A DNA stretch of 40,750 nt, taken from assembly GCA_011390535.1 (NCBI GenBank), contig JAABSF010000001.1, positions 1-40,750 of the forward strand, given 5' to 3'. Both the position numbers and the translations under genes were made by a program. The DNA is from Deltaproteobacteria bacterium (GTDB taxonomy: Bacteria > Myxococcota_A > Polyangia > HGW-17 > SLPX01). A model generated the notes under the pieces. The model saw nothing but the letters and a program-made list of their open reading frames with translations, was not told the origin of the DNA and ran no database searches. Below are positions 1 to 40,750 of this stretch, one piece after another (within the stretch, counting starts at the first letter, position 1; each line of letters begins with the position of its first letter).

Positions 1-111
1 AGAAAAATTGCCGAGTTAAAAAAACCGGATTTGAACGCAAATGATGTGGAAGCTGGTGCTCGTATTATCGCTGGTACCGCTCGATCAATGGGGATCGATG
101 TTGTGAATTGA
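1..111 (+). CDS. rplK: 50S ribosomal protein L11, C-terminal fragment (5' end lies outside the window)
   Basis: Frame 1 translates to [36 protein letters not shown]-stop, which matches the conserved L11 C-terminus. It sits directly upstream of rplA, as in the canonical cluster. Confidence 0.85.
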
Positions 112-184
112 TTTTCAGCATCTGTTCGGTGACCACCCCGATATAGGTGGGAGATGTCTTTTATAGACTTCGAAAGGATGTAAG

Positions 185-892
185 ATGGCCAAACACGGAA
201 AAAAATATGATAAGGCGCGAGAAAAAGTTGATCGCGAAAAAAAATACGAACTGGAAGAAGCGGTTGATCTTGTCGTAGAAACAAAAACAGCAAAGTTTGA
301 CGAGACAGTAGATCTCGCAGCAAAATTGGGAGTAAATCCACGACATGCAGATCAAATGGTAAGAGGCGCTGTAGTGCTGCCTCATGGTACCGGAAAATCG
401 GTGAAAGTTCTGGTTTTCGCAAAAGGCGAGAAAATGGAAGAAGCACTTGAAGCCGGTGCTGATTATGCAGGAGAAGATGAATTTGTCGAAAAAGTACAAA
501 ATGGATGGGTAGATTTCGACAAAGCTGTTGCGACACCGGATATGATGGGAAAAGTCGGACGGCTAGGAAAGGTATTGGGTCCTCGTGGGCTGATGCCGAA
601 TCCAAAGGTAGGAACAGTCACTTTTGATGTAGGGAAGGCGGTCTCTGAGTTAAAGGCGGGAAAAGTAGAATATCGAGTAGACAAAGCAGGAATTATTCAT
701 GCTCCGGTGGGGAAGGTCTCCTTTGGCAAGGAAAAGCTGCAAGAAAATGTTAAGGCGTTTTTTGAAGAGCTTTGGAAGAAAAAACCCCAATCTGCAAAAG
801 GTGCCTATTTTAAAAGTGTTACCCTTTCAACAACGATGGGCCCCGGAATTAAGTTGGAACCGGCGAACATCATGACGTTTCTGGTAAAATAG
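185..892 (+). CDS. rplA: 50S ribosomal protein L1
   Basis: 235-aa ORF with an L1-like N-terminus ([16 protein letters not shown]...) and core (...[21 protein letters not shown]..., ...[15 protein letters not shown]...). Position is between rplK and rplJ. Confidence 0.95.
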
Positions 893-987
893 TCGAGTTT
901 TTCAGGAAAAGGATTCGAAAAACGCATCCAAGTCACCGTTGTTTATTGTAGTAAGCAAACGGTAATGACCTAAGGGAGTAATGAGTC

Positions 988-1500
988 ATGAATAGAAACG
1001 AGAAGCAGCAAGAAGTCGAGTTCCTTCGTGAGGCTTTGTTAGATGTTAATGCGCTGTTTCTTGCAGACTACCGCGGTATCACCGTTGAAGAAGCAAACAC
1101 GATGCGGCGGGAGTTTCGAGAGAAAGATTGTAGCTATAAAGTAATTAAAAATTCTCTGTTGAAAAGAGCAATAAAAGATACACCATTGGAAGAGCTTTCT
1201 GATTTGCTGAGCGGACCTACCGCAATGGCCTATTCCAAGGGTGATCCTATTCAACCAGCCAAAGTGCTCGTCAAGTATGAGAAAGAATATAAGCCCTTTA
1301 AAATTAAAGGCGCTTTTTTTGAAGGCTACCGAACACCGGAGGAAGTGATCAGTTTATCGAAGATGCCGGGCAAAGATGAGCTTCGCTCTAAATTGCTGGC
1401 TACGATGCTGGCGGCACCTCAAAATCTGTTACGTCTCTTGTTGGCGGCACCTCAGAGATTCCTCATGGTGATTGATGCTCGCAAGAGAGATTTAGAATAG
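988..1500 (+). CDS. rplJ: 50S ribosomal protein L10
   Basis: 170-aa ORF with L10-like sequence (...LFLADYRGITVEEANTMRREFRE...) and GGGAG 8 nt upstream of the ATG. Position is between rplA and rplL. Confidence 0.93.
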   Translation: MNRNEKQQEVEFLREALLDVNALFLADYRGITVEEANTMRREFREKDCSYKVIKNSLLKRAIKDTPLEELSDLLSGPTAMAYSKGDPIQPAKVLVKYEKEYKPFKIKGAFFEGYRTPEEVISLSKMPGKDELRSKLLATMLAAPQNLLRLLLAAPQRFLMVIDARKRDLE

Positions 1501-1589
1501 TTTTGTTTTCATAACGAAAAACAAGGAACCCCCTTTTTTGTATTTAGGAAGGTCGATAAAAGAGCGACCTTCAAGGAGGAAGTAGAGAG

Positions 1590-1967
1590 ATGTCCATTAC
1601 TGAAGAACAGGTCATCGAGTATCTCAGTGAACTCAATGTTATGGATCTGGCAAATTTAGTTAAAACGCTTGAAGACAAGTGGGGTGTAGAAGCTGCACCA
1701 GCGGCGGTGGCGGCAGCTATGCCGGCCGGCGGAGCCCAAGAAGCTGCGGAAGAACAGACAGAGTTTGATGTTGTCCTTACCGATGTGGGGAGCAAGAAAA
1801 TTCAGGTCATTAAAGCGGTCCGCGAGATCACGAGTTTGGGACTCAAGGAAGCAAAGGAAATGGTTGAAAGTGCTCCCAAGGCGATCAAGGAAGCTGTTTC
1901 CAAAGACGAGGCCGAAGAAGTCAAAAAGAAACTGGAAGAGGCGGGAGCTAGCGTGGAGATCAAGTAG
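1590..1967 (+). CDS. rplL: 50S ribosomal protein L7/L12
   Basis: 125-aa ORF with an N-terminal dimerisation helix, an Ala-rich hinge ([21 protein letters not shown]) and the hallmark C-terminal domain (...[28 protein letters not shown]...EAGASVEIK). There is a strong AAGGAGGA RBS. Confidence 0.96.
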
Positions 1968-2036
1968 TCGTTTGTACTTGGGTAACGACTTAGACTTTGT
2001 TAAACGGTCAATCAGGCCGATGACCGCTCATTTAAA

Positions 2037-2096
2037 CGCGGCGCTTGGACGGGTTTGTTCAGAGACTTGTCCAAGGGTCGCGTTTTGTATTTTTTG
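2037..2096 (+). terminator. rplL-rpoB intergenic stem-loop plus T-tract (intrinsic terminator/attenuator candidate)
   Basis: CGCGGCGCTTGGAC (2037-2050) pairs with GTCCAAGGGTCGCG (2069-2082): 12 Watson-Crick pairs, 1 GU and 1 mismatch, with an 18-nt loop. It is followed by TTTTGTATTTTTTG (2083-2096). An attenuator occupies the same position in the E. coli rplJL-rpoBC operon. Confidence 0.55.
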
Positions 2097-2127
2097 TGCG
2101 GTTGGTCGGGTATAAGAGAGGGTCTCG

Positions 2128-5100
2128 ATGGCGACTTTGATCCAAAAGAATTTTCGTGTGCGGAAGACCTTCGGCAAGATCGAAAGCAGTATAGATCTTC
2201 CAAACTTAATCGAGATACAGAAACGGTCTTATGGGAAATTCCTTCAAACGGATATTCCTGTTGAAGATCGTGAAGATACAGGGCTACAAGCGGTTTTTAA
2301 GAGTGTTTTTCCAATTCAGGATTACACGGGTACATCTTCCTTGGAGTTTGTCTCATATAGTCTAGGTATTCCGAAATACGATGTAAACGAATGTCGACAA
2401 AGAGGTATGAACTTTGCCGCTCCCATCAAGGTGTTAATTCGTTTACTCATTTGGGATACAAATGAAGATTCAGGGGCACGATCTATAAGGGATGTCAAAG
2501 AGCAAGAGGTCTATTTTGGAGAGATCCCTCTGATGACTGAAAACGGGACATTTATTATAAATGGAACCGAGAGAGTAGTAGTCAGTCAGCTTCACCGAAG
2601 CCCCGGAGTGTTCTTTGACCATGACAAAGGAAAAACTCACTCGTCAGGTAAACTTCTGTATTCCGCAAGAGTAATACCTTACCGCGGGAGTTGGTTGGAT
2701 TTTGAATTTGATCCGAAAGACCGTCTCCATGTTCGAATCGACAGGAGGAGGAAGCTTTTTGCAACGGTCTTATTACGGGCTCTTGGATTTACAACCCAAG
2801 AACTACTGGACTACTTCTACGAAAAGGAAACTATTTATCTCGACTCTGGGAAGAAATGTCACAAGAGCCTAGAGTTTGACCTCTTGGCCGGGCAGAGGGC
2901 TACCCGCGATATCCGTCATCCGGATACACGAGAGATCATTGTTAAAAAGAACAGAAAGTTTTCTCATGGTGCCATCAAGCGGTTAAAGGCGGCCAAAGTT
3001 AAGAGTGTCCCCGTAGATCCAAAAGATTTGGTCGGCAAAGTTTGTGCTGAAGATATTGTTGATGAAGAGACCGGTGAGGTGTTGGTTAGGTGTAACGAAG
3101 AAATCACTGAAGCCAAGATGGAAGAGATGAGGTTGTACGGTGTCAAGAGTTTTAAGATTCTCTTTATCGATGGTCTAAATGTCGGCTCGTTTTTAAGAGA
3201 CACTCTTAATGACGACAAGGCCACCACTACGGAAGAAGCACTAATAGAGATCTATAGAAGGCTTCGACCAGGTGATCCACCTACACTTGAAGCGGCTAAT
3301 ACCTTTTTTGAGAATTTGTTTTTCAACCCTGACCGGTATGACTTGTCTCGTGTCGGAAGGCTGAAAATGAATTACAAATTCAAGTTAGATGAACCTCTGG
3401 ATAATACGATCCTTACAAAGCGCGATATTTTGGAGACAGTTAAGTATCTCATAGAGTTGAGAAGTGATCGTGGTTCTATTGACGATATTGATCACCTTGG
3501 AAATAGACGAGTAAGAGCTGTTGGTGAGCTTTTAGAGAATCAGTATCGTATCGGTTTGGTAAGAATGGAGAGGGCGATCAGGGAACGAATGAGCATGTCT
3601 CAGGAGATAGAGACTCTCATGCCTCAGGATTTGATCAACGCAAAGCCTGTCTCCGCTGTTGTAAAAGAATATTTTGGATCTTCGCAATTGAGTCAATTTA
3701 TGGACCAGACAAATCCACTGTCTGAGGTTACCCATAAAAGAAGACTCTCAGCACTTGGTCCTGGAGGTTTGGCACGGGAACGTGCCGGGTTTGAAGTAAG
3801 AGATGTGCACGCAACGCACTATGGTCGAATATGTCCAATCGAGACACCTGAGGGACCGAACATTGGCCTGATAGCATCTCTTTCTACCTATGCACGAGTG
3901 AATGAGTTTGGTTTTATCGAGACTCCATATCGCAAAGTCGAAAAAGGTCAGGTTACGGATGATGTGCGTTTCTACAGCGCACTAGAAGAAGAAGGCCATT
4001 ACATAGCTCAGGCTACAACAGAGCTGGATAAAAATGGTAGAATCAAAGAAGAAAATGTTTCCGCTCGTTATTATGGTGACTTTATAATCGTTCCTGCGGA
4101 ACAGATTTCATTGATGGATGTTTCCCCAAGTCAGCTGGTTTCTGTCGCTGCTTCTTTGGTTCCTTTCCTTGAAAACGATGACGCGAACCGTGCGTTAATG
4201 GGCTCCAATATGCAACGGCAGGCTGTTCCCCTTGTTTATACAAGAGCTCCCTTGATTGGAACCGGCATGGAAAAGGTTGTTGCCCGGGACTCCGGTGTTA
4301 CGGTAGTAGCTAAAAGAGACGGTGTGGTGGAATCTGTCAGCGCCGGTCGCATTGTAGTCAAACCTGATGAAGCAACAGAAGGACCCGATGCGTTTTCTGC
4401 AAAACCGGATATCTATGAGTTGGTGAAGTTTCAACGGAGCAATCAAAATACCTGCATCAATCAGAAGCCTATTGTGATAAAAAATGATCGCATAAACAAG
4501 GGTGATGTTATCGCAGATGGCCCTGCGACTGATTCAGGAGAGCTTGCCTTAGGACAGAATGTGTTGGTGGCTTTTATGCCTTGGGGTGGATACAACTTCG
4601 AAGATTCGATTTTGGTTTCAGAGCGGTTGGTTAAAGAGGAAGTGTTTACTTCGATACACATAGAAGAGTTTGAATGTATAGCTAGAGACACCAAGCTCGG
4701 CAAAGAAGAAGTCACTAGAGATATTCCCAATGTTGGTGAAGAGGCGCTCAAAGATTTAGATGAAAGCGGGATCGTCAGGGTAGGTGCCGAGGTGGAGAGC
4801 GGGGACCTTTTGGTGGGAAAGATTACTCCGAAGGGAGAGACGCAGCTCAGTCCCGAAGAGAAATTACTTAGAGCGATTTTTGGAGAAAAAGCCGGTGATG
4901 TTCGAGACACATCTCTAAAGGTGCCGCCGGGAGTACAAGGGATAGTAATCAACGCAAAAGTTTTTACCCGTAAAGGCACTGAGCGAGACGAGAGAGCCAA
5001 AGACATCGAAGATCAGGAGAGAGAGAAGCTGCTCACCGACGAAAGGGATGAGAGGAAAATTGTAGCCCAGAGCTATTATGCGAGAATGCGAAAACTTTTG

Positions 5101-6303
5101 TTGGGTAGAACTACAGCGGCTAAGCTGGTGGATGACAAAGGAAAGGTCCTCTGTGGCAAGAATAAAAGAATCGATAGCAACACCCTGGAAACAGTTCCTT
5201 CGCGTTACTGGAGAGAGTTTCAGTTGGAGGGTACAGGCCAAGTAGAAGAAAAAATCGAACAATTGGCAACCCGCATGGAAGAGGATCTAAAAGATGTAGA
5301 GATTTTCTACCAAGAAAAAATCGAAAAACTTTCTAAGGGAGATGAGCTTCCTCCTGGTGTTATCAAAATGGTCAAAGTATATGTGGCCATAAAAAGAAAA
5401 CTGTCGGTTGGCGATAAAATGGCAGGTCGTCACGGGAATAAAGGGGTAATCAGCCGGATTTTGCCCGAAGAGGATATGCCTTATTTGGAAGATGGAACCC
5501 CTATGGATATTGTGTTGAATCCTTTGGGTGTTCCTTCCCGAATGAACGTCGGTCAAATTTTGGAGACTCACCTTGGATGGGCAGCTCTTGAGCTGGGTCG
5601 TCAGATAGACGCTTATTTGGAGACCCACTGGAATTCAGAGGTTTTGAGAGAGCAATTGAAGAAAATGTATCCAACAGAGAGAGCCCACAAGTTTTTGGAT
5701 CGTTTAGATGAAGAAGATGTAGGAAGGTTCGCTGTTAAGCTGACAAGAGGAATGCATTTGGCGACACCTGTTTTTGACGGTGCATGTGAAGAAGAGACAA
5801 AAGAAGCATTGAAAATGGCCGGCCTACCATTGAACGGCAAAGCGGTTTTGTTTGATGGAAGAACCGGAGAGGCCTTTGATCATGATGTTACGGTGGGCAT
5901 CATGTATATGTTGAAATTGCATCATCTGGTGGACGATAAAATACATGCTAGGTCTATAGGCCCGTATTCATTAGTTACTCAGCAACCCCTCGGTGGAAAA
6001 GCACAATTCGGGGGTCAACGCTTGGGAGAGATGGAGGTCTGGGCCATGGAGGCATACGGTGCTGCGTATGCGTTGCAAGAGTTCTTGACCGTTAAGTCAG
6101 ACGATGTATCCGGCAGAACTCGCATGTATGAGTCCATAGTTAAAGGTGACCATTCAATTGAGGCAGGATTGCCGGAATCGTTCAATGTTTTAATGCGTGA
6201 GCTGCAGAGTTTGTGTTTAAATATTGAACTGTTGGAAACATCTGAGGGTGTGCCTTCGGCAGTTGTTGGAGAACAAGCCACCGGCCCCGGCTTTGTTATA
6301 TGA
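2128..6303 (+). CDS. rpoB: DNA-directed RNA polymerase subunit beta
   Basis: 1391-aa ORF with conserved beta-subunit blocks: ...[30 protein letters not shown]..., ...NMQRQAVPL..., ...[19 protein letters not shown]..., ...[45 protein letters not shown]... Confidence 0.99.
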
Positions 6304-6328
6304 TCTAAATAGGATCTCGTTGAGATCC

Positions 6329-6475
6329 GGACAAACATGCTCGCAGGGCCGCCGAGGCACTCGCCAGGCAAGGCGCTGGCGAGCAGCCGGCACAGCGTAC
6401 TTGAGGTACGTGAGCAGGCAGCACAGAGAGCAACGCAGCATGGCGGGAAGGATCGGCCGGTCAATGTGAGCGTGT
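6329..6475 (+). other. GC-rich structured island inside the 209-nt rpoB-rpoC spacer (function unknown)
   Basis: By hand count, 83 of 120 bases (69%) in 6341-6460 are G+C, against 43% in a 60-nt sample of adjacent rpoC. There is a perfect 8-bp hairpin, CTCGCCAG (6360-6367) with CTGGCGAG (6376-6383), flanked by GCCG...CGGC. A separate 7-bp hairpin, GGATCTC-GTT-GAGATCC, lies at 6312-6328. Confidence 0.4.
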
Positions 6476-6512
6476 TTAGTTTTTAACCTCTATTGGCGAG
6501 GAGATAGGTGTC

Positions 6513-9500
6513 ATGAAAGACATCTTTAGTTTCTTTGAGAAACCGAAAGACCCACTTAGTTTTAATGCGATTCGAATATCTTTGGCTTCCCCAGAGACCA
6601 TTAGAGAGTGGTCTCATGGAGAGGTAAAAAAACCAGAGACCATCAATTATAGAACGTTCAAACCCGAACGTGATGGTCTTTTTTGTGCCAAGATATTTGG
6701 ACCTGTAAAAGATTACGAGTGCAACTGCGGCAAATATAAACGAATGAAGCACAGAGGTGTGGTGTGCGAGAAGTGTGGTGTCGAGGTTATAGCCTCGAAG
6801 GTTAGAAGAGAGAGGATGGGACACATCAATCTGGCTACGCCGGTTGCCCATATATGGTTTCTTAAGTCTCTTCCCTCTAGAATAGGAAACCTTCTTGATA
6901 TACCGATAAAACAGCTCGAAAAAGTTCTTTATTGTGAGGCCTATATAGTAACGGATCCAGGCGAGACTTCTCTTCATGCAGGAGATCTTCTAACAGAAGA
7001 AGATTATCAGATGGCATGTGATAAGTTTGGTGACGGAACCTTTGAGGCCGGCATGGGTGGTGATGCTGTTCACAAAATGCTTATGACTGTGGATATAGAG
7101 ACCCTCTCTGTAGAGCTTCGCCGTGAAATGAAAGAGACCAAGAGCGAAGCTAAGCGCAAAAAGATTGCAAAAAGACTCTCAGTTGTTAACGCATTCCGTG
7201 AGTCGGGGAATAGGCCTGAATGGATGATGCTGGAGGTTATCCCAGTTATTCCACCGGATCTTAGGCCCTTAGTTCCTTTAGATGGGGGACGTTTTGCGAC
7301 GAGTGATTTGAATGACCTGTATCGAAGAGTTATTAACCGGAATAATAGGCTGAAGAGGCTTAAGGAACTAAATGCTCCGGATATCATAATTCGGAATGAG
7401 AAGCGGATGCTTCAAGAAGCAGTGGACGCTCTCTTTGACAACGGCCGGAGAGGGAAAACGATTATTGGTCCCAATAAACGTCCTTTGAAGTCATTGAGTG
7501 ACATGTTACGTGGCAAGCAAGGAAGGTTTAGACAAAACCTTCTTGGCAAGCGAGTCGATTACTCAGGTCGTTCTGTTATTGTTGTTGGGCCTCAGCTTAA
7601 ATTGCATCAGTGTGGATTGCCTAAGAAGATGGCTTTGGAGCTCTTTAAACCGTTTATTTACAATAAACTGGAAGAGAGAGGGTTGGCGACCACCATTAAA
7701 AGCGCAAAGAAAATGGTGGAAAAGGAAAAATCCGAAGTATGGGATATTTTGGAAGAGGTCAGTAAAGAACACCCTGTTTTACTGAATCGAGCTCCTACTC
7801 TTCATCGTTTAGGCATCCAAGCTTTTGAGCCGGTGCTGATAGAAGGCAAGGCTATACAATTACATCCTTTGGTATGTGCTGCTTTTAATGCGGATTTTGA
7901 TGGCGATCAAATGGCTGTTCATGTTCCTTTGTCTTTGGAAGCACAGGTTGAGGCACGTGTTTTGATGATGTCAACGAATAATATCCTCAGCCCGGCCAAT
8001 GGTAAACCCATTATCATTCCTAGCCAGGATATTGTTTTGGGTTTGTATTATTTGACACGTCAACGGCCGTTTTCAAAAGGTGAGTATAATCCTAAAAACA
8101 AGGGTATGCAGATCCGCGGTGTTTATTCAAGCCCGGACGAGGTTCGAATAGCTTATGACCATGGACAGGTGGCTTTGCACGCAGCCATAAAGGTTCGTAT
8201 TGACGGTAAAATGGTTGATACAACGGTGGGCAGGGTTATTCTGTACGAGATCGTTCCTAAACAGCTTCCTTTCGAGTTTATAAACAAGGTTATGACAAAA
8301 AAACAACTCGCAGAGCTGATAGACAAGAGTTACAGAAGGAGTGGAGAAAAAGAAACGGTCATCTTGGCAGATAAATTGAGAACTCTTGGTTATGAGTATT
8401 CAACTAAGGCAGGAATTTCTATTTGTATAGAGGACATGGAGATTCCATCCAAAAAGAAAGTCTTCCTTTCTTCAGCCATGGCTTCTGTGTCTGAGATCGA
8501 AGAGCAGTATACTGAAGGTCTGATTACTAATGGAGAGCGGTATAATAAGCTCGTTGATATTTGGGCGCAAGTTGCTGAGCAGATTTCAAATGAGATGATG
8601 CGGGAGATTGGGACAGAGACTATTGTGAATCATGAGACAAAAGAATCTGTTACAACGGCAAGCTTTAATTCCATTTACATAATGGCGGACTCCGGAGCAC
8701 GAGGGTCGGCACAGCAAATCAAGCAATTGGCGGGGATGAGAGGATTGATGGCAAAACCATCAGGTGAGATAATTGAAACTCCCATTACGACAAATTTCCG
8801 TGAGGGACTGAGTGTCTTGGAGTATTTTACTTCTACCCATGGGGCTCGTAAGGGTTTGGCTGATACAGCGCTCAAGACAGCGAACAGCGGGTATTTGACT
8901 CGACGGCTGGTGGATGTCTCTCAAGATGCCGTAATTACAGAGCATGATTGCGGTACCTTGGAAGGAATAGAAGTGACGGCGCTGGTCGAAGGCGGCGAGA
9001 TCATCGAACGCTTAGGGGATCGGATTTTGGGGCGTATAGCTCTTGAAGATGTTCGAGATCCTTATACTGACGAGATCCTTGTACAAGGCAATGAAGAAAT
9101 CGATGAAGAAAAGGTTAGGTTGCTTGAAGACAAGGGTATCGACCGAGTAAAGATTAGATCCGTTTTAACTTGTCAGGCTGCACGAGGGATTTGTTGTTTG
9201 TGCTATGGCCGAGATCTGGCTAGGGGGCATATAGTTGATGTAGGAGAGGCTGTTGGTGTTATTGCGGCTCAATCCATTGGAGAACCCGGGACTCAGCTGA
9301 CGATGCGGACCTTCCATATTGGAGGCATTGGGCAGGTGAGAACAGAGCAATCTACATTAGAGTGTCGATACGAAGGACGTGTTAGATTTGAAAACGCCGA
9401 CATGGTTCAAGGGCGTGATGGAAATCTAGTCGTAATGAACAGACATGGTGAGATTGTTATTCAAGATGACACAGGAAGAGAGCGTGAGCGATATGGACTT

Positions 9501-10712
9501 ACTTATGGAGCAAAATCGCTCGTAAAGGAAGGTGATTGGGTAAAACCTGGAACTATGATTTGTGAGTGGGATCCTTTCTCTTCTCCTATTGTTACAGAGA
9601 TTAGAGGGATAATCAAATTTGGGGATGTTATCGAAGGGGTCACGGTCAAAGAAGAACTGGATGCCAATACCGGCTTGTCCAGAAAGGTCATTATTGAATC
9701 TACTGATCCGGATGCCCGTCCAAGGATTTCCATCAAGGATGAAGATGGGAACACAAAACTGCTCTCTAATGGTGCTGATGCGAGATATTTCCTTCCTGTA
9801 GGAGCTAATATATTTGTAACTGAAGGAGAAGAGGTTATATCTGGTGATGTTCTGGCGAAAATCCCCAGGGAGACTACAAAGACGAAGGATATTACCGGTG
9901 GTCTTCCCAGAGTAGCCGAGCTTTTCGAAGCCAGAAAACCCAAGGAATATGCGGTTATTAGTCATATAGACGGAGTCGTATCTTTTGGAAAAGACACGAA
10001 AGGAAAACGAAAAGTAGTTGTTACACCTGATGTTGGCGAGGCTCAGGAATATCTGATTTCAAAAGGAAAGCATGTTTCAGTGAGGGAGGGCGATTGGGTT
10101 CGTGCCGGTGAGAGGTTAATGGAAGGGGCTGAAAACCCACACGATATTCTTTTGGTTTTGGGCGAAAAAGCGCTGGCTAAGTATCTCGTGGATGAAGTGC
10201 AGGAGGTTTACAGACTTCAAGGTGTCGGTATCAATGACAAGCACATTGAGATCATAGTGAGGCAAATGCTTCGCCGTATCCAAATAACGGATGTGGGCGA
10301 CACGAGCTTCTTGATAGATGAGCCTGTTGAGAAAAATGTATTTGAGGAAGAAAACAGGAGAGTGATTGCCACAGGCGGAAAACCGGCGGTTGGCGATCCC
10401 CTCCTTTTAGGAATTACAAAAGCATCTCTTAGCACCGAGAGCTTCTTGTCGGCATCAAGTTTTCAAGAAACCACGAAAGTACTTACAGAAGCTGCTATCA
10501 AGGGAAAAACTGATTATCTGAGAGGCCTAAAAGAAAATGTTTTGATGGGTAGACTCATTCCTGCCGGAACTGGTCTGGGCGCCTACAAACGCCTCACAAT
10601 GCATGTAGATTATCCTGAAGAAGAGTTTTTTGGAGAAGGAAAAGGCTTTAATGAAGATGAAGAACTGGATTCTGATGAAGATCCTGAATTTGCATCTGTA
10701 AGCGAAGAATAA
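6513..10712 (+). CDS. rpoC: DNA-directed RNA polymerase subunit beta'
   Basis: 1399-aa ORF with the Zn-binding [23 protein letters not shown], the catalytic [16 protein letters not shown] motif and conserved trigger-loop/bridge-helix regions. GGAG precedes the ATG. Confidence 0.99.
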
Positions 10713-10718
10713 CAGTAT

Positions 10719-11558
10719 TCAACCTGACAGGATTTCTTTAAGCTCTTCGTTTGTGCATAGCTCTTTTTCCACCAGAAAACCTAAAAGTCTTCTCAAAATT
10801 ATCTCATCTCGTTCAATCAAATCCTCTAGGGTTTCAACTCTGGTCTCTATCATTTTGGTTTCTTCTCTGGCGGAGATGAGCTGAGCTTTGAAATCCGTTA
10901 GTTTTCTCTCAATGGATGAGACAGGAGGGTTCTCGCTGGATATGCTGGAAGGCGATCTTGAGACTCTTTCTTTATCTTCAGAAGTTTTTTTGTTTTCCAA
11001 GTAATCGGATGTAATAGTTGTACTTGTCTCAAAATCTTCAGTCGTTAACTCTCTGCCGTCTAAATGAAGTGATGGAGAAATACTGTGCCTGCTACGCGCA
11101 GAGTCTTTCGCTCTCCTCTTCAAGGGAACTCCAAAATACTTTCGCAGCAATCTGTTCAGTGTGCTGTATGTCGTGAAATTGGAACGTATGTTTGATTTGG
11201 TTAATACTCTCAAGTTATCAAGCGTATCTAAATTCAGCGGCTCAACCATAGCTACATCTAAGAAGTTCCCCACAGTTTCTTTGTTGAAAGGAATCAGTTT
11301 GTGGGTTTGGCAAAAAGACAAAGGAACCATATCCAAGACATCTTTTGGTATTTCCCGGTCCTCCAACTCAGCAACGGGGATATGGAGTTGACGACTTAAT
11401 ACAAACACCAAATCAAGTTCTTTGACCAACCCCAGCTCTACCATTATCTGACCTAAGGCTCCACCCCACTGCGCCTGCTCTTTAAGAGCTAGTTGAAGAT
11501 CATCTTCATCAATCAATCCACCATCCACCAAAAGCTCGCCGATTTTTTTTCTTCCCAT
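10719..11558 (-). CDS. Stand-alone GspE-N/MshEN-type domain protein with a Ser-rich linker and a C-terminal coiled-coil tail; candidate c-di-GMP receptor
   Basis: The N-terminal ~140 aa resemble the type II secretion/T4P ATPase N-terminal (T2SSE_N) domain, but no ATPase domain follows. I place the start at the ATG at 11558 (M12 of the tracked ORF), because AAGGAGGA lies 7 nt upstream. The longest ORF runs to 11591. Confidence 0.7.
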   Translation of the reverse strand: MGRKKIGELLVDGGLIDEDDLQLALKEQAQWGGALGQIMVELGLVKELDLVFVLSRQLHIPVAELEDREIPKDVLDMVPLSFCQTHKLIPFNKETVGNFLDVAMVEPLNLDTLDNLRVLTKSNIRSNFTTYSTLNRLLRKYFGVPLKRRAKDSARSRHSISPSLHLDGRELTTEDFETSTTITSDYLENKKTSEDKERVSRSPSSISSENPPVSSIERKLTDFKAQLISAREETKMIETRVETLEDLIERDEIILRRLLGFLVEKELCTNEELKEILSG

Positions 11559-11614
11559 AGACCCTTTCCTCCTTACTGAAGGATACGACAAAAATCAAAG
11601 TCACCGCTTTAACC

Positions 11615-11659
11615 AGCTCCCATCCCGAAACCGTCCCGTCGAAGGATTGGGGCGGGACG
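11615..11659 (-). promoter_or_regulatory. Intergenic motif plus GC hairpin upstream of the MshEN-type gene, related to the element at 33711-33765
   Basis: The 7-bp stem CGTCCCG (11632-11638) pairs with CGGGACG (11653-11659). The adjacent AGCTCCCATCCCGAAACC contains a 15-mer identical to the reverse complement of 33748-33762. Confidence 0.35.
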
Positions 11660-11734
11660 AGCCTGTCTGCAGAACTAACGGATACCTCTACAAGTTTAAC
11701 CAAAAGCACGAATATTGAAAAAATAAAAAACAGC

Positions 11735-13927
11735 TCATTTCGGAGTGTCTTTTTTTTCTTCCAAAAATTTCCGAATATTTTTTCTCGCACGGTGTAAACG
11801 TGATTTAACCGCAGGTACCGAAAGATCTAAAAAGTGGGCGGTCTCTTCAGATGTCATTTCCTTCCCATCTCGCAGCAAGAGAACCGCGCGATCGGTTTCG
11901 TTTAGACCTCTCAACGCTTTTTGAACGTCCAGGAGGATTTCTCGACGCAAAACATCTCTCTCCGCATCCGGCGCGTTGGATATTGCTTTGGATTGCTTGC
12001 TTGAAAGATCATTAATAGACACGTGTCTGTTTGGATCATTTCGAGCGCCTCTTTTGTTACCCTGAAATCCATCTAAATACTTTGTCGCGGCTTCATATGC
12101 GTCTTGCACAACGTCATGGGCGTCTTGTTGGTGTTTGCAGTAACGGCGAGCGAAGTGCAGCAGACTGTTTTCAAAACAATGCACGATTTCGTTCAATACA
12201 TCTGTATCTCCACTAGCGGCGCGATGAGTCAAATCGTCAGGGCTGCAAGGTTTTTCGGTGACCTCTAAATTTTTTTTTTTTGACAATAAAGAAGGCAAAT
12301 AGTCTGACGGCGGTTCTATTCCCATTAATTCGAAAGCGGTTGCCGCTATATTGCCGAGACCTTTGTTTTTAATGGAATCATTTAAAGTAAGGTCCGGATT
12401 ATTTGGAGCGTAAAGGATTAAAAACACTGGGTTTAACGTGTGTGAGGTTTTGGGAGAAGGCGCGCCTGATGAGTCTCTCTTTATCTCGCCTGTTTTGCTG
12501 TCTTTCATGAACATTTCGTCAGCATTTCCATGATCCGCGGTTATTAAGGCGCAACCATTGAGCGAGGAAACCGCGGATAAAATCTTTTCTAAACAGAGAT
12601 CTACTGATTCAACCGCGATTCTTGTAGATCTAAGGTTGCCCGTATGACCTACCATGTCTCCGTTTGCATAATTTAGTCTTGCAAAATGAGGCTTCTTTTC
12701 TTTCAACGCTTGGATGAACTCATCGGTTACCTCCCCGGCCTTCATCCAGGGCCGCTCCTCAAAAGGCAAACGGTCCGACTCAACTTCTATATAAGTTTCC
12801 AGATCTTCATCAAAAGCCTCGCTGTGATTACCATTCCAGAAATAGGTTACATGACCGAATTTTTGTGTCTCTGCACAAGCCACTTGACGATATTTGTTTT
12901 TAGAGAGGTATTCTCCCATGGTATGAGAAAAACGTGGAGGTGGGAGGAGGTAGTTCTTGGGAATGCCCAGATCCCCATCGTAACGAATCATACCTGCATA
13001 GAAAACTTCGGGTACACGGACGCGGTCAAATTTGTCAAAATCTTCTTCTTCAAAAGCTCGACTAATCTCTAATGCTCGATCTCCTCGGAAGTTGAAAAAA
13101 AGCACAGCGTCGCCATCTTCTATTGTGCCTACAGGTTTTCCCTTTTCTTCAATTACAAATGAATCCAAAAATTGATCTGTTATTTTTGGGTCTTCATTTC
13201 GATACACCTCTATAGCTTCTCTTGCTGATGCGAAACGCCTGCCTTCGCCTAAGACGTGAGCTCTCCAGCCCTTTTCTACAATTGACCAATCGGATTCATA
13301 TCGATCCATGGTGACTTTCATACGCCCCCCCCCGGATGCGATACTGTAGTTCCGTCTTTCTTTTTCGTTGATTGATTTGAAGATAAGCTCAACTTTATCA
13401 ATGTATTCAAGGGCAGACTTTTCCGGCACATCACGACCATCTAGCAGGGCATGAACAAAAAGTCTCTCTATGTCTTCTTCATCGGCTCTCTTTATCAAGG
13501 CCTCTAAATGATCAATATGACTGTGAACATTGCCGTCACTGACGAGTCCGATGAGATGTAGTGACCCTTTGTTTTTGCACCGGCTGACCATCGTTTTCCA
13601 GGTTGTAGTTTTGAAAATCTTCTTGGTTTCGATGGCTTTGTTTACAAGCTTGGCACCTTGATCCAGTATTCTGCCACCCCCGAGAGCGTTGTGACCTACT
13701 TCACTGTTTCCCATATCTTTGTCGCTGGGCAAGCCTACTGCGGTTCCATGTGCCTTGATGGACAAATTTGGACGCTCTTTTAAAAGCCGGTCAATTATTG
13801 GTGTATACGCAAGAGCTACAGCATTTCCCTCGTCTTTTTTTCCAACGCCCACACCGTCTAGAATTACAACGACAACAGGACCTTGAGGTTTTTCAAAAGA
13901 CTTGGATTGTTTCAGTTTCCATTCCAC
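11735..13927 (-). CDS. gpmI: 2,3-bisphosphoglycerate-independent phosphoglycerate mutase (residues ~1-552) fused in frame to an ECF-sigma-like module (residues ~565-730)
   Basis: The start is GTG, with GGGAGA 6 nt upstream. iPGM motifs are present: VVVILDGVGVG, GNSEVGHNALGGGR, NYANGDMVGHTGN, TADHGNADEM. The C-terminal part has sigma-70 region 2-like (LLHFARRYCKHQQDAHDVVQDAYEAATKYLDGFQG) and region 4-like (LNETDRAVLLLRDGKEMTSEETAHFLDLSVPAVKSRLHRARKNIRKFL) sequence. It is a single ORF as the sequence stands. Confidence 0.8.
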   Translation of the reverse strand: MEWKLKQSKSFEKPQGPVVVVILDGVGVGKKDEGNAVALAYTPIIDRLLKERPNLSIKAHGTAVGLPSDKDMGNSEVGHNALGGGRILDQGAKLVNKAIETKKIFKTTTWKTMVSRCKNKGSLHLIGLVSDGNVHSHIDHLEALIKRADEEDIERLFVHALLDGRDVPEKSALEYIDKVELIFKSINEKERRNYSIASGGGRMKVTMDRYESDWSIVEKGWRAHVLGEGRRFASAREAIEVYRNEDPKITDQFLDSFVIEEKGKPVGTIEDGDAVLFFNFRGDRALEISRAFEEEDFDKFDRVRVPEVFYAGMIRYDGDLGIPKNYLLPPPRFSHTMGEYLSKNKYRQVACAETQKFGHVTYFWNGNHSEAFDEDLETYIEVESDRLPFEERPWMKAGEVTDEFIQALKEKKPHFARLNYANGDMVGHTGNLRSTRIAVESVDLCLEKILSAVSSLNGCALITADHGNADEMFMKDSKTGEIKRDSSGAPSPKTSHTLNPVFLILYAPNNPDLTLNDSIKNKGLGNIAATAFELMGIEPPSDYLPSLLSKKKNLEVTEKPCSPDDLTHRAASGDTDVLNEIVHCFENSLLHFARRYCKHQQDAHDVVQDAYEAATKYLDGFQGNKRGARNDPNRHVSINDLSSKQSKAISNAPDAERDVLRREILLDVQKALRGLNETDRAVLLLRDGKEMTSEETAHFLDLSVPAVKSRLHRARKNIRKFLEEKKDTPK
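12270..12281 (-). repeat. A12 homopolymer (T12 on the + strand) at the iPGM/sigma-like junction
   Basis: Counted directly: T at 12270, ten T at 12271-12280 and T at 12281. It encodes S-KKK-N (TCA AAA AAA AAA AAT). Confidence 0.95.
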
Positions 13928-14019
13928 TGGCGATCTCCCTTTTTTGTGCCTTGTTGGCTAAAAGACAATACCTTAATAGTGCCGGATTTGTGTAAAAAAT
14001 ACGGCGCAATATTTTATTT

Positions 14020-14035
14020 AAAAGCAATTGCTTTT
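14020..14035. promoter_or_regulatory. Perfect 16-bp palindrome AAAAGCAATTGCTTTT in the gpmI/glxK divergent promoter region (candidate operator)
   Basis: The sequence is its own reverse complement. It lies between the divergent starts at 13927 (-) and 14176 (+). A 7-bp hairpin, CTGGACA (14060-14066) with TGTCCAG (14076-14082), follows. Confidence 0.4.
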
Positions 14036-14175
14036 TTATTTATCAGTTATGCAAACTTACTGGACATTTGGTTTCTGTCCAGGAACATTTTTGTTTGAAC
14101 GTTTGACAATAAATCGTGTTTTGACTGGATTATAAACGACAGGTAACAGTTTTATGTTGCACTGGGAGGATACAG

Positions 14176-15306
14176 GTGAAAAAAAAAATAGTGGTGGCTC
14201 CCAACGCCTACAAGGGTACCATTACTGCCATAAGAGCCGCGACGATAATGGCGAGTGCCATTCGTGATGCGATGCATGATGTTGAGGTTGTTGAAAGACC
14301 TATGGCTGATGGTGGTGATGGGACTGCGTTTGTATTAGCGGAATGTACCGGAGGAAAGTTATTTTGGGAGATTGTGCCGGATCCTTTGGGTAGACAGTGT
14401 AAGGCGGCATATGCTCAAATAGGGAAAAAAGATATCTACGCTGTGGATATGTCCTCAGCTTCCGGCTATGCTCGCTTATCACCAGATGAAAAAGATGTTT
14501 GGAGGGCTACAAGCGAAGGTGCCGGAGCTCTGTGTAGGAGCGCAATAGAAAGGGGAGCAAAAAGAATCATTTTAGGTGTTGGTGGAACAGCCTTTTTGGA
14601 CGCAGGCATCGGGTTGGCCTCAGCGATGGGAGTTAATTTTTTGGACCCTAATGGTGACACTGTATCCCCAGGAGCAGAGGGAATGTTGGAGGTATGTGAG
14701 ATAGACATGCGTGGAGTGATGGCGAGAGCTCGAGATATTGTATGGGATTTAGCGCTGGATGTGGATAATACTTTATTGGGTCCTACAGGGGCTGCTGCTG
14801 TATACGGTCCACAAAAGGGGGCCTCAGAAGGGGATGTTTGTATGCTGGAGGAAGGGCTTAAGAATATTGCCACACTTGTAGAAAAAGCAACCGGAAAGGA
14901 ACTGCGTACGCTTCAAGGGACTGGAGCCGGCGGGGGGGCACCTTTGATCATGAAGGGGCTTTTCAACGCTAGAATGCATTCCGGTGGTGAGTTGGTTGCG
15001 GAACTGGTGGGACTTGAAAAAGCCATTTTGGGAGCCGATTTGGTTTTAACAGGTGAAGGTTGCATGGATGGCCAGACTCCATTTGGCAAGGGGCCGGTTG
15101 TTGTAGCCGGCTTGGCTGAAAAGAAAGGGGTTCCTGTGGTTGCAGTTGTTGGTAAAACGGGGCCGGGTTTTGAGGCGGTTTATAAGCGTGGAATTAAAAA
15201 GGTTGTAAAGACCGGCAGGGCAGACACCATTCCCAGTAAGAGTGTGGCGGAAAGGGAGCTCTTTTTGGGAACGAAGAGAGTTCTCTCGTGGTTTAATCAG
15301 ATATGA
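14176..15306 (+). CDS. glxK: Glycerate kinase (GlxK/GarK family)
   Basis: 376-aa ORF with a GTG start and a GGGAGGA RBS. Family-typical features are the N-terminus (KIVVAPNAYKGTITA...), ...PMADGGDGT..., the ...ADLVLTGEGCMDGQT..GKGP... block and the expected length. Confidence 0.8.
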   Translation: MKKKIVVAPNAYKGTITAIRAATIMASAIRDAMHDVEVVERPMADGGDGTAFVLAECTGGKLFWEIVPDPLGRQCKAAYAQIGKKDIYAVDMSSASGYARLSPDEKDVWRATSEGAGALCRSAIERGAKRIILGVGGTAFLDAGIGLASAMGVNFLDPNGDTVSPGAEGMLEVCEIDMRGVMARARDIVWDLALDVDNTLLGPTGAAAVYGPQKGASEGDVCMLEEGLKNIATLVEKATGKELRTLQGTGAGGGAPLIMKGLFNARMHSGGELVAELVGLEKAILGADLVLTGEGCMDGQTPFGKGPVVVAGLAEKKGVPVVAVVGKTGPGFEAVYKRGIKKVVKTGRADTIPSKSVAERELFLGTKRVLSWFNQI

Positions 15307-15307
15307 G

Positions 15308-16246
15308 TCAGCGATCCAATGTGACCGTAATATCTCTTTTTAGATAAGGGTCTTTGCTCAACACTATGCCTACTGCTGTTGCTGTTCCTGCCAATAGGGC
15401 GGCACCTACTCCAATGGCTGCTCCAATGTACCATTTTTTATACCATGGCAGAGGACGGTAATTAACTCCTCGGCCTTCTTCTTCTTTTGTTTTCTGCAGT
15501 TGTTTAGCTTTCATGGATCCGCTTATAATAGGATAAGCTCTAAGATTTGCTTGAATTCTAATTGTTTGGCCAAACGGCAGATCAATGAATTTTAGAAAAT
15601 CATGATAGGAAGGATGTGTTACCCGGATGTTATGTGTGCCGGCCTTGAGACTCAATGTAGGTGCCGGAGACGTGGCTTTCATTTCGCCGTTAATGTAGAT
15701 TTTGGCGTTTTTTACATCAACTTTTACCACCAAATTTCCCTTGTGTAAGTGAGGGGCGAGGAGGCGATATCCAAGCTCAAGCAGGGTCTCTGTATCTCGC
15801 TTTTTTTCCCCCGTTATTACGATTGACACGCTTCGGATGACTTTTTTCTTTTCCAAATCATATACTTTTAGAAAAAGGGCATACCCTTTTCCAACGGAGG
15901 TAATATCTCCTGCTATTACAAGGTCAGCATTTAATTCTTTGCCGAAACTCGACATGCAATCATTTTCTGTTCCGCAGTGAAGCAGGTGACGACCTTTCCC
16001 ACTCGCCACAAATTTTTTAACTTCTTTGAATGGAATTAGGTTTACTCCAGGGATAGAGCCAAAAACATTGTGCAGAACTCTGTCTTTTGCAGCTGCCTTG
16101 GTTTTGGGAAACCCAATGGGCTCAAGTGGTTTTATAGCTGCTTTATTTTTGCTGGTCTTTGAGGATTTTGCTTCTGCGGGGAAGCATGAAAAAAAGCAAA
16201 ACAAAAAGGAAAAAACGGCCAAATTGTTTTGAATCATTTCTTTCAT
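15308..16246 (-). CDS. PEGA-domain envelope protein (signal peptide, LpoB/CsgG-like N-domain, PEGA domain, C-terminal Gly/Ala-rich TM helix)
   Basis: PEGA-like block ...VVKVDVKNAKIYINGEMKATSPAPTLSLKAGTHNIRVTHPSYHDF.... The TM helix is WYIGAAIGVGAALLAGTATAVGIVL. I place the start at the ATG at 16246 (GAGGAA RBS 7 nt upstream), which avoids overlap with the upstream paralog. Confidence 0.75.
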   Translation of the reverse strand: MKEMIQNNLAVFSFLFCFFSCFPAEAKSSKTSKNKAAIKPLEPIGFPKTKAAAKDRVLHNVFGSIPGVNLIPFKEVKKFVASGKGRHLLHCGTENDCMSSFGKELNADLVIAGDITSVGKGYALFLKVYDLEKKKVIRSVSIVITGEKKRDTETLLELGYRLLAPHLHKGNLVVKVDVKNAKIYINGEMKATSPAPTLSLKAGTHNIRVTHPSYHDFLKFIDLPFGQTIRIQANLRAYPIISGSMKAKQLQKTKEEEGRGVNYRPLPWYKKWYIGAAIGVGAALLAGTATAVGIVLSKDPYLKRDITVTLDR

Positions 16247-16257
16247 TGTCGAATTCC

Positions 16258-17172
16258 TCAGTTGCATCCTTCACCATAACTATCACAATTCAATACAGTC
16301 GGTGCGCTTGGCTCCAAAATTCTTCCAATCGCCCAACCTGCGGTGGCACCAAGTGCAGCGGCTCCTACGCCTACAGCCGTCCAGAACCACCATTTAGAAT
16401 AAAACGGTGTTGGGTGATCTCTGGTGATAGGCCCGACAGGTTTGTCAGGAAAGGGTTGCGGGGTTTCTTGCGGTTTTACGAGGTTGACTTTTACTGTGGT
16501 GGTTTTTTGAAATCGAACGTCCACTGTTTTTGCCAAGTCTAGAAAATCATCATGAGTGATTTTCAACGAGTGCTTTCCAATTTTTAAACGGGAAACAGGA
16601 GATCGGAGAGGTGATTTCCCAACAAACTTTCCATCTACAAAAATTTTTGCGTTTGTTTGGTTGACCATTATTCGCAAAGATCCAAGAAGTGCTTGAGGAT
16701 CAAGTAGACGGTATGCTGCTACCCTTACTGTCTCAATTAGCTGCTCTGCTTCTCCGGAGAGAGGTTCTGAGATGCTACGAATCGCTTTTCTCTCGGCGGA
16801 ATCTACAAGTTTTAATGTAACGACATAATGATTGCCCAGGGCGGCAAGGTTTCCTGTAATAACATAGCGCACATTCAAATGTCTTCCCAGCGCTGCGAGA
16901 CATCGGTCATTGCCTTCACATTTGCGCAATCGTCGGTTTCTTTGTTGAAGAGCGATAGTTTTGGCTGAAGGAATCACTTCATCCGCGATTCTAGCGAGCT
17001 CTTGAGTCAAAAGGCTCTCGAGCGTTGTTACCACTTTTTTTGAGAGGCCTCCTAAAGCGTCTATACGCCATACCGCAACTTTTTGAGAGTGCGCGTTTTT
17101 AGCAGGAAAAATAAAAAAGAAGATGAACGCAGCCCCCAATACTCTGAACCATTGTTTTCTGTTTTGTTGCAA
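16258..17172 (-). CDS. PEGA-domain envelope protein, paralog of 15308-16246
   Basis: Same architecture: signal peptide (..FIFFFIFPAKNAHS), ...NVRYVITGNLAALGNHYVVTLKLVD..., PEGA-like ...IMVNQTNAKIFVDGKFVGKSPLRSPVSRLKIGKHSLKITHDDFLD..., and TM helix WWFWTAVGVGAAALGATAGWAIGRIL. The start is TTG, preceded by AAAGGA. Confidence 0.75.
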   Translation of the reverse strand: MQQNRKQWFRVLGAAFIFFFIFPAKNAHSQKVAVWRIDALGGLSKKVVTTLESLLTQELARIADEVIPSAKTIALQQRNRRLRKCEGNDRCLAALGRHLNVRYVITGNLAALGNHYVVTLKLVDSAERKAIRSISEPLSGEAEQLIETVRVAAYRLLDPQALLGSLRIMVNQTNAKIFVDGKFVGKSPLRSPVSRLKIGKHSLKITHDDFLDLAKTVDVRFQKTTTVKVNLVKPQETPQPFPDKPVGPITRDHPTPFYSKWWFWTAVGVGAAALGATAGWAIGRILEPSAPTVLNCDSYGEGCN

Positions 17173-17611
17173 AGCTGTGTCCTTTAATCAAACGCTCTGG
17201 TGACTATCATGGGAGCCCAGAGGAAGAGATAGTCTTACTTATAAAAACGTATTGCTCTTTTAACAAACTATTACACGCAACAAAACACATCATAGTAAAA
17301 CAAGAGACAAGACGCAATAATGGGATTCAAACAATGATGGTGTAATAGAAGAGCATAAAAGGGATGCCAAAAAGACAAAAGAGAAATGCTTCGAGCCTTT
17401 TGCAAAATGACGGTCAGAAGAGCCGAGCATGCGCGGGGTCGGGTGCAGGGCGTTGCAACGCATTAATAGCAGCGCCATTTCAAGGAGACGCAATGCAGGA
17501 GACGATCCTAAGCCCTGTCCGAATTTTCCGATGGGAGGAGTCTTACAATATGATCTAATTTGCCAATTAACTATCAGGGCTTAAACAAGCTCCGCTAATG
17601 TCACACTTTTT

Positions 17612-18016
17612 TTAGTAGTCGGCATCAGCAAAAATCGAGCTTTCCGTGATACGTTGCTGGTTTTTCTTAATGCACTTTTTTACATGTTCGGAGAGAGATG
17701 AGGGGTTGTTTTTCAGTGAGTTGGATATATCTTCGGCAAGTTTGATTTTGACGGCGCTCTCTAAAACAGGAGGCATGGGTTTAAGAAAAGAACTGTTTTC
17801 TTTGTAGAAATACTCCAGGCCACAGGAAGCGATGACCCCGTTGTTTGGGGCTGGGTTTGTCTTATGGACCTTTTTTGCGGTTTCTTCAATCATTGCCAGT
17901 GTTTTTTCAGGTGTAACCTTGAATTTACCTTTTTTGTTTCTGCTGAGGGTGCAAGCCAAGCCGAATAAAAGGAAGGCGAGAATAGTCAGAAGCCAGGAAA
18001 GATTGCGATGTGACAT
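17612..18016 (-). CDS. Small secreted or membrane-anchored hypothetical protein (134 aa)
   Basis: The ATG at 18016 is preceded by ACAGGAGGCTATTC, a strong SD. The N-terminus MSHRNLSWLLTILAFLLFGLAC... is a signal/anchor sequence. The 119-codon extension to 18373 in the ORF track looks non-coding. Confidence 0.6.
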   Translation of the reverse strand: MSHRNLSWLLTILAFLLFGLACTLSRNKKGKFKVTPEKTLAMIEETAKKVHKTNPAPNNGVIASCGLEYFYKENSSFLKPMPPVLESAVKIKLAEDISNSLKNNPSSLSEHVKKCIKKNQQRITESSIFADADY

Positions 18017-18124
18017 GAATAGCCTCCTGTCGAAGATCAGATCTTTTCTCAAATAGAAGGGCAATTTCGGGTTGATTGGATCAGCCCTTTGCCCCTTTTT
18101 ATAGACCTTTACGGATTTTTGATG

Positions 18125-18162
18125 GGTGCCGCAGCCTATGCTCATTACCAGGCTGCGGCACC
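18125..18162. repeat. Perfect 12-bp GC-rich inverted repeat with a 14-nt spacer
   Basis: GGTGCCGCAGCC (18125-18136) and GGCTGCGGCACC (18151-18162) are exact reverse complements. No T-tract lies on either side. Confidence 0.8.
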
Positions 18163-18689
18163 GTAGCTCTAAGAATAGATCAACTTTGCAAAGTCTCCAA
18201 AAAAACAGATCAAAAAGGAAATATATGGAGATTTCAAATGGTTGAGGCGTTAGTGTTCCATTATTTGAGCAAGCGGAGTGAGGAAAAAACAGATTTTTAG
18301 GCCCTTTGGGAGATCCTTTTTGTTTTTTGACGAGATAGAGAAACAAATTCGTCAAGCTTTTGATTTGCGCCAAAATCGCCCAAGGAAATCAATACTAAGT
18401 CCGTCTGCAGTTTAAGGCCAAAAATAACACAATCTTGCAGATGGAGCTTGACGTTGTGGATCGTATGTGTAGTCCTTGTGACGGTTTGGTTGTACTATCA
18501 TGGGAAGGGGCTTGAGCTTTTGAAAAATTATTTGTAGACGGTTTTTTAGAGTTTGCTGGTTATTGGGTTTTAATGTCTATTTCGAAAACACATTCGTACT
18601 CTAATCCAATAGAAGGCAAATATTTGGAAGATGTATTATTGCAAGAGATTTTAGGAAAAGTTTACTGGGGGGGTAAGTCGAGGTGTTGG

Positions 18690-19334
18690 GTGCGATTATT
18701 TATAATTAGTTTTTTGTTTTTTCTCTGGATGCCGCTTGGTTGTAGACCAAAAGATCCGATGCTAGGGGAAGGATTTGAAGATCGTTTTGATCGTAAGGCG
18801 CTTGGCGAAAAGTATTACGATACCATTGGAAGGTACAGAATAGTCGATGGGCGACTCAATATAGAGAAGGCATACAACCACCCGCTTTGGCTAAGAGTTC
18901 GTTTGCCTCATGACGTGGTGGTAGAATTGGAAGTAATGTCGCGGACCTCGGACGGAGATATTAAAGTTGAACTGTTCGGAGATGGGCGGAGTCATGCTTG
19001 GTCTCGTGGGTCTTATAAAGCTACGGGTTATGTCTTTTGTATGGGTGCATGGAAAAACTCCAAATCTTTCATTGCTCGGAAAGATGAGCACGGTAAAAAA
19101 GGACGGGATATAGTTAGCAGGAGCGATGTTGAGGCAAGGGTTCGTGTGGATAGAACGTATCATTGGAAGATCGTTAGAAAAGAAAAAGAGATTATATGGT
19201 ATGTTGATGGAGAGCTTTTTTTGAGCTTTGTGGATCCAGCGCCTCTTTATGGCCCAAAAAACGATCATTTTGGATTCAACAACTGGCAATCGGACGTGTA
19301 CTTTGATAACTTGAAAATTCGGCCTCTGAAATGA
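18690..19334 (+). CDS. Secreted protein (possible lipoprotein) with a concanavalin-A-like jelly-roll domain (LamG/DUF1080-type)
   Basis: The C-terminal ...YHWKIVRKEKEIIWYVDGELFLSFVDPAPLYGPKNDHFGFNNWQSDVYFDNLKIRPL is typical of this fold. I place the start at the GTG at 18690 (GAGG 6 nt upstream), which gives the signal peptide (M)RLFIISFLFFLWMPLGC. The longest ORF starts at the ATG at 18573, which has no RBS. Confidence 0.6.
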   Translation: MRLFIISFLFFLWMPLGCRPKDPMLGEGFEDRFDRKALGEKYYDTIGRYRIVDGRLNIEKAYNHPLWLRVRLPHDVVVELEVMSRTSDGDIKVELFGDGRSHAWSRGSYKATGYVFCMGAWKNSKSFIARKDEHGKKGRDIVSRSDVEARVRVDRTYHWKIVRKEKEIIWYVDGELFLSFVDPAPLYGPKNDHFGFNNWQSDVYFDNLKIRPLK

Positions 19335-19410
19335 ATGCAGTTTTATTATGAGGGTGTGAGTATCGGGTAACGTCGTTCAGAGAGAGCTTTTTTTGCTATG
19401 GAGAGGTTCC

Positions 19411-22400
19411 GTGGAACGGTTTGGAAAATATGAACTTTTAGCCAAGCTGGGTCAGGGAGGGATGGCGGAGGTATATCTTGCCAGGGCCACTTTGGCTGAA
19501 GGGCTACAGAAGCTTCTGACAATTAAAAAAATTCACCCGGCTTTTTCCGAAAATCCGCATTTTGTCTCTATGTTTAAACAAGAGGCTAAGATTTCCACTG
19601 AGCTGAATCATCCGAACATTGTACAGGTGTTTGATTTTGGAAAATTAGGGACGTCCTTCTTTCTAGCCATGGAATATGTTGAAGGGATGGATCTTATGCG
19701 TCTGATAAAAAAAGGGCGCAGACGTCTTCCCATAGGTTTGGCAGCCTATATAGTCCAGCAGCTCGCTCAGGGGCTCGATTATGCGCACAAAAAAAAGGAC
19801 AGTTTTGGCTCACATCTCGGAATAGTTCATCGAGATGTCAGCCCTCAAAACATTCTTGTCTCTTTTGATGGCGCAGTAAAAATAACGGATTTCGGTATAG
19901 CCAAGGCTCGCTCACATGAAGAGGAAAAAGGGGTCGTAAAAGGAAAGTTCCATTATATGGCTCCAGAACAAGCGCTTGGGCAAGAGGTAGACGCTCGAGC
20001 CGATATTTTTTCTACTGGGGTGGTTCTTTATGAGTTGGTTTGCGGAAGGACATTTTTTGCAGATGTAAAAGGTTCGAAGGTATTGGATGCCATCCGTAGC
20101 AAAGAAATTCCCTCACCGACAGAATTTCGTGAAGATATTCCCGATGGTTTGGTGGATATCATCATGCGGGCTGTAGCGAGGAATCCTGAGCAGCGATTTG
20201 GAACAGGCCGAGAGATGCAGACGGCATTGGTGCGGTTTCTTTATGCTCTTCATGGAGAGACTCAGGAGATCTATGATGCTGAAGCTTTGGCGGAGTTTTT
20301 GAGTGAGGAAATACCAGAAAAAGATAAAGTCAGCGCCGAGGCGCTTATTCGTTCATATGGTAGCGTTTCTAAACCTTCATCAATAGCTACACAAGCGTCT
20401 TTGGAAATCGGGGTGCAAGGAGATGTCCTCACCGACACAAAGTTGGTGGAGAGGAAAAAAATTGTTGTAATATCGGGAAGGTTTGAAGGTTGGGAGTCTT
20501 TTGCAGCCGAGGTAGGGAAAGGAAAGGCAAACAGGTTTCTTAAGGAATTGAAAAGAAATGCTGAAGATGTAGCTTATAAACTGGATGCTCGGATTAAGAG
20601 CTTTAGTGAGAGCGGGGTAAGTTTTGTTCTGGGTGTTCCCATTTCAGGAGAAAACGATTCTTCTAGAGGTATCAGGTTAGCCGGTACATTGGTGGAGTCT
20701 TGGGAGCAAGCTATCCATGATGCTTCGCGTAGGCTTGCAATTCGGTTTGGGCTGGCAAGAGGGCAGGCAGAAGTAAAGAGAGGGCATGCTGTTGGCTTTG
20801 AGTACAAGCTTTTGGGCAAGGTAGCTGATCTGAGTCTACTTCTTGCCGGACATGCAGATCCTGGGGGGGTTGTGGTGGGTGGTGGCGTTAGAAACGGGGC
20901 TCGGCATGAATGGGAGTTTGTGGAGATCGGGACCACGGATTTCAGGGGATTAGCGGCGGAAGACGGCACAGAAAGCGCAGTGGCTCGAAGCGTTAAAATG
21001 TATTCGGTCAAAGGCCCTAAACCCCGAGCGGAACGGCGAGGAAGTTTGCGCGGAAGTGATATGTTGATAGGGCGCGACCTGGAACTTCGGGGATTAAAAG
21101 ATGCATTTCGCCAAGTAGTGATGCATAGACGTTCCCGTGTTTTGGCAATTGTAGGAGAGGCGGGTGTTGGAAAGCGTAGTTTGGTGGATGGTTTTCTCGG
21201 CGATATGGAAGATGAACAGAATGTTGTTCTGAGGGCTACTGCGAAGCAGTGGGAGCAGAATTTACCTTATTCGGTGATAAGAGATCTTTGTCGGGATCTT
21301 TTCCAAGTTGAAGATTGGGCGACCAGAAAAGATCTTAAGGAGAAGATAGATTTATTTGTTGATAGAGTTTTCGATGGAGCAGGAGAAGACCTAAAAGACA
21401 TCAAAGAGGTTTTCTATTTGTTGATGGGGGCTGTTCCACCTGCACAACTTGCTCTACCAGCGGATCCTGAGCATCGTCAGAGGCGAGTCGGCAAGGCCCT
21501 TCAAAGTGTCTTAGTTCAGCTTGCGCGCCATAAACCTCTTGTCGTCGTTTTGGAAGAGTTTCATTGGGCGGATTTTCAGAGCAGACAATTGCTCAGGAAG
21601 TTCATCACAAGCCTACCCGATAGACCGATTTTGGCGATTATTACATCTAGGCCTGAAGACGATTTAAGAGAGATGTTCGGGCAAGGTTTGGTGGACCCGC
21701 TTTATCTGCAAGAATTAGGAGAAAACGAGAGCAGACAGCTTGTGTCTTTGATGTTTTTGGATCCCAAATCAGTCGAACCGTTAATCAATCAAATTCTGGC
21801 AAAGGGCGGAGGAAATCCATATTTTTTAAATGCCATATTGGAGTCACTGGTAGATCAAGGTATCTGTGAAACAAGCGATGGAGATCCGGAAGGACGGTTG
21901 GTCTGGAAGAAAAAAGATGTCACTGTAACATTTCCACCCACGGTGGAAGCTTTAGTGAGTGCAAGGTTGGATCAGCTCCCCGCAGAGGAACGATCCGTGT
22001 TGAGGAGAGCTTCTGTTTTGGGGAGATATTTTCAAGCGAAGAATCTATCGGCTTTGGTTGAGGGGGGTATAAGTAAGGCACTGGAGAGTTTGGTTTCTAG
22101 AGGACTTTTAGTTAAAGAAGAAGACGAAAGGTATCATTTTGCAAAACAAGTGATTTTGGATATTGCCCATCAAGGGCTTTCCAGCGGGGACATTAAACGG
22201 CTTCACAAAAAGGTAGCGGATTTAATGTCTGAGAGGGAAGAGAGTATAAGAGGCAGGGCTGCTTTGATTGCTTGGCATAACGAGTTAGCCGGGTATTTGA
22301 CCGAAGCGGGGAAATATTATTGGTATGCTGCTCGGGAAGCGCGCGATTTAAATGGAAATAAAGAGGCTTTTCATTTCTTGAATAAGGCGGCAAAGCTTAT

Positions 22401-23712
22401 AGATGTCGATGATAAGTCGACATTGTTTGAAGTTCACTGGAAAAGAGAAAAAATTCTTGGGGAATGGGGGAGAAGAAAACAACAAAAACAAACTATTGAA
22501 GAGCTTGAAAAAATAGCATCTATGATGCAAGAGACTTTATACACAGCTAAAGTATTAAGCCGATGGATGAATTATTTTCAAGTAGTGAGCAAACCAAAGG
22601 ATTCCCTTTCGATTTTTAACAAAGCGTGGGAGAAGGCTGAAAAATCCGGAGAGATTGATCTAAAGGCAGAGATTCTTCGTCTTAAGGCGAGAGCCTTAAA
22701 CGAGGTGGGAGAAAACACGGCTGCTCTTGAGGCTTTGAGAAAAGCTAGAAACCTATGTTCTCCTGAGGAGCAGACGACGGAGCCATGGGGCTGGGTATGG
22801 CATATCGAAGGCAATGTTTTACTTTATGTCGGAGATTATCGAAGCGCTGTTGCAGCATATACAAAGGCAAGAGAGATATATCGCCGGTTAGGACTTCGAA
22901 GACAAGAGGGTACAATCCTTAATAATATGGGATTCATTTCTTTGAATTTGGGGAGATTTGAGGAAGCCATAAAGTATCTAAAGGCTTCTTCTTCAATAGA
23001 TGTGGAGTTGGGCAACCGGGATGCTTTAGGTGTTAAGCTTTCCAATCTTGGACAAGTTTACAATAGTCTTGGGTGTTTGGACAAAGCGATGAAACACTTG
23101 TTGAAGGCTGAAGAGCTTTGTCGATCCGTTCAAGAATCGAGCTATCAAGCTGATGCTGTGATTTCAATCGGTCAAGTCCATATGAACCGAGGAGATTATA
23201 AAGCTGCTGTAGCTGAATTAAAAAGGGGTCTGCAAATAGCGATTGATGCAGATGGGCTTTACGACATTGTTCGGGCACAGATTTATCTATCCTCTGCTTT
23301 GGTTTCCGCTGGAGATTCAGCCCAAGAGGCCTATGAATTGGCGATGCAGGCCACCAAACATAGCAGAGATGCAAGGATGCCTCAGGGAGAAGTTTTTGGG
23401 CAGTCTATGGCTTCAAGAGCATTGATTTCCCTGGGACGGACCGAAGAAGCATTGGGTTTATCTGCTCAAGCAGTTGCCAGGCTCTCGACCTGTGGTCATG
23501 TAGCAGAGAGCGAAGTTGTGCTCTTGAATCATTCGATAGCTTTGATTAAAGCAGCTAGAGCCGAAGAAGCGAGGCCATATCTCGAAAAAGCTCTACAAGA
23601 GGTCAGAAAAAAGAAGGCTTCGATTACAAAAGAAGAGCACAAAAAAAGTTATTTGTCTGTGCCACCGGCCAAAAATATACTTCTTCTTTATAAAGAGCAT
23701 TTTAAGGACTAA
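19411..23712 (+). CDS. Multidomain Ser/Thr protein kinase: Hanks kinase, class III cyclase-like domain, P-loop NTPase (AAA_16/STAND-type), TPR array
   Basis: Kinase motifs: GQGGMAEVY, ..[23 protein letters not shown]. The cyclase-like segment is ...[14 protein letters not shown]...[10 protein letters not shown].... Walker A is GEAGVGKRS (21154-21180). The C-terminal ~500 aa are TPR-like. I place the start at the GTG at 19411 (GGAGAGG upstream); an alternative TTG lies at 19393. Confidence 0.85.
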
Positions 23713-24052
23713 TTGCGTTTTCTTTATTTACGAAGACAACCGTTGGCTGGAAACCTTTTATGTCTTTATCTTCAATTTCAGCAAAAGTAGCTATTATTAC
23801 AAGGTTTCCAGGGTTGATTAAATGTGCCGCTGCTCCGTTGATGCAGATGACGCCGCTCCGGCGTTTAGCTGGTAGAGCATAGGTTGTGAGCCGGGCCCCA
23901 TTGGTTACGTCCCAAATATGGACCTCTTCATATGGAACAATGTCAGCTGCATCCATCAAATGCTCATCTATACTGACGCTGCCCTCATAATCAACATCGG
24001 CTTGGGTTACGGTGGCTCTGTGAATTTTTGATTTGAATAATCTTCGTTTCAT
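23702..24052 (-). CDS. panD: Aspartate 1-decarboxylase proenzyme
   Basis: [38 protein letters not shown]... is the canonical PanD N-terminus and includes the G-S self-cleavage site (YEGS). The protein is 116 aa from the ATG at 24052. Confidence 0.93.
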
Positions 24053-24473
24053 GATCTTGATTTTACCCAATGGCTGAAGGATCACGTAAGGAAGACAACT
24101 AAAGGAGGACTTTTATCCGTTCGACCTTTGCTGTCTCGGCCCGATACGGGTCCAAGCAGCCTTCAAAAAAATGGTCTGGAATATTCGTCTTTTCTCTACC
24201 TATGAAGGCTCAACATTTTTCTTTCGGCGTATAATTCAACTTTGTGTGCATATTATTTGCAATTAAATCATTTCGTCAAGGGTGTATCTAGAATAGAGTC
24301 CGATTCTGTGAAGTAAGTCTATCCACTCGGCTCTGCAGCGAGATTTGGCCCCGGCCTGATAGGTTCATTTTTTGACTGAAAAAGAGAGGAATGGCGAAAG
24401 AGGGATCGGCCGGGCGGGGGAGTCTGCGCAGGGCTCGAATCAGCCGGACGTCAAAGAACTTAGCACCTTTTGG

Positions 24474-24752
24474 TTATCGACAGGGGTTCAAATCCGGGTA
24501 TTTAGTAAATGCCCAACAGCTGCGCATATTTACACAATCTGTTGCGCAGTTGGAGAGGTTTTTCTTTTCTTCGATTGTGAGGTTTATGCAAACGTCGTAA
24601 CAACGATCCAGATCAGCGGTGGGTCCACCGCATTCAAGACACTTTGCCGCTTCATCGCAGAAAGCTTTGCAGGCGTCTTTGTCGTCTGTGCAAGAAATTG
24701 TGGAGAAAAGCCCTATTGTTATAAAAAAAACCAAGAAAATTCGCCGGGTCAT
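24474..24752 (-). CDS. Small Cys-rich secreted protein (92 aa, 10 Cys), hypothetical
   Basis: MTRRIFLVFFITIGLFSTISC... is a signal sequence, followed by a Cys-rich mature part (CKAFCDEAAKCLECGG...CYDVC...CATDC...C...C). The start is the ATG at 24752. Confidence 0.55.
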   Translation of the reverse strand: MTRRIFLVFFITIGLFSTISCTDDKDACKAFCDEAAKCLECGGPTADLDRCYDVCINLTIEEKKNLSNCATDCVNMRSCWAFTKYPDLNPCR

Positions 24753-24850
24753 TCTACCAAAAAAACGAAGAGGATAATTGCTCACATTTTTGAATGTTTT
24801 ATAGTTCATTGTAATAACCACTTGACGGAGAGTAACTGTTTGCTATCTCA

Positions 24851-25681
24851 GTGCAGATGTTTGCACGGACCAAAAGAGAATACAAGAGGATCTTGGGTAT
24901 TGCGCTTGGGGGGGGGCGTGGGAAGAACACCGTTGTAACCTGTTTAGATCTTACCGGTGATAAACCCAAAGTGGTCATGGTTAGTCCCAGAGATGAAGCC
25001 GGGAGGCTTTGGTATGATAATGTCTTGTCAAATTTTGTCATGGGTTCTTCCCAGACCACCCTATTGGCTTTGGATGCGCCGTTAACGTTGCCTGCATGTG
25101 TTCGATGCAAAGAAAGAATATGCACTGGTGTGTTGGATTGTCCATACCCGGCAGTTAAGTGGTTTGTGAGAAATGCAGTTGGAAAAGAGAGCTTTCCCAG
25201 AAAGCGATTTGGGCGGAAACCAGAGTTTACTCCATATACACAAAGAGTCTGCGAGAAATTTCTGGAAAAACAATATGACATAAAAGTTAGAGAGGGGCTG
25301 GGATCCAGCATTGGGCCGATAACTGCCCGGGCTCAGCATTTGTTAAGACGTTGGTCTCCAGATTACGTGCTACATCATAACTTGTTGGAGGTGAGTCCAA
25401 AGGTAACGATTAGTTTGGCTTTTGGAAAGTCCATTGCGCTTGATTATAGGAACGGGCCGGAAACATGGGAAACAAGAGCTTTCATTTTGGAACATTTGGG
25501 GGAATGGGTTGATTTTGTGGTATGGAGAGAGATGATTCTCCAAAGCAGGAGACGTTTCAAATCCTTGATATGTGCAATTACAGCCTTTTTGTGGTTGAAG
25601 CATGGGTGGGATTATCCTGAAGGGATGTCGGAGATAGGAGAGGAAGATGGATGGATCTGGGCGCCTATGGACGGTTTGTAG
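24851..25681 (+). CDS. DUF429-like (RNase H-fold) protein with an inserted Cys cluster
   Basis: The layout ILGIALGGG...(N-terminal strand)...LLALDAPLTLP...EVSPKV...FKSLICAITAFLW resembles DUF429 family blocks. It has an extra CVRCKERICTGVLDC cluster. The call is by eye only. Confidence 0.5.
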   Translation: MQMFARTKREYKRILGIALGGGRGKNTVVTCLDLTGDKPKVVMVSPRDEAGRLWYDNVLSNFVMGSSQTTLLALDAPLTLPACVRCKERICTGVLDCPYPAVKWFVRNAVGKESFPRKRFGRKPEFTPYTQRVCEKFLEKQYDIKVREGLGSSIGPITARAQHLLRRWSPDYVLHHNLLEVSPKVTISLAFGKSIALDYRNGPETWETRAFILEHLGEWVDFVVWREMILQSRRRFKSLICAITAFLWLKHGWDYPEGMSEIGEEDGWIWAPMDGL

Positions 25682-26330
25682 ACCCTCTTTTTATTGCCTC
25701 CTGCCCTTGTACCGTAAGGGCTGCTGATCCTCGATCTCGAAGAAATTCCAAAAAAGCCAAGGCCGATGTCAAATCGACAGCAGGGATGACATCAATAAGC
25801 TCTTTTGCTTGTCGCCGGAGGACTTCTGCAGGACTCATCGACCCTAGTAATGGTTTAGGTAGCTCATTCTCTTCTTCTTCAGGCAGTTCTACAGTGCCCC
25901 ATGGTGGGGGAGTTTCTGTTTCTATCTCTTTTTCTGTGATCCATTCATTGATGTATGCGTGCAGCTTGTCTGAGCGGTAGTTAAACCAACGCTCTCTTTC
26001 ATGTGGATAGTGTAACAAAACATCTTTGAAGCGACGAAAGGCACCTTTTCCATCAATAGCAATAACTAGCCTCTCCTGAAGGTCTTCATCCTCAATGGAT
26101 GCTACAAAGTGCTCCATCCAACAATACTGCTCGCGGGAGGTTGCCGGATCTATAAAAAGATATCTCTCTTCATCGTTAATGATGACAGCTCGTCGCTGCT
26201 CATCTTCAGGAACGCCATCTACAAAAACGAGTATTTTGCCTGTTTCTAAATCCAAATAGCTGCTCATATTAGGTGCATTACGTTCGAAAGCGGCTTCCAA
26301 CTCTTTCCAATTAACCGGTATTGATGACAT
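25665..26330 (-). CDS. UPF0158-family-like protein
   Basis: ...YLDLETGKILVFVDG...YLFIDPATSREQYCWMEHF...IDGKGAFRRFKDVLLHYPHERERWFNYR... matches the UPF0158 pattern by eye. The tail is acidic and disordered. Confidence 0.5.
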   Translation of the reverse strand: MSSIPVNWKELEAAFERNAPNMSSYLDLETGKILVFVDGVPEDEQRRAVIINDEERYLFIDPATSREQYCWMEHFVASIEDEDLQERLVIAIDGKGAFRRFKDVLLHYPHERERWFNYRSDKLHAYINEWITEKEIETETPPPWGTVELPEEEENELPKPLLGSMSPAEVLRRQAKELIDVIPAVDLTSALAFLEFLRDRGSAALTVQGQEAIKRGSTNRP

Positions 26331-26666
26331 CAGTCTAAGCTCCCATTACTATTTGTTAATCTACTCGAAAAAACGAGTCATGCAGTCTATCTATTTTCAA
26401 TTTGTCGAGGTGTTAGAAAACCAGATAGAAGCAATAGTATAATTATTGTTTATTTCAACTTTTTTAAACCACTGTGTGGTGACGTGATTATCATTTCAAA
26501 GGGAATGGATCAAGATCTGCGACATTATAAGTGCGCGTTTTCGCCAAGAATGAGACAAAAACAAGATATTTATTTTCAATAACGTCAGGTCCACCTGCGA
26601 TAAGGACAGGATTGACTTTGCTCAATTTTTTGAAACGGCCAGAGGAGACGAAAGTTTTTTTAATGT

Positions 26667-29600
26667 TCAGGGTTCTTCATCTGGTTCCGGGATGGTCTCT
26701 TCCAGGATATCTTCTGGTTCAACAATGTCTTCAGCTTCGATTATATCGGCATCTGTCAGCTCTCTTTCATCATTGATTAGAGATTCTAGAAATCTACGAG
26801 TAAAAGAAGTAACTACACTCTCGCCCTCTTCTTCGAATGGGCTCTTAGCGTCTTTGTTTACTTTTTTTGCCTCTTCAATGAGATCCATTGCCCTGTTGGC
26901 AACCGCCGATCCAGGGACGCTTTGGCTTTCCGCTAAATCTTCCAGCGATTTTGTTTGGGATGATGATGCAGCTATATGAGCGAGCGCCCAGGATATTCGT
27001 TCTTTCCCCTCTGCGTTGACTTTCGGTATTTTCGCCGTAAGGCTCATGACGCTGCCGGGGCCGATTTCGCCTAAAACACGTGCGATTTCCTTCCATATTC
27101 CTGTGGGTTCAGTCAGCAGGCATTCAATAAGCGGTTCTATTGCTTTACCGGAGCGAATTGCCCCCAGCGCCAGAGCAGATCCTTGACGCAAGAAAGATTT
27201 ATTGCTTTTAAGATCATCGATGAAATATGATTCTGCCTTTTCTCCGAAAGAGACCATCATGGGCATAATCTGAAGGACTTCTTGCCTCGTCATGAGTCGC
27301 ATAGCTTCAAAAAGTGGTTTTATGGATGATGCATCCTTACGTTCACACAAAATCATGGCTGCCGAGAGCCGGGATTGTTTGTCGTCTAGTTTGTCCAACA
27401 GGCCATCGTCGGATATGTTTCTCAGATTGTTCAGGTCGTTTTGTAGTGCTTCATCAACGTTCTTCTCCCAGACAGGGGAAGCATTGCTTTTTTGTGAAGC
27501 TTTTTCGGAGTCGTCTACGAGATCGCTATTAAGACTTACAGATGAACCGGATTTTTCTTTTTCACTCTCTTTGTCGATAAGATCATTCTGGTCATCATCA
27601 GTAGCGCTTGATTCGGTTTCATTAGGAGACGCGTGAGTGGTTTCTTGGCTTTCCTCTGTTTTTTCTTTTTTCTCATCAGCAGAGTGAAGTTTCTTTTCTG
27701 CTATTGATTCTTGGAGCTCTTTTATTCTTTGCTCTCCCTTCTTTTCAAGGGGCACCCCTTTCTTTTCTCCTTCTTTTGCTAGAGTTTTCCAGTTTTTAAG
27801 CTCCTCTTCAAGGGTTAGGTCGTTCCTATTTTGTTCAAAGATCACATGGGTGAAGTTGGCCATACATGTTCTTATTAGATCTTTTTTTGAGGTCACAAAA
27901 CCTTTGTCGAGCGCCCATTCCAACAGCACAGGGGGCAACCAGATCCCTTTTTCCATGGAGGCTTTTACTATTCTGTTTTTAATCTTTCTAAGCCATATGT
28001 TAGGAAACGATTGGACGAATATGAGATTCCACTGTCGATCCGGTTCTAACCAAGGAGTTAATATCTCGAGAGCGTCTTTTACTTTTCGTGGCGAATCCAA
28101 GTCGATAAATGTTTTTTCATTGAAATCGGGAGATTCTGTCAGCCATTCGTTTTTCAGGTTACTTTTCCATACGTCCATTGCACTAGAATAGTCGGGCTCT
28201 GTGCTGCCTAAACTGGTTAGTATCTCTGTTGCTTCTTTACGGATCATGCGTGTGTTTTCTTCTAAGGGAACATGGATCTCTCTTCTGAAAACAGGGCTCA
28301 GATCTTGGTCATAAAAATCCAAATGGAAACGAAAGTCCTTTCCAAGGGTTTCAATTAGATCTAGATGTTTTTCGTCCAATATGTCGAAGGGCCAGTGTTG
28401 GTCAAAGCCCGGTTTTTCGGAGGAAGAAATTGTAAAGACAACCAGGGGATAAGTTGGTGTGGCAAAAAGTTGCAACATCACATTTGGGTCGGTCCCCAAA
28501 AAGGCCTCTAAAACCTCGGGTTGCAACCGTGCTGCAAAACAGACTATGTCTCCATCTCTGTATATGTGGTGGGTTTCGTCTGTTTCCTTCCAATGGTGTA
28601 GGTTTTCAGGGAGATCTTCTCCCTGGATATTTGTAGGTTTTATGGCCGAGTCGTCCGCGTCATTCGAATCATCCGAATCAGTTCGATCTAAATTTTCTGA
28701 TGTGTCTTTTCTTTCAGAGGCTGATGGATGAATTATTTTTGCACCGGCTTTATCTGAATCTAAAATTTGGGTAGGAGGGGATAGCTCTGGAAAAGAATCC
28801 GATACAGGTTTTTCCTCCAAAAGGCTCTCTTCATCTACAATATTTACTGGGGCAGTGGCAGCCGGACCGGAGTCCTCTTCGAAGGGATCTTTATCGTTGA
28901 TGTTCCATGTTTCCAAGCTGTCAAAATCGTCTAAAATAGCTTCGGCGTCGGCTTGTAGGAGGGATCTTGCATCCTGGCTTTCGCTAAAAATATCAGCAGG
29001 TTCTGAGTCGGAAGCAAAAGAGCTTTTTTGAGGTTTGCCCACATCCAGTTCGTTAGTGGTTCTTATTCTTTTCTTGGGAGGAGGTGGTGAACTAATACGT
29101 CTGCCATTTAGTTCTCCTCTTTCCGGAGCTTTTCTTGAAAAATGGTCTCTACTTAAAGCTATATTTTCTCCGTTTTTGAAATAGCGGGAAGGTGGTGGGC
29201 GCACCGGAGTGGTTTCTATGTGAGGAGATTTTGCCGATTCCACCACCCATGAGAGATCTTCATTCCCGTATACGACATTGAACTGATGGACATAAAAGGG
29301 AATTGTGTGCTCTCTGTCTTCTGTCAACTTAGATAAAACGGCGCTTCTTTCTTCCAGTTCTCTGCAACGAAAAGCTTCGGGTAATACCAAAATAAAGAGC
29401 TTTAGAGTTTCATCATGATAGATTACTGGTATGGGCACAGGATAAAGCTCATCGTCGTCACGCAGGCGCACCCAGTTTAAAGTCCCCGAACATAATCTCT
29501 CCGCCAGCGCCGGGTCTGTTGTAGCATTGACCGCGGTATGAACTCTGACAGAAGTTATCTGTCCGGAGGGGGTGGAAAAATGGACTGATTCAAGCCTGGT

Positions 29601-29684
29601 TTTTCCTAATTTTCCCTTGTAAACAGGCGCGGGTTCTTTTCCTCTGTGAATCTCTTGCTCAAAAATGTTTTTTTTTGACCCCAT
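26667..29684 (-). CDS. Large (~1005 aa) acidic protein with C-terminal HEAT/armadillo-like repeats; function unknown
   Basis: The ATG at 29684 is preceded by AAAGGAGGTGCATTAGGG. Two folded-looking regions are separated by long D/E/S-rich linkers. The HEAT-like segment is ...FLRQGSALALGAIRSGKAIEPLIECLLTEPTGIWKEIARVLGEIGPGSV..., and the C-terminal tail is acidic. Confidence 0.65.
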   Translation of the reverse strand: MGSKKNIFEQEIHRGKEPAPVYKGKLGKTRLESVHFSTPSGQITSVRVHTAVNATTDPALAERLCSGTLNWVRLRDDDELYPVPIPVIYHDETLKLFILVLPEAFRCRELEERSAVLSKLTEDREHTIPFYVHQFNVVYGNEDLSWVVESAKSPHIETTPVRPPPSRYFKNGENIALSRDHFSRKAPERGELNGRRISSPPPPKKRIRTTNELDVGKPQKSSFASDSEPADIFSESQDARSLLQADAEAILDDFDSLETWNINDKDPFEEDSGPAATAPVNIVDEESLLEEKPVSDSFPELSPPTQILDSDKAGAKIIHPSASERKDTSENLDRTDSDDSNDADDSAIKPTNIQGEDLPENLHHWKETDETHHIYRDGDIVCFAARLQPEVLEAFLGTDPNVMLQLFATPTYPLVVFTISSSEKPGFDQHWPFDILDEKHLDLIETLGKDFRFHLDFYDQDLSPVFRREIHVPLEENTRMIRKEATEILTSLGSTEPDYSSAMDVWKSNLKNEWLTESPDFNEKTFIDLDSPRKVKDALEILTPWLEPDRQWNLIFVQSFPNIWLRKIKNRIVKASMEKGIWLPPVLLEWALDKGFVTSKKDLIRTCMANFTHVIFEQNRNDLTLEEELKNWKTLAKEGEKKGVPLEKKGEQRIKELQESIAEKKLHSADEKKEKTEESQETTHASPNETESSATDDDQNDLIDKESEKEKSGSSVSLNSDLVDDSEKASQKSNASPVWEKNVDEALQNDLNNLRNISDDGLLDKLDDKQSRLSAAMILCERKDASSIKPLFEAMRLMTRQEVLQIMPMMVSFGEKAESYFIDDLKSNKSFLRQGSALALGAIRSGKAIEPLIECLLTEPTGIWKEIARVLGEIGPGSVMSLTAKIPKVNAEGKERISWALAHIAASSSQTKSLEDLAESQSVPGSAVANRAMDLIEEAKKVNKDAKSPFEEEGESVVTSFTRRFLESLINDERELTDADIIEAEDIVEPEDILEETIPEPDEEP

Positions 29685-30029
29685 CCCTAATGCACCTCCT
29701 TTAATATTTACCAATAAATACCACACCGTCGTCTTTGGGTAAACTTTGTCTTGTTTTTTTGTCACCGTGTCAACGAATAGGAAAAACACGGCGGCTGCCG
29801 GTATTTGTGTTTTTATTTTTGATGAGTAAAGTAAGAACTTGTTTTCCTCACCAATGCAGGAGTATAAAATCAAACTAGTAGGATTTTGGGATTATGTTGA
29901 TATAGGATGAAGACCTATGGGTGGTAATCAGAAAAAGCAAAAATCCTAAAACACCCAAATTTTAGAGTTTTTTCAGGTGTGTGATACTGAGCGTCGAACG
30001 CCTGTTATCAGGGCAACAAGGAGGAAGCC

Positions 30030-32054
30030 GTGAAAAAGTCATTCATAGCAATGGTTATCTTGGGATTTCTTTTTTCAGCTTGTGGAGATGATGATTCACC
30101 CAGATGTGGTGATGGGGTAATCGATACAGAGCTGGGGGAGCAATGCGATGGAAGAAATGTTGGAGGATATACTTGCCAAGATGTGGATCCTAATACCCTG
30201 GGAGGTGTTTTAAGATGCCACGATCCTGGGGATGAAAATGAGTGCAAGTTCGATCTGTCGACTTGTGAGCGGCCGACTTGCGGAAACAATGTTGCAGAGG
30301 CAGGGGAACAGTGTGACGGCTATGACCTGAAAGGGGAGAGCTGCATCGGTCTAGGGAATGATGCCGGAGAGCTCAAGTGTTTCGGTCCCGATGATGAAAA
30401 TCCCTGTACATACGATGAATCGGGTTGTCTGAACAGTCCCTATTGCGGAGATGGTTATGTGGATGTAAATGAAGGAGAAGAATGTGATGGGACCGCATTG
30501 AACGGGCAAACTTGTCAAAGCCTTGGGTTTTTGGGGGGCAACCTTTTTTGCACCTCAGATTGCGAATTTGATACGGGTGATTGTCAGGAGCCGATCTGTG
30601 GAAATGATATCCGTGAAGCTGATGAAATCTGTGATGGAGAAGATTTGAACGGTGAGAACTGTATCACCATGGGTTACTTGGAAGGGGAACTGGGATGTGC
30701 GGACGATTGTCTCTCTTTTGATGAATCGGGATGTTCTGGTCACCCGGTTTGCGGAGATGGTGTTATAGAAGGAAACGAAGTCTGTGACGGAGATGCATTG
30801 GGTGGAGAGAGTTGTGTGACAAGGGGGTATCTGGAAGGATCTCTGGCTTGTCAAGAGGATTGCAAATCTTTTGATGAATCAGGGTGTTCAGGAACCAGCA
30901 ATTGTGTGGTGGACTATCCTTTAGGTGCTTTGCCGGACGATGTTCCTGTAAACGTAGATGGAGATCTTTCAGGGGCAACAGATGACAATAGCACAAGCTG
31001 TAACACTTTCGGGATAATAGGTTCAGTTGATCAGGTTGTTCAGTTTACTTTGCCGATGGGCGGCGATGTGACGGTGCAGTACGAATTCGGAATGATGGCG
31101 ATGTCAGTGATCGCTCTTTTCAATGCAGCCAATGAAAACTGTGATGATGAAGAGCTTGCATGTGAAGATGCTTCTATGGAGGGGCAAATTTTTTACGAAG
31201 GACTCTCTTCAGGGAGTTATTTTCTTATCGTAGAAGATGCTTCTTTCATGGGAGGAGGCGGCCCCTATTCTTTGGTTTTGACCGCCACAGTGCCTGAAGA
31301 TCCGGAGATCTGTGATAACGGAATCGACGACAATGGTAATGGGCTCACTGACTGTGAGGACAGCGCCCACTGCTGTGGAGAAGCTCATTGTAGTTCCGAT
31401 CCAGACTATTGTAATCTTGACGCATCCTCATGCACCGCAGATGCATCTTGTCAGGGAGGGATTTGTTTTAGAGAAGAGGACACTGGGTGGCCTGCAGGTT
31501 TTTGCACCTCTGATTGCGGTACTATGGGAACATGCGATTCCGGATTAGAGTGCGTGCAATATACGCCCGATGGAGGCTCACCTATGGATGTTTGTATCGC
31601 GACGTGTAACGGGCAGAGTTCGGATTGCCGGGATGGATATCTTTGCTCCGATTTTGGAAGCGGGCTCATTGCTTGCTATCCTGATTGTGTAGATAACAGC
31701 GAGTGTCCTGATACAGGGGAGTGTAACTTAGAGTCGGGTATGTGTGAGCCGAACCAAGGGTTGCATTCCACCGGGGGTGAGTGCGTAGGGTATGATGAGT
31801 GTGAAGGTGGGGTATGTTTCAAGGAAGCTGATTTTGGCGTCAATGCTGGATATTGCTCCAGTATGTGCAGTTTATCAGATCCACATTGTCCTAATGATGG
31901 GGTTTGTGTGAACTACTTTGATACTGCTGCAGATGATGGTTATTGCTTTGTCGCATGCAATGATGTCGGAGACTGTCGAGATGACACTAACTTCCAGTGT
32001 GTCGAGAACTCACACAACCCACCGCCGGCGGATCTAATCTGTGAGTGGAATTGA
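30030..32054 (+). CDS. Cys-rich repeat surface protein (myxobacterial-type CGDG...CDG repeats, PPC-like domain, Cys-rich C-terminal modules); probable lipoprotein
   Basis: The start is GTG with an AAGGAGGA RBS. The signal sequence is MKKSFIAMVILGFLFSAC. There are five CG(D/N)G...E.CDG... repeats, then a beta-rich domain, then CDNGIDDNGNGLTDCED and further Cys-rich modules. Confidence 0.8.
   Translation: MKKSFIAMVILGFLFSACGDDDSPRCGDGVIDTELGEQCDGRNVGGYTCQDVDPNTLGGVLRCHDPGDENECKFDLSTCERPTCGNNVAEAGEQCDGYDLKGESCIGLGNDAGELKCFGPDDENPCTYDESGCLNSPYCGDGYVDVNEGEECDGTALNGQTCQSLGFLGGNLFCTSDCEFDTGDCQEPICGNDIREADEICDGEDLNGENCITMGYLEGELGCADDCLSFDESGCSGHPVCGDGVIEGNEVCDGDALGGESCVTRGYLEGSLACQEDCKSFDESGCSGTSNCVVDYPLGALPDDVPVNVDGDLSGATDDNSTSCNTFGIIGSVDQVVQFTLPMGGDVTVQYEFGMMAMSVIALFNAANENCDDEELACEDASMEGQIFYEGLSSGSYFLIVEDASFMGGGGPYSLVLTATVPEDPEICDNGIDDNGNGLTDCEDSAHCCGEAHCSSDPDYCNLDASSCTADASCQGGICFREEDTGWPAGFCTSDCGTMGTCDSGLECVQYTPDGGSPMDVCIATCNGQSSDCRDGYLCSDFGSGLIACYPDCVDNSECPDTGECNLESGMCEPNQGLHSTGGECVGYDECEGGVCFKEADFGVNAGYCSSMCSLSDPHCPNDGVCVNYFDTAADDGYCFVACNDVGDCRDDTNFQCVENSHNPPPADLICEWN
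30105..30899 (+). repeat. Five tandem ~50-57-codon Cys-rich repeats inside the CDS
   Basis: Repeat units start at residues C26, C84, C139, C190 and C241. Units 4 and 5 are clearly alike: CGNDIREADEICDGEDLNGENCITMGYLEGELGCADDCLSFDESGCSG versus CGDGVIEGNEVCDGDALGGESCVTRGYLEGSLACQEDCKSFDESGCSG. Confidence 0.85.
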
Positions 32055-32109
32055 TGGCTTAGGGATAAAAAAATAAGATCGCAGAAACGAGGGCAACGAA
32101 ACACGCCCT

Positions 32110-33579
32110 TTAGAATGAGAAGCTCACTCCCGCCGTAAAGTCTATATGAAAAGTGAACAAATCCGAGTCATTCCAGACGGTCATCAAAAATGCCGTTTCT
32201 ACATACCCTGTGACCAAGGTTCCTTTGCCGATTCTGAGTCCTGCAAAACCACTCGGCGCGATGCCCATCGCGAGGGATGTGTCTGTGAAATTACCTTCAT
32301 TCAGATCCAGAGGAACAGCGTGACGGATTTGTGCAAACCCCAATCCTCCCCCAGCGTATAGGCCAAGCCAGTTGTTCAGAAAGTTCATTATGTCATATCG
32401 TGCTCTCACAAGGGCTGCGAAATCCGCTATTGCAGCGCCGGGAACATTTTTTGTGAACATCTTGATATAGCCGAAACGCCCCTGAAGGCTCAAAAGGAGC
32501 TTGGGAATTATGTAGTAACCAAACTCAACGGTGGCGCCTAGGGATCCGGGGGCAAGACCAGGGTTCTCTATTTGATCATAAGGCTCACCGGTTCGAACAG
32601 CGACCCCCCCTTGTTCATCCATTACCTCCACTGGTCCGCGTGCCAAACCAATACCAAAAGCAGGACCGAACCGAAGGAGAAAACGTTTTTTACCGGTTCG
32701 CTTCTTTTTTTGTTGGGTTTTCCCTATCAAAGGGTTTTCTTTGTCCGCTAATCCGCCTTCAGAAACAATTTCGATTATATGAGGGCTAATCATACTCCCT
32801 GAAGAAGCAACCACCATGTCGGATTTTGGTTTTGCTCGAATATAGTATTGAAGAGTCCTGCCCCACACCGCGCTGCCAGGGATCAACGCCTCCCAGGTAT
32901 AGGGTTTATTAGTTTTCTCCATCTGTATTGTCTTGAAAACTTCCTGTTTAAAAGGGCGATAGAACAACAATACTTCTTTAGGTTGCACCTCTTCACTTAT
33001 CCGACAAGTTACACTCAGAGGAATACCTTGTGGCGCTTGGGCAATCGGTTCGTGTTCCAATGGCACGCTTGGAGCACCTACTTCAACAGGTGGGAGATCT
33101 TCTTTTTCTATTTCAATTTCCGGCCATGGCGCAGGTTCTGATTTAATTCTCAATCGCCGCCTCGCCCAGTTGTATATTTTAGACAGTACGGGGGTTGCCA
33201 CATCCTTGTCGAGAGGTGCTTCCGGCCTGACTCTCAGCGCCTGAATAAAAAACTTTCTAGCCAGGCCTTTTTTTCCTTCACCTCCGGCCAGAAGAATGCC
33301 GAGATTCATAAGTGTTTTTGCGTGAATCCAGTCATAAGTGCAGCCGGCATTTTCTGCTTTTTTGAACGCCTTTTGCAATAACTCTCGGGCCTTTTGAAAC
33401 TCCATGTTTTGGTATTGTTCCATGGCCTCTTGGTTTGTTTTGTGTATTTCTTTTCGATCATCATCAGAACATTGTGCCCAAGCCCTTGAATTTCCCAACG
33501 TGGTGATCAAAAAAGTGAAAACTAAAACAAAAGATAACCCATAAAATGCTGGTTTTAGAATAGGTGTTCTGTTGCTCAT
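32110..33579 (-). CDS. Outer-membrane protein: signal peptide, TPR-like helical region, beta-sandwich-like middle, C-terminal beta-barrel
   Basis: The signal peptide ends ...NSRAWA. The C-terminal third shows alternating hydrophobic beta-strand patterning and ends ...GVSFSF, the terminal aromatic residue typical of BAM substrates. An AAGGAA RBS is present. Confidence 0.65.
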   Translation of the reverse strand: MSNRTPILKPAFYGLSFVLVFTFLITTLGNSRAWAQCSDDDRKEIHKTNQEAMEQYQNMEFQKARELLQKAFKKAENAGCTYDWIHAKTLMNLGILLAGGEGKKGLARKFFIQALRVRPEAPLDKDVATPVLSKIYNWARRRLRIKSEPAPWPEIEIEKEDLPPVEVGAPSVPLEHEPIAQAPQGIPLSVTCRISEEVQPKEVLLFYRPFKQEVFKTIQMEKTNKPYTWEALIPGSAVWGRTLQYYIRAKPKSDMVVASSGSMISPHIIEIVSEGGLADKENPLIGKTQQKKKRTGKKRFLLRFGPAFGIGLARGPVEVMDEQGGVAVRTGEPYDQIENPGLAPGSLGATVEFGYYIIPKLLLSLQGRFGYIKMFTKNVPGAAIADFAALVRARYDIMNFLNNWLGLYAGGGLGFAQIRHAVPLDLNEGNFTDTSLAMGIAPSGFAGLRIGKGTLVTGYVETAFLMTVWNDSDLFTFHIDFTAGVSFSF

Positions 33580-33710
33580 TTCGAATGTTCCTTTTTTATC
33601 TTTTCAAGATATCATACAGGAAAGCAAAGACCCAATGAAGAGATCATTTTATGACACTTATTAAGACAAGTGAAGAAAAGCTATTTCGTGAATGTTGCTT
33701 GTTGAAATAG

Positions 33711-33765
33711 TTTCCATCCCAGAACCCGGGACCGAGGCGCCGGGAGGGGTTTCGGGATGGGAACT
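33711..33765 (+). promoter_or_regulatory. Long imperfect GC-rich hairpin carrying the GGTTTCGGGATGGGA motif upstream of the kinase gene
   Basis: The inner stem is CCCGG (33725-33729) with CCGGG (33740-33744). The outer arms TTCCATCCCAGAAC and GGGGTTTCGGGATGGGAA pair with bulges. The 15-mer at 33748-33762 is the reverse complement of 11619-11633. Confidence 0.35.
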
Positions 33766-33819
33766 AAAATAGGATTGATATAACGGTGTTCTGGAAAAAC
33801 TGCAATTAGGGAGTTCATT

Positions 33820-35097
33820 GTGAGCGCAAAAAAATATGAAGTTGTAAAGAGGCTTGATGCAGGGGGAATGGCGGAAGTTTACATCGGGCGAACGGTAGGG
33901 ATCGCAGGGATCACAAAAAAGGTGGCTATTAAGAGGGTTTTACCCCACCTGGCCAAGAACGAAAAATTTATGAGCATGTTCTTGGATGAAGCAAGGGTGG
34001 GAATGAAGCTGAGTCATGCGAATGTGGTGCAGGTTTTCGATGTAGGCGAGGAGGAAGGTACATATTTCATAGTTATGGAGTTTATCGACGGTGTCAGCCT
34101 GAAAGATATCATAGACATCTTGAAAGACAGGAGACAGGTTGTCCCCTTGGGAGCCGCTGTTCAGATAGCAGCAGAGGCTGCCAGAGGGCTTAGTTATGCG
34201 CATAATGCTAAAGATGAATGTGGAACACCTTTGAATATCGTCCATCGTGACGTTAGCCCACCGAATATATTGGTATCAGTGCAAGGTGAAGTAAAAGTTA
34301 CTGATTTTGGGTTGGCAAAAGCTGCAAGTCAGCTTGAAACTACAGATCCGGGGGTCGTTAAAGGGAAGTTTTCTTATCTCTCTCCCGAGGCTGTGGATGG
34401 AGAGGTTGTAGACAAGAGAGCGGATGTTTTTTCTCTAGGCATAGTTCTTTTTGAACTATTAACAGGGAAGAGGCTGTTTTTGGGAGAGACGGATTATCAG
34501 ACAGTGCAACTTGTTCAACGAGCCCATGTACCTTCTCTTAGAATGCTGAATCATACGGTTCCCGAGTTGCTTGACGATATCGTCCATAAAGCACTGGCAA
34601 AGGATAGAGGCTCACGTTACCAAACAGCAGAAGAGTTGGCAGATTCTTTAACCAGTTTCTTGTATACATCCGGGGTCAAGGCAACAAGTCGTCATGTAGC
34701 AGAGCTGGTGGCGGCGGTGAGAGGAGATCCCAAGAGCGCGGCAGCAAGGAAACTGGCTGAACAGTTAATGAGAGAAGAACTGTTTGGAGGGCTTTCCGGC
34801 GCAGGAATCTCAGGGTCTCCAGCGGCAGCCCTTTTAGATGGAAGCATCGGCGATTCAATAGTAGACCCTCGTAGCTGGATCGGAGATCTCGATTTTGAGG
34901 AAGAAGACGGCAACAGGCTGTCGGGGGAACAAAGAAGGTTCGCGAAAAGTATAGACATCGATATTTCGGGGCTGGACTTGCCGGACACTGATTTTGGCGA
35001 AACGGCGCCCCCTCATTCTGTAAAGGGAGAAACTCCCGACGAAAAAGGGGAGAAGTCGGGATTTTTTCGTCGGCTTTTTGGGGAAAAAGACAAATAA
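33820..35097 (+). CDS. Ser/Thr protein kinase (Hanks type) with a disordered C-terminal tail
   Basis: The start is GTG with an AGGGAG RBS. Kinase motifs: GAGGMAEVY, VAIKRV, HRDVSPPNIL, DFGLAK, YLSPE. Confidence 0.88.
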   Translation: MSAKKYEVVKRLDAGGMAEVYIGRTVGIAGITKKVAIKRVLPHLAKNEKFMSMFLDEARVGMKLSHANVVQVFDVGEEEGTYFIVMEFIDGVSLKDIIDILKDRRQVVPLGAAVQIAAEAARGLSYAHNAKDECGTPLNIVHRDVSPPNILVSVQGEVKVTDFGLAKAASQLETTDPGVVKGKFSYLSPEAVDGEVVDKRADVFSLGIVLFELLTGKRLFLGETDYQTVQLVQRAHVPSLRMLNHTVPELLDDIVHKALAKDRGSRYQTAEELADSLTSFLYTSGVKATSRHVAELVAAVRGDPKSAAARKLAEQLMREELFGGLSGAGISGSPAAALLDGSIGDSIVDPRSWIGDLDFEEEDGNRLSGEQRRFAKSIDIDISGLDLPDTDFGETAPPHSVKGETPDEKGEKSGFFRRLFGEKDK

Positions 35098-35104
35098 AAT
35101 AATT

Positions 35105-36025
35105 TTAACTGTAAAAGACTTTTTTGGGGAGAACTTTAGTACCTATTACCTTGGTGATCGCTATAAGGTCATTGGTTTTTGTATAGAGCGCGAAAGGTTT
35201 GCCACTTTCAGGGACAACTGAAGGTGAGTGAGCCATTGCGTCAAGATCAAGATGCTGACCGTTGAGTAAGCGTTTAATCTCCTCTTCTGATACTTCTGCC
35301 GCAGGAAGGTCCGAGAGGATTAGTCGAGGTGGTATAATTAGCTCATGAACGGACCCAGTGCTTTTTGCTTTCTCCACAACCTCGATAGAAATGGCGTCTT
35401 CACTTTTTAAGATGCCCACTTGTGTGCGTCTAAGTGAAGTGAGATGCGCTCCGCAACCAAGCTCCCTCCCAATATCACTTGCGAGCTGTCTTATATATGT
35501 GCCTTTTCCACATTCGACTTTTATTTGAAGAGTAGGAGACTCCCAGTTTAGAAGCTCCAGTTTGTGAATAGTAACTTCTCTGCTGGGAAGTTTTTTTGGT
35601 GCTTGATTGCTCCTCGCAAGCTCATATAGGCGACGGCCGTTTTGTTTAACGGCGGAGTAAACGGGGACTGTCTGTATTACGGTCCCGCGCCATTTAGACA
35701 GTATTGATTGGATTGTTTCTTTTGTGATGGTGTCAGGGACATTCTCTTGATAAAGGACATCTCCATCTGCGTCTTGAGTGTTGGTTACGATCCCGAGTAA
35801 AGCTTCGGCTACGTATGTCTTTCTATCGATAGCTACGAAATCCATAAGCCTTGTGGCTTTACCCAGAAGAATGGGTAACACCCCGGTGGCCATGGGATCC
35901 AGCGTGCCCCCATGGCCGATTTTTTTGATTTTCAATATCTTCTTTAGTTTATGTACAATGTCATAGGAGGTGCAGCCAGGAGGTTTATCAATGTTCAATA
36001 CGCCAAAATAATCTACCATAACCAC
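35105..36025 (-). CDS. truB: tRNA pseudouridine(55) synthase
   Basis: GVLNIDKPPGCTSYDIVHKLKKILKIKKIGHGGTLDPMATGVLPILLGKATRL contains the TruB catalytic Asp motif (GTLDP). It sits in operon context after rbfA and nrnA. Confidence 0.95.
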   Translation of the reverse strand: MVMVDYFGVLNIDKPPGCTSYDIVHKLKKILKIKKIGHGGTLDPMATGVLPILLGKATRLMDFVAIDRKTYVAEALLGIVTNTQDADGDVLYQENVPDTITKETIQSILSKWRGTVIQTVPVYSAVKQNGRRLYELARSNQAPKKLPSREVTIHKLELLNWESPTLQIKVECGKGTYIRQLASDIGRELGCGAHLTSLRRTQVGILKSEDAISIEVVEKAKSTGSVHELIIPPRLILSDLPAAEVSEEEIKRLLNGQHLDLDAMAHSPSVVPESGKPFALYTKTNDLIAITKVIGTKVLPKKVFYS

Positions 36026-36029
36026 TCAG

Positions 36030-36989
36030 CTATCGATTTTCGGTTAGTTTCTCGGATTCTTTCATTAATAAAGCTTTTGTTTTTTCCAAGGGACCTTTGA
36101 AAAAACAACCGGCTGCATTTTTGTGTCCGCCCCCGCCATGTCGTGAAGCCAATTCTGAGACATCGATGTTCCCCTTGGATCTCATGCTCGCTTTCCATCC
36201 GTTGTCTCTTTCAGAAAGCTGAATTGCGATCTCAACACCTTTAATCCCCCTCGCGTGATTGATGAAAGTATCCAGCATTGAATGATCTAGGCTTTCTTCT
36301 ATCAGGAGTTTTTTTGGGGCTATTATCATTGCCACTTTGCCGTTTTGGCTGATTTCCAGGGAAGAGAGTACTTTTGCGAGAAGCCGTATACGTCCTGCCG
36401 GGTTGTTTTCGTATATTGATATGGCCATTTTCCAGGGATCTACCCCCCAGCTTAAAACTTCTCCAGCGGTGTGAAGGCTCTCAGCGTTGGTGGACGAATA
36501 ACGAAAGCCTCCTGTATCTGTATATATAGCGCACCATATTGCTTCTCCCAACAAACGATCATTTTTGATACCCAGCGCACTTGCCAGACGATAAAGCATT
36601 ACTCCTGCAGCAGCTGCGTCAGGATCTCTCCAAACAAGATCACCGTACTCTTTGAACCGAAGATGATGATCTATGATCACCCTAAGTCCGGCTTGGGGTT
36701 TTTCTGGGAAATGGGGGCCCAGCAACGAGGGATCCGCTGTATCAAACACCAAGGATGCGTCAAAACTGGGTTCTTTGTCTAAGTCCTCCACTAAGGTATT
36801 CGGTCTGCCTAAAAATCCGAAAAGCTCAGGTATTCCGGAGTATGAATACAAAACAGCCTCTTTACCCATAAGCTCCAACAGTCGACCACAGCCTATGAGA
36901 CAACCTACCGCGTCTCCATCCGGATTACGATGACTAGTAACCAGAAAACGTTTATTGTTTTTTATGACCTCTATCACTTTCGAAATCAT
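36030..36989 (-). CDS. nrnA: DHH/DHHA1-family phosphoesterase (NrnA-like oligoribonuclease/pAp phosphatase)
   Basis: Motifs: ...LVTSHRNPDGDAVGC..., ...VFDTAD..., ...IIDHH..., ...GGGHKNAAG.... It overlaps the rbfA stop by 4 nt. Confidence 0.85.
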   Translation of the reverse strand: MISKVIEVIKNNKRFLVTSHRNPDGDAVGCLIGCGRLLELMGKEAVLYSYSGIPELFGFLGRPNTLVEDLDKEPSFDASLVFDTADPSLLGPHFPEKPQAGLRVIIDHHLRFKEYGDLVWRDPDAAAAGVMLYRLASALGIKNDRLLGEAIWCAIYTDTGGFRYSSTNAESLHTAGEVLSWGVDPWKMAISIYENNPAGRIRLLAKVLSSLEISQNGKVAMIIAPKKLLIEESLDHSMLDTFINHARGIKGVEIAIQLSERDNGWKASMRSKGNIDVSELASRHGGGGHKNAAGCFFKGPLEKTKALLMKESEKLTENR

Positions 36990-37429
36990 GTGTTGTCTCC
37001 GGAAGTTTCTGTGGGGGGCTTTTCTGTTGAAGAGGTTTTCTGTTCTGGATGTGCGTCACGGACATCATTTTCTTTAGAGATTTCGTCTAATAGATTTTCT
37101 ATTTTCATGGCATGGGAAAGAGTTTCATCGATAAAAAAAGAGAGCTGTGGAACCCTTCTGAGTGACAGTGATCGACCGATTTCACCTCGAATAAACGCTG
37201 TAGCGGCGGCAAAGCCGGCTAAAGCATTTTTCTTTTCTTGCTCGTCTTGTGTTGAAAGGGAAACAAACACTTTTGCGTATCGAAGATCTTTTGTAACTTC
37301 TACATCTGTTACTGTTACAAGGCCGCAATCTTGTATTCTTGGATCTCGAATATGGTGCAAAAGAGTTTCACCGACTTTTTGTTTTATACTCTTAGCGATG
37401 CGTCGAGTTCTTTTTGTTTCGGTAGACAT
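36986..37429 (-). CDS. rbfA: Ribosome-binding factor A (with a C-terminal extension)
   Basis: RTRRIAKSIKQKVGETLLHHIRDPRIQDCGLVTVTDVEVTKDLRYAKVFVSL is the RbfA KH-like core. It lies downstream of infB. Confidence 0.92.
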   Translation of the reverse strand: MSTETKRTRRIAKSIKQKVGETLLHHIRDPRIQDCGLVTVTDVEVTKDLRYAKVFVSLSTQDEQEKKNALAGFAAATAFIRGEIGRSLSLRRVPQLSFFIDETLSHAMKIENLLDEISKENDVRDAHPEQKTSSTEKPPTETSGDNT

Positions 37430-37435
37430 CTCAGC

Positions 37436-37810
37436 TCAGCTATCCTCTTTCTCGGAAAAAAAACTCTCGTCTATTATGTCCGAGTAATCTTTTTCGACAA
37501 ATGCTTCGTTTTCCCAAGTGTTGCCCATATGTAAAATTTCTGTGTTGTATTCAATAATATACGCGACATTAAGACCTTCAATAAAATGAATTACTTTTTG
37601 TACCACCTCATCAGCGTGTTTTCCTTCTGCAGATACGTAAGCAAAACCTATGATGGACAACTGCCATTTGTCTTGTTTATCCACTTCCGCTATGCTGACT
37701 TTAAACCTGGAACGTGTTTTGTCCAAAATGCTTCGCAGGACTTTGCGTTTGGCTTTCAACGATTGGCTGTTTGGGATTTTAAGAGCTAAGCGTGCTACGC
37801 CGACTTTCAT
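37436..37810 (-). CDS. DUF503 (YlxP-like) protein
   Basis: MKVGVARLALKIPNSQSLKAKRKVLRSILDKTRSRFKVSIAEVDKQDKWQ... matches the DUF503 pattern. It holds the conserved position between infB and rbfA. Confidence 0.85.
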   Translation of the reverse strand: MKVGVARLALKIPNSQSLKAKRKVLRSILDKTRSRFKVSIAEVDKQDKWQLSIIGFAYVSAEGKHADEVVQKVIHFIEGLNVAYIIEYNTEILHMGNTWENEAFVEKDYSDIIDESFFSEKEDS

Positions 37811-37923
37811 GAAAAGACCTCTCTGGGTGGGCCATAACTCTGGGGAAGAGCGATGAACGAGACTCTCTGCGATCTAAAACAATGGGGAAAGATCTGTCTT
37901 TGTGATAGCACGAATAAAAAGCT

Positions 37924-40644
37924 TTAGAGTTCTGCAGCTTTCTCTTCTATTTCAAAGACTTCAATAATGTCGCCCACTTTTATATCATTGTATTTTTCAA
38001 AGGAGAGCCCACATTCATAGCCTTTGTCGACTTCTCGAACATCATCTTTGAAGCGCTTCAATGAGCCGATTTTTCCGGTGTAGACCTGAACGTTGTCTCT
38101 AAATAGCCTGACGTTGGAAGACCTGGTAACCTTACCCTCTGTTACAAAACAGCCTGCTATAGTACCCACCTTTGGAATGGAGAAAGTGTCTCGGACCTCC
38201 AATTGTCCGGTTTTCTTCTCAAGCCGATCTTTGGGCAAGAGCCCTCTCATGACTTCCTTCAGATCATCAAGCAGCTCATAAATAACGTTGTATATCCGGA
38301 TTTCGACTTGTTCCTGTTCTGCTACCTGAGATGCTTTTCCTGCAGGGCGGACATTGAAACCAACCACAATTGCGCCGGAAGCTTTAGCAAAAGTAACGTC
38401 GGTTTCTGTAATACCACCGACTCCGGAAGAAATAACGGATGTTTTTACTTTGTCTGTGCTTTGCTTGATAATGGAATCTTTTAAAGCCTCTGATGTTCCT
38501 TGCACATCAGCTTTCAACACGACTTTCAATTCGTGTTGTGTGCCTTCTTTGATCATTTCGGCAATTCTGTCGAGCCTTAAAGCGGATGAACTGGACTCTG
38601 CCAACTCTTTCTTCCGTGACTCTTCTCGCCGGTGGTCTACAATTCTACGGGCCTTCTTTTCGTCGGTTAATACGTAAAAGTTATCACCGCTATTGGGAAC
38701 TCCGTCTAGTCCAAGGATCCTTACAGGAGTAGATGGGCCGGCTTGTTTTAGTACATTGCTCTTATGATCCATCATTGCTCGGACGTTTCCGTAATATTCT
38801 CCAGCTACAACAATAGAACCGGTTTCAATGGTCCCTTCTTGCACTAACAAGGTGCTCATAGGACCCCGTGATTTGTCTAAAAGGGCTTCTAAAACAACAC
38901 CTCTTGCAGGTTTGTTCGGATTTGCTTGGAGCTCTAAAATCTCTGCTTGCAAGAGTATGGTTTCGAGTAACTGGTCAATACCCTTCCCGGTAATGGCAGA
39001 AACTTCCACCATCAAAGTGTCTCCGCCCCACTCTTCGGCTACGATTTCATGGGCGGTGAGTTCTTGACGCACTCTGGATGTATCGGCATCTGGTTTGTCG
39101 ATTTTGTTAATCGCCACCACTATGGGAACGCCGGCTTCTTTAGAGTGTTCAATAGCTTCTTTTGTTTGAGGCATAACTCCATCATCAGCCGCTACTACAA
39201 GAATGACAATATCCGTACACTGGGCCCCCCGAGCGCGCATATTTGTAAAAGCTTCGTGTCCAGGTGTGTCAATAAAAACGATTTCTCCACTAGAAGTCTG
39301 GACTTTATACGCACCTATATGCTGTGTGATCCCACCTGCTTCGGAAGAAGCAACAGTAGTATCACGAATTTTATCAAGCAGAGAAGTTTTACCGTGATCT
39401 ACATGCCCCATTACAGTGACTACAGGGCTTCGTTCCACAAGCTCTTCTTGCTTGTCTTTCACGACTTGAATCAAATCTTCTTCTTGGAATGCCACATTTT
39501 CGACGTCGAAACCAAACTCTGAAGCCAGGAGAGTTGCTGTGTCTACATCCAGGGTTGTATTAATAGTTACTCCGGTAATCCCCATGGCCCACAAGTGTTT
39601 CAATGCTTCACCGGATTTAATTCCCATTTGTTTAGCCAGCTCTGAAACGGAGATCGCGGTTTCCATTCTGATGCGTCGTTTATGCTCTGCCGGTGTCGTA
39701 ATAAGTGTTTGTTTTGCTTTCTTTGCTGAGCGTTTTTTTCCTTTCGCCCCCTTTCCAAAGGGCATCGCACGTTCAGACCGCTTTGGAGTATATATTCTGC
39801 GGGAATGTCTGCTTGGATCCGTCAGATTGGTTATAACAACTTTCGGAGAGCTTTTCGGAGAGCTCTTCATTTGAGGCAATTCGATCCGACGCCCTGTTGG
39901 GCCAAGCTTTTCTTCTTTTTCCTCTTTTGGTTTTGTTTTAACCGGTTTTTCTGTTGCCGGTTCTGTCTTTCCGGTATGGGGCTCGACTGAAACTTCCTTG
40001 TCTTTTGTTGCAGGGACAGGCTTGTCTGCTTGGGAAGCCTCATCTGTATGACTATCAGCGTTAACTTCTTCTGTTGAAGGTTTTTGTTTCTCGGTCTTGT
40101 AAGGTTTCCCAGCTTTGGGAGTGCTCTCTATAGCAGCTTCAGGTTCATCAATAACTATCTCAGCAGATGCTTTCTCTGATGCAGCCGTCTGAGGCTTTTC
40201 GGTGGCTGATACACTTTCCTCTTCTTTTGTTACCTGGGATGAAGGTTTATGAACCGATTCTGTTGCTGGAGCTGTATCCACGGAGGCGGTCTCTTCTTCC
40301 GGTTTTGTCTCTTCAGCCGCTGGTTCAGGCTCTTTTGGGATGATAGGCGTCGTAGCTTCTTCACCCTTTTGTTGTGGTTTCTCCTCAACTTTGGGTTTTT
40401 CCGGAACTACAGTTGGTTTTTTAGCCTTGGAACGTCTTCTTATGACCGTTGAGCCTAATCGTTTTTCAACAGTATTGGCTTGTCTTTCCTTTTGCAGAGC
40501 CATCTTGACTTTTGCGACCTCGTCGCTTGTCAAAGTACTCATGTGATTGGAGATACTGATGCCCATCTGCTGAATTTTAGACACAAGCTCTTTATTCTTG
40601 ATGCCTATTTGCTTGGCAATTTCATAAACCCTAACCTTTGGCAT
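37924..40644 (-). CDS. infB: Translation initiation factor IF-2
   Basis: 906-aa ORF with [21 protein letters not shown]... at the N-terminus, a Pro/Glu/Lys-rich linker, the GTPase domain ([28 protein letters not shown]) and C-terminal domains. Confidence 0.98.
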
Positions 40645-40689
40645 CTCCTACTCCCAAATTAACGACGTATTTGTCGTTTTAGTGTCTAT

Positions 40690-40750
40690 TAGAATCTTTT
40701 TTGATTCTTTTCCAAATGTTCGATCCAAGAGACCAGTTTTTGTTTTTCTT
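40690..40750 (-). CDS. Possible 3' end of the gene upstream of infB (ylxR/nusA-operon position); frame uncertain
   Basis: One minus-strand frame reads ...EKQKLVSWIEHLEKNQKRF-stop (ending at 40690). A second frame is also open to 40679. Only about 20 codons are visible, so identity cannot be established. Confidence 0.25.

Follow-up and report, generated by a model that had tools for sequence, protein, structure and literature searches.

Few c-di-GMP receptor domains can be recognised from sequence; the MshEN domain (T2SSE_N, GSPII) is among them, and almost all functional knowledge of it comes from fusions to pilus and secretion ATPases. In MshE the ligand is bound through the backbone amides of Gly3 and the residue after it in each motif, through triangular Leu clusters from positions 2, 17 and 21 and through the Gln at position 24; the Arg at position 1 does no more than stack on the base, and mutating it lowers the affinity by less than 5-fold (PMC5013675). 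Work on PilF widened the consensus at position 1 to R/K/L, as Lys at this position of motif I and Leu at this position of motif II give an affinity above that of Arg (PMC11731258). PilF GSPII-B, DgPilB2 (13.5 nM) and CtPilB (53 nM) all carry the motif I Lys and are tighter binders than MshE (PMC11731258). Binding can also be lost: an N-terminally extended, capped helix alpha-1 blocks it in PilF GSPII-A, an engineered GSPII-A variant that keeps the native Ser39 (and Ala41) loses it entirely, and tight packing between the subdomains can block it despite perfect motifs (PMC12002112). Proteins with an MshEN domain and no ATPase have been described before. P. aeruginosa PA3740 combines MshEN_N with a divergent N1 domain, binds c-di-GMP and is connected with swarming, and M. 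xanthus FrgA has the order MshEN, unknown region, HEAT (Wang et al. 2016, PMC5013675). M. xanthus has 17 MshEN-domain proteins, and MXAN_7500 carries the binding motifs (PMC8844925).

The window studied here is a stretch of 40,750 nucleotides from a Deltaproteobacteria bacterium. One of its genes codes for a 279-residue protein, which we call the MshEN-tail protein. With MshE (5HTL) and with GSPII-B and GSPII-C of T. thermophilus PilF it shares the 53-residue double motif with its 5-residue spacer, the helical bundle with an alpha/beta subdomain and, as far as can be predicted, the mode of binding one ligand. In those proteins the domain precedes a hexameric T2SSE ATPase and tunes pilus or secretion motors, whereas here a linker and a tail follow instead. 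Position 1 of motif I is Lys as in GSPII-B; position 1 of motif II is Arg in MshE, Leu in GSPII-B and Ala in the MshEN-tail protein. PA3740 and FrgA likewise join a free-standing MshEN input to uncharacterised sequence, although the tail seen here (heptad helix, R-D-E and hairpin) is absent from the architectures tabulated by Wang et al. 2016. Judged by its domains, the protein is a member of the MshEN class and neither a GspE/PilB ATPase nor a recognisable anti-sigma factor. We regard it as reasonably probable that it acts as a soluble cytoplasmic c-di-GMP receptor or adaptor of the MshEN (T2SSE_N / GSPII) type that works without a secretion or pilus ATPase.

Gene and start codon

The gene and its ribosome-binding site have the following positions.

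10719 to 11558, minus strand: MshEN-tail coding sequence, 279 amino acids and stop codon (ORF list and translation)
11568 to 11574, minus strand: Shine-Dalgarno-like AAGGAGG, 9 nt 5' of the ATG (sequence read directly)

The ATG begins at 11558 on the minus strand, and the AAGGAGG block is also kept in the loci L012 and L015. In the alignment of all eleven orthologues the common N-terminus reads M(A/G)RK(R/K)(L/I)GE. As every orthologue begins at the same M(A/G)RK(R/K), a longer reading from a TTG at 11591 is not real. At the other end, the stop codon lies 6 nt from the stop codon of the converging rpoC gene. Hydropathy analysis of the 279 residues found no transmembrane segment (maximum KD value 1.38), and C83 and C268 are its only Cys residues.

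The c-di-GMP motif pair

The N-terminus of the protein holds the motif unit, and residues 5-57 correspond exactly to 11546-11388.

11388 to 11546, minus strand: putative MshEN_N c-di-GMP motif unit, 53 residues (NF053729, regular expression, model)

An earlier note on this DNA had described two 24-residue motifs here with the canonical 5-residue spacer, matching the published pattern at every hydrophobic, Gly and Gln position and starting with Lys and Ala, respectively. It had also proposed a profile search for T2SSE_N / MshEN. Both models of the domain gave a match, NF053729 on the motif pair and PF05157 on the second subdomain. NCBIfam NF053729 ('c-di-GMP_motif') aligned from end to end (profile 1-53 of 53, residues 5-57) with 57.6 bits and E 7.6e-16, where the cut-off is 38 bits, and scored 59 bits for this protein in a scan of the whole genome. 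The match is far beyond chance. Motif I (residues 5-28) is KIGELLVDGGLIDEDDLQLALKEQ, motif II (residues 34-57) is ALGQIMVELGLVKELDLVFVLSRQ, and in the translation they are separated by AQWGG (residues 29-33). The regular expressions bore out the description of the motifs: motif I satisfies the published extended consensus, and motif II satisfies it at all positions but the first.

All residues predicted to contact the ligand are canonical in both motifs (G7/G36, I6/L35, L21/L50, L25/L54 and Q28/Q57) apart from position 1, where Lys5 and Ala34 replace the Arg of MshE. Each of G3, L2, L17, L21 and Q24 is retained, in either motif, by about 88-99% of 69 members of the subfamily described below, as one would expect were ligand binding under selection. 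The earlier note had worried that the two substitutions at position 1 might abolish the binding pocket. For Lys5 this worry can be set aside, since Lys at position 1 of motif I is found in nanomolar binders, the tightest ones described. It stands for Ala34, which falls outside every published set for this position: R in MshE, R/K/L after the PilF studies, [RKPN] under the relaxed search pattern. As judged from the sequence, the Ala side chain would be too short to stack on a guanine in the way of Arg in MshE or Leu in GSPII-B, and we consider this a genuine caveat and the one real uncertainty about the site. In 37 of the 69 subfamily members position 1 of motif II is Pro, which falls within the relaxed pattern [RKPN] of Wang et al. 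(PMC5013675).

Only four residues, the basic MGRK, precede motif I, and this leaves no room for an extended, capped helix alpha-1. At least four GGDEF proteins are encoded in the genome, which can therefore make c-di-GMP. Taking the motifs as a whole, we think it quite likely that the MshEN-tail protein binds c-di-GMP.

Second subdomain, linker and predicted fold

Two further regions follow the motif unit.

11127 to 11384, minus strand: MshEN_C / T2SSE_N1-like alpha/beta subdomain, residues 59-144 (PF05157, model, Foldseek)
10923 to 11117, minus strand: Ser/Thr/charged-rich disordered linker, residues 148-212 (pLDDT, composition, alignments)

The Pfam family MshEN (PF05157) matched residues 59-144 with 52.9 bits (profile 2-86 of 90). 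It was the only Pfam domain found in the protein; the T2SSE ATPase (PF00437) was absent at E<=1, and neither a PilZ domain nor a ZAS feature was detected. The statement of the earlier note that there is no ATPase domain is therefore correct, and with the rpoC stop codon so close by the same holds for the sequence that follows. A Ser-rich linker with a C-terminal helix behind it had been described as well, and both are present. The linker has 14 Ser in 65 residues and pLDDT values below 50 over residues 148-202; in alignments of relatives its columns are gapped and unconserved, and its length and sequence vary freely.

A first AF2 model with an alignment of 11 rows was poor (pLDDT 54) and was replaced by a run with 49 rows, which reached an overall pLDDT of 78. 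Block means are 74 for residues 1-10 and 87-96 over residues 11-140, with 87-93 for the blocks of the motif unit (residues 11-60) and 91-96 for those of MshEN_C. Helices are predicted for residues 6-12, 18-31, 35-41 and 47-58 of the motif unit, and in the model they form a four-helix bundle ahead of the alpha/beta subdomain. In the comparison with the PDB using Foldseek the top matches were all MshEN-type domains: V. cholerae MshE with c-di-GMP (5htl; TM 0.84, rmsd 2.3 A, 140 columns), c-di-GMP-bound PilF GSPII-B (8pdk; TM about 0.75), PilB-N with PilZ (7lkm) and XpsE-N. The fold neighbours include GspE-N1 in complexes with GspL, and the best single match was 9g1w, the non-binding domain PilF GSPII-A. 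A sequence search of the PDB returned PilF (E 7e-30), PilB and MshE 5htl (E 7.5e-11). PF05157, AF2 and Foldseek agree on the two-subdomain MshEN fold, a bundle followed by a T2SSE_N1 subdomain.

The fold comparison bears on the possibility that the protein has lost its affinity and serves as a ligand-independent scaffold or decoy, for example by docking to a T4P or T2SS platform in competition with PilB or GspE through MshEN_C (N1). MshEN-fold domains that do not bind exist in XpsE and PilF GSPII-A (PMC5013675, PMC12002112), the latter being the best fold match here, and Ala at position 1 of motif II would fit such a loss. The fold also acts as a docking module in the PilB-N/PilZ and GspE-N1/GspL complexes, and the genome has PilB-like MshEN-ATPase genes (frames of 564 and 649 codons). 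However, XpsE and GSPII-A carry several substitutions at Gly3 and Gln24 and the MshEN-tail protein carries none. If the ligand were not bound, it would be difficult to account for contact residues that are all canonical but the first of motif II and as widely kept as reported above. The neighbourhood of the gene is free of pil and gsp genes. We consider a scaffold or decoy unlikely.

On the reading that we favour, a c-di-GMP receptor or adaptor, the N-terminal four-helix bundle would take up one molecule of c-di-GMP. For each guanine, contacts would come from backbone amides at Gly7 or Gly36, from the Leu/Ile clusters (I6, L21, L25 or L35, L50, L54) and from Gln28 or Gln57; one of the bases would also have Lys5 stacked on it. 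The signal might then be read out through the MshEN_C subdomain (a surface for protein docking in GspE and PilB), the linker and the tail, with the flexible linker serving as the tether of a conserved C-terminal module.

The C-terminal tail defines a subfamily

Behind the linker the protein ends in a helical module.

10722 to 10916, minus strand: C-terminal module, residues 215-279, with heptad helix, R250-D251-E252 and helical hairpin (model, profile search)

AF2 places a long helix at residues 215-264 and a short one at 270-278, with block means of 79-91, so that the helices are confidently predicted. The protein ends with R250-D251-E252 followed by IILRRLLGFLVEKELCTNEEL. The tail pattern is R-D-E followed by (V/I)(L/I)(R/K)x(L/I/V)(L/M)x(L/F)(L/I)(V/I)xK(G)hxTxxE(L/I), and R-D-E is invariant in all 26 of 26 diverse tails. 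The hydrophobic positions 234/237/241/244/248/255/258/262 keep a 3-4 heptad, in which D251 takes the place between 248 and 255, in agreement with the heptad-like character that had been noticed before; from residue 254 on the helix is hydrophobic on several faces. This combination fits a coiled-coil stalk which ends in a small helical bundle. Dimerisation, binding of a putative partner or both would be the most likely role of the module.

The tail was found in many other proteins. A word-based search returned about ten full-length relatives with 39-92% identity, which share the C-terminus ERDE.(I/V)L(R/K)..L.(F/L)(L/V)..K..(C)T..EL. With a profile of residues 200-279 we obtained 139 matches at E<=1e-3 among 1.84 billion representatives, and nearly all of them lay at most a few residues from the C-terminus. 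Where full-length carriers were considered (matched proteins of at least 200 aa with a single copy of the tail), MshEN_N was present at the N-terminus in 62 of 66. The shorter matches look like fragments from contig ends or internal starts; P0028, for example, is almost identical to the C-terminus of P0048. One protein, P0022, has extra N-terminal sequence with no family assignment ahead of the MshEN domain. Proteins of this length and architecture are found across dozens of lineages at 26-92% identity, and where the tail is found there is one copy per genome.

Neither Pfam nor NCBIfam has a family for the tail, as searched with this protein and eight relatives. Matches to GreA_N, FlaC and other coiled-coil look-alikes were all below threshold and were dismissed. 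A feature search of the ESM Atlas with residues 205-279 gave no usable match. In the structure search of the Atlas the nearest cluster was a family of MshEN-only proteins annotated as 'hypothetical protein', mostly from Myxococcota, and other ATPase-less MshEN clusters were also present.

As the tail recurs at the C-terminus of MshEN proteins, the MshEN-tail protein belongs to an unannotated subfamily, and from the sequences collected the order MshEN, linker, R-D-E tail appears as a recurrent architecture that no database model covers. We found no studied member in the literature. The earlier note had proposed an orphan c-di-GMP receptor or adaptor: receptor or adaptor is the reading best supported by our data, and the word orphan has to be dropped because the tail defines a subfamily. 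What is new here is the recurrent tail module and its subfamily, as MshEN domains free of an ATPase were already documented. Should the tail turn out to serve as the output part, a new class of c-di-GMP effectors would be defined by it, with a way into c-di-GMP signalling in poorly known and mostly uncultured bacteria of predatory or social habit. The significance for this window is modest: it gains a well-supported annotation and a testable hypothesis, but no new principle.

The breadth of the subfamily also decides about a truncated remnant of pilB or gspE, a pseudogene, which was suggested by the N-terminal domain being closest to PilB and PilF and by the automatic annotation of some relatives as 'PilB'. 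The frame is intact and has a good ribosome-binding site, and no ATPase remnant lies downstream, where the rpoC stop codon follows after 6 nt. Above all, an architecture with a non-ATPase tail that is conserved in dozens of lineages is not that of a decaying gene, and the conservation data effectively refute this reading.

Another possibility is that the C-terminal hairpin represents a degenerate MshEN half-motif, the third in the protein. In a comparison of profiles the last 24 residues align without gaps on motif I, weakly, with an hhalign probability of 51% and E 1.6e-4; the part G-h-h-x4-L-x3-L is common to tail and motif, and the tail is almost always accompanied by MshEN_N. The Gly equivalent to position 3 is, however, displaced by one residue and the terminal Gln is absent, and we consider such a descent improbable. 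Paired by the coiled coil or folded back, the hairpin could provide a further site for ligand or act as a lid, autoinhibitory until c-di-GMP displaces it. The monomer model is uninformative on contacts between the tail and the N-terminal domain, and we give this elaboration an equally small chance. For the tail of a receptor or adaptor we keep the role in dimerisation or partner binding suggested above.

Genomic context and the neighbouring sigma factor

Upstream of the MshEN-tail gene lies an ECF sigma factor module.

11735 to 12269, minus strand: ECF sigma module, fused here to iPGM (Pfam Sigma70_r2, r4, r4_2; synteny)

The fused iPGM-sigma frame covers 11735-13927 and the MshEN-tail gene follows 176 nt downstream on the same strand, and the earlier note was right to place it directly downstream; the linkage itself is kept only in a narrow clade of orthologues. 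In orthologous loci the order is glycerate kinase, iPGM, ECF sigma, MshEN-tail gene and converging rpoC-rpoB. Wherever the flanks of an orthologous locus could be read, down to about 37-40% protein identity, the sigma gene precedes the MshEN-tail gene on the same strand. The gap between the two genes varies from 13 nt in one lineage and 176 nt here to about 190 nt in the closest relatives, where that of L015 holds a called 34-codon ORF, and 300-600 nt in the deepest relatives. Two of the latter, L017 and L018, have an opposite-strand gene of 98 codons between the sigma and the MshEN gene, and therefore the two do not form one operon in these loci. This 98-codon gene has one in-frame TGA followed by a conserved GC hairpin, and shows a weak, sub-threshold similarity to HesB-like selenoproteins.

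ECF sigma genes typically precede the gene of their regulator. The conserved order raises the possibility of a clade-specific c-di-GMP-dependent regulator which binds or releases the neighbouring ECF sigma factor in an anti-sigma or partner-switch-like manner. The gap of only 13 nt in one lineage speaks for it. So does the distribution of the genes: three genomes of the order carry both the sigma orthologue and a full-length MshEN-tail orthologue, and neither was found in the 20 others. These three genomes all belong to one family, however, so that the co-occurrence is confounded by shared descent; on the sequences at hand it is compatible with a functional pair and explained just as simply by common ancestry. 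A further weak hint came from RNA-library run X11, in which two 151-nt contigs bridge the sigma stop codon and the spacer. They lie on the spacer and the 3' end of the sigma gene (11566-11838), and none lies on the MshEN-tail coding sequence, so that the run carries no information on expression of the protein.

The wider subfamily argues against such a regulator. Members with the same tail at 31-36% identity were not found beside a sigma gene; their neighbours are large proteins without known function, TPR proteins and a PilZ-receiver protein. Homology among the large upstream genes is confined to three genomes from a single family, and no conserved neighbour that would point to a pathway was found across the wider subfamily. 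More distant relatives of the sigma factor are followed by other genes. In L017 and L018 the opposite-strand gene separates the two, and here the spacer of 176 nt contains a dispersed repeat. As the linkage is kept only in one family-level clade, a functional tie to the sigma factor is unproven.

A likeness to RsiG/sigma-WhiG of Streptomyces extends only to the idea of a helical cytoplasmic protein whose gene neighbours that of a sigma factor and which could link the activity of the latter to c-di-GMP. RsiG uses paired helix motifs of the form E-x3-S-x2-R-x3-Q-x3-D to bind c-di-GMP. By regular expression this type of motif is absent from the MshEN-tail protein, as is zf-HC2/ZAS (PF13490; H-x3-C-x2-C); RsiG, in turn, has no MshEN domain, and sigma-WhiG is not an ECF sigma factor. 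Our literature search found no paper that links MshEN to an anti-sigma function. A complex prediction for the closest intact sigma factor with the MshEN-tail protein gave 0.00 in both runs, and as it was made without controls it weighs neither way. Altogether a regulator of the neighbouring sigma factor appears doubtful. Its specific form, a c-di-GMP-sensing ECF sigma regulator with the R-D-E tail as a new module for binding the sigma factor or a partner, seems a little more so; if true, it would be the first example in which an MshEN domain passes the level of c-di-GMP on to an ECF sigma factor.

The spacer and the sigma coding sequence

The spacer upstream of the MshEN-tail gene contains a repeat.

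11618 to 11672, no strand assigned: short genome-wide repeat, hairpin and GGTTTCGGGATGGGA (genome count, contig depth)

A scan of 10500-12000 for consensus promoters and terminators gave nothing, and the search of the spacers of the window and of L017 against Rfam returned no family and no c-di-GMP riboswitch. In the 3.4-Mb, 66%-complete assembly a 15-mer of the repeat has 9 exact copies and 35 within two mismatches, compared to 1 for the reversed control, and the copies sometimes stand in inverted pairs. Metagenome contig depth is 61-187 in the bin that holds 11618-11672 and about 3-18 in the flanks. The element is a dispersed REP/MITE-like repeat which is not specific to the MshEN-tail gene, and its presence helps to explain the variable length of the spacer. 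The same 15-mer occurs upstream of the kinase gene at 33820; a shared regulatory site was considered and rejected, since the repeat is dispersed across the genome.

Two features of the sigma coding sequence were also recorded. The frame of iPGM continues through a run of 12 A into the sigma module. Compared to L012 and L015, the sigma factor of the window is without 18 residues of region 2.3/2.4 (ASIKTWLTKLVMSACSKK). Contigs of public runs were compared with the window: in run X2 an 18-kb contig has 54 extra bases exactly at 12056-12058, and in run X4 a contig has its loose end at this position, where the reverse complement reads ASIKTWLTKL. As the contigs of X2 and X4 differ from the window there, the deletion is a minority variant or an assembly artefact and not fixed.

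The sigma module and its junction with iPGM

The sigma module of the iPGM-sigma ORF is 18 residues short in the window. The missing piece, ASIKTWLTKLVMSACSKK, belongs to region 2.3/2.4 and the reading frame is kept. The two features of this ORF discussed here are as follows:

Window 12056-12058, in-frame loss of 18 residues in sigma region 2.3/2.4
Window ~12270-12285, A12 run linking the iPGM and sigma frames

When contigs of public sequencing runs were aligned to the window, we found other assemblies that lack this loss. An 18-kb contig of run X2 carries 54 additional bases precisely at 12056-12058, and the loose end of an X4 contig at the same position codes for ASIKTWLTKL. A variant or an artefact of assembly probably explains the deletion in the window, and sigma may therefore be intact in the population.

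A comparison of the window with the close orthologous loci L012 and L015 indicated that the fusion of iPGM and sigma depends on homopolymer length. Twelve As at the junction give a single frame in the window; 11 As give two separate frames in L012, where the sigma frame stays open 5' of the called TTG start. In L015, 11 As together with a 2-nt difference restore the fusion (747 aa).

Across the sigma family (alignment A4 of the orthologues and the related proteins P0155-P0274) two Cys in region 2 are nearly invariant, C32 and C74 in the numbering of the L012 protein. Many relatives at 35-40% identity have a fused C-terminal zf-HC2 (anti-sigma-like) domain, whereas the window sigma has none.

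Transcription, gene ends and a dispersed repeat

A salt-lake metatranscriptome library contains two contigs of 151 nt that match window 11566-11838 at 100%. Jointly they cross the stop codon of sigma (11735) and the adjoining spacer up to 8 nt short of the MshEN ATG, a weak hint of read-through transcription. The same contigs may also stem from DNA carry-over; the remainder of the sigma and MshEN genes was not represented by contigs from this library.

Window 10712-10719, stops of rpoC and the MshEN-tail gene, 6 nt between
Window 11618-11672 and 33748-33762, short repeat GGTTTCGGGATGGGA adjoining a GC hairpin (also on contigs C20, C191, C272, C307, C412 and C593 of the source assembly G000)

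A terminator scan of 10500-12000 returned no terminator-like hairpin between the two stops, and the tight convergence of both genes recurs in L012 and L015. For GGTTTCGGGATGGGA we counted 9 exact copies and 35 at ≤2 mismatches, compared to 1 for the reversed control. Copies are partly arranged as inverted pairs with 10-20 nt between them, and the contig depth over the repeat is about ten-fold that of the flanks. Repeat and hairpin together look like a REP/MITE-type element.

An opposite-strand ORF in deeper orthologues

In two deep orthologous loci a conserved 98-codon ORF, not present in the window, lies between the sigma and MshEN genes:

L018:5487-5783, minus strand, 98-codon ORF
L017:253-549, minus strand, 98-codon ORF

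It reads MKIEVTEAG...SGFG-TGA-GGPRWG..., with a single in-frame TGA directly followed 3' by a conserved GGGGCGTGTCCCC hairpin. Gene callers break it into pieces of 31 aa and about 59 aa. Similarity to IscA/HesB selenoprotein models is weak and sub-threshold (E about 3e-4). We regard the ORF as a candidate selenoprotein gene of HesB-like type, with a SECIS element.

c-di-GMP gene content

G000 contigs C72, C56, C403, C239, C11, C573 and others, c-di-GMP-related genes

Judged from gene content, G000 has a sizeable c-di-GMP network: the c-di-GMP motif model matches 12 times (5 above the cut-off) and at least 4 GGDEF genes are present in an assembly that is just 66% complete. The above-cut-off matches include PilB-like frames of 564 and 649 codons.

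Follow-up and report, generated by a model that had tools for sequence, protein, structure and literature searches.

Indel errors are known to arise at long homopolymers, and A/T runs of at least 9 make RNA polymerase slip. Escherichia coli dnaX undergoes a −1 frameshift on A AAA AAG, and in the endosymbionts Buchnera and Blochmannia error-prone polymerase copying of poly(A) tracts reportedly rescues frameshifted genes. In Citrobacter rodentium tssM1, an A11 slippage site lies just before the stop codon, the run gives transcripts with 10–15 A's, and the two resulting length variants were both shown to be needed (PMC4256274). In Shigella, mxiE (T9) encodes a transcription regulator that is produced only after slippage (PMC1088944). 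Extensions fused to ECF sigma factors are mostly C-terminal (ECF41, ECF42, ECF238); N-terminal ones are rarer and shorter, as in the pro-sigma BldN (ECF121), a longer precursor that is then trimmed, SigC (ECF36s4) and the long sigma-R isoform (ECF12) (PMC7826278).

The window analyzed here, a 40,750-nt stretch of DNA from an uncultured deltaproteobacterium (contig JAABSF010000001.1, positions 1–40,750), carries on its minus strand an ORF in which 2,3-bisphosphoglycerate-independent phosphoglycerate mutase (iPGM, gene gpmI) runs through a linker into an ECF-sigma-like module at an A12 homopolymer. Like tssM1 of C. rodentium and tssM of Yersinia pseudotuberculosis, the locus has 11–12 A's ending a coding unit, with one frame that stops at once and another that stays open for a long stretch, and it lacks a stimulatory RNA structure or Shine-Dalgarno element; mixed A counts are expected here as well. 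Unlike tssM, which is one ancestral gene, it joins two unrelated genes in a frame that varies among relatives. As in Thermus thermophilus dnaX (A9), Shigella mxiE (T9) and E. coli dnaX, a homopolymer could yield a short and a long product, and in the L001 lineage an A-rich slippery run has the sigma in its −1 frame, as in the E. coli dnaX type. However, no frame relation is conserved here, and an upstream Shine-Dalgarno element and a downstream hairpin were sought around the junction and not found. A long A-tract where the frame breaks, and the plausible expression of both frames via slippage, also recall Buchnera and Blochmannia, but those are decaying genomes with many such tracts, whereas this is a 45% GC contig with a single run longer than 10. 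New here are the collapsed spacer, the frame that varies within one clade and the damaged sigma of the window. On balance, and with modest confidence, our comparisons favor a genuine, recent read-through fusion that arose by collapse of the gpmI–sigma spacer, not a designed enzyme–sigma protein.

The fused reading frame and its A12 junction

An earlier note on this DNA had described a 730-codon ORF at 11735–13927 with its joint exactly at the A12 run (12270–12281). Both were found as described: the ORF lies on the minus strand, with a GTG start and a TGA stop, and the run, T12 on the plus strand, is exactly 12 A's on the minus strand, within the assembled codons TCA AAA AAA AAA AAT. The alternatives that had been worked by hand were reproduced on retranslation: with A11 the frame reads ...SKKKI-TAG, and with A13 it reads ...KKKKFRGHRKTLQP*, 10 codons and then TGA. 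The enzyme, described there as full-length, occupies 12284–13927 (residues 1–548, ending ...DYLPSLL). It matches TIGR01307 at 428.5 bits, against a curated equivalog cut-off of 330.65 bits, with residues 17–542 covering positions 2–497 of the 504 in the profile, and it matches both Pfam iPGM_N (PF06415) and Metalloenzyme (PF01676), which places it in GpmI, the cofactor-independent phosphoglycerate mutases. It is 91–93% identical to proteins P0113 and P0115, with pairwise pN/pS values of 0.12–0.14. The A12 run itself encodes the natural Lys-rich C-terminal tail of iPGM (S-KKK-N). It is followed by a variable linker, (AA)T TTA GAG GTC ACC (12257–12269), which alignments suggest is the remnant of the collapsed spacer, and then by the N-terminal sigma segment EKPCSPDD (12233–12256), which carries a conserved Cys at 12247–12245. 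Neither an internal promoter nor a terminator was found on the minus strand between 11500 and 14200; a candidate promoter noticed by eye, TTGCCT-N17/18-AAAAAT, was dismissed because it has only 8 of 12 matches.

The fusion frame of the window does hinge on tract length, and a homopolymer miscall must be weighed. If the true tract were A11, gpmI would end at ...SKKKI-TAG and the sigma, or its remnant, would be a separate unit starting at TTG 12232 and translated by termination–reinitiation, as annotated in L001-type relatives. Consistent with this, a stop codon lies directly after the tract in the A11 frame, the tract is A11 in five assemblies (L001, L168, L169, L170 and L171) representing the other three lineages of the clade, and no protein other than the 730-aa one (P0114) is fused in its 90% cluster, the representative of which is a 556-aa iPGM. 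Against a miscall, no other uncompensated coding frameshift separates the window from L001 over the 20 kb they share, and other coding runs of 9–10 nt (G9, A10 and G9) stay in frame. The three assemblies of the L001 strain also agree with one another in reading A11, which the analysis counted in favor of assembly quality. A suspected homopolymer frameshift at a G9 run (24908–24916), where ORFs 24372–24938 and 24851–25681 overlap, was rejected: the run encodes GGG inside the second ORF, and the first has no Pfam match and does not read as protein-like.

Spacer, start codon and frame among relatives

Informative relatives were gathered by protein searches and exact-protein look-ups. Scans of genome and metagenome contigs with a sigma alignment returned, among the matches listed, only distant ECF sigmas of at most 45% identity; the gpmI–sigma junction can also be described by patterns such as TTATTGTC-A(10-13)-N(10-16)-GAARAACCWTGY at the DNA level. 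The comparison of gpmI neighborhoods that the earlier note had proposed shows the sigma as a separate gene in relatives outside one small clade. At 48–73% identity, the order is gpmI followed by sigma, two genes with a 75–105-nt spacer that carries a TTGAC-N17-TATCTT promoter and the sigma ATG. The genes are separate in L163, L165, L166 and L172, where cTTTGAC(a/t)-N17-TATCTT lies 6–9 nt before the ATG, with the exception of L166, which has TATATG and a longer leader. In L162, gpmI is gone, and the same promoter still lies 6 nt before the sigma ATG. An apparent loss of sigma in L172, for which no sigma gene was listed, was rejected after tblastn found an intact sigma with its spacer and promoter. 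All 109 of the sigma homologues found stand alone, at 120–269 aa.

The small clade comprises four lineages, the window included, and in it the spacer, promoter and ATG are all lost. In the three lineages scanned (the window, L001 and L170), no promoter of the ancestral type occurs within 400 nt upstream of sigma. The position of the ancestral sigma ATG (12259–12257) reads ACC in the window, ATC in L171 and ATA in L001 and L170, and it is ATG in the more distant L165, where the tract is A7 and reads QKKS*. The earlier note had seen no ATG-started independent sigma ORF after the tract, just a TTG. In agreement with that reading, the window has no ATG, GTG or TTG in the sigma frame between the tract and the in-frame TTG at 12230–12232, the Leu of DDL-THRAASGD, and no Shine-Dalgarno-like sequence was seen upstream of this codon. 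The same TTG is the start chosen by the gene caller for the separate 183-aa sigma of L001, L168, L169 and L170.

The sister lineage L171 (Logan SRR31660264), an independent assembly, contains an in-frame iPGM–sigma ORF of 747 aa (P0115). Its ORF is in frame because its A11 tract is combined with a linker 3 nt shorter than that of the window, and the fusion thus does not rest solely on the A12 call. Since the sister lineage has the same join, the join of the window is probably genuine and not a sequencing error. The exact 3-nt difference between the two linkers also speaks against a miscall, as does the codon at the ancestral ATG: ACC is not start-like, and because it replaces that ATG, a separate window sigma would lose the N-terminal Cys kept in 25 of 26 sigma homologues. 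We consequently regard a miscalled tract as unlikely. The earlier note had left fusion, miscall and a slippage-tuned junction open, with a slight lean toward a real fusion or a slippage junction. L171 backs that lean, but the architecture is not conserved and the frame varies.

The distance from the tract start to the GAA is 26, 23, 25 and 24 nt across the four clade lineages, and the sigma frame relative to gpmI is 0 in the window and L171, −1 in L001, L168 and L169, and +1 in L170. In the two sibling lineages, gpmI stops at its own stop codon just past the tract. The frame relation would differ between such close relatives because the tract–sigma linker evolves by 1-nt indels, and being in frame in two of four lineages is not statistically unusual if frames drift randomly (1/3 each). 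Informative sites support the window with L171 against L001 with L170 by 13 to 2; with no root to the tree, the fused state could have two separate origins instead of being inherited.

The read-through fusion that we prefer would have proceeded as follows. In the ancestor, a spacer of 75–105 nt would have separated gpmI from the sigma downstream of it, and sigma would have had a sigma70-type promoter of its own and a near-leaderless ATG. One small clade would then have lost the spacer, promoter and ATG, so that the sigma coding sequence came to abut the poly-A (Lys-Lys-Lys) tail of gpmI, and sigma expression would now depend on the gpmI transcript. While the nucleotides between tract and sigma changed by 1-nt indels, the two frames would have come to coincide in the window and its sister, where the ribosome would pass from iPGM directly into sigma. 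Faithful transcripts would yield an iPGM of ~82 kDa with a sigma tail. Because RNA polymerase slips on A/T runs of at least 9, some A11 transcripts are expected, and this fraction would yield a normal iPGM of ~61 kDa ending in SKKKI*; stand-alone iPGM is thus probably also made by slippage on the A-tract.

If the join is real, the locus is a gene fusion in progress, in which spacer collapse deprives a regulator of its promoter and start codon and a housekeeping enzyme gene takes over the expression of that regulator by way of a slippage-prone poly-A tract, and close relatives appear to display each intermediate frame state. It would then provide a natural system for asking whether frame changes are buffered by homopolymer slippage while a fusion is being born, whether an ECF sigma tethered to a ~60-kDa enzyme can function or be regulated, and how a gene that lacks a canonical start, yet remains under purifying selection, is translated.

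The A-tract as a possible recoding site

The tract could instead be a selected element. Under this explanation, the A11/A12 run is kept clade-wide as a site of transcriptional slippage or −1 ribosomal frameshifting that governs how much free iPGM is made relative to iPGM–sigma; the fusion would be how sigma, including its conserved N-terminal Cys, is made, and the genomic frame would only shift the ratio. An uninterrupted A/T run of at least 9, as expected of a programmed slippage site, does lie at the frame junction in the window (A12) and in the five other assemblies (A11). Outgroups have A4–A7, and the run grew longer in the clade whose sigma has no promoter or ATG of the ancestral kind. 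Purifying selection acts on sigma along every clade branch, with terminal-branch pN/pS values of 0.14 in the window, 0.06 in L171, 0.14 in L001 and 0.36 in L170, yet none of the four lineages has a canonical start upstream of the conserved Cys, and the Pro-Cys codons differ only synonymously among them. Each lineage also has a stop codon no more than 2 codons past the tract in one frame while the sigma frame stays open, and the variable frame (0, 0, −1, +1) is expected if slippage makes the frame nearly irrelevant. Precedents exist in tssM1 (A11), Thermus dnaX (A9) and Shigella mxiE (PMC4256274; PMC1088944).

Nevertheless, by a rough estimate, AAA Lys codons in a genome of 45% GC could by chance account for a tract as conserved as this one. 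The tract is kept and sigma is constrained, but the frame relation changes between lineages, which leaves no single direction of frameshift that could be programmed. The 13 nt between the tract and the former ATG gain and lose bases like non-coding DNA, and reinitiation at TTG, or at the near-cognate ATA/ATC, would be a simpler route to sigma. Of the components of a programmed −1 ribosomal frameshift of the dnaX or IS3 type, the slippery run is present and the stimulator absent: no Shine-Dalgarno-like element lies upstream of the tract and no stimulatory RNA structure 3' of it, the predicted fold of 111 nt around the junction being no better than that of shuffled sequences (z of 0.32 in the window, −0.76 in L001 and 0.99 in L170). 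Moreover, the sigma that would be produced in the window lacks region 2.3/2.4. Selected recoding appears unlikely to us. It is rather doubtful that the clade makes its sigma only as a C-terminal extension of iPGM, with the poly-A slippage junction setting the free versus tethered ratio and its own promoter and start abandoned. If this were true, the output of a stress or redox sigma (four-Cys family) would be coupled directly to the expression of a central-metabolism gene, and the window would represent a lineage that has only just lost the use of its tethered sigma.

The sigma module and its 54-bp deletion

A profile search of the C-terminal residues against sigma-70 models, as the earlier note had advised, matched both regions. 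Region 4, the helix-turn-helix that binds the −35 element (11777–11932), is intact: Sigma70_r4_2 matches residues 666–717 over profile positions 2–53 of 54 (E 6.5e-13 with the full ORF, 7.4e-14 with the 177-aa module alone), and Sigma70_r4 gives E values of 1.5e-10 and 1.4e-11, respectively. The C-terminal 177 residues also score 66.6 bits against TIGR02937 (sigma70-ECF; cut-off 42.9). Sigma70_r2 matches these residues at E 3e-6 over profile positions 2–42 of 71 only, leaving a region 2.1/2.2 remnant at 12062–12184. The claimed similarity to regions 2 and 4 thus holds in full for region 4 and for half of region 2, in which the 2.3/2.4 helix for −10 recognition and DNA melting is missing.

The missing part corresponds to a 54-bp in-frame deletion relative to all relatives, with its junction at 12055–12056, that removes the 18 codons ASIKTWLTKLVMSACSKK, nearly invariant in 9 aligned homologues and including an invariant Trp and Cys. 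In solved structures, the segment aligns to SAFYTWLYRIAINTAKNH (6in7_B, 8z6g_B) and, in the relatives, to the FYTWLYRIAINTAK region 2.4 helix of ECF sigmas. The deletion occurs in the window only, the deleted codons being 100% conserved at the protein level in the other three clade lineages, and the right edge of the segment falls within an A-run in relatives (A9 in L001 and L170, A8 in L171). A second frameshift inside sigma, suggested by odd sequence after ...LDGFQG, was rejected in favor of this clean in-frame deletion, which could itself be a population variant or an assembly defect. Because the 18 codons of region 2.3/2.4 are missing, the module of the window is probably not a working sigma, and as judged from its sequence the tail is most likely non-functional or decaying. 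The function would have been lost recently, as the remaining sigma still shows purifying selection; on the terminal branch of the window, the region 2.1/2.2 remnant has 4 synonymous and 0 nonsynonymous changes.

These features also bear on whether iPGM, at the N-terminus, has a regulatory or sensing role for sigma in the window and L171, which would constitute a new type of ECF regulation. The fused ORF is present in two sister lineages that are pS ~0.29 apart and differ by an in-frame linker change, sigma is constrained on both terminal branches, and ECF sigmas with fused regulatory extensions exist (PMC7826278). As in those proteins, a sigma2–sigma4 core is accompanied by extra polypeptide able to gate activity. 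Their N-terminal extensions, however, are short and group-conserved, whereas the extension in this case consists of an entire glycolytic enzyme of 550 aa. Rather than being found throughout a phylogenetic group, as a conserved fused regulatory domain would be, it is confined to the window and L171, two of four lineages of one small clade and none of the 109 other homologues, with both sibling lineages unfused and only 2 metagenomic instances. The window core is damaged, lacking the helix that recognizes the −10 element and the invariant Cys, and iPGM shows no sign of co-adaptation, its pN/pS being the same as in unfused lineages. Such an enzyme-tethered regulator is accordingly very unlikely. 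For annotation, the 730-aa "iPGM" should be passed on as bifunctional only with read-level support, and a flag should mark the absence of region 2.3/2.4 from its sigma part.

The gene that immediately follows sigma, in all relatives in which the stretch was read, encodes an MshEN-domain protein (10719–11591 on the minus strand of the window), which may be a functional partner of the sigma.

The joined reading frame and its ancestral arrangement

The reading frame, the counted homopolymer and profile matches confirmed that a single minus-strand ORF (11735–13927; 730 codons, GTG start) runs from cofactor-independent phosphoglycerate mutase (iPGM, encoded by gpmI) into a sigma-like module. The two are joined at a run of exactly 12 A (12270–12281, minus strand), read as TCA AAA AAA AAA AAT. 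A full iPGM occupies residues 17–542 (TIGR01307, 428.5 bits; cut-off 330.65), with Pfam iPGM_N and Metalloenzyme both matching this enzyme part. The earlier note had proposed sigma region 2 and region 4 similarity for the C-terminal part. Region 4 and the ECF model were recovered in the final 177 residues (Sigma70_r4_2, E 7e-14; TIGR02937, 66.6 bits; cut-off 42.9), whereas region 2 is incomplete, its Sigma70_r2 match being limited to profile positions 2–42 of 71. The hand-worked alternative frames, ...KKKI* with A11 and ten codons followed by TGA with A13, were both correct on re-translation.

In a search of 5.8 billion proteins, the sigma part drew 109 homologues, every one a stand-alone protein of 120–269 aa. 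Relatives with as little as 48% sigma identity keep the gene order PEGA, PEGA, glycerate kinase (opposite strand), gpmI, sigma, MshEN-domain gene, rpoC and rpoB. In lineages that are more distant but have gpmI (L163/L164, L165, L166/L167 and L172), gpmI stops 2–10 codons past ...PSLL and is followed by a spacer of 75–105 nt. The spacers of L163/L164, L165 and L172 share the motif cTTTGAC(a/t)-N17-TATCTT, 6–9 nt 5' of the sigma ATG (L163 1770–1893, L165 4880–5000, L172 3382–3486), while L166/L167 carry the variant TTGACA-N17-TATATG with a longer leader. The identical motif lies 6 nt before the sigma ATG of a further outgroup, L162 (4880–5000), though gpmI has been lost there. This motif is the sigma gene's own sigma70-type promoter and would give a near-leaderless mRNA. 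In L162 (JGI 3300037504, 3770–5588), the neighbourhood is otherwise as in relatives, with glycerate kinase directly preceding sigma and its promoter; the gpmI–sigma adjacency is therefore not obligatory.

Loss of the spacer and reality of the junction

Spacer, promoter and sigma ATG are missing in a clade of four lineages with iPGM identity of at least 91%, where the codon at the old ATG is ACC (window), ATC (its sister lineage L171, Logan SRR31660264), ATA (L001) or ATA (L170). The A-tract has A4–A7 in outgroups versus A11–A12 in the clade. In the window (A12 + TTTAGAGGTCACC) and L171 (A11 + TTGAGGGCATC), gpmI reads through into sigma in frame 0, giving a 747-aa fused ORF (P0115) in the latter. 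In L001 (A11 + TCCTGAGGTCATA), represented by three assemblies from different samples that are identical at the junction (L001, L168 and L169), gpmI ends SKKKILRS* and sigma lies in frame -1 relative to it. In L170 (A11 + GCTGAGATCATA), sigma lies in frame +1 and gpmI ends SKKKS*, resembling the ancestral QKKS* of L165. These ends and tracts show the A-tract to be iPGM's natural Lys-rich tail in lengthened form. Sigma coding sequence begins a dozen nucleotides past the tract. Judged from the clade alignment, the stretch between tract and old ATG behaves like non-coding DNA: it carries indels, and its changes are not concentrated at third positions. Conservation returns from GAA-AAA-CCT-TGC on, where the Pro-Cys codons vary only synonymously.

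The window's frame does hinge on A12, and every other clade assembly has A11, as would be expected had a homopolymer miscall merged two genes. Nevertheless, a miscall is rather unlikely. L171, a second, independent assembly, is likewise fused in frame although its tract is not A12; its linker and that of the window differ by exactly 3 nt, and the sigma tree groups the two by 13 informative sites versus 2. Across 20 kb aligned with L001, whose A11 is agreed by three assemblies, the tract is the sole uncompensated frameshifting difference in a gene also called in relatives. The remaining long coding homopolymers, which serve as internal controls on assembly accuracy, are all in frame: G9 (GGG) in iPGM (13325–13333), A10 (MKKKI) at the glycerate kinase start (14179–14188) and G9 (GGG) in ORF 24851–25681 (24908–24916). 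The junction is real and unusual, and most probably a genuine recent read-through fusion; iPGM-sigma is not a conserved bifunctional protein. As a protein, it would belong with ECF sigmas that are extended at the N-terminus. Known extensions of this kind (BldN, SigC, sigma-R') are short, and each is conserved across its group (PMC7826278), whereas here the extension is a whole enzyme, found in only two of the four lineages of one clade.

Selection, expression and slippage

Sigma pN/pS on terminal branches is 0.14 in the window (13 synonymous, 6 nonsynonymous), 0.06 in L171, 0.14 in L001 and 0.36 in L170, and pairwise iPGM values are 0.12–0.14. These low values mark sigma as a working gene in the clade despite the absence of its own promoter or ATG. 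We infer that sigma must be made from the gpmI message; a scan around the window junction found no internal promoter or terminator. One candidate start is the TTG used by gene callers in L001-type genes (Leu of DDL-THRAASGD), which has no Shine-Dalgarno sequence and would require reinitiation after the nearby gpmI stop. It would also omit the upstream N-terminal Cys, which is kept in 25 of 26 family members. The other candidates are a near-cognate codon (ATA or ATC) where the ATG used to be, and read-through or slippage out of gpmI.

In the window, faithful transcripts would yield an iPGM of ~82 kDa whose sigma tail is crippled, and RNA polymerase slippage on A12 would produce some A11 transcripts encoding a normal iPGM ending SKKKI*. 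The A11 run of C. rodentium tssM1 gives transcripts with 10–15 A's and two protein variants, both required (PMC4256274), and in many bacteria selection against slippage becomes visible at runs of at least 9 (PMC1088944). The slippage sites of tssM1, dnaX and mxiE are the nearest parallels to how this junction would work. The frame relation tested as a mark of programmed slippage is not conserved in the clade (0, 0, -1, +1); the junction is therefore not classed as a programmed site. No evidence of a ribosomal frameshift stimulator was seen at the junction. The interest lies at the clade level, in a promoter-less, start-less sigma behind a slippery A11–12 tract that switches frame among close relatives, yet remains under selection and is experimentally tractable.

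The damaged sigma module and candidate partners

A stretch of 54 bp (18 codons, ASIKTWLTKLVMSACSKK) that all relatives have is missing from the window between 12056 and 12055. The segment is 100% conserved in protein among the other three clade lineages, with synonymous differences, holds an invariant Trp and an invariant Cys, and, in alignment with solved ECF sigmas, corresponds to their FYTWLYRIAINTAK helix (region 2.3/2.4). From established sigma structure, a sigma without this helix should be unable to recognise the -10 element or to fold its sigma2 bundle, and the window's module is probably inactive. All 4 changes that the sigma2 remnant acquired on the window branch are synonymous (0 nonsynonymous); hence the deletion is recent, or a population variant, or the remnant keeps some role. 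Relatives carry a second A-run inside sigma (TCA AAA AAA AAG; A9 in L001, 10224–10232, and in L170, A8 in L171), within which the right edge of the deletion falls.

Four Cys are conserved across the family at 33–65% identity (alignments A3 and A4): N-terminal P-C, (H/R)C(F/Y), R(Y)C and SAC, three of them at 12245–12247, 12170–12172 and 12131–12133 of the window and one in the segment deleted there. In one member, P0051, neither of the first two is present. This suggests that cysteines pair at a redox or metal site and that sensing works independently of an anti-sigma factor. A classical anti-sigma gene is not visible, which makes the MshEN-domain protein (10719–11591, minus strand, 290 aa), encoded directly downstream of sigma in every lineage where this stretch was read, a candidate partner or regulator. 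The plus strand at 19393–23712 encodes a 1439-aa Ser/Thr protein kinase (AAA_16 and TPR domains) that the neighbourhoods of L001, L162 and L171 retain. Since Ser/Thr kinases regulate some ECF groups (PMC7826278), a kinase-to-sigma link is conceivable by analogy. Elsewhere in the window, a 253-aa ORF (17612–18373, minus strand) is probably over-extended; in relatives, the gene called at this position is 134 aa, and a T3/T4 length difference from L001 near 18091 lies inside the extension.
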